From Malacoraja senta (Eukaryota): a stretch of DNA of 64,000 nucleotides. Position numbers and translations under genes: made by a program. Location: contig CM075988.1 of NCBI GenBank assembly GCA_038087875.1, positions 5,022,001-5,086,000 on the forward strand, written 5' to 3'. A model generated the notes under the pieces. That model searched no databases and was not told the DNA's origin. It saw only the letters and a list, made by a program, of their open reading frames with translations. Shown here one piece after another: positions 1 through 64,000 of this stretch (position 1 is its first letter; every line of letters starts with the position of its first letter).

Positions 1-1079
1 TCAGAGGGCAGGTAGGTGTTGGACAGGGACACAAGGGTTGTAGATGACCTGAACCTTTAATGATTTATGCTCTTTAGGTTTTGGACTTGTCAGCAGACAG
101 GCAAGATTGCAAAGTCCCCCATATATTTGGGCATCAATGACAATCTTGTCGAGGCAGGAGGTCACCAATGAGGAACAGCAGAATATATGGTTTGAATCCT
201 ATGCTAATGACAGAGAAGTGAATCTCTGAAGCACAGGAGAAAACCACAAGTTACATAACATGTCATGGTGTTTGAAACATTTCTCTTGGATTTACCTGGC
301 CACAGAGACCACATCAGTAGTTCCTCTCACTGGTGTACAGTCACGCCTTTAATTCAGTAAATCTTCTCCCGACGGGGAAACAGTCCATCCGAGTGTATTT
401 AGGCAAGGGATTCCCAGCAGTAGACACAAAATGCTGGAGTAACTCAGCGGGTCAGGCAGCACCTCTGGAGAGAAGGAATGAGTGACGTTTCGGGTCGAGA
501 CCCTTCTTCAGATTCACAGCAGTGGTGTGAAAAGAGATGACTAGATAACTCCCAAGGTCTGATGTGTTGGAAGCAACTGCAGATGCTGGTTTAAACTGAA
601 GATATACACAATAAGGTGGAGTAACTCAGCGAGTCAGACAGCATATCTGGAGAGAAGGAAGAGGTGATGTTTCGGGTCAAGAAGTCTGAAGAAAGGCATG
701 GAACTTCATCTATTCCTTTTCTCCAGAGATGTTGTATGACCCGCTGAATTATTTCAGCTTTTTGTGTCTATCCCAAGGTCTGGCCATTTTGATGAGCTGA
801 CTAAATGAGTATTTCCTCAGGTCAGCTTACATTTCTTCTTGTTTTTAGATATTAATCCAGGGTCTGTGGAAAATGTGGGCCAAAGCATATTCCCCAGCCT
901 AGAACCTAAGGGTGACATCTTGATCAGGGACCTTATTGTTTTTCATCACCTTGAGATGGGGAGTGAAGGTCTAATTGACCATGTGTTGTTGGAATGGATT
1001 GAGATATTTTATCCAATATCATTGCTTCCGGTTTGGAATCCCAAATGAAGAGCTCTTTCTATCAGGCTATGAATTCCTT

Positions 1080-1462
1080 GGAGCGCAGGAAGATGGGGGT
1101 GTACAAAATGATGAGGGGAATGGATTAGACAAATGCACATCATCTTTTGCCCAGAGCAGGGGAATCACAAACTAGGGGACATAGGTTTAAGGTGAGGGGG
1201 GAAAGATTTAATAGGAAGCTGAGAGGTAACTTTTTTACACAAAGGGTGGTGGGTATATGGAACGATCTGGCAGAGGAGGAGGTAGTTGAGGCAGGTACTA
1301 TCTCAACGTTTAAGAAATATTTAGACAGGTACATGGATAGGTTGTTTAGAGGGATATAGGCCAAAGGCAGGCAGGTGGGACTAGTATAGATGGGGGATGT
1401 TGGTCGGTGGGCAAATTGGGCCGAAGGGCCTGTTTCCAGGCTGTATGACTCTATGAATGACT
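1080..1462 (+). mobile_element. CR1/HER1-type 3' fragment whose tail is shared with the HE1 SINE (representative; others ~5230-5585, 22950-23300, 33770-34000, 38060-38285, 53355-53845 minus, 60320-60700 minus)
   Basis: TRGHRFKVRGERFNRKLRGNFFTQRVVGIWN, tail GGGCCGAAGGGCCTGTTTCC..GCTGTATGACTCTATGA. Confidence 0.88.
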
Positions 1463-2897
1463 CATTGTAATTTAGAGGCCGATACCATGCTGGGATAACA
1501 GTGGGCTTTGACTGAGGACAGCTTGCTATTTGCAGAAAGGAGTGAATGTGAAGCTGGTGGTTGGGCTGGATGCGAGCCATCCATTTGAATAAGATACACC
1601 ATGGACACAGGCCCTTCAGCCCACCAAGTCAGCACTGACCGTCAACCTCCCATCAACCATGATAGAAATCTAACATTGATTCCCATTTCATTCTTCCCAG
1701 ATTCTACTTCTCATGCACACAATTGAGCCAATTTACACCCATTTAATCTGCCACAACGTTCTTGAGATTCTTGATTCGTACATGTGGCAGGGGTTACGGA
1801 GAGAAGGCAGGAGAAGGCAGGGGTTGAGTGGGAAAGATAGATCAGCCATGATTGAATGGAGGAGTAGACTTGATGGGCCGAATGGATCAATTCTGCTCCT
1901 ATCAAGAATGAACTTCTGAACTTTGAGATGTGGGAGGAAAACAGAGAGCCTTGGGAAAACCCACGTGGTGACAGGGAGAAAGTGCAAACATGAGAATCAA
2001 ATCGCAAACTATCAAATTCAGTGACTGAGGCCCAGTTAACTCTTAGGAGCCATGTGATGGGGAACCTTGTGTAGGAAGGAACTGCAGATGCTGGTTTACA
2101 TCGAAGATAGACACAAAATGCCGGAGTATCTCAGCGGGACAGGCAGCATCTCTGGACAGAAGGAACGTTCAAACTCCACACAGACAGACACGGAGGGGTT
2201 GAGTCTCTGGTGCCGTGCGACAGCCACTTGTTGAATGACATTGAGGGTGCACTCACACAGGCAAGTGAAGAATATTCCAACCATGTTCTTGACTGAGTCG
2301 TTCATCGCAAAATGTCAATTTCTCTCCACAGATGCTGCCTGGCCTGTTGAGTTCCTCCAGCAGTTTTATTTTTGCAGGGTGCTGTACTCTCTGGGATATA
2401 AATGCATAGTTCATGATGAGTTATAGGAGCAGAATTAGGCAATTCAGCCTATCAAGTCTACTCCGCCATTCAAGCATGGTTGATCTATCTTGCCACTCTC
2501 TTGCCTTTACTAATCTCCTGACACCCTTACTAATCAAAAATCTGGCAATCTCCACCTTAAAAATACCCAATGGCCTCTACAGCTGTCTTTTGCAATGAAT
2601 TCCACTGATTCACCACCCTCTGACTGTACAAATTCCTCCTCATCTCCTTTCTAAAAATACCATATTTCATTCTGAGTCTGGTCCTAGACTATTCCACTAG
2701 TGGAAACATCCTCTCCACATCCACTCTATCCAGGCATTTCATGATTCGATAAGTTTCAATGATGTTCCCCCCTTATGCTTCTAAAGTCCAGCAAATGCAT
2801 GACCAGTGCCATCAAATGCTCAGCGACTGTAACAGCCTCTCTACCTCTGCCAGAACCTGCGAAGTGAGAATCGTCGCGAACTATGAAATTCAGTACC

Positions 2898-3430
2898 TGA
2901 GGCACAGTTGTGAAAACAAGACATCAAAAGAGATGTAGTTCAAGGAAAATGTAGAATAGATCATTGTTAGCTCGGAGAAAATGACAACAAAGTAACAGAG
3001 ATAAAATTTAATCAGGGGGATAGTCAGACTGGTCGGAGTATTGCGAAGGGGGGGGATGGAGAGAGAGGGATGGCAAGGGCTGCTTGAAGTTAGAGAAGTC
3101 AATGTTCATACCGCTGGGGTGTAAGCTGCCCAAGCCAAATATGAGGTGCTGTTCCTCCAATTTATGCTGGGCCTCATTCTGACAAAGGAGGAGGCCCAGG
3201 ACAGAAAGGTCAGTGTGGGAATGGGAGGGGGTGTTATAGTGTTTAGCAACCGGGAGATGAGGTAGGTTTAGGAGGACTGAGTGGAGGTGTTCAGCGAAAC
3301 GATCGCCGAGCCTGCGCTTGGTCTCACCGATACACAGGAGTCCACACCTGGAACAGCGGATACAGTCGATGAGGTCGGAGGAGGTGCAAGTGAATCTCTG
3401 CCTCAACTGAAAAGACTGTTGGGGTACATG
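2898..3430 (-). mobile_element. Penelope-like GIY-YIG endonuclease fragment
   Basis: ORF 3008..3406: RFTCTSSDLIDCIRCSRCGLLCIGETKRRLGDRFAEH...KLEEQHLIFGLGSLHPSGMNIDF. Confidence 0.9.
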
Positions 3431-3752
3431 GACCTTGAAGGTTTGGACTGACTGTCCACTCTACACGGCATGCAATCTTACATGTCCACTGGCTTTTCCC
3501 TTACAATTTGAGCCCTGCACTCCTGTTGATGTGGAGGTGCAAGAAGTAATATATCACTGTCCACAGACATAATGACCTGTCAGTGCAAGAAACACAAGGG
3601 TGAACGGCAGCTTGGGCAGGGACAGAAAATGGTTGGTTGCAGATGCATTGTGAAAAGTAAAATGTCTCCGAGTTATTTACCAGATGGAGATAGACCATGA
3701 GTATGATCCATTACAAGCTGCTGATTGTATCCTGCTGCATTTCTTATCTTGA

Positions 3753-3806
3753 GGGGTGGGAGATTGCAACCTTCACATGGTCCGCCCTGTTTCGACAAAT
3801 GCAATC
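3753..3806 (+). ncRNA. Minimal HDV-like self-cleaving ribozyme fold, copy 1
   Basis: P1 GGGGUGG/CCGCCCU with G1-U wobble, P2 GAUUGCA/UGCAAUC, P3 ACC/GGU, L3 UUCACAU, J4/2 CAAA (CGAA in the other copies). Confidence 0.7.
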
Positions 3807-3811
3807 AACCT

Positions 3812-3866
<55 letters not shown>
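3753..3866 (+). mobile_element. Short non-autonomous element (putative Vingi/Ingi-related) with 5' HDV-like ribozyme; 3' part replaced by (GT)n
   Basis: Starts GGGGTGGGAGATTGCAACCTTCACATGGTCCGCCCTGTTTCGACAAATGCAATC. 8-bp direct repeat TATCTTGA at 3745-3752 and 3867-3874. Homologous to the copies at 28522-28661 and 47677-48632. Confidence 0.75.
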
Positions 3867-6800
3867 TATCTTGAGGAATGTATTGTAAAAGAAATGTAAT
3901 TAATTTAATCAAATAACTATGATATTCTATGGACAGAAGGAATGGGTGACGTTTTGGGTCGAGACCCTTCTTCAGCATTTTGTGTCTATCTTCGGTGTAA
4001 ACCAGCATCTGCAGTTCATTCCTTCACATGACATTCTATAGACTGTGTCTTAGGTTGCAATATAGACTTTTGTATGGAACTATTATGGTTACCTAGTATT
4101 ACTGTTTTTAATTTATCGTATTATTGAGGATTATAAACCTATGGGCTGTCTTTTTGCATATCTTTCAATCATTTGTCTTTCGTTTCCCTCGCCCCTCACT
4201 TTCAGCCTGAAGAAGGGTCTCTTCCTGAAACGTCACCTATTCCTTTCCTCCAGAGATGCTGCCTGCCCGGTTGAGTTACTCCAGCTTTTTCTGCCTATCT
4301 TTGGTTATTTAGTAGTTTAGTTTGGTTTGGTTTAAAGATACAGACTGGAAACAGGCCCTTCGGTCCACTGAGTCCGTGCTGACCAGCCAGTGGTCACCCC
4401 TACACTGGTTCTTTCCTACACATTGGAGATAGTTTACAGAAGCCAATTACCCTAGAAACCTGTACGTCTTTGGAATGTGGGAGGAAACTGGAGCACCCGG
4501 AGAAAACCCACGCAGTCACGGGGAGAACGTACAAACTCCACACAGACAGCACCCGTAGGCAGGATCGAACTTGGATCTCTGGCGCCGTAAGGCAGCAACT
4601 CGACCGCTAGTTTTATTGTTATTAATTTATTGTATTATTGATTATTATACATTTATTCGTGTGTTAATGGGCCTGTTAATGGGAATGTTAAGCTGCAGCA
4701 AGTAAGAATTTTATTGATCCATTGCCATTACATATGACAATTAAACACTCTTGACTCTTGAACTATTGATAAGTTGCTCACTTGAGGCATGCATTATTCA
4801 TTTAAAAGCAGTTGATAGTTAACTGTATGACCTGCTTTGCTGATGTTTTATAATGGAATCCATGGGCTGGGTATAAACTAAATATATGTTTTCCACCCGT
4901 CATGCCCACTGCTCCACAGAAACCTATAGGGTTGAAGGGGATTAACATTTCATCAGTGAATTCAGGGATATCCCCTTCTTGTCCATTTCAATATGTAGGA
5001 AGGAACTGCAGATGCTGGTTTAGACCGAAGATAGACACGAAATGCTGGAGTAGCTCAGAGAGACAGGCAGCATCTCTGGATGGAAGGAATGGGTGACATT
5101 TCAGGTCGAGACCCTTCTTCAGACTCAGTGTGATGACGCGATACGTCACCCATTCCTTCCCTCCAGAGATGCTGCCTGTCCCGGTGAGTTACTCCAGCAT
5201 TTTGTGCCTATCTTTTGTTCATTTCAATATTTGATGTACAAAATCATGAAAGGAATAGATCGGGTAAAGTTATTTACCCAGAATAGGGGAATTGAGAATG
5301 GTAGGACATAGGTTTAAGGTGAGGAGGACAAGATGTAATAGGAACCTGAGGGGTCATTTTTTTACACAATGGGTAGTGGGTATATGGAGCGAGCTGTCTA
5401 GGAGGTAGTTGAGGCAGATACTATCATAACATTGAAGGGATATTTGGACAGGTACATGGATAGGATAGGTTTAGTGGGTTATGGGCCAAGTGTGGGCAGG
5501 TGGGACTAGTGTAGATGGGGCATATTGGTCGGTGAGGGCAAGTTGGGCCGAAGAGCATTTTTCCACACTACATGACTCTATGACTTCAATCTTTGTTGAT
5601 ACCAAGAGTCTTTAGTTTAGTTTAGTTTAGTTTAGTTTAGAGATACAGTGTGGAAACAAGCACTTCGGCCCACCGTGTCCGCGCCGACCAGCGATCCCCA
5701 CCCACACTTAACACTATCCTACACATTAGGGACAATTTACCTTTTTTTTTATCGAAGCCAATTAACTTACAAACCTGTACGTCGTTGGAGTGGTTAGTTT
5801 AGTTTATTGCCACATGTACCGAGGTACAGTAAAAAGCTTTTGTTACGTGCTATCCAGTCAGAGGAAAGACAATACATGATTACAATCGAGCCATTTACAG
5901 TTTATAGATACATGGTAAGGGAATAACGTTTAGTGCGAGGTAAAAAGTGTGGGAGGAAACCAGAGCTTCTGGGAAAATCCATGCAGGTCATGGTAAGAAT
6001 GTACAAACTCTGTGTAGACAGCCCCCGTAGTCAGGATCGAACCGGAGTCACTGGCGCTTTGAGGCAACAACTCTACCACTGCGCCACCGTGCTGCCTCAT
6101 CCCTTTCTTCTGGGTTTATGCCTCTGTTCCGCTTGGTGATATCTTCTGATGACACAAGGTGGAAACTGAGACTGGTGACTCAGCGCTGGAGCAACAGGGT
6201 GCATTGCGCCATCTGTTTTAATTCATTTCTTCAGAGAAATCGTTCTCTTCATTGAAGCAAGGGAAATAAAGCCCACAGATATCTGATAAGAAGGTTTACC
6301 ATCTAGAGGGGGCACAGTGGCATAGTGTAGGAGTTGCGGCCTTACAGAACTTGTAGCGCCAGAGACCCAGATGCGGTCCTGACTGCGGGTGCTGTCTGTA
6401 CGGAGTTTGTACGTTCTCCCCGTGACCGAATGGGTTTTCTCCGAGAACTTCGATTTCTTCCCACACTCCAAAAACGTACAGGTTTGCAGGTTAATCGGCT
6501 TGGTGTAAAAATTGACCCTGCTGTGTGTAGGATTGTGCTAATGTGTGGGGATTGCTGGTCGGTGCGGACTCGGTGGGCTGAAGGGCCTGTTTCATCGCTG
6601 TATCTGTAAACAAAAAAAGCAGAAAGGAGTCACTGAGCCCATTGTGCTTTTCACAGCTCTTTGTTGCAACTCTCCTAGATCAATTCCACTGCTCTGCCGT
6701 CTCCGGGTAGCTCTGCACATGTCAGCTGGGAGATGGATATTTGCCTTATTCAGAAGGACAGTGCTGAAGGCACAGTTAATGGGTTTCCATCGAGCAACGC

Positions 6801-8028
6801 AGAATGAAGTTGTTATGATCGAAGTGTTTAAAAAAAATAATGATTTTGCAGGGCATAATCACAGCACACCCCTTTCACTAAATGAGTCTGGAATAAGGCA
6901 CCAAGCGGACGACAATAAATGCAGCTATTTTAGGGGAAGTGAAGCCACTTTGCACAGGGAATGGTGAAAATATGATATTTACTTCCATGATTCCAGGCTG
7001 CAACAGAGACAGGTACGGTGTTCAAACTGAGATGAGGTTGGTGGGCAAAAGGGAATAAAAGGGTAAAGCATAGATTAAAAATTAATTCGGACTTTTGCCT
7101 TGCTTGGGGGGAAGTTGCTAAGTAAAATTGCTTTTGTGTAATGGTATGGTTAGTGTTTCAACCTCAATGATCTCATTCAGCGGCATGGTGGTGCAGCGAT
7201 AGAGTTGCTGCCTTACAGCGTCAGAGACCCGGGTTTGATCCTGACCTAGGATGCTGTCTGTACGGAGTTTATCCAGTTTTTTCTGGTTGCTCCGGTTTCC
7301 TCCAATGCTCCAAAGACACATTTTCGTAGGTTAATTAGCTTTGATAAAAATTGTAAATAGTTGCTAGTGTGTAGGATTGTGCTAATGTATGGGGTGCTGG
7401 CTGGTTGGCATGGACTCAGTGGGCCGAAGGGCTGTATTTCTAAACTAAACTGAAGAAGGCTCAATTATGTTGGGGGTAATGTTAACCACCTATCTCACAG
7501 AAATTTGGTAAAATCACCTGTGGAATCTACCTGCTGAACTCGTGTGGTGGGATGGTGTGAAAGGGCCAAGAATTGTCCTAAATTGCCCTTTAGTGGTATA
7601 AAACTGAGGGAGGGTGAGGAATGGATGTGAAGGTGAGGAGAGTACGTTACAGGGAAAATTAATTGAAAAATGGGATGGCTCTGTGAGTTGGCATGGAATT
7701 GGCAGGAAGTGTGGCCTCGTTTTATACCGTAATGAAATGTGAAATATAAAATACTCCTGTGTCGTTTGTCCTTGAGGTGGCAGGTCTGAGAGGCAATGCA
7801 GACAATGCCAGGAGGAGATGTCACTGTGCATCTTGTCGACCGTGCACTAGCAAGTCCATGGTGCCCTGCTAAAGGAAGGAGGAGATGTGACGCTGGTGGG
7901 TGGGTGGTGCGTGCCTGCGAGTGGGTTGGATGGTGGCCATCTAGTTGAATGACCTTGAAGCTATAATCACCCGGGGAAGTGAAGAATATTCCAGCACGCT
8001 CGTGACTTACGCCTTGTTATATTAATAT

Positions 8029-8978
8029 AAGCGAGTTCGGTATCTCGATAAACGCAAGGAATCATGGGATTTGTCAAAGGTCATTCGGGAATTTTAAAAA
8101 GCGGTATAAAGTACGAGTACACTTTTGGTCTGAGTTTTTGTCTTCTTTGAATCTTATATTGGTTATGGCTGACCCAAATTACAATGAGTTGTCACTGGGT
8201 GATTTTCTGCGATGGAAAGTCCAAGTTTTGAAGCATTTTTTAGCAGACAGGGGGTTGAAAAAGACGTGACGAAGAGACAAAACTCGCTGCTCTTGCTTAC
8301 GCTGCATTGTACAGGAAGATGCCTGCACTACTGACTGCCAGTGAAGAGAAGCGTCATCATCCTGATCAATACAAGGAACTCTTGTAATATGGAGACATTT
8401 TTTTCCCGATCCTATGAGCGAACTGAAAGTTGAGTGGCTTGGAGAATCGCAAAGACTAAACTGCTGGCCTCCCACATCCATCATCGAGCTGTCAAATCAT
8501 CTTGCCAGTTGCAATGAGGCTAACCAGCCAGCTACTTCCTTGAAGTCTCGCCTGCTTAGCGACTACAATGAAGGCAAGGCCAATAGCTATTTTGATGCCA
8601 GATGGCTGAAAGAAGTCTTCTTTCATCCCATTTCTGATGATTTAGCAATGTGTTTTCTGAAAGCAGACTGTACACCTTCTGAAAGAGTACGCCAAACCTC
8701 CCATAAGTCATGGGTGTGCATCTGGGATTATTCACTCTGTTTACTGCAGCTGTAAAATCACCTAAATCATCATAATATTGTACAAATGAACCATGAATAC
8801 ACCTAGTTAATAGTTTTGAAAGCAGTATTTTCTTATCTCGAAGAAGCAAAATTGGAAAATAGGTATGAAATAGGTATGAAATGCAGGTCAATATACACGC
8901 AGTACCTCAGCTGGCGGCAATGTTTATCCCGAATGACCCATGACCTGGGCATGCGCAGTTGTAATACCGAACTCGCTT
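8029..8978 (+). mobile_element. ISL2EU-like (PHIS group) DNA transposon, internally deleted
   Basis: Perfect 15-bp TIR AAGCGAGTTCGGTAT / ATACCGAACTCGCTT flanked by AT on both sides. Decayed ORF from ATG 8165: SAP-like DFLRWKVQVLKHFLADRGLKK, then DYNEGKANSYF...CFLKADCTPSERVRQTSHKSWVCI, resembling the N-terminus of SWIM/YqaJ accessory proteins. Confidence 0.7.
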
Positions 8979-9332
8979 ATTGGCAAAGTTTAGACTGACT
9001 CATGGGATTCCCAGCGTAAAAGATGCAACACTTGCCCATTCACCACATCTGTTTAGTTTAGTTTCGTTTATTTTAGAGATACAGCACGGAAACAGGCCCT
9101 TCAGCCCACCGAGTCCGCACTGACCAGCGATCCACGCACATTAACGCTATCCTACACACACTAGGGACTATTTTACATTTATACCAAGCTAATTGATCTA
9201 CAAACTTCTATGTCTTTGGAGTGTGGGAGGAAACCGGAGATCCCGGAGAAAACCCACGCAGGTCATGGGATGAACGTACAAACTCTGTACACACAAGCAC
9301 CCGTAGCCAGGATCGTAGTCACCCGTAGTCAG

Positions 9333-9857
9333 CCGCCCATCCTCTTCCCACTCTAACCCTGCGGAAGGGGAGCTCCTGGAGACCGCTGCATAGTAGTGTC
9401 GGAGCGGCCCTGCGGCCAGCGCCGAGCCAGTCAAGTGACCAAGTTCGAGCCCAGCATCCGGCACGAACGAAGACCCTACGGCCACGTGGGAGAGAAGCTC
9501 AGAGTCTCGAAGACCGGAGAGTGGAGGAGGAGGGAGCGGCTAGCAGCGACGGATGCGGGGAGTGGACCGGTAGGAGAAGGACCGGGGTATTGCCTCCAGC
9601 GTCTTCAAGGTCGGCTGCAGGAGGTTCCCCCGCCCGGGACACAGAGACGGTCGGGCAAAGAGAGGGATGTGGGGTCACGGGCCTGGTGCAGCCTAGGGCT
9701 TACCTGAGCTCACCTGGATTGGGGGTGTTCCGGGACCTACAACACTTGGACTGGGCTTTGCACTTTGGACTGTTTGTGATTCCTGTAGTCTTTTCTTTTT
9801 TTTAAAACAGCGCCAAAATTATGGTGACTGTGCATTTTGTGGTTTGTGCAAAATAAT
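9333..9857 (+). mobile_element. GC-rich non-autonomous element with Rex1-like tail; host of the DIRS insertion (tail resumes at 15726-15770)
   Basis: Shares CTTCAAGGTCGGCTGCAGGAGG with 27700-27985. Tail TGTGCAAAATAAT|TTTACTTTGCTGTGACAATAAA is split by DIRS. Confidence 0.6.
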
Positions 9858-9961
9858 AGTAAGATTAAACGAGAACTTACCAGTTTGAAGTTTGATCTTT
9901 ATTTTATGAGTTACGATGAGCGATTACGTGAAGAAGCCCACCAGAGCGCACGCGTGTCAAT

Positions 9962-10586
9962 CTTCGGAGACGCATGTATCCGAAGATCCTCCAGTGCTTT
10001 TACTCGGCGGCTGTGGAAAGCATCTTGTCCGGATATATTACAATCTGGTTTGGGAATTGCTCTGCACAGGACAAGAAGGCTCTGCAGAGAGTAGTGCGTT
10101 CGGCCGAACGCACAATGGAAACTACACTCGCCCCTCTGCAGGAACTATACATCAGGAGGTGCAACTCCAGAGCCAATAAGATCATGGGAGACCCCTTCCA
10201 CCCCTGCAACGGACTGTTCCAGCTGCTACGGTCAGGCAAACGCCTCCGTTGCCATGCTGTGAGAACAGAGAGGTTGAGAAGCAGTTTCTTCCCAGAGGCC
10301 ATCAGGACTGTAAACTCCTACCTCACCAGGGACAAACTTTACTGTACCACTCTACTGTTTTTAAAAAAATTGCTGGGTTTTTTCCCCTGGTTGTTTCCCT
10401 TTTTCCTTCCGCCCACAATATTTAATATGTAAAAGAATATGTGATTCTATTCTTCCATTCTGTTTGTAGTTTGTTTGTTTGTTTGTTTGTTTTTGCACAA
10501 ATTCCGCGAGCATTGCCACTTTTCATTTCACTGCACATCTCGTATGTGTATGTGACAAATAAACTTGACTTGACTTGACTTGACTC
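9962..10586 (+). mobile_element. 5'-truncated Rex1/Babar-type LINE nested in the DIRS element
   Basis: Open frame 9974..10432 (ILQCFYSAAVESILSGYITIWFGNCSAQDKKALQRVVR...RLRSSFFPEAIRTVN). Tail GTGACAAATAAAC followed by (TTGAC)n. Confidence 0.85.
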
Positions 10587-11025
10587 AAAGCAGCGGTGTG
10601 AAATCACAGATAACAATAGTCGAAGTGACATAGTAAGATTTAGAGATGACTAGAACTACCAGATGACCTTTATGATACGAGGGTTGGGAGCGGTGGGTAC
10701 CTAATCGCTCATCGTAACTCCTCATAAAATAAAGATCAAACTTCAAACTGGTAAGTTCTCGTTTAATCTTACTATTTTACTTCGGAGTCACGTGAGTGAT
10801 TCCGTGAAGATTTCAAAGCTCTGTGATTTCATGCCGTGAGAACGAGTCCAAACAACCACAACTGCTTCAATTGACAGATAATGGAAACATTCATAATGAA
10901 TAAATAATAATAATAGTACCTCTCTCATCTGGGAGGAAACTATACAACAGAACTTAAAATAGAATTGGCAAATACCCCCGGTCTGGCAATTGGTTATTAT
11001 AAAATGTTTGGAAAGTTCGTTCGTG

Positions 11026-11418
11026 TTACCATCCTGCAGCCGCTAGGATGTGGTCCAGCAGAACGTACATAATCCTTGCTGCTGATGTTGTAGCAGCCCT
11101 GGTGGAGTGAGATTTGACACTATCAGTATCTACTCCTGCATAAGCCAAACCCTGTTTTAACCACCTGGAGATGGTCTGAAGTGATACCATCTTATAAGGT
11201 TTTGCGTAACTAACAAACATTGCTAGTATCAGAGCCTCTAAGGCTGTTGGTGACCTTGACGTATTGTTGTATATGTGTGACCACACATAACCGAAGGTCC
11301 ATGGGGTATGCCATGAAACTAGCTCGAGACCTGAAGCCCCTGGTCTGCTCTGCATAACTAAACCATGAACATAAAATATTATATTATTTGCAGATGTAAC
11401 CATCCTGTCCAGTCGCAA
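11026..11418 (-). pseudogene. DIRS tyrosine recombinase C-terminal remnant
   Basis: SLQTISRWLKQGLAYAGVDTDSVKSHSTRAATTSAA...ILAAAGW contains the HSTR box of DIRS recombinases. Confidence 0.88.
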
Positions 11419-12183
11419 TTATGTAGTGACTGAACCCGTTACGCTGATACCAGCGCGATGAGGACAACTACCTTATGAGAGCCGAGCCAAAGCTAAGGAT
11501 GTAGCTGGAGCCCTCTGGAGAAATATTATTAACACAATGTCAATATCCCATACTGCCCTGTACTTGCCCTGGGAAACTTGTGTTAAAGATACCCTTTATA
11601 AACTCGATATCAGAGGGTGAAACCCGACAGAGTGGGTCCCGTTTGCTGCAGCAAATATGATGGGAAGACACGTTGGGCACAGTTAATGGCCTTATAACTT
11701 AATGTATTGTCAAAGACCTATTTGAAAATGAACTCCAAACGTCAGTTATCTGTAACGTATTAAATGTAACATTAGAATTTAAACAAAACACTTCCCATCT
11801 CCTGAAGAAGCAATGTACTGCTTATTTGGTGCTATCCCTGCACTCTGCAGTGAGCACACACATGGATCGGTCTGACAACCTGAGCCCCAGGTGCAGTCAA
11901 CTCAGAGTCTGCAAGTCCATGAATTGATTTTAGCATGCAGAGGCTGGTTTCCCAAACCACAGGCTGAACCAGCAAATTTTTATGTTTAGAATAACCATAT
12001 AAGGTTGTATGAATATTCCCAACAAAAGCGGGAACCATGGCTGCATAGGCCAGTCAGACAGTACGAAACCTGAAGCGGGATCTTGCTGAATTTACTGCTA
12101 GACCCGACTGATGAGGCAACATGGAGGAAAGACATAAAAGACCATTCCTCCTCCGTGTAATGAGAATGTATCTCTTGCCACTG

Positions 12184-12630
12184 TTATGCCCCATATTTTT
12201 GCAACCGGTGAATGAGCCTGGATGCAAACATATCGATATTCGGTGCTCTATCGAGCCATAATTTCATAAAATACTTTGTGATCCAACATTCATTCTGTGT
12301 TATCATTGATTTACGTGATGATACACCAACGCCAAATGAGGTTAGGTAAACTATTACAGGATACTTTGACTGGATTGCACCCATGTGACTAACATATGCC
12401 ACCACCATAGTGTATCAACTCATAGTTGAGCATGCAGATTATGCATATTAGCACAATGACCCTTTAACCCATAGAATGCACCTAGTGTCTATAGGTAGTC
12501 GATAACAATAACTGAAGAATTGGCAACTCATGCAAATCTCATTCGCCTCCAAACTAGAGATGGCATTCGTAACCTTCCATCTTCGAGCACTAGCATCTGT
12601 TTGTAATAAAACTGAAGATTTACTGACCAA
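12184..12630 (-). pseudogene. DIRS RNase H / methyltransferase-like remnant
   Basis: LQTDASARRW (RNase H TDAS motif), VVAYVSHMG and PNIDMFASRL motifs, frameshifted. Confidence 0.8.
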
Positions 12631-12846
12631 AACTACTGGAGCAATTCTGAATACTGTTCGTCCACAATTGTGACTTTGGTAGCTTCAGCTGGTAATAGCA
12701 TAGGTCTGTTAACAATGACCTACATGGCATTAGAGAGGTTTCTACTTTGCACGATGCAAGTTCCCCCACTTGCACAGCTGAATCACAGCTACTATATTGC
12801 CAATTACACTTGAGGAATAGAAGGCTGCTTTATAACAAGGTTGTTA

Positions 12847-13708
12847 CAAGATGGCGGATGTGCAGAAGTGGGCGGATGAGATGGCGGATGTGCAGGAGTG
12901 GGCGCCGTTTGTATAGCAGCCTGCCTGCAGTCCGTCGTCTAACTCTTTTATTGTTTGAATATTTTTTATTTTTTTATTATTTGGAGTCTATTCTTTCTAT
13001 GTGGGGGGGGGGACTGTTTTAACCCCAGTCCTACCTGGTCGGAGATGCGGTTTTCCTCCGAATCGCGTCTCCGGTCTCCCCATGCGGCCTTCCATCGGGC
13101 TGGAGCGGCGTTTCCTGCCGGGGACGACAGCTTCGGCGGCACAGCGCTGGGACACCAACGGGGAGCGGGCGATGCCTTGTCGGGTCGCCGCTCTGGAGTG
13201 CTGTGACCGCCGACAACCAACATCGAGCAGCCGTGGTCTGCGGTCTGCGGTTTGAGGGCATCGGAAGCTGGATCGGAAGCACCGCGGAGTCGAAGCTCCA
13301 ACCGGCGCGGCCTGAAGTCCGCGGGCGTCGCAGTCTCCGGGGAAGGAGCGGCCGCTCCAGACATTTCCAAGCTGCTGAGGACTTTTCCACCCGATGCGGG
13401 TGGGCAAACAACATCGGGCTGCCGTTGCGGCGACTGGCTGCAGTGGCCTCAGACTTGCCCCGACCTCGGGTGGACTAGGAGGAGGAGGAGGACTGGACAT
13501 TTTAGTGCCTTCCCTCACAGTGGAGAGTGTAGATTCTACTGTGGGGGGATGTTCGTGTTTGTGTAAAATCTCTTATAGTGTGTTGTCATTTTTTCTATCT
13601 CTTTTTATTATTTGTTAGGTTAGTAACTGTAAAGCACTTTGGCTTTTGATTTAAATCAATTGGAAAATGTGCTATATAAATAAACTTATTATTATTATTA
13701 TTATTATT
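12847..13708 (+). mobile_element. CpG-rich non-autonomous non-LTR element with L2-type tail, nested in the DIRS pol region
   Basis: Starts CAAGATGGCGG. GC-rich body. Ends TGTAAAGCACTTTGG...AATGTGCTATATAAATAAAC(TTA)n, similar to the L2 tail at ~31000-31075. Confidence 0.7.
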
Positions 13709-13714
13709 CTATTA

Positions 13715-14110
13715 AATCCAACCTCTTGCCCCAGGGTGGAGTCACAGGGTAATTAATAGTTAAAGGTAAATCCCAATGATCAACAAGTCTAGTTGGTATC
13801 AACTTAGATGGATGGATGAGGAACCCCAAATTCTCAAATATAGTTTGAGGCTGAAACGGTTGATTTTAGCAAAATACAGCGTTAGAATATCATTCAGACA
13901 AAACATAAAAAGTGGTTTTGAGCTCTGAGCAGTCCAAGCACCGGTTTTAGTAATTTGGTAAATAACCTGGGAGCTGGAGTTAGCCCATTGTGCAACGCTT
14001 TAACTGCTATCACTGCCCCAACCAGATAAATTTCAAATGTCTCCGGTGATCCCTGTGAATGGGAACTGAATAGAATGTATCTTTGGATCGATGCATGCCA
14101 TAAAGATCCT
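13715..14110 (-). pseudogene. DIRS reverse transcriptase remnant
   Basis: Manual minus-strand translation gives KDTFYSVPIHRDHRRHLKFIWLG and NGLTPAPRLFTKLLKPVLGLLR, with stops and frameshifts. Confidence 0.82.
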
Positions 14111-14217
14111 ATGGAAATCAGTTGTTAGTCAGTAACGAAGTTCCCTATTTGGAAAAGGTTATACTGCACATACAAGTTAAACGACATTCTCCAACTCTCA
14201 CAAAGAACAGGCCATGC

Positions 14218-14490
14218 CTGCCATAATTCCGTGCCTGCCTCGAATGACAACTCTGGCCCGAGTTCCGAGCCTGTCTTGAAAGGCATTCCTGGCCGTAATA
14301 CTGAGCCTGCCTCGAAAGACATCTGGCCATAATTCTGAGCCTGCCTCGAAAGACCACTCTGGCCTTATTACTGAGCCTGTCTCGAAAGGCAATCCTGGCC
14401 ATAATACTGAGCCTGCCTCGAAAGGCAACTCTGGCCATAATTCTGGGCCTGCCTCAAAAGACAATTCTGGCCCCAATTCCAAACCTGCTC
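14218..14490. repeat. 36-bp tandem repeat (about 7 units) inside the DIRS element
   Basis: Unit approx. CTGGCCATAATTCTGAGCCTGCCTCGAAAGGCAACT, giving 12-aa periodicity in ORF 14198..14482. Confidence 0.9.
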
Positions 14491-16284
14491 AGAACCCTGG
14501 TATTGTGCAGTTTTACATGGTTAGATGCCACTAAGTAGATGGCAATGCCTTAACCATTTGAGTGTTGTAAGACCACTAGAGCCCCTTCCATCCTTATCAA
14601 GAGGAGTGCTAACCTTCTCTCCTTTCATACAACATATAAACTAATCGCATGTTATCATTATCATTTGTACAACAAACAAGTGTAAATATTACCAACTTGT
14701 AAGCCTTGGTTGTAGAGAAGGACCGGTAGGGTGCGTGGATTCCACATTTTTCCCGAAGCCGACTTGGGCCTTGGCTTGAAGACCTCTGCCCAGCTTTCAC
14801 GCTGCCACCAGCTTCAGTGAACTGCTTACTGCCGACCTTGACTGGTCCGACAGCTTTTGCTGCCTCATCCAGGTCTTACCTGTTGAATAGGTCTTACCTG
14901 AAGAGAACATTCAGTGGCTGGCCTCTGATGTCACCCCTGATAGCGCTGTTCACTGCCGGCACTTGTAGCATGAGGGGAACTCTGGCCCCTGCCAGGTATT
15001 CTGCCAACGGCTGGTAACCAACTCTTCTGGCAGCAACACCTTCGTTTGCGCGGATCCCTTGAAACCATACGCATGTGCTCCAGTATGTTCGACGGACATC
15101 CTTTAGAATTTGAGGTCAGTTACACACTGACCACTCGCACTCCCCTCCACAGAGAGGGAGATTCGTAGGCAGCCCTGAAACAGGTGCTGCCGCAGGCCCC
15201 TGAGGATACCTGCGCTGATATGGCCCCTCCTACAGACCTATACCAGGATGGAACATCACATTTGTGGAATAAACGCCCGAGGATGGTATCCATACTCCAT
15301 TTTCCTTGCGGGCACTTCTGATTTATGCCCTTCGTGCCTCGTGGTATACTCTCCAGCTATACCTTCGAACTCATGTCAGAACTGACCCCCAATGCTCCCC
15401 TCTTCAGAGAGGGAGACATTGTGCAGCCCTGAAACAGGTGCCGCTGCCGCGGGCTCCCGAGGAGACTCCCGGGCTGATAGCTCCCTCCTTTGGAGCATAT
15501 CATTGTGGAGCAACCTCTATATCAGGTGCTCCATGTGGGTGTAGACGTCCGAAGACGCTACCCATTAAAGGAGGGGAACCCTCCTGGCCTGACTCCCTGA
15601 GTCCATAGGCCTGACCGACTTATTGTTGGTTTTACCCCCTTTCATGGGTACCACAGCGGTCTGGGACACGCGTGCGCTCTGGCGGGCTTCTTCACGGAAT
15701 CACTCACGTGACTCCGAAGTAAAATTTTACTTTGCTGTGACAATAAAATACTATTGAACCATTGAACCATCCTCCACATCCTGCATTGCTCTAACACGGC
15801 CAATGCATGCTCCAGAACAGATTCAGAAGATCACCTTTTCCATATCCATTCCCATCTGTATTTCATATTTTCATTGTTCATGACTCCAATGTCTGAATCC
15901 TTCTCCTTTGTGCAGACCAACACCAAATATTAGGAAATGTATCCAGTCCATTTGCCTCTCGATACAGGCATGCTTCTTTCCTCATTCTTTATATGTTATG
16001 AAACATCCAAGGGATTGCATGCCAATATTTTTTGAGATTTACTTTAGATTTTAGAGAACAGCTCACCAGCTATCATCAACACTATCCTATACACACTGGG
16101 GACAATTTTACAATTTTAAGAAGTCTACAAACCTGTACGTCTTTAGAGTGTGTGAGAAAACCAGAGCTATTGGAGAAAACCCACATGGTCAAACGTACAA
16201 ACTCCGTACAGAGAGCACTTGTAGTCAGGATTGAACTTGGGTCTCTGGTGCTGCAACTCTACCGTTGCGCAACCATGCCGCCCT

Positions 16285-16690
16285 GTTATTTCAAGCCTCT
16301 TCTTTGCCTTCTTTTACAATCATCAACAGACACTTCTCTTTTTTCTGGTTGTCTCTTGATGTCTAAAGAACTCTAGATTTAAGAGTCCTTGGATTTTCTT
16401 TCCTTGTGGAAACAAGTTTACTTTGAACCTCCACAGCTCTGATCTTTCCCGAAATATTGTTCCAGTCTAATTGTGCTAAATCGCAATTCGGCCTGTTAAG
16501 ATTGAGTTTTCCAGTTGAAAATTTACTTTTCATCTTTGTCTTTTTTCATAAAAACGCCAAATATAACAAGTATAATCACTGGCACCAAACGACTCTCCCA
16601 GTTATTTCTTCAAGCAACACAACTTCACTTAATAAAGCTGTCCATATCTGTTGAGCTTTGCATGTTGTATTTATGAAAGCCCTTTAAGAA
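16285..16690 (-). mobile_element. Highly decayed CR1 ORF2 internal fragment (post-endonuclease region)
   Basis: Minus strand gives traces such as MKKDKDEK, FNWK and DLAQLDWNNISGK. Confidence 0.4.
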
Positions 16691-16724
16691 CTCTCCAGCA
16701 AGACACAAGGTTCTAGAGTAACTC

Positions 16725-17035
16725 GGGCACGGTGGTGCAGCGGTAGAGTTGCTGCCTTACAGTGTCAAAGACCCGGGTTCGATCCTGACTACGGGTGCTG
16801 TCTGTACGGAATTTGTACGTTCTCTCCTTGACCTGTGAGGGTTTCCTCCGGGATTTCTGGTTTCCTCCCAAATTCCAAAGATATACAGGGTTGTAGGTTA
16901 ATTGGCTTGATATAAATGTAAACTGTCCCTAATGTGTGTAGGGTAGTGTTAATGTGTGGGGATCGCTGGTCGGTGCGGTCTCGGTAGGCCGAAGGGCCTG
17001 TTTCTACGCTGTATCTCTAAACTAAACTAAACTAG
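16725..17035 (+). mobile_element. HE1-type tRNA-derived V-SINE (representative full copy)
   Basis: A box GGTGGTGCAGCGG, B box GGTTCGATCC, V-domain GTCTGTACGGA..GGTTTCCTCCCA..TCCAAAGA, CR1/HER1-like tail and (CTAAA)n. Confidence 0.92.
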
Positions 17036-18213
17036 GCTAAAGGTAACATCTCTGGATGGAATGGTTACGTGATGTTTTTTTTGTCAGGGCCCTCCTTCAG
17101 ACTGATCTGTCTGAAGAAGGTTCTTGACCTGAAACGTCACCTTGGCATCACCGATCCATTCCCTCTACAGCTGCTGCCGGACCCGCTGAGTTACTCCAGC
17201 ACTTTGTGTTTTACTCATGATTCCAGTATCTGCAGATTTTTGTGCCTCCATCTCAAGAATTTTTCAACCCTTCTACCACTTGCACTTTCTGTACCAACGC
17301 TTGTTTCCACACTTTAAATCTCATACTATTTTTGCTTATCAGAGAATATCTTGCATTATCTGCTCCTTTGCATCCCTCCATCTCTTCACTGGGTTGTTAT
17401 ACATACATGGGCACTACTATTGTTCCCCAGTTCTAAGCTGTGGATCCATTTATGGAAGCATTTCTCCTTGTCTTGCATACTCACCAACTTTTTACCCCTT
17501 TCCATCTTGATAGAAAATCCTGCAACAAGGAATGTTTGCCTGCTGTTCCAGTTTTTCCTTAAGCCAAGTTTCAAAATTCTCCTTCCCCTTCCACCTCTAT
17601 CCTTTCCTCTGGCTTCACTTTTCATGCCACTTCTCTTCTTATCTCTTAATCTCACATCCTTTTGTTTTTTCATCTCTAGCCTTTATCCAACCATCTAATT
17701 GCCACCACCGCCACCACTGACCTGTACAATTACTCCAGCACTGTGTCCTTTTTGTTAACCAGCATCCGCAGTTCCTTGTGTACACAATTCCAAACAGTTG
17801 TCTCATTCAACTGCTTTATTCACTATCCTTGCATTGAGGTAATTACCATTAAGCATTGGCAACTGCTTAATTGCCCTCCATCCAGCCTTGGCTTATCTCC
17901 CTTTCAATCCTGTAGACAAATTCCTTGCCTTCCCTTTGCAACACTTCCTCTATCCTTTCTGAATTAATGTTGGGACTCACACCTGATTAAATGTCCCCTG
18001 CTGCAGAGTGGTTCCTGGCCCCGTTACATACAGATCATCGCCCCTCCCACACAACTAGCCAGAATCTTCTAGACCCCAGAGTTTACACCAGGCATTCTCC
18101 TGGAGATAAAGCTTCACAGGAGATTGCGTTAATTATTTGTGAAAGTCACATGAACAGGTGTGGTTCCCTTGGGTAACATTGTGCTAATGTTGACACTGCC
18201 AGTTCCTGCCTGG

Positions 18214-18418
18214 TAGACGCAAAAAGCTGGAGTAACTCAGCGGGTCGGGCAGCATCCCTGGAGAGAAGGAATGGGAGACGTTTCGGATCGAGACCCTTCT
18301 TCAGACACAAAACGTCACCCATTCCTTCTCTCCAGAGATGCTGCCTGTCCCGCTGAGTTACTTCAGCTTTTTGTGTCTATCTTTGGTTTAAACCTGCATC
18401 TGCAGTTCCTTCCTACAC
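18214..18418. repeat. Head-to-head inverted Penelope terminal-repeat pair (representative)
   Basis: GCTGGAGTAACTCAGCGGG..GGCAGCATC..GGAGAGAAGGAATGGG followed by its reverse complement. Also at 565-775, 4995-5215, 23620-23770, 26080-26265, 34750-34960, 41065-41265, 43350-43510, 54085-54300 and 61063-61265. Confidence 0.9.
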
Positions 18419-18934
18419 ATATTTGACGTTGTAGTTCAGCTCAGAGAAACATCACAGATCTCAGTCAGTGTAAAGAAAGCAATGTAAATACTGGGCAATT
18501 TGAGGTGCAGTTTCAAGGGAACTATATGAACAATGAGTAAATTAAAAAAAAATCCGCACTAATGAAATTGAAAATCACACCAAAGAGAAATTTCCCATGT
18601 TTCTGACAGCATTTGAGATAGTTTTAGTTTGAGAAATCTCCTAGGAATTTAGTGAAAGTTCAGGGGATAGGTTTTCTAATGGGCATAAATGTGCCTGTGG
18701 AAAACACACATTATGTTTTGTACAAAGATAGACACAAAAGGCTGGAGTAACTCAGCGGGTCAGGCAACATCTCTGGAGGAAAGGAATAGGTGATGTTTTG
18801 GGTCAACACCCTTCTTCGGACTAAGAGTCAAGGGAAAGGGGATTGAGAGATATAGCGGGTACTTAGGAGAAATGAATGGAAGATATGCAAAAAGCAATGA
18901 CAATCAAGGAAATATGGGGCACACAATAGTTCAC

Positions 18935-19455
18935 TTCTGTTTAGTTTCTTGTCACGTGTACCGAGGTACAGTGGAAAGCTTTTGTTGCGTGCTATCCAGT
19001 CAGCGGAAAGGCAATATATGATTACAGTGTATAGATACATGATAAGGGAATGACATTTAGTGCAAGGTAAAGCCAGCCACATCCGAACAAGGATAGTCCA
19101 AGGGTCACCAATAAGGTAGACTGTTGTTCAGCACTGCTCTCTGGATGTGGTAGGATGATTCAGTTTCCTGATAATAGCTGTGAAGAAACTGTCCCTGAAT
19201 CTGGAGGTGTGCGTTTTCACACTTCTCAACCTTTTGCATGATGGTAGAGGAGAGAAGAGGAAGTGGTCAGGGTGCGACTCGTCCTTGATTATGCTGCTGG
19301 CCTTGAAGAGGCAGCGTGAGGTATAAATGGAATTAATGGAAGGGAGGTTGGTTTGTGTGATGGTCTGGGCTGTGTGCAACAATTCGCTGCAATTTCTTGC
19401 GGTCTTGGATGGAGCTGTCCCCAAACCTAAGCTGTGGTGCATCCTGTGATGCATG
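18935..19455 (-). mobile_element. Rex1/Babar-type LINE 3' fragment (others ~27505-27680 plus, 40660-40895 plus, 58860-59250 minus, 61420-61905 minus)
   Basis: AQTITQTNLPSINSIYTSRCLFKASSIIKDESHPDHFLFSPLPS..RFRDSFF..IRKLN. Tail TTTCCACTGTACCTCGGTACACGTGACAA. Confidence 0.85.
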
Positions 19456-20404
19456 CTACTTCACAGCGCTAGAGACCCCAGTTCAATCCTCACCTCAGAT
19501 GCCATCTGTGTGGGGTTTACACGGTCTCCTTGTACCTCTGGCTGCTCTAGTTTCCTCCCACATTCCAAAGATGTATAGGTTTGTAGGTTAATTGAATTTG
19601 ATTCGATGGGCCGAAGAGCCTGTTTCCATACTGCATCTCTGAAATTAACTAAAGAGTAAAGAGGGGTTACCAGGTGGAGACATAAGGGACTGTAGATGCT
19701 GGAATCTGGACTAAAAATCAAGTTGCTGGAGGAAATCAGCGGGTCAGGCAGCATCCTTGGAGGCAGAAGGATTTTGGAACCTTTTGGATTGAAACCCTGC
19801 ATCAGAACCTACAAGAGAGAGATCATCTGGTGTAGGGAGGAACTGCAAATGCTGCTGTAAACCGAAGACTGACACAAAAAGCTGGAGTAACTCAATGGGT
19901 CAGGCAGCATCTCGAGAGAAAATGAATAAGTAACATTTCCGGTCGAGTCCCTTATTCAGAACCACAGGTTGTGGAGGAACTAACCGTTTTCTGCTGGATC
20001 TGATTTGGATCTCATATTCCTCATACTTATCTTAGACATAAGAGGCCATTTGTCCCATTGAATCTATGGTAGCTTTCAGTGCATTCCCATCAATCCCACA
20101 GTACGACTCCTTCCCTGTAACATGCCCAGCAAATCTACCGTGAAGTAAGTTACAGTAGTGATTGGCCTAGTTACCAGTATGTCATTGGGTAGACACAAAA
20201 TGCTGGAGTAACTCAGCGGAACAGGCAGCATCTCTGGAGAGAAGGAATGGGGGATGTTTCGGGTCGAGACCCTTCTTCATTGGGTAGTACTTCTCTCCTG
20301 CTCTTCAACCATGTTCTGACCCAGACTCGCCACTACAGCCACGTGTGCTTGCTCAACACTCGCCTACACCACCATGTGTTCCAACATGACTTTTATTTAC
20401 CAAA

Positions 20405-20770
20405 TAGTGAAAGGCCTGGAAAGAGTGGATGTGGAGAGGATGTTTCCACTAGTGGGAGAGTCCAGGACTAGAGGTCATAGCCTCAGAATTAAAGGACGTT
20501 CCTTTAGGAAGGCGATGAGGAGGAATTTCTTTAGTCAGAGGGCAGTGAATCTCTGTAATTCTTTGCCACTGAAGACTGTGGAGGCCATCGATGAATATTT
20601 TTAAGGCAGAGATAGATTGATTGTTGATTAGTACAGGGTCAGAGGTTATGGGGAGAAGGCAGGAAAATGTGGTTAGGAGGGAAAGATAGATCAGCCATGA
20701 TTGAATGGCAGAGTAGACTAGATGGGCCGAATGACCTAATTCTGCTCCTTTCACATGACCTTATGACCTT
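20405..20770 (+). mobile_element. CR1 3' fragment, second tail type (others ~2420-2825 minus, 28395-28520, 30755-30995, 52555-52890, 62115-62265)
   Basis: MFPLVGESRTRGHSLRIKGR...FFSQRAVNL, tail GATCAGCCATGATTGAATGG..GGGCCGAATG. Confidence 0.88.
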
Positions 20771-22483
20771 TCCAGGCCTCCTGGTTCCCCTCCTCACTAA
20801 GGACTACCATGTCATTGACTTCAGCGATTCTAATAGCATTGCCTGTACATAAGCATAAAATAAAATGAATTTCATATCCTAAAGTAAGAAATCAATACTG
20901 ATATTAACTTAATAATTGCAATATTTTATTAAACATGTCATGTTAGAGCGGGGACATAAAATACAAAAACTAAACTAAAATATGGATTAGAAGGGTATAA
21001 AACCCTCTGAGCCAAATGCAGAGAAATGGGTCATGCTCAATTTGCCATCTTGGTCAGCTTAGACAAGATGGGCCGAAGAGCCTGTTTCCGTGCTGGACTG
21101 CTCTATGATTCTTTAAAAGCAGACAAAGGCCAAGGCAACGTTATGGTGGAGGTTGGAAACAAGTTGGTAGGTAGGAGGGAAGGATAAGGTAGAGGCATGT
21201 TATTCTACTAGTCATTAGCCCATTAATGCAATCAGCTACTCGTTGATACTAGCAACTGCAGATGCTGGTTTATAAAAAAAACTACACAAAGTGGTGGAGC
21301 AACTCAGTGGGTCAGGCAGCATCTGGAAGGAAGTCTAGCTGGTGGCCTGTGGTGTGGGGTTAAAAGGAACCCCAACATCATTCCCATTGATCTAACCTAA
21401 TTCTATGCCAGGGTGGTGATCTTTTGTTTACTCTCATAGTCATAGATTCATGGAGTGACACAGCATGGAAACAGGCCCTTCCAGCCAACTTGCCCAGACC
21501 AGCCACACTCGTACCACCTGCCTGTGTTTGGCCCATATTCCTCCAAACCCATCCTAATTATGTACAGGAAGGAACTGCAGATTCCGATTTAAACCGAAGA
21601 TAGACACAAAAAGCGGGAGTAACTCAGTGAGACAGGCAGCATGTCTGGTAAAAAGGAATGGGTGATGTTTCGGGTCGAGACCCTTCTTCAGTATCCATGT
21701 ACCTGTCTAACTGTTTCTTAAACGTTGGGTTAGTCCCTGTCTCAACTACCTGGCAACTCGTTCCATACACCCACTGCAATTTGTATAAAAAGGTTACACC
21801 CCAGATTCCTATTAAATCTTTTTCCTTTCTCTTCAAACCTATGCTGTCCCCTGTCCATTTGATTCAATTTAATGGGATGAAATACAAGGATCAACAAATC
21901 TCTTTAAGGTTTAAAAAATAATGTTCTCCAGACATGCTGCCTGACCCGCTGAGTTACTCCAGCACTTTGTGTTATTTTTTTTAATAAACCAGTATCTGCA
22001 GTTCCTTGTATCAATGAATAGCTGATAGCCTTAATGTGTTAATGACCAGTGAACAAATGGAATGACATGCCTATACCCTGGAGTATGTTGTCCAAATGAA
22101 CCCAAGATGGCGGAGCAGATGCCAGAGGCAACTGTGCATTAGGATCTGGTAGGGTTTTGTTTATTTTAATTTATTGTCACGTGTACTGAGGTACAGTGAA
22201 ATGCTTTTGTTACGTGCTAACCAGTCAGCGGAAAGACAAGGTATTGCACTGGGCGGCATGGTGGGGCAATGGTAGAGTTGCTGCCTTACAGTGTTTTCAG
22301 CGCCAGAGACTCGGGTTCAATCCCAACAACTGGTGCTTTCTGCGCAAAGTTTGTACGTTCTCCCCGTGGCCGCGTGAGTTTTCCCTGGGATCTTCGGTTT
22401 TCCCCCACACTCCAAAGACGCACATGTTTGTTGGTTGATTGGCTTGGTATAAGTGTAAATTGTCCCTAGTGTGCTTAGTATTA

Positions 22484-22696
22484 AGGGCCTGTCCCACTTG
22501 GCCGTCATTTGCGCGCCATTTACACGACCTGGTAGCGTGTGGGTAGCGTGTGGGTAGCGCGGGACGGGCGCATGGAGTGGCGTGGAGGAGTGTGGAGTTG
22601 CGCGCAGTGTCGCGCAGCACTGCAGGATTTCGTTCTGCACTAAATCTTCGCGCGCCACCTGGTCTGTCGCGTAAATGACGGCAAGTGGGACACCCT
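22484..22696. mobile_element. PIF/Harbinger-like MITE inserted in an HE1 SINE
   Basis: TTA|AGGGCCTGTCCCACTTGGCCGTCATTT ... AAATGACGGCAAGTGGGACA; the right end is degenerate. Confidence 0.7.
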
Positions 22697-24918
22697 GGCA
22701 CGGCGCAACGTCTCACTTCCAACAGCAGCAGAAGCAGGCAAGCGATCGCCGAGCTCGGCCTGGTGCTCACGGCCGTTGTGGATCCGGATCCGCCCCCACT
22801 CCTACTCCAGAGCGGGGCCAAGATGATTGGAGATAGACACAAAATGCAGGAGTAACTCAGCAGGACCGGCAGCATCTCTGGAGAGAAGCAGTGGGTGACG
22901 TTTCGGTTCGAGACCCTGCTTCAGACTGAAGAATTATTATTATTATACTATAGGAGCTATAGGGAGATGTTGGGCAGGCTGGGACTATATTCCTTGTAAC
23001 ACAGGAGGATGAGGGGTGATCTTGTAGAGGTGCATAGATGCTGATAATGTGAACCCACAGAGTCTTTTACCCAGAGTAGTGGAATCATGAACCAGAGGAT
23101 TTGAGGTGAAAGGGGACACTTTTAATGGGAACACGAAGGGTAACTTTATCACACGATGGATGGTGGGTATTTGGAACGAGCTGCCAGAGGAGGTAGTGGA
23201 GGCAGGTACTATAACAACATTTGATAGACATTTGGATGACTACATGAATAGGAAAGATTTCTAGGGATGTGGGCCAAATGCAGGACCAGTGTAGATGTAA
23301 ACTTTTTAAATCTCTTTCTACGACAGAGATGAGACTTTTTCCGTATTGTATCTCCGTCCGCGCTGCAACCTAACATCGTGGAACTGGCGGCCTCTTGTTG
23401 GGGATCGACTTCAGGAGCTCCAACCGCCCCGATCGCGGGAGCTCCGATCGCCCCGACGCTTGAGCTTCGATCGCCCCGACTGCGGATGGTTCGACTTCCC
23501 CAACCGCGGGAGGGAAGGACGTAAGAAGATAATACGTTATTGCCTTCCATCACAGGGGGAATGTGGGAGCTGCTGTTGGCTAATAAATAAATGAATTAAA
23601 AATACAATTACAATTGCAAAATGCTGGAGCAACTCAGCGGGACAGGCAGCATCTTTGGATAGGAATGGGTGACATTTCTGGTCAAGACCCTTCTTCACTT
23701 TGAAGAAGGGTCTCGACCTGAAATGTCACCCATTCCTTCTCTCCAGAGATGCTGCCTGTCCCTCTGAGTTACTCCAGCATTTTATGTCCAGCAATGATTC
23801 TAGTGCAGGTCAGGTTTGGTGAAAGCAAGCATTCAGCAGCAACAAGGTTTTACATGCTACTTTCCAACAGAAGAATGAAAGTATGTTACCACCAGATGCA
23901 ACCAATCCAAAACATAGCTTTAAATGCTGTATTGCCCATGCTGAAGTATATCAGAGGAGCATTGCATTTTGTTGTTAAAATCAATCTGTGAACATAATCC
24001 ACATGAAACTTCATCCAAAACTGTTGCATTTCTCCAAATTGCCATAACAACTCGTCATTGGCAGCTTCTGAGCTCACGGAATCTAAACTTCCTTGAGAAT
24101 TACACTGTCACACAACATGCTGAACACATTTCCTCTGCTCTCCACTGCAAATATGTTCTTCCAGGACTTGGCCGAATTTGACAACAGACTCAATGAAGAA
24201 ACCAAATGAGAAACGAACATATCCTGTTCAAAGAGCAGAGCAGATCAAAATGCATAGCTCAGAAACATAGACACAGAACTAAGTATGCAGTTATTAAAGA
24301 TTTTATGATTACATTTCATAAGCTATGGTAAATATGGCAATGAATTAATAAAGATATCAGTGTTGTGTTCTCACTAGGTACTTTACCAGAAATCTAACAT
24401 ACACATGTTATACTGAATGAACCATTATTTGCCCACTTCTCCTCCACCTACCACTCTTTTACAGTGTTACAGAAGGAGCTGTAATCTGCTTACATAGTCT
24501 GACTGTTCTGCTCACTTTAGTGGGATCAGCTAACGATGGATTCTAAATTGAATGTATTCTCTGATTTAATGAAATGGAAGTTGGTGAAAAAGCATGAAAT
24601 AAGCAGGAAGGAACTGCAGATATTGGTTTAAACCGAAGATAGACACAAAAAGCTGGAATAACTCAGCGGGTCAGACAGCATCTCTGGGGAACAGGAAAAG
24701 GTGACAGATTTGCTGTCTGACTCCAAATCATCGGCTGTATGCGTTGTTCAAGATGTGGACTCATACATCAGCCAGACCAAATGTAGACTGGGCCATCGTT
24801 TCGCTCAACACTTTTGCTCAGTCTGCCTGGATCTACCTGATCTCCTAGTTGCTAAGCAATTTAATTCCCATTCCCACACAGACCTTTCTGTCCTGGGCCT
24901 TCTCCATTGTCAGAGTAA

Positions 24919-25414
24919 AGGGCCTGTCCCACTTGAGCGTCATTTGCGCATCACGCAGGCGGCGCGCGAAGATTTTGTGAATCCCAAAATCCTGGGACAC
25001 CGCGCGCAACCGCGCATCACTGCCTACGCCACCACGCCTCATCACGCGCCATGCGCGCATAATGCAGCCATGTGTGTAATGCAGCAATGTGTGTAATGCA
25101 GCCATGTGCGTAATGCAGCGTCAGGTGCGTAATGCAGCCATGTGTGTAATGCAGCCATGTGTGTAATGCAGCGTCAGGTGCGTAAAGCAGCCATGTGCGT
25201 AATGTAGCCATGTGTGTAATGCAGCAATGTGTATAATGCAGCGTCAGGTGCGTAATGCAGCAATGTGCGTAATGCAGCGTCAGGTGCGTAATGCAGCAAT
25301 GTGTATAATGCAGCGTCAGGTGCGTAATGCAGCAATGTGCGTAATGCAGCGTCAGGTGCGCGTCGTGACGTGTAAATGATGTCGCGTAAATGACGCCCAA
25401 GTGGGACAGGCCCT
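24919..25414. mobile_element. PIF/Harbinger-like MITE with internal minisatellite
   Basis: TIR AGGGCCTGTCCCACTTG / CAAGTGGGACAGGCCCT. TSD TAA at 24916-24918 and 25415-25417. Internal array of GTAATGCAGC-based units. Confidence 0.88.
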
Positions 25415-25690
25415 TAAGGCTAAACGCAAATTGGAGGAACAGCACCTCATATTTCGCTTGGGCAGTTTACAATCCATGGGTATGAATATTGATTTCTCTA
25501 ACTTCAAGTAACCCCTGCATTCCCTCTCCCTCCATCCCTCCCCCACCCAAGTCACACCAGTGTTATTCTCACCGAGCTACAGCTAACAATGGCCTGTTTC
25601 CTTTATCATTGTTACTTTTCTGCATATCATTCATCCATTTGTTCTATATCTCGGTACATCATAATCTCTCGTTTCCCTTTCCCGTGACTT

Positions 25691-25730
25691 TCAGTCTGAA
25701 GAAGGGTCTCGACCCGAAACGTCACCCATT
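25691..25730 (+). ncRNA. Minimal type-I hammerhead ribozyme motif in a Penelope terminal repeat (representative copy)
   Basis: CUGAAGA-A-GGGU(CUCG)ACCC-GAAAC-GUC, with a palindromic ACGU stem III and a short stem I. Confidence 0.65.
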
Positions 25731-26656
25731 CCTTCTATCCAGAGATGCTGCCTGTCCCGCTGAGTTACTCCAGCATTTTGTGTCTTCGGTTTAAACCAGC
25801 TTCTGTAGTTGCTTCTTACACATGCTGTCTGACCTGCTGAGTTACTCCAGCTTTTTGCGTCTAAGCCTGAAATAGGGCTTGCCATGCACGATGTAGCGAA
25901 TCTGAACCAAACTGGAAAAGCAATCAGCCTCTCCACAGCAGTGTCTATCGTTAAAAGTGATTTATTCTCATATGTCTTGTTCATATAGGAACAATGAAAT
26001 TCTTACTTGCAGCAGCACAACAGGCTTGGAAACATGGTATTCAGTGGCTGACATAATAATAAACAATACAAAACACTGAAGATAGACACAAAAAGCTGCA
26101 GTAACTCAGCGGGACAGGCAGCATCTCTGGAGAGAAGGAATGGATGCTGATGCATCCATGGATGAATGATAGAAGGAACAGAGATGCTGCCTGTCCCGCT
26201 GAGTTACTACAGCTTTTTGTGTCTATCTTCAGTTTAAAGCAGCTTCTGCAGTTCCTTCCTTCACAAGTAGGAAACACATTGTTAGTTGAATTGGTTATAA
26301 CAAAACTTTAATCGGGAGATTCAATTGGAACAACTTAAAAAGATAATTTGGAAATTGATAAGGAGAAAAAAGCTGCCTTGGAAAAATAAAGTCGAGGGAA
26401 ATTATCCTCTTTCCACTTCAAGGTCCCACAATAATCAGACACCATTGTCTCTTAACAGCACTGTCAGTCATTTTCTCCACTGGTGGCCACAGGAATCGAT
26501 AGGTTTATCATTTCTATTGACACTTGTGCAGCGGTACACTATTAAATAATATCTCACAGCCTTTAGTAATTTTACCTTGCAATTATAAAAATAATCTTGT
26601 AGTTACTCTTGTACAGATGCACCATAGAAAGTATTTTATCAGGGTGCATAACAGCT

Positions 26657-27505
26657 CCTCGATATCCCGCAGCTCCGCTCTTACTCCCCTTCCCCCCAAC
26701 AAGGACAGAGTCCCCCTTGTCCTCTCCTTCACCCCATCAGCTGTCGCATACAGCATATAATCCGCCAACATTTTTGCCACTACAACAGATCCCACTACTG
26801 GCCACATCTTCCCATCGCCACCCTTTCTGCTTTCCACAGAGACCGTTCCCTCCGAAACTCCCTGGTCAACTCTTCCCTTCCCACCCACCCCCCCCCCCCC
26901 CCCCCCCGCCCTCCGGGTACTTTCCCCTGCAACCGCAGGAGATGCTACACCTATCCCTTTACCTGCCCCCTCGACTCCATCCAAGGACCCAAGCAGTCTT
27001 TGCAGGTGAGGCAGAGGTTCACTTGCTCCTCCTCCAACCTGTGACAACTTCTCTACATTGGCGAGGCCAAGCGCAGGTTCGGCGATCTTTTTGCTGAACA
27101 CTCCACTCAGTCTGCCTTAACCTACCTGATCTACTGGTGGCCCAGCACTTCAACTCCCCCTCCCATTCCCAATCTGACCTTTCTGTCCTGGGCCTCCTCC
27201 ATTGTCAGAGTGAGGCCCAGCGCAAATTGGAGGAACAGCACCTCATATTTCGCTTGGCCAGCTTACACCCCAGCGGTATGAACATTGACTTCTAACTTCA
27301 GGTAGCCCTTGCTTTCTCTCTCCATCCCCTCCCCCTTCCCAGTTCTCCCAATAGTCTTACTGTCTCCGCCTACATTCTATCTTTGCCCCACCCCACTCCC
27401 CTGACATCAGTCTGATGAAGGGTCTTGACCAAAACGTCGCCCATTCCTTCTCTCCAGAGATGCTGCCTCACCCGATGAGTTACTCCAGCAATTTGTGTCT
27501 ACCTT
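26657..27505 (+). mobile_element. Penelope-like element (Neptune-type) 3' part: Cys linker, GIY-YIG endonuclease and terminal repeat; nested in a Rex1 fragment
   Basis: Frameshifted DRVPLVL, TFPCNRRRC, QVRQRFTC, LLYIGEAKRR, KLEEQHLIFRL, HPSGMNIDF. Terminal repeat contains CTGATGAAGGGTCTTGACCAAAACGTC. Rex1 protein YRCTIESILSGCITA|WFG is split around it. Confidence 0.88.
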
Positions 27506-27984
27506 TGGTTTGGGAACGCTCTGTCCAAAACTGCAAGAAATTGCAGCGAATTATGGATGCAGCCCAGACCATTCACACAAACCAAACTCCCTTCCATTGA
27601 CTCCATTTGCACCTTACGCTGCCTCGGCAAGGCCAGCAGCTTAATCATAGACAGGTCGCACCCTGGCCACTTCCCTCTGGCATTTTGGGTCGGGTCCCTT
27701 CCTTAGTCATTCAATGATAATTTACTGTAACAAGTACCTGGGTACAGTGAAATCTTTGTTTTTGCATAAAATACACAAAGTATGCAAAGAGTCACCACGT
27801 ATCTGCTGCGGACAAAGTTACCAAAGGACACACTAGTGTTCCGATGGTCCCTCTTTGTTTTCGGCGGACCCCCTGCCTCTGCCGCCCGTACTGATCGCCA
27901 GCGAGACATCACTCTCTTCTCCAGTCCTTTCTGCCTCCGTGTCCCAGGGGGCACCTCCTGCAGCCGACCTTGAAGCTGCAGGAG

Positions 27985-28350
27985 GTTACATAGATACATA
28001 GAAAATAGATGCAGGAGTAGGCCATTCGGCCCTTCGAGCCTGCACCGCCATTCAATATGATCATGGCTGATCATCCAACTCAGTATCCGTACCTGCCTTC
28101 TCTCCATACCCCCTGATCCCTTTAGCACAAGGGCCACATCTAACTCCCTCTTAAATATAGCCAATGAACTGGCGTCAACTACCCTCTGTGGCAGAGAGTT
28201 CCAGAGATTCACCACTCTCTGTGTGAAAAAGTTTTTCCTCATCTCGGTCTTAAAGGATTTCCCCCTTATCCTTAAGCTGTGACCCCTTGTCCTGGACTTC
28301 CCCAACATCGGGAACAATCTTCCTGCATCTAGCCTGTCCAACCCCATAAG
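27985..28350 (-). mobile_element. CR1 3' fragment, near-identical to the 50863-51728 family
   Basis: GLDRLDAGRLFPMLGKSRTRGHSLRIRGKSFKTEMR and the same 3' UTR. Confidence 0.92.
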
Positions 28351-28521
28351 AACCCCCCCCCCCCCCCCCCGGACCTCCTCCTCAAACCAATACAGGTGTC
28401 AGGGGTTATGAGGAGAAGGCAGGAGAATGGGGTTAGGACGGAGAGGTAGATCAGTCATGTTTGAATGGGAGAGTAGACTTGATGGGCCGAATGGCCCTAA
28501 TTCGGCTCCTATCGCTTATGA

Positions 28522-28661
28522 CTTCTTTCTTCTTGCGTGTGCGTGCACAGCCTAAGATGTAGGACAACTTGTTCTATTTGATCTTATTTGATTGTGCACG
28601 CAGGGTTGATTGCATTCGTCGAAACAGGGCAGACCACGTGAAGGTTGCAATCTCCCACCCC
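28522..28661 (-). mobile_element. Full-length ~140-bp HDV-ribozyme-headed non-autonomous element with (GAA)n tail
   Basis: Minus strand starts GGGGTGGGAGATTGCAACC and ends GCACACGCAAGAAGAAAGAAG. TSD GCTTATGA at 28514-28521 and 28662-28669. Inserted into a CR1 3' tail. Confidence 0.8.
28608..28661 (-). ncRNA. Minimal HDV-like ribozyme fold, copy 2 (best preserved)
   Basis: GGGGUGG-GA-GAUUGCA-ACC-UUCACGU-GGU-CUGCCCU-GUUUCGA-CGAA-UGCAAUC: nested P1/P2/P3 pseudoknot order with the catalytic-C position in CGAA. Confidence 0.78.
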
Positions 28662-29693
28662 GCTTATGACCTTATGATCTTGGACAAAATCGATGGTGGG
28701 AAGTCTGGTCTGTGTTATGGGCTGGGCTACATCTTCATCTCTGTAACTTCTTGTGGTCTTGAGCAGTGCTGTTCTCAAACCAAACTGTAATCTGTGTGGT
28801 TTTTATGTTGCATCTGTGGAAGTTTGCAAGAGTCAATGGGGACATACCAGTTTTCTTAGTCTCCGCAGGAAGTAGAGATGCTCGTGTGGCTTCCTCATCC
28901 TCCGGTGTCAATGACTCTCTCCTGCTTCCGGCTCCCGGTCCTGGGATGCGGGTGAGAGATGAGCCTCAGACAATCTCCAGGCGGGTACCATGTCCATCGA
29001 TGCCGGTGGCTGAGGGTCGAGTTTGGAGGCCACTCCCTTCGTCAGGCCGCGGCCCGACAGGTCCCTTGTTGTCCGGCCACATGGCCCAGTGGGACCCTTA
29101 TCTTCCTTCTGAAGAAGGGTCTCGACCCGAAGTGCCACCTATCCATTTTCTCCAGAGATGCTGCCTGACCAGCCGAGTTACTCCAGCACTTTGTGTCTGT
29201 CTTCGGTATAAACTAGCATCTGCAGTTAATTTATAATAAGTTTATTCTATCTCACTGATGCTTGTGATCCACTGTGCTTAACTCGGCAACCTCTGAACTT
29301 TCCAAATGCTTTAAGAGGCCAGTTAGAGCAGGAATCTATCCTGGACAGTGACTACTGCAGGAGCCACTACTGTGGCACGGTGGCACAGCGATAGAGCTAC
29401 TGCCTTATGTTGCCAGAGACCTGGGTTCAATCCTGATTACGGGTGCTGTCTTCACGGAGTTTGTATGTTCTCCCCGCGACCTCGTGGGTTTTCTCTGAGA
29501 TCTTCTCCAAAGCCGTACAGGTTTGTAGGTTAATTGGCTTGGTTATAAATTTTAGAATGTCCCTAGTGTGTGTAGGGCAGTGTTAATGTGTGTGGATCGC
29601 TGGTCGGTGCAGACTCGATGGAACAAAGGGCCAGTTTCCATGCTGTATCTCTAAACTAAACTAAACTAAAATAAACGAAACTAAAGCTGACAG

Positions 29694-29831
29694 CAGAGGG
29701 AAACTGGCTACGCTGCAGAGAATGCAAGCACGGTACTTGTGCAAAGAACCAGCAATCAAATGTAAATTGCCCCAATGGGACCTTGGTGCCCCAACAATAC
29801 ACTGAAGCTCCAGCTCCCACCGTGAGATGCA
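29694..29831 (+). pseudogene. Candidate exon of a decayed Cys-rich (GCC2/GCC3-like) repeat gene
   Basis: AG|...|GTAAGT, 138 nt, phase 1-1, open frame EGNWLRCRECKHGTCAKNQQSNVNCPNGTLVPQQYTEAPAPTVRC. An HE1 tail sits where the pyrimidine tract should be. Confidence 0.45.
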
Positions 29832-30995
29832 GTAAGTTGTAGTCCTGCAGACGTGCAGTCTCTTGTGTTTCACATCTTTCTGTAGAACCTCATGCATCTC
29901 ACTTTGGGAGCCTCTTGTGTCTCATCTCACAGTGGGGAGCCTCAGTGCAGCCTCTTGTGTGTTCAAGCGCTGGAATCTTCAGCAGAAAGCAAAGTGCTGG
30001 AGGAACCCTGGGGGTCAGGCACCATCTGTGAGGGATTTTTTTTTTTCAGTTTAGAGATACAGCTTATCTTTCCAGATGTGTGTATTCTGTGTGTGTGATA
30101 ATCCAATGTTTAGCTTAGTTTAGTTCAGAGATACAGCGCGGACGCAGGCTCTTAGGCCCACCGTGCCCGCGCCGACCTGCAGTCCCCCCACACTGACACC
30201 ATCCTACACACAGTAGGGACAATTTACAATTTTACCAATTAATCCAAGCCAATTAATCTACAAACCTGTGCGTCTTTGGAGAGTGGGAGAAAACCGCAGC
30301 ACCCGGAGAAAACCCACGCGGTTCACGGGGAGAATGTACAAACTCCGTACAGACAGCACCCGTAGTCAGGATCAAACCCGGGTCTCTGGCGCTGTGAGGC
30401 AGCAACTCTACTGCTGCACCACCGTGGCACCACACAGATGCACTGATGATGTTTTGGGGCTGGATCATTCCTCATGCTATGGACAAAACCACAACAAATA
30501 GAATGCATTATGGAGGAATGAAGTGAGTATTAGGTTTGGGATAAAGTCTACGATTTGGAATTGTGATTCAGATCGACCCTGATCAGCATGATGAAGGAAC
30601 AAGGTCAAAAGATTAAAGACATTTCCTCTCTTCCTCTTGCATGTGTGACTGTAACACAAACAGGAGTCAACGTTCTCCACCCATGATATTGGTGAAATCT
30701 AGGGACTGGAATAATATTTACAGCATGTTCATGCCAATTCTTCAGCACACTCATTGCACGGAGAGAAAGGCCTGGATGGTATGGATGTGGAGAGTTTGTT
30801 TCTACTGGTGGGAGAGTCTAGGACTAGAGGGCACAGCTTCAGAATAAAACAGCGTATCTTCAGAAAAGAGCTAAGAAGGAAATTATTTAGTCAGAGGGTG
30901 GTGAATCTGTGGAATTCATTGCCACAGACGGCTGTTGAGGAAAGTCATTAGGTATTTTTACAGTGCGGAGTGACAGGTTCTAGATTAGTAAGGAT

Positions 30996-31688
30996 GTCAA
31001 GTCAAGTCAAGTCACTTTTATTTCTATAGCACATTTAAAAAACAACTCTCATTGGCCAAAGTGCTTTACATTGGTGGAGGTACTAACGTTATACAACAAT
31101 GGTTCATAGATTAAGTACATACATAAATACATACATATAGCCCTCCCTCAGAGGACGTCAAGAAAGGCTTGAGAGTAAAGATGAGTTTTAAGGCTCGACT
31201 GGCTCGACTTGAAAGAGTCGATGGAGGGGGCAGTTCTGATGGGAAGGGGGATGCTGTTCCACAGTCTAGGAGCTGCAACCGCAAAGGCGCGGTCGCCCTG
31301 AGCTTATGCCTAGACCGCGGGATATTCAGTAACCCCAAGTCTGCCGATCTGAAGGACCTGGAGGTGGTGTGGTGGGTAAGCAGACTTTTGATGTAGGTGG
31401 GGGCAAGCCCATTAAGGGCTTTGTAAACATAAAGAAGGAACTTGAAATTTATTCGGAACCGCACAGGGAGCCAGTGGAGAGGCCAGAATCAGGGTGATGT
31501 GGTCCCTTTTTCGGGTGCCCGTCAGGAGTCTCGCTGCGGCGTTTTGGACCAGTTGCAGGCGGGACAGGGAAGATTGGCTGATGCCAGTTTAAAGGGAGTT
31601 GCAGTAATCGAGGCGGGAAAAGATAAATGTGTGGATGATGTTATCGAGGTCGACAAACTGGAGGAATTGTTTTATTTTAGCTATCAAA
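30996..31688 (-). mobile_element. L2-clade LINE 3' fragment
   Basis: RFRINFKFLLYVYKALNGLAPTYIKSLL..SRSFRSADLGLLNIPR. Tail TGTAAAGCACTTTGG..AATGTGCTATAGAAATAAAAG(TGACT)n. Confidence 0.9.
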
Positions 31689-32244
31689 GGTGAGAAGGCA
31701 CTGAGACACTGAGACACAAGGAACTGCAGATGCTGGAATCTTGAGCAAAACGCAAAGTGCTGGACTACTCCAGAGATGCCGCCTGACCCGTTGAATTACT
31801 CCAGCACTTGGTGCTTTTCTTTCTTTACCAAGAACTTTACCGAGAAGGGCGGCACTGTGGTGCAGAGGTAGACTTGCTGTTGCACAGCACCAGAGACCTG
31901 GGTTCAATCCTGACTATGGGCACTATCTGCACCTGTTTGTACATTCTCCGCTGAAGTAAGTGACTGGAAACGGTTTCCCCCTATTCCCCCCCACCATCCC
32001 CCACATAAAAACATACCGAGAAACATTAACACATACATTTAAACATACTAAAAAAACAAAAAAAGTCGAAATGACTGACATACTGCGGGCGAGGCTGCCG
32101 TGCGCGTCGCCATCCGATGACGTTAGTTGGTTGAGTCACCGCCTCACAGCTCCAAAGATCGGGCATCAAGCCTGGTCCTGGTAGGCAAAAAGGGTCATCA
32201 GAAACATGGTGGGCTGAAAGTGCCCCCTACCTCGACTTTCCTGG

Positions 32245-33085
32245 CTCAAGAGATTCAAGATTCAAGAGACATGTATTGTCACATGCACCAATTGGTACAG
32301 TGAAATTTGGGGTCACCATACAGCCATATGAATATAAAGAACACAACACACGGTAGACATTAACATAAACATCCCCACACAGCAGAATCAAAGTTTCCTA
32401 CTGTGAGGGAAGGCACCAAAGTTCACTCATCCTCCACTTTGTTCACCCATGTTCGGGGCCTCCCGAGCCCTCCGCAGTCGCAGCTATGGGTGGCCCAATG
32501 TTCAGCCCTCTCGCCGGGATGATGAAACTCCGACGTTGGAACGGCAGAACATTCTCAGCGGCTTGGAGTTCCGAATCGGTCACTTCTTACCGGAGGCCGC
32601 GGCTCCCGAAGTCCACAGGCCAAGCTGGGCGGAGATTCAACGCTGGCGGCCCTCGGCAAAGGATCACCAGGACTCCACGATGTTGAAGTCAGCGCCGCCC
32701 GTGGCTGGGAGCTCCCCAAACCACAGCTTCGCGATGATACAGCAGCAGGCCCAACACTCCGGAGCTTCAAACGGCGATCGCCCGCTCCGTGATGAATCCA
32801 GTGCTGCTCCGCCGCTGAAGCTCTGGTCGGTCTCCGGCAGGAAAGGCCGCGCCAATCCAGTTGGTAGGCCGCGAGTGTGGGGGGGGGGGGGGCGAGGACG
32901 GGACTCGGAGAATATTCGCATCCTCGCCAGGAAGCGACTGGGAAACAGATTCCTCCTTACCCTGCCCCCCTCCCCCACATAAAATGACTAAGAAATACTC
33001 CAGCACATACTTATTAAACAGAAAAAAAATAGATGGAAAAACAGACAGACTGTAGGCAGAGGCTGCCTTCATACGGCCTTCGTAC
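32245..33085 (-). mobile_element. CpG-rich non-autonomous element, same head/core as 12847-13708 but with a Rex1-type tail
   Basis: Shares GCAGCCT..CAGTC, a T-rich tract, ATGTGGGGG, TTTCCTGCCGG and TGCCTTCCCTCACAG. Tail ATTTCACTGTAC..CATGTGACAATA followed by (TCTTGAA)n. Confidence 0.65.
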
Positions 33086-34999
33086 AACTCTATGACATTC
33101 GGTGAGAAACAATGACCTGTGTACGTCTCTACATGAAGTTTTTAATCAGACAGGGCGGCAGGAAGGACGGAATATTTGGGGAGGAGGTTTGGCGCAAACA
33201 TGGATGATTGGAAGACTGGGATTTTGGGAGGAAGGCGAGTAATTTCTGGAAGCAGAAATCCTTGGGTGAATTCACTGATTCTTACTTGCTTGGATATTTT
33301 TTCAAATTTTCCAGCGTGAAGCTTTAACCCCAAATGCTTCCATTGACTCAAGACAAGATCCCTAGTTTTTTTATAAACAAAGTTTTATTACAGACATCCT
33401 GAATGTAATTTATAGAGAGACATAGAACACAGAACAGTGCCACACAGGAACGTCCATGCCGAATATGATGCCAAGTTAATCTAGTCTGCTTGCACATCAT
33501 CCACATCCCTCCATTTCCTGCATATCCATGTGCCTATCCAACAGCCTCTTACATGGCACTATCCCGGAGAACAAGAGATCTAAGGTGAAAGGGGACAAAT
33601 TTAATAGCACCTGAGGGATTCTTGATTAGTAAGGGTGTCAGAGATTATGGGGAGAAGGCAGAAGAATGGAGTTAGGAGGGAGAGATAGATCAGCCATGAT
33701 TGAATGGTGGAGTAGACTTGATGGGCCGAATGGCAAAATTATTCTCCTATCTCTTATGAACATGATAACTTTTTCATTAAATGGGTGGTAGATGTTTGGA
33801 ACGAGCTGCCGGAGGAGGTAGTTGAGGCAGGTACTATCGCGATGTTTAAGAAACATTTAGACAGGTACATGGATAGGACAGGTTTGGAGGGATATGGGCC
33901 AAACGCAGACAGGTGGGCCCTGCAGATTGGACATGTTTCACTGGTGTGGGCAAGTTGAGCCAAAGGGGCCATTTCCACACTGTATGACTCTATGATGCTG
34001 TCTGCCACCTGTGACGGCAATACATTGGGTGGTTTTCCCCGTTGATATTTATTTCACTGGAGATTACGGTGAAAGAAACTAGCAGTAATGTCAGCAATGA
34101 TAATTGTGTCAGCTGCAAAATAGCGAAAATGCTCTGCCAGCGATATGAAGCAGCATTAGAAATTGCTAGCTGTGCTTCCGTATGATGTGTCTGAGTAACT
34201 CTACTCTGTCCATTGCTTTAATGGAGTGCTAACCCACTTAAAGTGAACTTATAGTGGTGAAAGAATGTCATGCCTACTCACATTGTCAACTGTAATTTGA
34301 GGCTCAAGTGTTTCTTAATGTCACAGAATTAGGGATTAAACACCCTTAACAAGCGTATCATAATGTGATGAATCAAACTGAAAACAAATGGGAGGCATGA
34401 GAGCAGCAATTAAATAAATTGAGTCAGGCACTTTCCTTTTCAGATATAAATTGCTGGGAGTTAATGTGATAAGCATGGAGATTTATGAATGATGTCTTGA
34501 AAGAACAAATGTATTGAGATATCCACCAATACGCTTAACAATTTAATAATTCTGAATGCAAAACAGGTTTGTGCAAGATAATAACAAGAGAGTCTCTCCC
34601 ACATTTTTGTCAGTTCTATTCCCAGATCTCTTATTCTCTATTTTTATCTAACGTTACGGTATAATTCTGCGTTCTTCCTTATTTCATGTGCTCTTTGAGC
34701 TATTTATTGTCCTTTCTCTTCTAAAACATGTTGTACTAGGCTCCGTACATAGACACGAGACACAAAAAGCTGCAGTAACTCAGCTGGTCAGACAGTATCT
34801 CTGGAGAAAAGGAATAGGTGGCGTTTCAGATCGACACCCTTCTTCAGACTTGAAACGTCACCTATACCTTTTTTCCAGAGATGCTGTCTGACCCGCTGAG
34901 TTACTCCAGCTTTTTGTGTCTATCTTTGGTTTCAACCAGCGTCTGCTGTTCCTTCCTACACATATTCTGCTAGCCTCCCTTGGCTCTCTATAATCCTGT

Positions 35000-35560
35000 G
35001 CAGGAAGGAACTGCAGATGCTGGTTTTAACCAATGATAGATACAAAATGCTGGAGTAACTCAGCGGGACAGGCAGCATCTCTGGAGAGAAGAAATTGGTG
35101 ACGTTTTGGGTCGAGACCCTTCTTCAGACTGATGTCAGCGAAGAGGGAGATGCATTGATAAGGAAGTGTAAGGTGTGAAAGGACAAATGGGATGGAGATC
35201 AAGGAAATTGTAGAATAGATCATTGTAAGCTGGGAGAAGGTAACAACAAACCAAACAGAAATAAAATGTAGTCGAACACAATCAGACTGGTGGGGGAACT
35301 GGGCAGGGGGAGGGATGTAGAGGGGGAAACCAAGGGTTACTTGAAGTTAGAGAAGTCAATGCTCATACCGCTGGTGTGTAAGATGCCCAACCGAAATATG
35401 AGGTGCTTTTCCTCCAATTTGTGGTGGCCTCACTCTGGCCATGGAGGAGGACCAGGTCAGAAAGGTCAATGTGGGAATGGGAGGGGGAGTTAAAGTGTGT
35501 CACAACCGGGAAATCAGGTAGGATTAGGTGGAAAGAGCGGAGGTGTTCAGCGAAACTGTC
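35000..35560 (-). mobile_element. Penelope-like 3' fragment with terminal repeat
   Basis: FAEHLRSFHLILPDFPVVTHFNSPSHSHIDLS followed by the CTGAAGAAGGGTCTCGACCCAAAACGTC repeat. Similar pieces at 41450-41870 (+), 55665-55995 (+), 58420-58760 (-) and 18725-18930 (-). Confidence 0.85.
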
Positions 35561-35590
35561 TATAAACATGTTTGGTTCCTCCTTTTATAG

Positions 35591-35749
35591 CAGATGCTTC
35601 CACAAACTGCATACAATGTCTATCCCTGGATTTCAAAGACCTGACTTATAGACACCTTGCACATGAACAGGCTCCTATGGCGTTATCAATTTCAGAAGTT
35701 CATCTTATGCACTATCCTACAAACAGCAACACTAGTTTCCCCTCTTGTT
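35591..35749 (+). pseudogene. Candidate exon of the same decayed gene
   Basis: Pyrimidine tract + TAG acceptor, 159 nt, phase 1-1, DASTNCIQC...HYPTNSNTSFPSC. An alternative frame gives PGFQRPDL*TPCT*TGSYG. Confidence 0.4.
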
Positions 35750-35809
35750 GTACGGATATGTGTGTTTGAATCTGGCTTTCATGTGGGGCACAGTCGCCCT
35801 CTTGTTTAC

Positions 35810-36257
35810 GGTTCAGAACAGGCCTGGCGACGGCCTCTGGATCGACGAATCGGCGGAGCCCGTGGCCGGTCTCTGGCTTGGCACCGCAGAGGAGTCAGTA
35901 GTGGACCTGGTGGCGGTCATTGAGGAGGTGTGGTGAGCGATCGACGAGGAGGTCGGTGCGGCGGTCGATGAGGTTGCCAGCGATCGAGGTCAATGGTCGT
36001 CGAGGGCGCAGGTCGTTGAGGGCGCCGACAGTCAAGGGTCGGGCCGGCGGCTGAGGTCGAGGATGGTGCCGGGTGGTCATGGATGGGCCATGTGGGAGCC
36101 GGGGGATGCACCACCGGTAACAAAGGAGGACCCGGCGTGAGATACATTGTAACTTTGGCAGTGCCCTTTATGTGGCAACTCTTTGTATACCTTGGTTATG
36201 CAAAACAAGAATATCACTGTGACATCGCATGTGACAATAAAGTACTCAGTATTCAGT
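35810..36257 (+). mobile_element. GC-rich non-autonomous element with Rex1-like tail (related copies ~27705-27985 minus and ~57250-57720 plus)
   Basis: Shared 3' block GTAACTTTG...GTGGCAACTCTTTG...GCAAAACAA...TCACTG...AATAAA followed by a short microsatellite. Confidence 0.6.
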
Positions 36258-36334
36258 GAGTTTCTCAAACAAGTCATTTTATTCAAGGCCTTAACAGTAC
36301 ATAGGTTTATACAAGGCCTTAACAATGCTTAACA

Positions 36335-36862
36335 AGGCCCTAATTTGAGGAAGGATATTGTTGTGATTGAGGTAGCGTAGGTTCACTAGATTGATCCCTG
36401 GGATGGCGGGACTGTCATATGAGGAAAAATTGAAAAGACTAGGCTTGTATTCACTGGTGTTTAGAAGGATGAGCGGGATCTTATAGAAACATATAAAATT
36501 ATAAAAGGACTGGACAAGCTAGATGCAGATGTTCCCAATGTTGGGCGAGTCCAGAACCAGGGGGCGCAGTCTTAAAATAAAGGGGAGGCCATTTAAGACT
36601 GAGGTGAGAAAAAACTGTTTCACCCAGAGAGTTGTGAATTTGTGGAATTCCCTGCCACAGAGGGCAGTGGAGGCCAAATCACTGGATGGATTTAAGAGAG
36701 AGTTAGATAGAGCTCTAGGGGCTAGTGGAATCAAGGGATATGGGGAGAAGGCAGGCACGGGTTATTGATTGGGGACGATCAGCGATGATCAAAATGAATG
36801 GCGGTGCTGGCTCGAAGGGCCGAAGGGCCTCCTCCTGCACCTATTTTCTATGTTTCTATGTA
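36335..36862 (+). mobile_element. CR1 3' fragment
   Basis: MFPMLGESRTRGRSLKIKGRPFKTEVRKNCFTQRVVNLWNSLP and a TTTCTATG tail. Confidence 0.9.
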
Positions 36863-37720
36863 CATACTGCGAGAACAGAAGAGATTCAACGATTCACAGC
36901 ACCCACAGCATTTGTATATATTCACAAAACAATGGTTACATGCGGTTGTTACATTTTGAATGAGTTCATTAGTGATCAACATCTTTTTTATCCTTGTTTC
37001 CTTACCCCAGGGTTATCATTTATCTTCTGTTTCCTATTATTTAGAAAACTATTCTCCCATTTCTCTGACAAATGGATGCAGTAAAGAACATCTCAATTTC
37101 CTGATTAATTTTATTGGCCTCAGCCTGATTTACAAACTCCTCTCTTTATCTTTTCTCTTGCTAGCTATGTTTTGCAATCTACACACTACCCAAATCTTTT
37201 TTATAGCCTCTCCAAAAATGACTTTTATGTTACCTTCAAGATGTTGGCCTCTTTTCCCATCATGCTTGGGTTAAACACACAAAAAAGTTTCCCTATTTTC
37301 TTATAATTTCCATAATTCCCTATATCCCTTCTCTCTCTACTTTTGTAATTGTTGATTCTGATCAGTCTCATGTCCGTTTGATGACAATCATTGAAATACC
37401 GTGCTTGTATGATTCTGACATTGAATGATATTTGTGTACTTCCCAACACCTGTAAAAATGGAACCCATTTGTAACCTGGCCACACTATGTACTGTGCAGC
37501 TTGTACCCCCTGGTTTAGACACACTTAGTTTAGACCCACTTAAAGTCTGAAGAAGGGTCTTCACCGATACGTCACCCATTCCTTCTCTCCAGAGATGCTG
37601 CCTGTCCCGCTGAGTTACTTCAGCATTTTGTGTCTACCTTCGATTTAAACCAGCATCTGCAGTTCTTTCCTACAAACAAACAATTAGTGTTCTGGTTGTC
37701 CCTGTCCTTTCGTCTTGCAG

Positions 37721-37939
37721 CTATCAAAGCTCATCTCTGTCAGCTGTGAACTCTGATTAATGATGTTCAAGGCTCAAGTATCCAGAACAAAGAGAAAGGC
37801 CATTTAATCTTGCTGCTGACCTTTTAAAACACGAGATGTCTCCCTCCTGCAGAATGAAGACACTGTCCAATCCAAAGTATAGACTGTCTTTGCCATCCTA
37901 TCAACAGATGGACTGGTTGGAGGAGGCTTTACGTTCACT
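37721..37939 (+). pseudogene. Candidate pseudo-exon with in-frame stops
   Basis: Strong acceptor CCTTTCGTCTTGCAG, donor GTAAG, 219 nt, phase 1-1, LCQL*...TRCLPPAE*RHCPIQSIDCLC. Confidence 0.38.
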
Positions 37940-40900
37940 GTAAGATTGATGGCATGTCTATTTGAAGTTTGGAATCAACAAATTGGAGACAATTCAGTCA
38001 GCAACCTCATAGAAAATATGTGTAGGAAGGAACTGCAGATGCTGGTTTATACTGAAGATTGGGTGGTGGGTGTGTGGAACGGGCTGTCAGAGGAGGTAGT
38101 TGAGCCAGGTACAATCGCAACGTTTAAGAAACATTTAGACAGGTACATGTATAGGACAGGTTTAGAGGGACAAACACAGGCAAGTGGGACTAGTGTAGAT
38201 GGGACATGTTGGGCGGTGTGGCCAAGTTAGGCTGAAGGTCCTGTTCTCATGCTGTAAAACTCTGTGACTCTCTATGACTCTCTAGACACAAAATGCTGGA
38301 GCAACTCAGTGGGTCAGGCAGCATCTCAGGAGAAAATGAATAGGTGACGTTTTGGATCAGAACCCTTCTTCAGACTGAGAAAAAGACTATCACAGAAAAG
38401 ATGTTGTTTCTGAATCCATTTTGAATTCAAGGCGTGTGGAGGGCTTTTGCAGAATGCATTGAGAGGGAGGTTTCAGCATCTCCAAAGAGATGGAGATGTT
38501 GGCTGCAAACTCCAGTGGCATTGTGTCAGAATGGCTCGTGCCCAGAAAGGCATTGAATCGTGATTAGTGCATGAGTTGGCAGGCCTTCTCCCAAATTCAT
38601 CTGTGAAGAGAGGAAGGTTGGAAAGGACATGGGAAGAGCAACAAATTCCTCTTCTGGAGTGCCAACGAATGTGATACCTATCAAGGAAAGCAAAGTAACA
38701 CTGCATTGCTAGATCCAATGAAGATGGCGTGGGAGGGTGAAGACATTTTGCCAGCAGCTGAACAGGACAGTATTGATTGATGTGTGTAGGAAGGAACTGC
38801 AGATGCTGGTTAACCCCGAGTGAGAAATGTGGAATCTACTGTGAAGGATGGTTATGATAACTTTTATGTGGTTGTGTGTCTTGTTGCTTTTCACTTTGTA
38901 TGGCTGTATGGTAACTCAAATTACATCGTACCTTAACTGGTACACGTGACAATAAACTGACCTTGAAACCTTGACTTGACTGAAGATAGACACAAAATGA
39001 TGGAGTAACTCAGCGGGACAGGCAGCATCTCTGGAGAGAAGGATTGGAGACTTCTTCGGACTAATCACCTATTGATCATAGATACAGCCTTGCAGTCGGC
39101 CCTTTAAGTCCACGCTGACTATCGATCACCCGCTCACAGTAGTTCTATAGTATGTTAGCCCACTTTCGCATCTATTTCCTACACATTAGGGGCAATTTCA
39201 CAGCAGTCAATTTACCTACAAAGTGCTGGAGTAACTAAGCTGGTCAGGCATCGTCTCTGGAGAAAAAAGCCTGGCCCTCGATTCGGATCAGAACCCTCCT
39301 TCAGAAGGGCCACGACATGAAACGTCACCCATCCTTTTTATCCAGCACTGTTTCTTTCTTTGATATAAGCCAGCAACTGCAGTTCTTTGTTTCTGCATGT
39401 AACCCACAAACCCGCACGTCTACCGGATGTGGAAGGAAACTGGAGCACCGCGAGGAACCTCACACTGCCATGGAAAACTTGCAAACCCCACGCAGAGAGC
39501 AACCAAGTTCAGAATCAAACCTGGTTCTCTGGTGCTGTGAGGCAGTGAGCAGCTGCATCACAGCAGTGAGACACAAGCAACTGCAGTTGGTTTAGTCGAG
39601 AGCAGAGCACAAAGGGCTGCATGTACACAGCGGGTCAGGCAGCATCTCGCGAGGGAGTGGGTAGGCGACGTTTCAGGCCAGGACCCTTGTTCAGATGTTA
39701 AAGGGTCCCAACCCAAAACGCCGTCAGCCCATTCCCTCCACAGTTGCTGTCTGACCCGCTGAAATCCTCCAGCACTTTATGGTTTGCTCAGTATTAGAAA
39801 TACTCCGTTAAAGGGCACCATACTACTGCGGGCTTTGTTGAAGGATAGCACTACGTATTTCAGTCTGGTTACCAAGTATATTTGATAACTCTTAACAGAC
39901 AAATCTGAAGAAGAGTTCTGGCCAGAAACGTCACCCATCCATGTATTTTAGAGCGAATGTCAAGCCCGCTGGTTTACTCAAGCATTTGTGTTTGTTTTTT
40001 CAACTGATAATCTATTGTATTAATTTTTATGGTGTATTTATTTATTGAGATGTTGTGTTAATGTACCTGTAAACCTGCAGCAAGTAAGAATTAATTATTC
40101 AGGTCCCTGTGCATATAACATTTGACCACTCTTGACTCTTGGAGCAGCATTAGATGATTTACCAAAGCAACTTCAGCAACACACATACACAAAAACGCTG
40201 ACACACACGTACACATCCATATACGCATTCATGCCACACGTACTCTCGCAAACCCACACAGTGCCCCAAATATCTGAGATATTTAAGTTGCAGAAGAAGG
40301 GGTGGTGGGAGTGAATAAAAGTGGGCGGTATGGTAGTGCAGCAGTAGAGTTGCTGCCTTACAGCACTTGCAGCACTTGCACGACTATGCATGCCGCCGGT
40401 AAGGAGTTTGTACGTTCTCCTCGTGACCGCCTGGGTTTTCTCCGCGATCTTCAGTTTCCTCCCACACTCCAAAGACATACAGGTTTGTAGGTTAATTGGC
40501 TTGTTATAAATGTAAATTGTCCCTACTGTGTGTAGGATGGCGCTGATGTGCGGGGATCGATGGTTGGTCTGGACTCGTTGGGCCGAAGGGCCTGTTTCTG
40601 CGCTGTATTCCTAGACTAAACTAAACTACAAGGAATACTTGTGATAGGTTGGACACATGTTACATCCAGGTTCAGGAACAGCTACTTCCCCACAGCCATC
40701 AGGCTATTAAACTCGCCAACAAACAGACTCTGAACTGTAACAGCCTATTGCACTTTATCTGCTTATTTATGTGTATATTGAACTGAACTATTCTGTATTT
40801 TTGTTACAATATTCTGTTGTGCTGCAGCAAGCAAGAATTTCATTGTCCTATCTGGGACACATGACAATAAACTCTCTTGACTTGACTTGACTTGACCAAG

Positions 40901-41904
40901 GACGAAGTAAGCGACATAGCAAAGGTGTCGACTGAGAGAGGATGTCGATGTCATAATTACAGTTCATTATTCTTTTTAGTGACAATCAGTGATAGTTGAT
41001 CATAATTATTAGAACTTCAATAAATCATTGTCTTTTCAATTGAAGCAACTGCCCAGCTATTTTGTGTGGGAAGGAACTGCAGATGCTGGTTTACACTGAT
41101 GATAGACACAAAATGCTGGAGTAACTCAGCGGGACAGGCAGCATCTCTGGAGAGAAGGAATGGATGACGTTTCGGATCGAGACCCTTCTTCAGACTGAAT
41201 TCCGGAAACGACACCCATTCCTTCTCTCCAGAGATGCTGCCTGTCCCACTGAGTTACTCCAGCATGTTGTGGCTGTGCCCAGTAATTTTTTCTATCCAGG
41301 AGCACCACATTCCTTATTCCTGAAATAACTTGCAGCTGAGGTTTAAGAACATAAAACATAAAAGCAAGATCAGGCCGTTCACCCCCTCAAGCCTGATCTG
41401 CCATTCAACAAGGTCAAGGCTACTCTTCATCTGCCCTAACCACATATCCCTGACCTGGGCCTCCTCCACTGGCAGTGTGAGGCCCAATGCAAATTGGAGC
41501 GACAGCACCTCATATTTCGCTCGGTCAGCTGACACCGCAGCGGTATGAATATTAACTTCTCCGACTTTGTAACCCTTGCTTTCCTTCTCTCTCCATCCTT
41601 CCCCCACCCTAGTTCTCTGACTAGTTTCACTGTCCTTCTGATTAATTTTGCCTCCTTGTCACCTTCCCCTAAGCCAACAATGATCCATTCTACATTTTTT
41701 ATCAATGTCGGCTTTGATCTGTTGTTTTCACACCTTACACCTCTATATCTCTAGACTCCCTCTCCACTGACTGTCAGTCTGAAGAAGGGTCTCCACCTGA
41801 AACGTCACCCATTCCTTCTCTCCAGAGATGGTGCCTGTCCCGCAGAGTTACTCCAGCTTTTTGTGTCTACCACCACATCCCTTACTTCCTCTCATCTACA
41901 ACAA

Positions 41905-42324
41905 TCTTCTTCTTAGGCCCTCTTCGGTCATGGCTGACCATGGGTGTCTCCAGGGTGCTATTCCCTATATGGAGAACGCCTGTGCGTGACTTTGTTTAAC
42001 GTGGGAAGACTGGTGCACAGACAGCCACCCCACGGTCCTTGACAGATCTGGGTCAGGATCCAGTCACATGGAGTCCAAGACGATCAGAGACCCTTTTCTG
42101 CTGCAGCCTTCATCCGCCTTCCCAGCCGTTGTGACGCTCCACAAAGGTCAGCCATCATCCTCCGCCTGTTCTGCCATTGAGGTCTTGGTTGGATTGCTCT
42201 TTGTCAGAGACGTCCCCCTTGACCTCACCGCCATGGGTGGCCCTACCGGGAGCATAGCTCCAGACGGCATCGTTCTCAGGATCTCGGGTCCACACAAGCT
42301 TCCCCACCACGACAAGGTGACAAT
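41905..42324 (-). mobile_element. Bipartite RTE-related non-autonomous element (~420 bp)
   Basis: 5' end CACCTTGTCGTGGTGGGGAAGCTTG..GATCCTGAG..GAGCTATG resembles RTE/Expander 5' UTRs. 3' hairpin GGTCA-GCCA-TGACC followed by an (AAG)n tail. No ORF. Confidence 0.62.
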
Positions 42325-45071
42325 GATAGATCCTCCGCCATCTTGCAGATAGAGAAATCAAAAGATTTGCCATTCTTTGAGTGAAGTCATTTTTCTTTGT
42401 TTTAGCTGACCCCTTATTTTGGATCTGTGACCCAGGAGCAAGTTCAGGCAACATCTACGGTGGGAATGGATGGGCAACATTTCCGGCCGGGACACTTTTT
42501 TTGATCTCCTACCTTAAACTCACTTTTTATTCTCTTCACTTTCTCATCAACTTTGCAAAATCCTACTACTCACCTCCAACAGGGAGCAATTTACAGCAAC
42601 CAAGGTGATCTACCAAGTCTTATTGAAACATAATATTCTGAGGGTGGTTCAGCAGAACTGATACTGAGAGGATAGACACAAAATGCTGGAGTAACTCAGC
42701 GGGACAGGCAGCATCTATGTAGAGAAGGAATGGGTGACGTCTCGGGTCGAGACCCTTCCTCTGACTTGATACTGAGAGGACGTTAGCCCTGTGGTGAAAT
42801 GCTCAACTAGGAGCATAGTTTCAGAAGAGGAAGTCACCAATTAAGGGACCCAACCCCAAATATCGTCTGTCCATTTCTTCCACAGCTGTTGCCTGTCCAC
42901 TGAGTTCCTCCAGCATTTTGTGATTTTGTCAAGTCACCTATTAAGTTGGAGACAAGGATGAATTAATTTTCTCAGAGGGTTGTGAATCTTTGGCATTCTC
43001 CACCAGAGCATGAATCACTCAAGATTGGGATATCTTGCCAATGACACCTTGCTAGTTTAGTTTTAGCCTCGATTAGACAAAAGCCCCAAAAACTGATATT
43101 AGTTTAGTTTAGATATACAACACGGAAGCAGGCCCTTCGGCTCACCGAGTCCGCACCGACCAGTGACCCCCACACATTAACACTATCCTACACACACTAG
43201 GGACAATTTGCACATACACCAAGCCAATTAACCCACAAACCTGTACGTCTTTGGAGTGTGGGAGGAAACCGAAGGTCTCGGAGAAAACCCACGCAGATCA
43301 CGGGGAGAACATACAAACTCCGTACAGACGGCACCCATAGTCGGGATCGGACAGCATCTGTGGAGAGAAGGAATAGGTGACGTTTCGGGTCAAGACCCTT
43401 CTTCAGTCTGAGAGTCAAGGGTTGCTGAATCTCATTCTGAAGAAGGGTCTCAACCCGAAATGTCACCTATTCCTTTTCTCCAGAGATGCTGGCTGACCGG
43501 CTGAGTTTCTACACTTCATACCTTTAATGATGACGGCCAATGTATCAATCTTTACCATTCTTAATCAAAGTTGTAAGGTTATTCATTGTGAAGTGGCTTT
43601 ATTTGCTAGGTCATGAAGCTGTAGAGTGATACAGCAGAGCAACAAGTCCTTCAGCCCAACGAGTCGGTCCAATTTCAAGCACCCATTTTGCATGAATCCT
43701 CTTCTAAACCATTCCATTTCCCACACATTCCATCAACTTCCCCTTAGATTCCACCGCTCGCACAAATGTTGGTGGAACAAGCTGATGGAGGAGGAAATTG
43801 AGACAAATACTATCGCAATGTCTAAGAAACATTTAGACAGGTACATGGATAGGGTAGGTTTAGATGGATATGAGCCAAAAGCAGGCAGGTGGGACTAGTG
43901 CAGATGGGACATGATGGCCGGTGTGAGCAAGTTGGGCCAAAGGGCCTGTTTCCACGTTGTAAGACTGTATGACATCAACACTCATCTGCAGACTCATTCA
44001 GTGGCCACTATTACCTGACTAGGTCTGTATATCAGCTGCACCACTCTTGTACATCTGACCCTGACAACAGCAGGCATTGTGAATCGCCGCTCTCTCCTCC
44101 ACAAGGCAGGCGAAGTTGTGGTCAGTGAGAGGGACATCCCCTTTCCATTCTTTCCCAACTATCACTTGCAATCATTTTCATTCAAACAAAAGGAGAGGGG
44201 CCCTTTAATAACTCAAGCTCTGATGTCAATTTGCGCAGTGCGGCACGGTGGCGCAGTGGTAGTGTTGCTGCCTTACAGCGCCAGAGACCCGGCTTCGATC
44301 CTGACTATGGGTACTGTCTGTACAGAGTTTGTACATTCTCCCCATGACCCGCATGGGATTTCACCGGGATCTTCGGTTTCCTCCCACACTACAAAGACAT
44401 CCAGGTTGGTAGGTTAATTGGATTGGTGTGGATGTAAGTTTTCGCGAGTGTGAGTAGGGTAGAGTTAGTATCCGGGGATCGCTGGTTGGTGCGGACTCAT
44501 TGGGCCCAAGGGCCTGTTTCCGTGCTGTATCTCTAAACTAAACTAAACTAAACATTGGAATATCACACGGACAGAAAGGTCACATCTGGTCCCACTGATG
44601 AGACAATCCAGAGTCTGAAGAACGGTTTCGGCCTGAAACGTTGCCTATTTCCTTCGCTCCATAGATGCTGCCGCACCCGCTGAGTTTCTCCAGCATTTTT
44701 GTCTACCTTTGATTTTCCAGCATCTGCAGTTCCTTCTTAAACACTGAGTCAAAGCCCAGTGTGGCAACAAGGGCTCGAGACAGGGGTGGGGAAGAAGAGA
44801 AGGATATATAGAAACAAGGAACTGCAGGTGCTGGTTTACACAAAAGGACACAAAATGCTGGAGTAACTCAGCTGGAGTAACTCATTCTGAAGAATCTCCA
44901 GAGATGCTGCTTGACCCACTGAGTTGTTCCAGCACTTTGTAACCTTTTGGGGAAGAGGCCTCAGCCTTCTGCATTGCTATATATCCAAGTTGTATGCAAA
45001 CAGCTGCAAACAACTAACAAATCATGTCGAACACAAATTATTTAAGACAATGTAAGCCTTCTTGTTTCCAG

Positions 45072-45204
45072 CTGCAGGATCCCGATTTGAAAGAACGGTG
45101 TCTCCGACTCCATGCCAGACCTAACCATGCCAGTCTCAACTGGGCGCAGATGCTGAGGGTAGACTTAGTAACTTGAACAAGCTCCTCATCAGCTACTGGA
45201 TGCT
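45072..45204 (+). pseudogene. Candidate pseudo-exon (frameshifted)
   Basis: Acceptor CTTCTTGTTTCCAG, donor GTGAGT. Begins xAGSRFERTVSPTPCQ and ends LVT*TSSSSATGC plus 1 nt. Confidence 0.4.
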
Positions 45205-46370
45205 GTGAGTGGACACCATAGTCATAGTCATAGTCATAGAGTGATACAGTGTGGAAACCGGTCCTTCGGCCCAACTTGCTCACACCGGCCAACATTTCCC
45301 AGCTACACTATTCCCACCTGCCCGCGTTTGGCCCATATCCCTCCAAACCTGTCCTATCCATGTACCAGCGGGAGAATACTGCTTGAGATTGGCAGCAAAG
45401 GATGTTTGTGATTTCCGCAGTCGTGGCACAGCGGGTAAAGCTGTTGCTCTTCAGCGCTACAGGCCTGGGTTCGATCCTGACCTCAGGTGCTGTCTGTGTG
45501 GTGTTTGCATGCTCTCCCAGTGATCAGACGGGGGGGGGGGGGGTTCCCGGTGTTCCTACATCCTCCCTCATCCCAAGGTTGTACAGGTTTGTATGTTAAT
45601 TGGCCACGGTAAATTGACCCTAAAGTATGAGGAGTGGATGAGAAAGTGGGATAACATAGAGCTATTGATCAACAGTCGGTAGGGACTTGGTCAGTCAAGG
45701 GAAGTAGGAATGAACTGCAGATGCTGGTTTAGAGATGGACACAAAATGCTGGAGTAACTCCCGAAACATCACCCATTCCTTCTCTCCAGAGATGCTGCCT
45801 GTCCCGCTGAGTAATCCAGCATTTAGTGTCTATCTTTGGTCAGTCAAAGAGCCTGTTTCCATGCTGTATGTCCAAACTGAAACTAAACAAAGAGTTCTTA
45901 ACATGTAGCCACTTAAACAAACAGAGGAAATGTTTCTAAAACGAGCTAGAGGCAAAAATTAGAAAAAGTAAATAAAGGCCATTAATTATTTTCTCAATTC
46001 CTCCTTGCAAGAATAATTGACCAACTGTTTGAAAAACAATTGCAACATTATGCTGCATTTACACCCTAAAGTGATTTTATCCTGACCAGAATTTGTATTG
46101 CTAATCTGGATTCAGGGCTCGGAACAAGGATGAGTTATATTCCCTGTGCATCTGTAATCAATAATGCACAAGAGACAAATGGCAGTCTGCAGTGGGGTCT
46201 TTAGGTGAAAACAGAAGTGGATGAGATTGATTCAGCTGCCCAGTAAACATCTTCCCCAATTTTCAGTCCTATTGATTATAAGCAGGAGTGATGTACAACT
46301 GCAGGCCAAACCAAAGTCACCAACATCACATCATCCCCAAAATCACAATTGTACCCAATAGATCCCCTTA

Positions 46371-46535
46371 AGGGCCTGTCCCACTTAGGCGATTTTTCAG
46401 TGGACTGCCGGCGACTGTCAAGTTCGCGGCACTCGCCTGAAAAAACGGGAACTGGAACAGCGACTGTCAGAGTGGCACACGCACATGCACACGCACACGC
46501 ACACGCACACGCACACGCACATGCACACACACACG

Positions 46536-46633
<98 letters not shown>

Positions 46634-46873
46634 TATTGCAAAGGCGGGGGCCAGGAAAAGCGGGGGAGAGCTGACTGAAATTCACACGGTTCAACGTTAA
46701 TGTGATACAGACATACACCGCGATGAACAGGAAGGTTAAGATGGCTAACACAGTGTACGGTAAGTCCTTTAAAGGAGGGGGGGAGGGGAGAAGAGGGGAG
46801 AAGGGGGGGGAGTAGGGGGGGGAGAAGGGGGGGAGAAGGGGGGGGGAGAAGGGTGGGGGGGAAGGGGGGGGAG
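46371..46873. mobile_element. Left part of a Harbinger-like MITE containing (CA)n and a G-rich tract, running into the assembly gap
   Basis: TTAAGGGCCTGTCCCACTTAGGCG start, (CA)n/(CACG)n at 46476-46628, polypurine G-runs at 46771-46873. Confidence 0.65.
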
Positions 46874-47073
46874 NNNNNNNNNNNNNNNNNNNNNNNNNNN
46901 NNNNNNNNNNNNNNNNNNNNNNNNNNNNNNNNNNNNNNNNNNNNNNNNNNNNNNNNNNNNNNNNNNNNNNNNNNNNNNNNNNNNNNNNNNNNNNNNNNNN
47001 NNNNNNNNNNNNNNNNNNNNNNNNNNNNNNNNNNNNNNNNNNNNNNNNNNNNNNNNNNNNNNNNNNNNNNNNN
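46874..47073. other. Assembly gap (200 N)
   Basis: Run of N characters. Confidence 1.
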
Positions 47074-47676
47074 CCTCAGTATAACCCAAGCCAATGTGGT
47101 TTGCTCCTTGAAGATAGACACAAGATGCTGGAGAAATTCAGCGGGACAGGCAGCATCTCTGGAGATAAGGAATGGGTATGGATGGGCAAGACTTTGAGTA
47201 TCTTTGCAAACATAAGAATTGTTTTGCAGTTCAAACTATCCTTCTTCCTACCAGCCATTCCCCCCAAAATCCTGTCAGTGAAAACAGATTTTGTTCTGAT
47301 AGAAAAAAAACCTGCAGATGCTGGAGGTCTGAAATAAATGCTGAGATACTCAACTGTCAGGGGCAATGTCTGAAGATAAAACACATTTCAGGTCAGAAAA
47401 TAAGTATGTCATAAGTTGCACAAGAGAGTCAAAGAAATTGTCTGTGATCGAGTGGAGATCAAGGTTGTCCGTCCTGTCTAACTCATAGGATAATGAGAAG
47501 GTGCGTGTGGAGATGCCGAATGCTGGAGGGCGAAGGTTTAAGGTGATGGGGGAAAGTTTAAAGGAGATTTGTGAGGCATGACTTTTACACAAGAGTGTAG
47601 ATGCCTGGAGCATGCTGCCCAAGCCAATGATGGTAAAGCGCTAACAAGAACAATGTTTTGAGGCATTTAAAGAGAC

Positions 47677-48632
47677 CCTTCTTCTTCTTCTTACGACGGC
47701 CAGTGCCAGATTTATATGCCAGATTTATCGGCTATTCCACTTGTGAGGCCCCTCCCAATCCCCCCACCCCCCACAACGAGAGGAAGATGGAAGAGTGTTT
47801 TAAATAATTTGGGTAATGCCAAGGATGATGATGGGTGTTTAAAATTCCACAATTTGCAATTCCTTCTCTAAAGGACATAAAATTGTATTGTTAAATACCG
47901 TAGTGATTGAAAAAAAAAAGCATACATGTTAAAATTAACTGTGAAAAACTTTTGCTACAAATAAGCTTAGTTTTATTACTAACCTGACAGTGGCAGCCAC
48001 GGCACTACACAGTAGGTTTCTAGCAACGATTATCAGCTCTATCCCTAGCATTGCTCCTTGCCAACTTCCTAGTTCAAATATCTTTGCGCTTTCCTACTTA
48101 CCCCTGAGTTTTGACTTTTGAAGCCTGCAAGATGTTCCCTGGCTGCACCCGCCATCGCTGCTTACTGGAGCACGTGTGAACGTTTGCCGGACCCCGGTGC
48201 CACCAGATTGACACCGATGTGCAGCCGAGCGTGGCCAATGAGATACGGGGCTGGAAAGCTGCGTTCTTTAAAAAATTATTTATTGCCAGTGCTAGTGTCG
48301 AGTTATCGGCTAAAAACAGTATTATTCTGAAATGGAGGGCAAGGAAAATTACTGAATGGTTGTTTAGAGACTACAGTGCGTTGTAACAGCATATGTAAGA
48401 AAGGCTATGACTGTGTCAAAAATATTATACACCTTGGCCAGAGGCCCCCTAGATTGTGAGGCCCTAGACTTCAGCCTACCAAGCCTATAGGTAAATCTGG
48501 CACTGTGTACGGCGTGCACAGCCTAAAGTTGCAGGACAACTTGGTCTATTTGATCTTATTTGACTGTGCACGCCGGGTTGATTGCATTCGTCAAAACAGG
48601 GTGGAACACGTGAAGTTGCAATCTTCCACCCC
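47677..48632 (-). mobile_element. Third copy of the HDV-ribozyme-headed element, split by a hAT-like insertion
   Basis: (CTT)n tail at 47677-47692, body at 48506-48632, ribozyme at 48580-48632 (P1 GGGGUGG/CCACCCU, P3 damaged). TSD AAAGAGAC at 47669-47676 and 48633-48640. Confidence 0.75.
47701..48505. mobile_element. Non-autonomous hAT-like DNA transposon (805 bp)
   Basis: 14-bp TIR CAGTGCCAGATTTA / TAAATCTGGCACTG. Degenerate 8-bp TSD ACGACGGC / TGTACGGC. No transposase ORF. Confidence 0.75.
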
Positions 48633-48792
48633 AAAGAGACACATGAGCACGCAGAGAGCAGAGGGTCGAGAGAAAAAAGTCAGGAGATCCACGACTGTTT
48701 AGTTGTCAAATGTATCGACAATGGAACAAAGAAACTCATATTTATGGCAGCATAACAGGCCCGTAATACAATGCACTTAGTTACATCTAGGA

Positions 48793-48992
48793 CAGGGGTT
48801 CCCAACCTCTTTCGTCCCATTTACCTGGCAACTTTAATATCACATAACAATCTTATTTCACTTATTTATGAACAAGTAATGATGAACAGAACCAGAACCA
48901 AACACAGTCAGTCAATGAGAAGAAATATGTACAAATCCAGAATCAACAGATTTACCCCCGGGGGTAAATTTACCCCAGGTTGTGAACCCTTG
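48793..48992. mobile_element. 200-bp hAT (Charlie-like) MITE
   Basis: TIR CAGGGGTTCCCAACC / GGTTGTGAACCCTTG. 8-bp TSD ATCTAGGA / ATGTAGGA. Internal palindrome TTTACCCCCGGGGGTAAA. Confidence 0.8.
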
Positions 48993-50229
48993 ATGTAGGA
49001 GGATATAGATCATGTGCAGACAGATGAAAGTAGTTAGATTGGCATCCCTGTTGACATGATGGGCCGAAGGGCCTGTTTCTGTGCCGTGCTAATCTGTTTT
49101 ATGTGGAATACATATTAATATGTAAACTTCACGTTCTTCATAAATCATGAGCTGATAGTAGATCATATTTTCTAACATGTCCAGGGTCAGACAGAGCAGC
49201 ACGGTGACACAGTGGTAGAGTTGCTGCCTTACAGCACCAGAGACCCGGGTTCGAACCTGGCTATGGGTGCGGTTTGTACGGAGTTTGTACTTTCTCCCCG
49301 TGACTGGTGTGGGTTTTCTCCGAGAACTTTGGTTTCCTCCCACACTCTAAAGACCAATAGGTTTGTAGATTAATTGGCTTGCTATAAATGTTTAAAAATT
49401 GTCCCTGGTGTGCGTAGAATAATGCTAATGTGCGGGGATCGCTGGTCAGTACGGACTCGATGGGCCGAAGTGCCTGTTTTCGCGCTGTATCTATAAACTA
49501 AATTGTAATACATTTTTAAAACACGAATTAAATAAGCAGATTTAGTGTCGCTTGTGCAGCCAATGGTAGTCATTGCCTCTGTTCTTCCTTCCCACCCTCT
49601 CTACAACTTAAAACACACTGTTTGCTCAGTTACTTTAACTGCTAGGTTGACACAAAATGCCAACTCTGTGTCTCTCTGAACAGATGCTGCCGGTCCAGTG
49701 AAACACCCCCAGTAGCTTTCTGTTAGACATATTTCCTCCTGCTTTTTAATAAAGATTTTAAACCATCCTGCTCTGCAGGATCAGCGAGGAGGAAATAAAA
49801 CAGTGGAAGTCGATGATTTTTAAACAGCATGAAACATAAATCGGATGTCAGCGTACACCTGAAATAATGATCTGGCTACACTTCTTAAAACAAATGGCCA
49901 CTGAACTGATATAAACAACATGAATATTGGTAATCCATCGATAATGGGAACAATTCTTCTTCTTAATAGCTAAATAGAAATCACAAACTCCTGATTTACC
50001 TACTCCAGCCTGATTGTGTTACGAGCATGACTGGAAACTGAAAACAATTGATGGCATTTAGATCTGAATGCAAGATCGCAATTTACAGCTTGGTCAAATG
50101 TTACAAAGCAGCAGGCAGAGTCACAGGATATATGATAAAGAAAGGCAAGTTTTGCTTTTTCTCAAATGTCACGATCTGGCAAGTGCATTCCCATCACATT
50201 TTTTTACCATGTCTTGTTTCTCAAAACAG

Positions 50230-50394
50230 AAAAAAAAGAGTCGAAATTTAATCAACAGATTTTGCAGTGTTATAATGCTTCAGAAGTTGACACTCACATT
50301 AATTTCAACTGGCTGTCCAAGGAGAAGTATGAGAGGGAATTGTTACACATATTGAAAATATAAATGCCATAACAATTGTTTACCTCAGGACATT
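50230..50394 (+). pseudogene. Candidate pseudo-exon
   Basis: Acceptor TTGTTTCTCAAAACAG, donor GTAAGT, 165 nt. Cys-rich frame GCPRRSMRGNCYTY*KYKCHNNCLP. Confidence 0.3.
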
Positions 50395-50862
50395 GTAAGT
50401 GGGCTGAAGGATGGAATTACATCTGCCTGGAGAGCAGAATTACTTTTGTTCGCGGAGTTACAATGGCCTATTGGAGTGCATCGTTCTGCTTCCAAAGGCA
50501 TAGCCAGGCCACTAAAATCTATAGTTTAGTTTGGTTTAGAGATACAACATGGAAACTGGCCCTTCGGCCCACTGAATCCGCGCCAACCAGCGATCCCCGT
50601 TCGCAAGCACTATTCTACAAACTTGGGACAATTTACAATTTTCACCGAAGCCAATTAACCTACAAACCTGTACGTCTTTGGAGTGTGGGAGGAAACCGGA
50701 GCACCCGGGGAAAACCCACATGGTCACAGGGAAACAGCACCCTTAGTTAGGATCAAACCTGGGTCTCTGGTTCTATCGATGTGCCACCCTTATAGACAGA
50801 AGAAACTGCTGAAAGCTCAAAGGGGCAGGATTAATCCTGGGAAGTGATAGGCGGATACAGGT

Positions 50863-51728
50863 AACATAGAAACATAGAAACGTAGAAATTAGGTGCAGGA
50901 GTAGGCCATTCGGCCCTTCGAGCCTGCACCGCCATTCAATATGATCATGGCTGATCATCCAACTCACTATCCCGTACCTGCCTTCTCTCCATACCCTCTG
51001 ATCCCTTTAGCCACAAGGGCCACATCTAACTCCCTCTTAAATATAACCAATGAACTGGCCTCGACTACCCTCTGTGTCAGAGAGTTCCAGAGATTCACCA
51101 CTCTCTGTGTGAAAAAAGTTCTTCTCATCTCGGTTTTAAAGGATTTCCCCCTTATCCTTAAGCTGTGACCCCTTGTCCTGGATTTCCCCAACATCGGGAG
51201 CCATCTTCCTGCATCTAGCCTGTCCAACCCCTTAAGAATTTTGTACGTTTCTATAAGATCCCCTCTCAATCTCCTAAATTCTAGAGAGTATAAACCAAGT
51301 CTATCCAGTCTTTCTTCATAAGACAGTCCTGACATCCCAGGAATCAGTCTGGTGAACCTTCTCTGCACTCCCTCTATGGCAATAATGTCCTTCCTCAGAT
51401 TTGGAGACCAAAACTGTACGCAATACCCCAGGTGTGGTCTCACCAAGACCCTGTACAACTGCAGTAGAACCTCCCTGCTCCTATACTCAAATCCTTTTGC
51501 TATGAAAGCTAACATACCATTCGCTTTCTTCACTGCCTGCTGCACCTGCATGCCTACTTTCAATGACTGGTGTACCATGACACCCAGGTCTCGCTGCATT
51601 TCCCCTTTTCCTAGTCGGCCACCATTTAGATAATAGTCTGCTTTCCTGTTTTTGCCACCAAAATGGATAACCTCACATTTATCCACATTATACTGCATCT
51701 GCCAAACATTTCCCACTCACCCAGCCTA
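50863..51728 (-). mobile_element. 5'-truncated CR1-clade LINE with an uninterrupted ORF2 C-terminus (young copy)
   Basis: ORF 50967..51716: WQMQYNVDKCEVIHFG...LYRVLVRPHLGYCVQFWSP...RTRGHSLRI...FFTQRVVNLWNSL. Tail (TTTCTATG)n. Confidence 0.95.
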
Positions 51729-54700
51729 AGGTGGGGGGGGGGGGGGGGGGGTGGGAGAGGGGGGTGATTGGCGGATGATTGGACAATGGCCAGAGATGAA
51801 AAGACAATACATCAAGTCACTTTTATTTACATAGCTCATTTAAAAAACAACTCTCGTTGGCCAAAGTGCTTTACATTGGTATACGAATAGTGTGAAATAA
51901 GGTGACCAGGTATGAAATGTGAAGCCAGAGAAAGGAATACAGGTAGAAAGGGGCAGGCATTGGGAAAACTGAGAAATTGGTGTGCTTCTAGGAGGGTCAC
52001 AGAGAAGAGAGGGAAAAACGGGGAGGGGAGAGAGTAGGGTGACATTTATTTTCAAAACAGAAAAGACTGGAAATACTCGGCGGGTTAAACTGCCATCAAT
52101 TGGCTGCATCAGTCTGAAGAAGGGACCTGACCCAAAACGTCACCTTCCATGTTCTCCAGAGAAGCTGCCTGACCCATTGAGTTACTCCAGCACTTTGTGT
52201 CATTTATTGTAATCCATCATCTGCAGTTCCTTGTTTGTAAACCAGCATCTGCAGTTCCAGTTTACATGCATCTTTACTTATATTATTTTTTATAAGAACT
52301 AATATATTTCATCTTAATTTAAATCCACAGCAGCAAAGATGGGATTTGAACATGTGTCACAGATTATGAGTCCAATGGTGCATCTCCTCAGTGCCCAGTT
52401 GGGTATGTCTGACTATTCTTTCTTCCTTTCTTTATTTCCATGGATCCAAACTCTCCTTCTCTTCCATTTCCTGATCTGGGCTTCTCCCATTATCTTATTT
52501 CCCTTCTGGATGCACCCACCACTGCCCCATTTTAGGCCGGTTCTTGGCCTCTGCCTTGTTTCCACTGGAGGGAGAGTCTAAGACTAGAGGTCACAGCCTC
52601 AGAATTAAAGAACGTCCCTTTAAGAAGGAGACGAGGAGGAATTTCTTTAGTCAGAGGGTGGTGAATCTGTGGAATTCTTTGCCACAGAAGGCTGTGGAGG
52701 CCAAGTCATTGGAAATTTTTAAGGCAGAGATAGATAGATTCTTGATTAGTGCGGGTGTCAGGGGTTATGGGGAGAAGGCAGGAGAATGGGGTTAGGAGAG
52801 ATAGATCAGCCATGATTGAATGGTGGAGTACACTTAATGGGCCGAATGGTCTTATTCTGGATCTATCACATATGACGTTATGACCACATGACCTCTGCCT
52901 TCACAAGGGCATTCACCCTTGTATTCTGATGTCCACCAGAACATGAATGAATTTGCCCAGGCTTAACGGTGTTTGTCACTTCTTTCATGGACTAATTATT
53001 CTTGAACTGAAGTTCCTTGAGCTCCACTGGTGAGACCTGCGGCGAGAAGCCTGAATGATCGACATCATGGTCCATGTGCTGAAGATAGACACAAAGTGCT
53101 GGAGTTACTCAGCAGGTCAGGCAGCATCTCTGGAGAAATAGGATGGGTGATGTTTTGGGTTGGGACCCTTCTTCAGACTGAAAGTAGAGGGGAGGGAACT
53201 CCAGCACGTTGTGTCTGTCTTCAGTATAAACCAGCATCTTTCTACTCACATGGTCCATGTGCTCTTCATTGTCTAACCATTTGTCTACTATTTGGTCTGG
53301 GCTTTGTCATCAATGTCCTTCACACCCTGTGTGTGCATTTATCAATTCTGAGTTAGAGTCATAGAGTCAAACAGGCCCTTCGGCCCAACTTCCCCACACT
53401 GGCCAAGATGTCCCAGCTGCACTAGTCCCACCTGCTTGCGTTTAACCCATATGCCTCCAAACCTGTCCTATCCGTTCCTGTCTAGCTGTTTCATAAATGT
53501 TGAGATAGTCCCTGCCTCAACTACCTCCGCTGGCAGCTTGTTCCATACACCCACCACCCTTTGTGTGAAAAAGTCACCCTTCAGATTCCTATTAAATATT
53601 TTCCCCTTCACCTTAAACCTATGTCCTCTGGTCCCAGATTCACATACTCTGGGCAACAGACTCTGTGCATCTACCTGATCTGTTCCACGCATAATTTTAT
53701 ACACTTCTATAAGATCACCCGTCATCCTCCTGCCCTCCAGGGAATAGAGTCGCAGCCTAGTCAACCCCTCCCTATAGCTCAGACCCTCTAGTCCTGGCAA
53801 CATCCTCGTAAATCATCTCTGTGTCCTTTCCAGCTTGGCAACATAGTTCTTCATGTTTCCACCAGTGTCTCCATTCCTGCAGTCCACATTGGCTTCAGAC
53901 TGATCTGGCCCAGAATTGTGGTTTCCTCCATCTTCTCTGCTCTGACATCCAACCACTCGCGTAATGGGTGACTACTGTGTCACCTCGTTGCTCCAGGCGG
54001 AGACCATCTCAAGCACCCAGTCGACACTGGGAACACAGGGGCAGACTGCGGAACTACACTCTCTTATCATGAAGGCACATGGAACAGCAGATGCTGGCTT
54101 ACAAAAAGAAACACAAAGTGCCTGGAGTAACTCAGGCAGCATCACAGGAGGACATGGATAGGTGACGTTTCAGGTGGGGACCTGTCTTCAGACCTTCTTC
54201 AGTCTGAAGAGGGTTCTGAACTGAAAGATCGTCTATCCATGTCCTCCAGAGTTGCTGCCTGACCCGTTGAGTTACTCCAGCACTTTGTGTGTTTTTTTTA
54301 ATGAAACCAAGTAACTGAGAAAGAATCCTTTGCCCCAAGCATCAGGCAGCCCACGTTCTTCCTAGTTTAGGGTTTTGGAAGATGGAATATGACGATATGA
54401 CTTTGTGATAACATTTAAGTTGAATATTTATGTTGATATTAAATGCCAGGAGAATTCAACCGAGCATATTTTTGTCTCATCATGATTGTTGTGTACTTCA
54501 GCTTTGTATCATTAATAATAAATGTGCTAGCATTAAAATCTGAAGTGAGCTGGTATATACAGCAGATGTTCTATAAACATCAGTGGCTCTGCGAGATGAA
54601 TGCACGGCTACAGGGAGACATGGTGGTGCAGCGGTAGAGCTCCTGCCTTACAGCACCAAAGTCCCGGGTTCGATCCCAACTACGGGTGCTGTCTGTACGG

Positions 54701-55038
54701 AGTTTGTACGTTCTCCCCCTAGCCTGCGTGGGTTTGCTCCGAGATCTTCGGTTTCCTCCCACACTCCAAAGACGTACAGGTTTGTAGGTTAATTGGTTTG
54801 GTGTAAATGTTAAATTGCCCCTAGTGCGTGTGGGGTAGTGTTAATGCGTGGGGTGGATCGCTGGTCGGTGCGGACTCGGTGGGCCGAAGGACCTGTTTCC
54901 ACGCTGTATCTCCAAACTAAAGTAAACTAAACATTGAACATCTGCTGTCAATACTGTTGGCAAAATATTCCAATTGATAACTACGGAAGCAAACTAGGTT
55001 AGAGCGAAAGTTGGTGTGAAATGAATGTGCTGGCTCAG

Positions 55039-55107
55039 CTGGAAGAGTGGCTCGATGACTATTGACCATCCATCAGTGCCAGTGACAGAACAAGGGGATT
55101 TACTGTG
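55039..55107 (+). pseudogene. Candidate pseudo-exon
   Basis: CAG|...|GTGAGT, 69 nt, phase 1-1, GRVAR*LLTIHQCQ*QNKGIYC. Confidence 0.3.
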
Positions 55108-57861
55108 GTGAGTAAGAGAGGTGTCGCAATGAACTATTGAATCTCAATCATGGTCATGACTATTTTAAAGCTTTGCAGGTGTCTTGGAAGGTCCCGAGTG
55201 GGATGTCAGGTGAATATGGATTAGTTGCATTCGGAAATGCCTTTAGATGGATGATACCTTGAGGCTCATCACCACAATTTTCCCACTTCATCCTACCGAG
55301 CTGTACTTGTGAGCAATTGCATTCCTGACTTTGAAAGCCACATTATTCAAATGTTATTTCTTTCCAATTCATACTTCACAACATTGAACGAGTTACGTTT
55401 CAGACCAATGAGTCTATGCCGAACAATCCCATTTCCCACTAGTTTTCTTTTTAAGCTATTCGCCCCATCAACTCTCCCTGGATTCTGCCGCTAACCCGCT
55501 TACCAGGGGCAGTTTTCTCTGGCCAGTCAACCTGACCAACCTGCATGCCTTTGGGAAGAACCTTGAGCACCTGAACAAAACCCGTGTGGTCACAGAGAGC
55601 ATGCAAACTCCACAGAGATAGCACTGGAGGCCGGGTATACATGACAAGCATTATGACACAAGAATATTGATTTCTCTAACTTCAAGTAACCCTTGCATCC
55701 CCTCTCTCACCATCCCTCCCCCACCCAAGTTGTGGTACTAGATTCAAAGTCATTGTCTCATTGTCTGTAACTCGTTTTCACCTCGCCCACATCTAACAAT
55801 GGCCTGTTTCCTTTATCATATTGTTACTTTTTTGTCATTTCTTCTATATCTCTGTACATCATCGTTTTTATCTCTCATTTCCCTTTCCCCTGACTCTCAG
55901 TCTGAAGAAAGGTCTCGACCCGAAATGTCACCTATTCCTTTTCTCCAGAGATGCTGTCTGTCCCGCTGAGTTACTCCAGCTTTTTGTGCCTTTCTTCTGA
56001 CAAGCAAAGAGGACCTCTCCCTGGTCACTGGAACAATCTGGTCAGAGCCCTGAGAGTAGAAGGTTCCTGAGAGTCTAGTGGTCCCTATGAGGGTTTGATT
56101 GATTGAAACAGGCCTTTTGGCCCAGCAAGTCCATGCCAGCCATCAATTACCTATTCACACTAATTCTCTGTTATACCACTATATATCCACACCCTACAAA
56201 CCAGAATGTGCAGGAAGGAACTGCAGTTGCTGGCTTACGTCGAATATAGACACAAAATGTTAGAGTAACTCAGCAGGTTAGGCAATATCTCTGGAGAGAA
56301 GGAATAGGTGATGTTTTGGGTCAAGACCCTTCTTCTGATTACCCAAAATGTCACCTATTGCTATTCTCCAGAGCTGTTGCCCGACTCGCTGGGTTACACC
56401 AGTATTTCCTGTCAACCCAACACACCAGAGGCAATTCACAGAGGCCAATTATCCTACCAACCTGCACGTCTTTGGGATGTGGGAGGATACTGGAGCACCT
56501 GGAGGAAACCCCTGCGGTCACGGGGAGTATGTGTAAACACCACACAGACAACACCTGAAGTCAGAAATGGGATTGACCCTTGGTTCTGACACTGTGTGGC
56601 AACAGCACTATCCTCTGTGCCACTCTGCCACCTCAATAGATAGAGCTCATGGATGGAGATACTTTATACCATCTGGTATACCACCATGGGCGGCATGGTG
56701 GCATAGCAGTTGAGCTACCGCCTTACAGCACCAGAGATCCGGGTTCGATCCTGACTACAGGTGCTTGTCTGTACAGAGTTTGTACCTTCTCCCCGTGACC
56801 TTTGATTTCCTCCCACACTCTAAAGACATACAGGTGTGTAGGTTAATTGGCTTGGTATAAAATGGAAAATTATCCCTTGTGTGTGTAGGATAGTGTTAAT
56901 GTGCCGGGATTGCTGGCTGGTGTGGACTCAGTGGGCCGAAGAGCCTATATTTGCACTGTATGTCTAAACTAATTAACACCAGAATGCTTCGAGAGGTTGA
57001 GAAAATTCAACACAACAGGTTTCTATGACTTTATTCACCGCTTATAATGGAATGAAGTAAGCCATTATTTTTGCTTTGAAAATGATTAATAATAATGGTT
57101 TCCCACATCCTGCATGACTGCCATAAATCATCGATGAAGTGATTATTTTTAGTTTACAGTGCAGTAGAGAAGCAAAGGTTTTTAAACCATGAGCACACCA
57201 AACGCAATGACCACTCAGGCACACAACTGAGCATTGGAGACACACTAATATGTGCGCATGCGTTTGTCCAGACCCTCACCCTCAGTCTACCAGGAGTTCC
57301 CGGCTAGGGGGCCCAACCCTCCAGTAGGGCCAGCTCACCCGCTGTGGACTGGACACGCCCAGTAGGCTTGGCTCACCCGCTGCGGATGTCGATTGGACCC
57401 GGGGCACGAGAGCGAGAAATCTCAAGAGTTGAGGTGAGCCATCAAGGAGTGAGGAGGGGCAATCGAGGATTGACGAGGGCCATCAGTATCTCCCGGTGGG
57501 CGCAGCAGATGGTGGGTGGCCGAGGATGGGCCCGTATGGGTGCTACAAGTCAAATTAGCCCGCAGTGGGTGCAGGAGGCTGGTCAAGGATTGCATTGAAC
57601 AATTTGTAACTTTGTCGACACCCTATAGGTGGCAACTCTTTGCATACCTTGTGTACGGTGTGCAAAACAAAGTATATCACTGACATATCACATGGGATTA
57701 TAAAATATCAATCAATCAATCGCGAGGCGTTGCCTTTACCCGATTGCCATCACGGGCCCCATTGCTGGGCATCTGCTCTTGGCGTGCCCTCTAGTCACCT
57801 CTACCGGGCACCCAGGGGCACAGGTGGAACCTGGCTGGTGGGCTGGGCTGTGCGATGCTTC

Positions 57862-58197
57862 AGGGCCTGTCCCACTGTACGACGTAATTCAAGAGTTCTC
57901 CCGAGTTCTCCCCTGATTCGAGCTCGTGTAATGTACGTAGCGGGTATCTAGGAGCTCGTGGATGTCTCGTAGTGGCTCGTACGAGTAACGGTAGGTACTC
58001 GGGAAATCTGGTAAACTCGTGACGTTTTTTCAACACTGTGAAAAATGTCCACGAGTAAAAAAATAGTCGTGATGAAATTTTTAAAAACTTTTTACTCGTA
58101 CGAGCCCCTAAGTACCCGTTATGTACATTACACAAGCTCGAATCAGTGGAGAACTCGGGAGAACTCTTGAATTAACTCATACAGTGGGACAGGCCCT
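57862..58197. mobile_element. PIF/Harbinger-like MITE with ~100-bp inverted arms
   Basis: AGGGCCTGTCCCACTGTA..AATTCAAGAGTTCTCCCGAGTTCTCC..TGATTCGAGCT is mirrored at the right end. TAA on the right flank only. Confidence 0.85.
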
Positions 58198-59659
58198 TAA
58201 GCCTGGGGCTGGCACTGAGGCAATAGCACCCGGAGGGATCACCGATCATCATGGTTGCTGCAAGGCCTGAGCTGTCCTTGCAGCGAGCAATAGGACCAAC
58301 ATGCAAGGGTCAAGCACTGCTGCCCAACCAGTCTCCAGGCTCAACACCCACACCGCAAGGGGAGTTCACCACAAAGACGACATGGGGAGCTCATCACCTC
58401 AACTGCGTGGGGTTTCACAATATGGGAAGGAACTGCAGATGCTGGTTTACACCAGAGATAGACACGAAATGCTGGAGTAACTCAGCGGGTCAGGCAGCAT
58501 CTCTGGAGAGAAGGAACAGTTCGGGTCGAGACCCTTCATGAGACTGAGTGTCAGGGGAGAGGGGAAGTAGAAGTATGAAAAGGTACAGAACAAATCAGAG
58601 CTGGCACCGATGGCCAAGGAGCCAACAATGGTCCATTATTGGCCGTGGAGGAGATGATACTGAGGGGATACGAACAGAAAAACTGGCAGGACCACTAGAG
58701 TGGAAAAGGGATGGAGAGAGTTTGAATGCAAGGGTTACTTGAAATTAGAGAAACCAATGCTTGTTTATCTTTCTAATTAAGTTTTGGGACGAAGGTCTTG
58801 TTTTTTTGCAGTCTTCTTTGTTTTAGGAACATTACGTGTAATTTATTTAGTTTTGTTTAGCTTAGTTTATTCTCACATGTACTGAGGTACAGTGAAAAGT
58901 TTTTGTTGCGTGCGAACCAGTTGGCAGAAAGATTATCCTTGATTACTACCAAGCCATCCACAGTGTACAGATACATGTTCATGGGAGTAACAGCTAGTAC
59001 AAGATAAAGTCCAATAAAGATAATTCATATTTGTGTAAATTGTGTTGGTTGTGTGTCTTGGTTCTTTTCTTGTTGTATGACTGCAAAACCAAATTTCGTT
59101 TGAACTTCATTTGAGGTTCAAAAGACAATAAATAATTGTATTGTATTGTAAGGGTCTCCAATGAGGTAGATAGTAGGTCAGGACTGCTTTCTTAATTGAT
59201 GATGCGATGGTTCAGTTACCTGATAACAGCAGGGAAGAAAGTTTTCTAGATTTAAAGATTTAATGGAAAGAAAGTTTTCTAGATTTAAAGATGTAATGGA
59301 AAGAAAGCTGGGCAGATTTATGGATATTCTATGTATAATTTGTTTTTGTGTGGTTATTTGAATCTATATGTAAGGTTGCTGCGTGTAAGATTCTCATCAC
59401 TCCTGCACCTCACCTAACTTGTGCAAATGTCAATAAAGTCATCTCGACCCAAAAAGTCACCCATTCCTTCTCTCCAGAGATGCTGCCTGTCCCGTTGAGT
59501 TACTCCAGCATTTTGTGTCTATTTTCAACAATAAAGCCAACTTGAGTAACAGATTCCATTGCAGTGAAGTAATACTGAGACTTGCATTCGCCCAAACCCA
59601 AATCCAAACTCAACCACAGTTTTTTTTCCCCATCGCCCTGTACTTGCTGTTCTATACAG

Positions 59660-59839
59660 AGACGACTCCTCCGGATGTGTTTTAAGTCCTCCCATGGCTT
59701 CATCTCTCCCAACCTCTGGAGCATCTCATACATGCTGAGAAACCGATGAAGCTGAAGAATCAGCAAGGAGGCTGCACCTCACTGCAGGATATGAAGAAAC
59801 CAGATTGTCATGAATGGGAAGGTGTCTTGGACAGCAATG
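59660..59839 (+). pseudogene. Candidate pseudo-exon
   Basis: Long pyrimidine tract + CAG, donor GTATGC, 180 nt. Fragments GCVLSP, TSGASHTC*, TAGYEE and PDCHEWEGVLDSN lie in shifting frames. Confidence 0.33.
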
Positions 59840-60869
59840 GTATGCTCTTTGGTGTTGGACAACAATGTGAACATCCTGTGGCCTCTCATACTTCTTGTGA
59901 CTGTGTAATCCTCTGATATCTCTGCCCTCCTCCAATTCCAGCTGTGTTCAAACATAGATCCTTTCTCCACAGGCAGCTGTGAATTTCGTCCACTAATTCC
60001 CTATCCTAAACCTTGGATTCTCTCCTGAAATCTCTTCACTTTTCATCTGCATCTTCCTACTTTATAATGCTCTTTAACAGACATCCTAAGAATAAAAAAA
60101 AGGAGGAGAGTATCACTGTTTAAATATTTTAAAATGCTCCAATTCCCTCATTAAAAAATCTGTGCTTTTTGAAACTTCATAACATAACCTACTCCAAAAT
60201 AGATGCAGGGAGCTACAGTATCTTTGGTGTAAACCAGCATCTGCAGTTCCTTCCTACACATTCAAGTCGTCATCAACTTGTTCAATGAAGGAAACAAGAG
60301 AATGCACTACAGAATTAATATCATAGAACATAGAACATTGCACAGTACACACCAGGAACCAGCCCTTCAGCCCACAATGTCTGTGCCGAACAGCATGCCA
60401 AGAGCAACTCTTATCTGCCTACATATTATCCATATCCCCTCATTCCCTTCATGTCCACGCACTTATCCAAAAGTCTCTTAAATGGCACTATTGTATCTGT
60501 CTCAACCACCACCCCTGGCAGCGAGTACCAGACACCCCCCGCCCGCTGTGTAAAAAAACTTTGTCCACACATTCCCTTTAAACGTCGCCCCTCTCACGTT
60601 AAAGCTATATTCTCTAATCTTTGATATTTCTCTCCTGTGAGAAACTTCCTGTCTGCGCTATCTGTGCCCCTCATAAATATATATACTTCCATCTGGTCTC
60701 ACCCTAAATCACTGGCGGAAACCTCGGAGATTTAGGGGAGACAAGATAGAAGAAAATCCGCTACAAACAACTCCCACTGTAGAATCCCACCCTCCACAAA
60801 TAAAAAAATCCATTTCAATATCTTGGGAGGCCCCTAATCAACGGTTGACATGGACAATTAAATTTGCCG

Positions 60870-61050
60870 TTGTCTTCAGTGTTTCGACACAGTGTCTGGC
60901 CATCAAATGACAAATGTTTGATTCCTGCTCTCCTTCATACCTTTGAGACTTGGACAAGTTATCGCAAAGTACCGTAGATATTCCGGCATTGCTCTCTGTG
61001 AAAATTATCCAAATCAACTGGGACTGGTTAGCAAACCAACATACCATCAG
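60870..61050 (+). mobile_element. Old RTE-clade LINE ORF fragment
   Basis: IPALLHTFETWTSYRK...KIIQINW resembles the post-RT LLYGxETWT motif of RTE elements. Confidence 0.5.
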
Positions 61051-63109
61051 TTAGACCTAACCTGCTGGAGTAACTCAGCGGGTCAGACAACATCTCTAGA
61101 GGAAAGGAATAGGTGACGTTTTGGGTTGAGAAGGGTCTGAAGAAAGGTCTCAACATGAAACGTTACCTATTCCTTTTCTCCAGAGATGCTGCCTGACCCT
61201 CTGAGTTATTCCAGCTTTTTGTGTCCATCTTCAGTTGAAACCAGCATCTGCAGTTCCTTCCTGCACATCAGTCTGAAGAAGGGTCTTGACCCAAACGTCG
61301 CCCATTCCTTTTCTCCAGAGATGCTGCCTCACCCGCTGAGTTACTCCAGCATTTTGTGTTTACCTCTGTAATCAGTTAGTTTAGTTTAGTTTAGTTTAGT
61401 GATTTGTTTAGTTTCAAGTTTAGATTAGTTTAGTTTAATTTATTGTCACGTGTATCAAGATGCACGTGTACCAAGATGTTGCGTGCTATCCAGGCAGTGG
61501 AAACGCTACACATGATTACAATCGAGCCGACCACAGTGTACAGATACAAGTTAAAGGGAATAACTCAGTGCAAGATAAAGTTGAGTAAAGTCTGATTAAA
61601 AATAGTTCGAGGGTCTCCGATGAGGTAGATGGTAGCTCTGGAATTCGCTCTAGTTGGTGATAGGATGGTTCAGGGGCTTAATAACAGCTGGGAAGAAACT
61701 GTCCCTGAATCTGGAGGTGTGCATTTTCACATTTCTGTACCGTTTGCCTGATGGGAGAGGGGAGAAGAGGGAGTGTGCAGGGTGAGACATCCTTGATTAT
61801 GCTGCTGGCCTTGTCGAGGCAGCATGAAGTGTAGATGGAGTCAATGGAAGGGAGGTTGGTTTGTTTGATGGTCTGGGCTGCATCCACAATTCTTTGCAAT
61901 TTCATTCAGCATTGTTCAATCACCTGAAGGCAACCCCTGAAATTATCCTGAGATTCATAATGGCAAAAGATTCATGGAACTCCCTAAAGGTTCCTTGCAA
62001 AAAATGGAGCATTCCCACTGACCTCGTGACCCCGCGATCCATGGCTGGTTCAATGAGGAAGGGACATCTGGGATGGCAGTGGGAACCTTGAGTCCATGTG
62101 GTGGGAGCTAGATAGGGCTCTTAAAGATAGCAGAGTCAGGGGATATGGGGAGAAGGCAGGAACGGGGTACTGATTGGGGATGATCAGCTATGAACACATT
62201 GAATGGCAGTGCTGGCTCGAAGGGCCGAATGGCCTTCTCCTACACTTATTGTCTATTGTCTATTGAGCAAAGAGAATCCAATGTAAAAGGCAGGAGCACA
62301 ACTACCACTGTCATTCATCCCATCAGATATCTCGTGCCCTCTAACCTCCGCACATCAGCCAACTCCAAACTCCTAGAACTGGAGTAAGTCATCCTTGTTC
62401 CCAATATGAAATATGAGAGAATATGAAACTTACAAAGTAATGATTTAATGTTACCAGTGAAGTATATGACCAGAGTGTCAAACATTCTTTAGCATACAGA
62501 AGTTAGACAATAAAAGCTGGAGTAACTCAGCGGGTCAGGCAGTATCTCTGGAGATAAGGAATAGGTGACGTTTCAGATCAAGTTCCTTTAGTTTAGTTTA
62601 ATTTAGTTTATTTAGTTTAGTTTAGCTTAGTTTAATTTAGAGATACAGCATGGAAACAAACCCTTCGGCCCACCTAGTCCGCACCGACCAGTGATCCCCG
62701 CACACTAGCACTATCCTATACACACTAGGGACAATTTACATTTATACCAAGCCGATTAACCTACAAACCTGTACGTCTTTGGAGCGTGGGAGGAAATCGA
62801 AGATCTCGGAGAAAACCCACGCATTCACGTGGAGAACGTACAAACTCCATATGGAATGTACAAACTCTGTAGATCGAACCCGGGTCTCCGGCGCTGTAAG
62901 AGCTGTAAGGCAGCAACTCTACTGCTGCATCACCGTGCCACCCTATCTTCACATCTGTGCATCTGCAGTTCCTTACAATACAACTCTTTAGCACACATCT
63001 ACTGTTATGGATGTTGACAGCATAGACCACTGACAGAAATTGCAGAAGGAGTGGTAAGTAAAGAAGTTTGAAATGCATTTATTTGGTGTCAGAAGCTGAT
63101 GGATCAACG

Positions 63110-63430
63110 TAGCTTGCTCTTTGTCCCTCTGCTCAGAGCCTGCTCCGGGCTCAGAAGCACCATGGGTCCAGTGGAAGACGCTCAACTGCCTGAGAACAGG
63201 AACAGGACGATCAAAAGATGCCATGGCCAGATGGGGCTATGAAACTGGCCAAACCACCTGTGAATGTGGAGAAGAGGACCACACAATGCAGCACTGCCTT
63301 CTCTGCCCCCTACTACCCAACCAGTGCAGCTCAAAGGATCTTGCAGTCTTCAATAAAAACGCAAAGGACTGTGTAAAGGAATGGGAAACTGTCATTTGCC
63401 AACCAGCTTCAAAGACACGAAAAGAAGAAG
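63110..63430 (+). mobile_element. Vingi/Ingi-type LINE 3' end
   Basis: PGSEAPWVQWKTLNCLRTGTGRSKDAMARWG...CECGEEDHTMQHCLLCP (CxC-H-C zinc-binding C-terminus), very short 3' UTR, tail ACACGAAAAGAAGAAG. Confidence 0.72.
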
Positions 63431-64000
63431 TGAGCAGCACAGCGGCACAATGGTAGAGTTGCTGCCTTACAGGGCCAGGGACCCTTACTTCGGGTTCTGT
63501 CTGTATGAGGTTTGTATTTTCTCCCTGTGACCACGTGGGTTTTCTGCGGGTGTTCCGGTTTCCTCCCGCACTCCAAAGATGTGCAGGTCTGTAGATTAAT
63601 TGGCGTCTGTAAATTGTCCCTAGCGTGTAGGATAGTGCTAGTGAACGGGGTGATTGTTGGTCGGTGTGGACTTGGTGGGCCGAAAGGCCTGTTTCCACGC
63701 TACGTCTCTGAAACTCTAAAACTAAAACTATGCAAAGAAGGGAGGTGGGCCAATACATTGGAAGATTGAATTCTACAATTTTTAGGTTATAACTGCCACC
63801 CCCCCCCCCTTCTTCCCTCCCCTGTTTTCCCTGTGACCAAGCAGGTGTGCACCCATTTCTTCAACTGTCCCACTCCTCTTTCTCCTGACCCCTGGTCCCT
63901 TCCACCTATATCGTCAGGCTTCACATTTCACTTCTCTTATCGCCTTATCTAGCACCCTTCTGTTTCCTTTTCTGCTCTGGCCTTTCTCCACCCCCTCACT

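What the first reader, a model, noticed from the sequence alone, without database searches (positions are those of the whole stretch)
28522..28661. A ~140-bp retroposon headed by a minimal (nearly P4-less) HDV-like ribozyme, three copies in the window
Seen in sequence: three dispersed copies (3753-3866 +, 28522-28661 -, 47677-48632 -) each begin immediately after an 8-bp TSD (TATCTTGA, GCTTATGA, AAAGAGAC) with GGGGTGG. The first 54 nt parse as P1 GGGGUGG/CCGCCCU with a G1-U wobble, J1/2 GA, P2 GAUUGCA/UGCAAUC, P3 ACC/GGU, L3 UUCACGU, a 7-nt GUUUCGA in place of P4, and J4/2 CGAA. Variation in the P1 3' strand (CCGCCCU, CUGCCCU, CCACCCU) keeps pairing. No tRNA A/B boxes are visible. Established: this is the strand order of HDV/CPEB3-type ribozymes, and such ribozymes define the 5' ends of R2, L1Tc/Ingi and some RTE elements. 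Inference: the element is released from read-through transcripts by self-cleavage and mobilised in trans, i.e. a ribozyme-headed SINE-like family in an elasmobranch. I cannot tell whether it is already catalogued.
Basis: partly seen in the sequence, partly recalled or inferred. Interest (0 to 1): 0.92.

Follow-up and report, generated by a model that had tools for sequence, protein, structure and literature searches.

The report
Ribozyme-headed short retroposon family
A 140-base mobile element present in thousands of copies starts with a stripped-down self-cleaving-RNA fold of the hepatitis-delta/CPEB3 type, and the same genome holds a whole guild of longer and shorter jumping elements headed by close relatives of the mammalian CPEB3 ribozyme.

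Summary
Three copies lie in the window. [quoted passage not shown] The 956-bp "copy" is an ordinary 140-bp copy split by an unrelated 805-bp inverted-repeat transposon.

Genome-wide the family is young (about 3.5% non-CpG divergence) and abundant: 3102 exact tail words and 2296 exact core patterns. Of 31 tail-selected copies, 28 begin at G1 (±2). All end in (AAG)n.

Real covariation comes from sister families in the same genome. The Rfam CPEB3 model gives 39 matches above its threshold. These head at least one 3.1-kb endonuclease/RT LINE with an (AAG)n tail and other short elements. All helices covary and the catalytic core is invariant. A model built without the SINE finds its heads (E about 1e-5).

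Self-cleavage itself is untested. PolyA RNA reads showed no pile of 5' ends at G1. No LINE shares the element's unique tail. It is a new variant of a known kind.

The parts
28523..28661 (-). Copy A, a full-length element of about 139 nt.
   Evidence: flanked by TSD GTCATAAGC
28608..28661 (-). Copy A ribozyme head (nt 1-54). P1 pairs 1-7 with 30-36, P2 pairs 10-16 with 48-54, and P3 pairs 17-19 with 27-29. L3 is 20-26. In P1.1, C22 pairs with G37. A vestigial P4 occupies 38-43. J4/2 is C44-A47.
   Evidence: Model R1, built without this family, scores 28.5 bits (E 3.9e-5) at exactly these ends. Rfam HDV-F-prausnitzii scores 12.6 bits, below threshold, at the same ends.
28535..28607 (-). Copy A body: linker AACCC, then a long hairpin (GCGUGCACA...UGUGCACGC). 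It is presumed to be the 3' recognition domain.
   Evidence: the hairpin is in the minimum-energy fold of the 140-nt RNA
28523..28534 (-). Copy A (AAG)n-type tail.
   Evidence: the same tail is seen in copies genome-wide
28662..28670 (-). Copy A 5' target-site duplication, GTCATAAGC.
28514..28522 (-). Copy A 3' target-site duplication, GTCATAAGC.
3753..3866 (+). Copy B: the head (3753-3806) plus AACCTGG, then (TG)n instead of the body. Its TSD TATCTTGA lies at 3745-3752 and 3867-3874.
   Evidence: R1 scores 23.7 bits at 3753-3806 with filters off on a 401-nt stretch.
47677..48632 (-). Copy C: a normal element (head 48632-48580) interrupted by a nested transposon. Its TSD GTCTCTTT lies at 48640-48633 and 47676-47669.
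   Evidence: R1 scores 20.9 bits at 48632-48580
47701..48505 (-). Nested 805-bp element with CAGTG...CACTG inverted ends and 8-bp flanks. It is hAT-like and non-autonomous, and it is not part of the retroposon.
   Evidence: One search shows an independent family of at least 40 scored copies at 84-93% identity, without the ribozyme head.
63143..63431 (+). A 5'-truncated copy (the last 289 bp) of the 3.1-kb ribozyme-headed LINE with an (AAG)n tail. This LINE is the candidate autonomous partner.
   Evidence: 97.6% identical to L135:2873-3161

Best explanation
The element is a young, high-copy, non-autonomous non-LTR retroposon of about 138 nt plus an (AAG)n tail.

Its first 54 nt are a minimal, P4-less member of the HDV/CPEB3 class of self-cleaving ribozymes. 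They are placed so that scission falls immediately 5' of element nucleotide 1.

The remaining ~75 nt form a long hairpin ending in ...ACGC(AAG)n.

Proposed cycle:
1. A copy is transcribed as part of a longer host or read-through RNA (inferred).
2. The head folds co-transcriptionally and cuts itself free, giving an RNA that starts at G1 (inferred from family membership; not assayed).
3. The reverse transcriptase of an (AAG)n-tailed endonuclease/RT LINE primes on the (AAG)n end by target-primed reverse transcription and copies to the 5' end. This gives full-length, TSD-flanked insertions that begin at G1. The footprints are shown; the identity of the enzyme is inferred.

The best candidate partner is the 3.1-kb LINE found here. 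It carries a full-size CPEB3-type ribozyme at its own first nucleotide and the same kind of tail.

The element belongs to a guild of at least six ribozyme-headed families in this genome.
For: **Retroposon hallmarks**
- The 121-nt query gave 1040 first-look candidates. All 40 scored were 96-100% identical, and 38 of 40 start at query base 1.
- The core pattern has 2296 exact matches against 0 for the reversed control. The tail 22-mer has 3102 exact matches against 0.
- In the first 31 tail-selected places on contig 1, 28 copies start at G1 (±2) and 3 are 5'-truncated by 5, about 19 and 97 nt.
- An exact TSD of at least 7 nt was found in 50 of 64 distinct copies. The start offset was 0 in 20, +1 in 11, and -1 or -2 in 9.

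**Ribozyme identity**
- The Rfam CPEB3 model finds 60 matches in this genome. Of these, 39 reach or exceed the gathering score of 35 bits, and the best is 64.2 bits.
- The 27 matches fetched fall into families that all start at a G-run abutting unrelated flanks.
- In an 18-sequence MAFFT alignment of these plus the element, 90% of cells pair, against 34-45% when partners are slid. 18 of 26 pairs change on both sides. The covariation score is 0.425 against at most 0.10, and 0 of 500 shuffles reach it.
- Invariant in 18 of 18 sequences: U20, U21, C22, C24, U26 (L3), G37, U38, C44 (the J4/2 cytosine), A46 and U48.
- Model R1, built from 16 sequences of the other families only, hits copy A at exactly 28661-28608 (28.5 bits, E 3.9e-5). 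This is the only hit at E<=10 in the window. It also hits 27 of 30 position-sampled genomic copies at nt 1-54.
- L3 UUCACGU, CCCUGU and J4/2 CGAA equal the Rfam CPEB3 consensus printed. The residue numbering G1.U36, U20.G25, C22 is that of the CPEB3 NMR paper (PMC4836649, passages).
- P4-less HDV-like ribozymes are catalytically active elsewhere (bioRxiv 10.1101/2023.06.13.544163, passages).
- A second P4-less family of about 190 bp, with an (AAG)n tail and a TSD, exists here.

**Candidate partner**
- L135:22-3161 is a TSD-flanked element with a CPEB3-type head, Exo_endo_phos and RVT_1 ORFs, and a ...CACGAA(AAG)n end.
- Its 3' end occurs exactly 180 times in the genome, including once in the window.
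Against: - No cleavage assay exists.
- In the only raw-read RNA run (polyA, a coded organism, 6% of the run read), no place passed the tool's test for many molecules beginning or ending. 169 reads ran through position 28661 into unlike flanks, against a depth of about 200-320 there. Efficient cleavage with a stable product is therefore not seen. The test is weak: both orientations are covered about equally, many copies carry core mutations, and the threshold is a fifth of the depth.
- The element's own head does not reach any Rfam threshold. HDV-F-prausnitzii scores 12.6 against 44 bits (E 8.9) on 401 nt. Nothing appears at E<=10 on 14 other copies. CPEB3 is not listed for it.
- Nested folding of the 54 nt is no more stable than shuffles (z +1.18).
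- In the 140-nt fold, nt 1-5 pair with 56-60 instead of P1, a possible competing helix.
- Stems and loops of genomic copies are equally diverged. This is expected for dead copies, so it is neutral evidence.
- No LINE shares the element's head, body or terminal 19 nt. The counts were 67, 207, 16 and 6 pattern hits, and those inspected were indel variants, truncated copies or chimeras. The candidate LINE shares only ...ACG.A(AAG)n.
Confidence: 0.72

Rival explanations
1. The head is a relic or a structural module, not an active ribozyme. Under this reading, loss of P4 abolished or crippled scission. The double-pseudoknot fold is kept because the LINE protein binds it, or because it protects the uncapped 5' end. 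The fixed 5' end would come from transcription initiation or other processing.
For: - No pile of RNA 5' ends is seen at G1, and many reads run through the site.
- The head scores below every Rfam threshold.
- R2 protein is reported to bind a pseudoknot within its 5' ribozyme, and the ribozyme fold is described as giving cap-like protection in engineered templates (PMC6765202 passages; PMC13708176 passages).
- A competing helix between 1-5 and 56-60 appears in the 140-nt fold.
Against: - Every core residue that is invariant across the sister families, including the J4/2 cytosine and the G1.U closing pair, is kept in the majority sequence.
- Natural P4-less HDV-like ribozymes cleave.
- Two P4-less families have each spread widely here.
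- The element's first nucleotide coincides with the predicted scissile site to within 1-2 nt.
Confidence: 0.2
2. The element is an ordinary promoter-driven SINE (pol III or pol II internal promoter), and the HDV-like parse is a coincidence.
For: - The 5' ends are precise, as in pol III SINEs.
- A weak B-box-like TTCGA lies at nt 39-43 (read from the sequence).
- The loose descriptor has 1.2 chance hits per 128 kb.
Against: - ARAGORN finds no tRNA.
- No small-RNA family appears in Rfam at E<=10 other than the HDV hit.
- No A box is present.
- The independent model hit has E 3.9e-5 at the exact ends.
- The head is collinear, and covaries, with families that pass the CPEB3 threshold.
Confidence: 0.03
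3. The element is a simple internal-deletion derivative (a SIDE) of the 3.1-kb ribozyme-headed LINE found here.
For: The architecture is the same: ribozyme at nt 1 and an (AAG)n tail. R2 SIDEs set the precedent (PMC3414825, abstract).
Against: - P1, P2 and P3 strands all differ from the LINE's, and P4 is absent.
- The body has no match in the LINE.
- No intermediate with the same head and another P4, or with the same tail on a longer element, exists. The counts were 6 and 16 pattern hits, all variants of the element.
Confidence: 0.05

Closest known systems
R2 SIDEs and R2/R1 hybrid SIDEs of Drosophila (Eickbush & Eickbush 2012, PMC3414825; abstract read)
   Same: Both are short non-autonomous elements made of a 5' HDV-like ribozyme joined to a LINE-type 3' end. 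Both are propagated in trans by target-primed reverse transcription. The hybrid SIDEs show that a ribozyme head can ride on another LINE's tail.
   Different: SIDEs are rare, site-specific in rDNA, co-transcribed by pol I, and plainly deleted copies of a known parent. This element is dispersed and present in thousands of copies. It has a P4-less head, and no parent shares its head or body.
L1Tc/NARTc and the Pr77 hallmark of trypanosomatids (PMC3185411, PMC3383444 from the search listing; PMC4035085 abstract)
   Same: In both, an HDV-like ribozyme occupies the first tens of nucleotides of dispersed LINEs and of their non-autonomous SINE-like derivatives. It releases the element RNA from co-transcripts.
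   Different: Those are protist elements with poly(A)-type biology, and the same 77 nt also act as a promoter. Here the host genome is vertebrate-like, the tails are (AAG)n, no promoter function is known, and the ribozyme sequence is of the CPEB3 type.
Mammalian CPEB3 ribozyme (Rfam RF00622; PMC4836649 passages)
   Same: The strand order and numbering are the same up to G37/U38. L3 UUCACGU, CCCUGU and J4/2 CGAA are identical to the Rfam consensus. Sister families in this genome score 35-64 bits against a threshold of 35. One of them (L127) matches the consensus at 52 of 61 aligned positions, including the P2 and P4 strands (my count on the alignment printed).
   Different: CPEB3 is a single conserved intronic copy in mammals with a full P4. 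This is a multicopy transposon head without P4, with different P1, P2 and P3 strands. The element's own head does not reach the CPEB3 threshold.
Minimal HDV-like (theta) ribozymes of gut phages (bioRxiv 10.1101/2023.06.13.544163, passages; Riccitelli et al. 2014 known only as cited there)
   Same: Both have the double-pseudoknot core with the P4 domain missing, a catalytic C in J4/2, and cleavage 5' of G1.
   Different: Those were found in phage and metagenome DNA next to tRNAs, processing 3' trailers. This one is at the 5' end of a eukaryotic retroposon. No sequence relationship was tested.
RTE-clade and Vingi-clade LINEs, i.e. compact single-ORF APE/RT elements. Vingi is described in PMC13708176 (passages). 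HDV-like ribozymes in RTE (Ruminski et al. 2011) are known to me only from citations; the paper was not held.
   Same: The candidate partner is about 3.1 kb and has endonuclease and RT domains, no RNase H hit, tiny UTRs and a microsatellite tail. Its RT has 50-65% identical relatives of about 1000 aa in lizard, sea urchin, amphioxus and insects.
   Different: The clade was not determined, because no reference LINE library (Repbase/Dfam) was available.

Membership tests
HDV-like (delta-like) self-cleaving ribozymes | Nested double pseudoknot in the strand order P1-P2-P3-L3-P3'-P1'-(P4)-J4/2-P2' | tested here: met
   The descriptor matches at nt 1 of all three copies. Across 18 sequences of 6 families plus this one, 90% of cells pair, against 34-45% when slid, and 18 of 26 pairs change on both sides.
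HDV-like (delta-like) self-cleaving ribozymes | Cytosine at the start of J4/2 (the general acid) and the L3/P1.1 core residues | tested here: met
   C44, U20, U21, C22, C24, U26, G37 and U38 are invariant in 18 of 18 sequences. The pair C22-G37 is C-G in 17 of 17 distinct rows.
HDV-like (delta-like) self-cleaving ribozymes | G.U wobble closing P1 at the scissile site | tested here: met
   G1.U36 is present in copies A, B and C. In the alignment, 7 rows have G.U, 6 have no standard pair and 4 have a gap. Most of the rows without a pair are copies whose first G is missing.
HDV-like (delta-like) self-cleaving ribozymes | P4 helix | tested here: not met
   Only UUUCGA lies between G37 and C44. P4 is not obligatory for the class, since minimal forms lack it.
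HDV-like (delta-like) self-cleaving ribozymes | Divalent-ion-dependent self-scission 5' of G1 | not testable with these tools
   This needs an in vitro transcription and cleavage assay. RNA reads gave no pile of starts at G1, which is a weak test.
Rfam HDV-type and CPEB3 models (RF02682, RF00622 and others) | Score at or above the family's gathering threshold | tested here: not met
   The element's head scores 12.6 against 44 bits for RF02682, and no RF00622 hit appears at E<=10. Sister families in the genome do pass: 39 of 60 matches reach at least 35 bits for RF00622.
This genome's CPEB3-type transposon-head ribozymes (model R1, built without the element) | Significant match over the whole model at the element's first nucleotides | tested here: met
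   Copy A scores 28.5 bits (E 3.9e-5) and is the only hit in 64 kb. 27 of 30 sampled copies hit at E<=1, of which 22 at E<0.01. Copies B and C score 23.7 and 20.9 bits. E-values from this model are rough.
Classical SINE | Head derived from tRNA, 7SL, 5S or snRNA with an internal pol III promoter | tested here: not met
   ARAGORN finds 0 genes. No such Rfam family appears at E<=10.
Classical SINE | LINE-type retroposition footprints: TSDs, 3' repeat tail and 5' truncations | tested here: met
Classical SINE | Unique 3' tail shared with a partner LINE | tested here: not met
   Only ...ACG.A(AAG)n is shared with the 3.1-kb LINE. No longer element carries the body or the last 19 nt.
SIDE (short internally deleted element) | The 5' and 3' ends are those of an identifiable parent LINE | tested here: not met
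   The head helices and the body differ from those of the only LINE characterised.

The most novel reading that the evidence does not exclude
The mammalian CPEB3 ribozyme may be a domesticated 5' end of this lineage of (AAG)n-tailed, ribozyme-headed LINEs and SINEs. This genome would then still hold the active ancestors. Its transposon heads pass the Rfam 'mammalian CPEB3' threshold by up to 29 bits. One family shares even the catalytically unconstrained P2 and P4 strands with the CPEB3 consensus. Within the guild, evolution has twice kept a P4-less 54-nt form that still supports mass retroposition. That form would be the first minimal HDV-like ribozyme with a known role in a eukaryote.
Probability: 0.4. 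Interest if true: 0.85.

Novelty: new variant of a known kind. Interest (0 to 1): 0.72.

Why it matters
HDV-like ribozymes are known to cut non-LTR retrotransposons free of co-transcripts. That is documented for R2, L1Tc and RTE and a few rare non-autonomous derivatives.

Three things here go beyond that.
- A dispersed, thousands-of-copies SINE-like family has a head that is a ribozyme rather than a small-RNA promoter.
- A natural P4-less HDV-like ribozyme occurs in a eukaryotic mobile element. Such minimal forms were reported from phage and metagenome data.
- A whole guild of transposon heads satisfies the model of the mammalian CPEB3 ribozyme. The origin of that ribozyme is not addressed in the passages I read.

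If the homology holds, the origin of the CPEB3 ribozyme becomes directly testable by comparative genomics. These elements would also give a natural series (full P4, short P4, no P4) for structure-function work.

Thousands of potentially self-cleaving sites inside introns and UTRs could also affect host transcripts.

Tried and rejected
**Rfam**
- At gathering thresholds the window gives only U6atac.
- In E-value mode on copy A there is only a non-significant HDV-F-prausnitzii hit.
- On 14 other copies there is nothing.

**Nested folding**
- It cannot represent the pseudoknot and gave no signal.

**Covariation within the family**
- Rejected as a test. All frequent variants are CpG transitions or the J1/2 G8A marker.

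**Search for a partner LINE through shared sequence**
- The best 30 RT loci do not match.
- The other patterns were: body without head, head without body, last 19 nt without body, and head with another P4.
- I inspected 14 candidates chosen by eye from the first 100 rows and all 67 rows. All were indel variants, inverted dimers, truncated copies or chimeras.
- 107 rows were never listed, so a rare LINE could hide there.

**Sequencing runs**
- No RNA holder was listed.
- Contigs of older runs end at G1, but that reflects graph branching at a repeat edge and says nothing about RNA ends.

**Earlier notes of this scan**
- Nothing was found by place, sequence or words.

**Protein searches**
- The ESM Atlas look-up of the LINE RT gave no clade or taxon.
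- The big protein search gave relatives but no clade names.

**Papers**
- I found no paper on HDV-like or CPEB3-like ribozymes in sharks or elasmobranchs, or on 'CPEB3-like ribozyme'.
- Searches gave only the known systems.
- Kojima 2011 (Vingi) and Ruminski 2011 (RTE ribozymes) are not held. Prior description there, or in Repbase/Dfam, cannot be excluded.

**Remaining CPEB3-model matches**
- The other 33 could not be fetched.

**Host taxon**
- Not tested.
Full report
**What is in the window**

Reading the three places and a sensitive BLAST of the window against itself confirm three copies and no further fragments.

- Copy A runs 28661->28523 on the minus strand. It is complete: a 54-nt head, a ~75-nt body, the tail AAGAAGAAAGAA and a 9-bp TSD GTCATAAGC.
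- Copy B runs 3753-3866 on the plus strand. It has the head and seven more bases, then (TG)n, and a TSD TATCTTGA.
- Copy C runs 48632->47677 on the minus strand, with TSD GTCTCTTT and an (AAG)n tail. It is split at 48505->47701 by an 805-bp element with CAGTG...CACTG ends and 8-bp flanks. That inner part is a separate repeat family with 1948 first-look candidates. The related loci fetched lack the head. The '956-bp copy' is therefore a nested insertion, not a long form.

**The family genome-wide**

The window's own assembly (1.94 Gb) could be searched but not downloaded.

- The first 121 nt gave 1040 first-look candidates. All 40 scored were 96-100% identical, and 38 of 40 begin at query base 1.
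- An exact pattern of the unpaired core (L3, ten free bases, GTTTCGACGAA) occurs 2296 times, against 0 for the reversed control.
- A CpG-free 22-mer of the body occurs 3102 times, against 0.

Pattern hits are listed in genome order, so their first rows are a sample unbiased by similarity.

- Of the first 30 core hits, 28 are full elements with TSDs and (AAG)n tails. One is a segmental duplicate and one is rearranged at its 5' end.
- Of the first 31 tail hits, 11 coincide with core hits. The other 20 were fetched.
- In all, 28 of 31 start at G1 (±2). Three are truncated by 5, about 19 and 97 nt. Three others carry internal deletions.
- A script found an exact TSD of at least 7 nt in 50 of 64 distinct copies. 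The element start was at offset 0 in 20, +1 in 11 (often ambiguous because the TSD ends in G), and -1 or -2 in 9.

Divergence from the majority sequence is 3.7% (head) and 3.4% (body) at non-CpG sites, and 11-13% at CpG sites. Stems and loops do not differ (3.75% against 3.5%). The copies are young and decay neutrally.

The majority P1 3' strand is CCGCCCU. The two variants CUGCCCU and CCACCCU are C>T and G>A at the one CpG. They keep pairing only because C>U opposite G gives G.U, and G>A opposite U turns a wobble into U-A. Every other frequent variant in my sample, and in the DNA contigs of other coded organisms, is also a CpG transition, apart from G8A in J1/2. Within the family there is no informative covariation.

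**Is the head a ribozyme fold?**

- A generic HDV-like descriptor hits the window only at the three heads and in a dinucleotide repeat. The descriptor required 7-bp P1 with G1.U, P2 of at least 5 bp, 3-bp P3, L3 of 6-8 nt with a C, G after P1', and C at J4/2.
- It is loose, giving 1.2 chance hits per 128 kb of Markov sequence. Its value lies in the coincidence with nucleotide 1.
- Rfam gives only a non-significant HDV-F-prausnitzii alignment. It spans exactly 28661-28608 with P4 deleted (12.6 bits). There is nothing on 14 other copies.
- ARAGORN finds no tRNA.

**The decisive result**

Searching the genome with Rfam's CPEB3_ribozyme model gave 60 matches. Of these, 39 reach or exceed the gathering score of 35 bits, up to 64.2 bits. 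I fetched 27 of them.

The fetched matches fall into families.

- **F1:** P1 GGGGAUC/GAUCCCU, P2 GGUAGAA/UUCUACC, P3 GCG/CGC, an 8-bp P4.
- **F2:** P1 GGGGGUC/GACCCCU, J4/2 CUAA.
- **F3:** P2 AGCAGGA/UCCUGCU, L3 UUCUCGU, P4 UCAGAUUCU...GAAUCUG.
- **F4:** P2 AGAAGGA/UCCUUCU, a 5-bp P4.
- **F6:** P2 GGAAAGA/UCUUUCC, and no P4 (GUUUCCA then CCAA).

In each family the similarity between copies begins at the G-run. Upstream sequences are unrelated.

MAFFT aligned these with two copies of the element in 79 columns without help from structure. On that alignment:

- 90.0% of 391 cells form standard pairs, against 33.8-45.3% when 3' partners are slid by 1-3 columns.
- 18 of 26 pairs show changes on both sides.
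- The covariation score is 0.425, against at most 0.101.
- 0 of 500 shuffles reach the observed values on four of five measures.
- P2 changes on both sides at 6 of 7 pairs, P4 at 7 of 8, P1 at 3 of 7 and P3 at 2 of 3.
- Invariant in all 18 rows: U20, U21, C22, C24, U26, C34, C35, G37, U38, C44, A46 and U48.

There are caveats. For each sequence I chose the J1/2 and P4 lengths that maximised pairing before extracting it. Rows within a family are not independent. Many rows are decayed copies.

As an independent membership test I built a covariance model (R1) from the 16 non-element rows only, using P2, P3 and P4 as nested structure.

- In the 64-kb window its only hit at E<=10 is 28661-28608 (28.5 bits, E 3.9e-5).
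- It hits 27 of 30 position-sampled copies at exactly nt 1-54. The three misses are L033, L036 and L044.
- It hits copies B and C at 23.7 and 20.9 bits in small unfiltered searches.
- E-values of this quickly calibrated model are rough.

**Relation to CPEB3**

The cmscan alignments print the Rfam consensus.

- The element shares L3 UUCACGU, CCCUGU and J4/2 CGAA+U with it.
- Its residue numbers G1.U36, U20.G25 and C22 are those used for CPEB3 in PMC4836649 (passages).
- The R2 core motif quoted in PMC5035012 (CCUCCUCGUGG, passage) matches the element's CCUUCACGUGG at 9 of 11 positions.
- F3 (locus L127) equals the CPEB3 consensus at 52 of 61 aligned positions by my count on that printout. One P2 difference is compensated on both strands, and P4 is almost the same.
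- P2 and P4 vary freely among the families here, so this likeness is better explained by common descent than by convergence. That is an inference. I did not determine the host taxon.

**The candidate partner**

One F1 copy was read through (L135).

- The element spans L135:22-3161 between TSDs ACTGCTGTTCA and ACTGATGTTCA.
- It starts at GGGGAUC.
- It carries ORF pieces with Exo_endo_phos (E 9.5e-9) and RVT_1 (E 2.9e-31).
- It ends ...CACGAAAAGAAGAAG about 25 nt after the stop.
- Its 3' end occurs exactly 180 times. Several occurrences lie about 3.1 kb downstream of F1 heads listed.
- One is in the window: a 289-bp 5'-truncated copy at 63143-63431, 97.6% identical.
- Its RT has 50-65% identical relatives of about 1000 aa in lizard, sea urchin, amphioxus and insects.
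- The clade (RTE-like or Vingi-like) could not be decided.

F6 is a second short element of about 190 bp, ending ...CGAUAAGAAG, with a TSD in L133. A CpG-tolerant core motif of the F3/F4/F6 type occurs 1798 times, against 46 for the reversed control.

The element, F6 and the LINE share only a terminal CG-N1-2-AAGAAG. No longer element shares the element's head, body or last 19 nt. Partnership with this LINE is therefore plausible but unproven.

Chimeric copies with the head joined to foreign 3' sequence inside one TSD (window copy B; L104) fit template switching during reverse transcription. This has been described for R2.

**RNA evidence**

No listed holder was on record as RNA. One raw polyA run of a coded organism was laid.

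- Depth on the element was about 70-190 in each mate orientation.
- No position passed the tool's test for many molecule starts or ends.
- 169 reads continued past 28661 into diverse flanks.

Efficient cleavage with a stable product is not seen. The test has little power. About half the reads must be antisense. Many copies are mutated: only 2296 keep the exact core. Only 6% of the run was read, and the threshold is one fifth of local depth.

The C44-to-U variant was 7 of 126 and 33 of 170 in the two orientations of the RNA run, against 0-2.5% of contig depth in three other organisms. Because the organisms differ, this comparison is suggestive at most.

**Verdict**

- The sequence observation is confirmed.
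- The element is a SINE-like retroposon whose head is a minimal member of a CPEB3/HDV-type ribozyme guild.
- The mechanism (self-release, then trans-mobilisation by an (AAG)n-tailed LINE) is the best explanation, but the catalytic step is not shown.
- The kind is known (R2 SIDEs, NARTc).
- Beyond what I could find in print are the P4-less form in a eukaryotic transposon, the scale, and the link to the CPEB3 ribozyme.
- Key older papers and Repbase/Dfam could not be consulted.

Noticed in passing
whole genome; loci L115-L134, L136-L142: The Rfam 'mammalian CPEB3 ribozyme' model has 39 matches above threshold, up to 64 bits, in this genome. All those inspected lie at the first nucleotides of dispersed repeats. 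One family (L125, L127, L139) shares even the P2 and P4 strands with the CPEB3 consensus.
   Followed up: partly
window 63143-63431 (+); L135:22-3161: A 3.1-kb single-ORF endonuclease/RT LINE has a full-size CPEB3-type ribozyme at nt 1 and an (AAG)n tail. The window holds a 289-bp 5'-truncated copy.
   Followed up: partly
L129-L134 (for example L133:251-304 for the head): A second P4-less ribozyme-headed short element of about 190 bp has an (AAG)n tail and a TSD. Its genomic copies start with four Gs, although five would complete a 7-bp P1 with G.U.
   Followed up: partly
window 47701-48505 (-): An 805-bp non-autonomous element with CAGTG/CACTG inverted ends and 8-bp flanks is nested in copy C. 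It is hAT-like and has many copies genome-wide.
   Followed up: partly
window 14509-14635 (-): A U6atac minor-spliceosomal snRNA gene, 110.9 bits, covering the full model.
   Followed up: no
window 28400-28497 and 28662-28735: Copy A sits inside a copy of a far more abundant repeat, whose read and contig depth is several times that of the element. Many other insertions also lie in or beside that repeat, which contains ...GGGCCGAATGGCC...
   Followed up: no
window 3807-3866; L104: Some chimeric copies join the 54-63-nt head to foreign 3' sequence, (TG)n or 19 unrelated nt, within a single TSD. This suggests template switching onto the element RNA just past the ribozyme.
   Followed up: partly
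genome: A deletion variant recurs in which TGCAATC runs straight into AAATAAGATCAA, with loss of ACCYGGCGTGCACAATC between two AATCAA repeats. It accounts for about a quarter of the first 100 'head without body' hits. It could be a subfamily or repeated slippage.
   Followed up: no
window 28618 (C44 of copy A): The catalytic-C-to-U variant is 5-19% in the polyA RNA reads, against 0-2.5% of contig depth in three other coded organisms. This would fit enrichment of uncleavable copies in RNA, but the organisms differ.
   Followed up: no
copy A nt 1-5 and 56-60 (window 28661-28657 and 28606-28602): GGGGU can pair with ACCCU just after P2 in the 140-nt fold. This helix would compete with P1.
   Followed up: no
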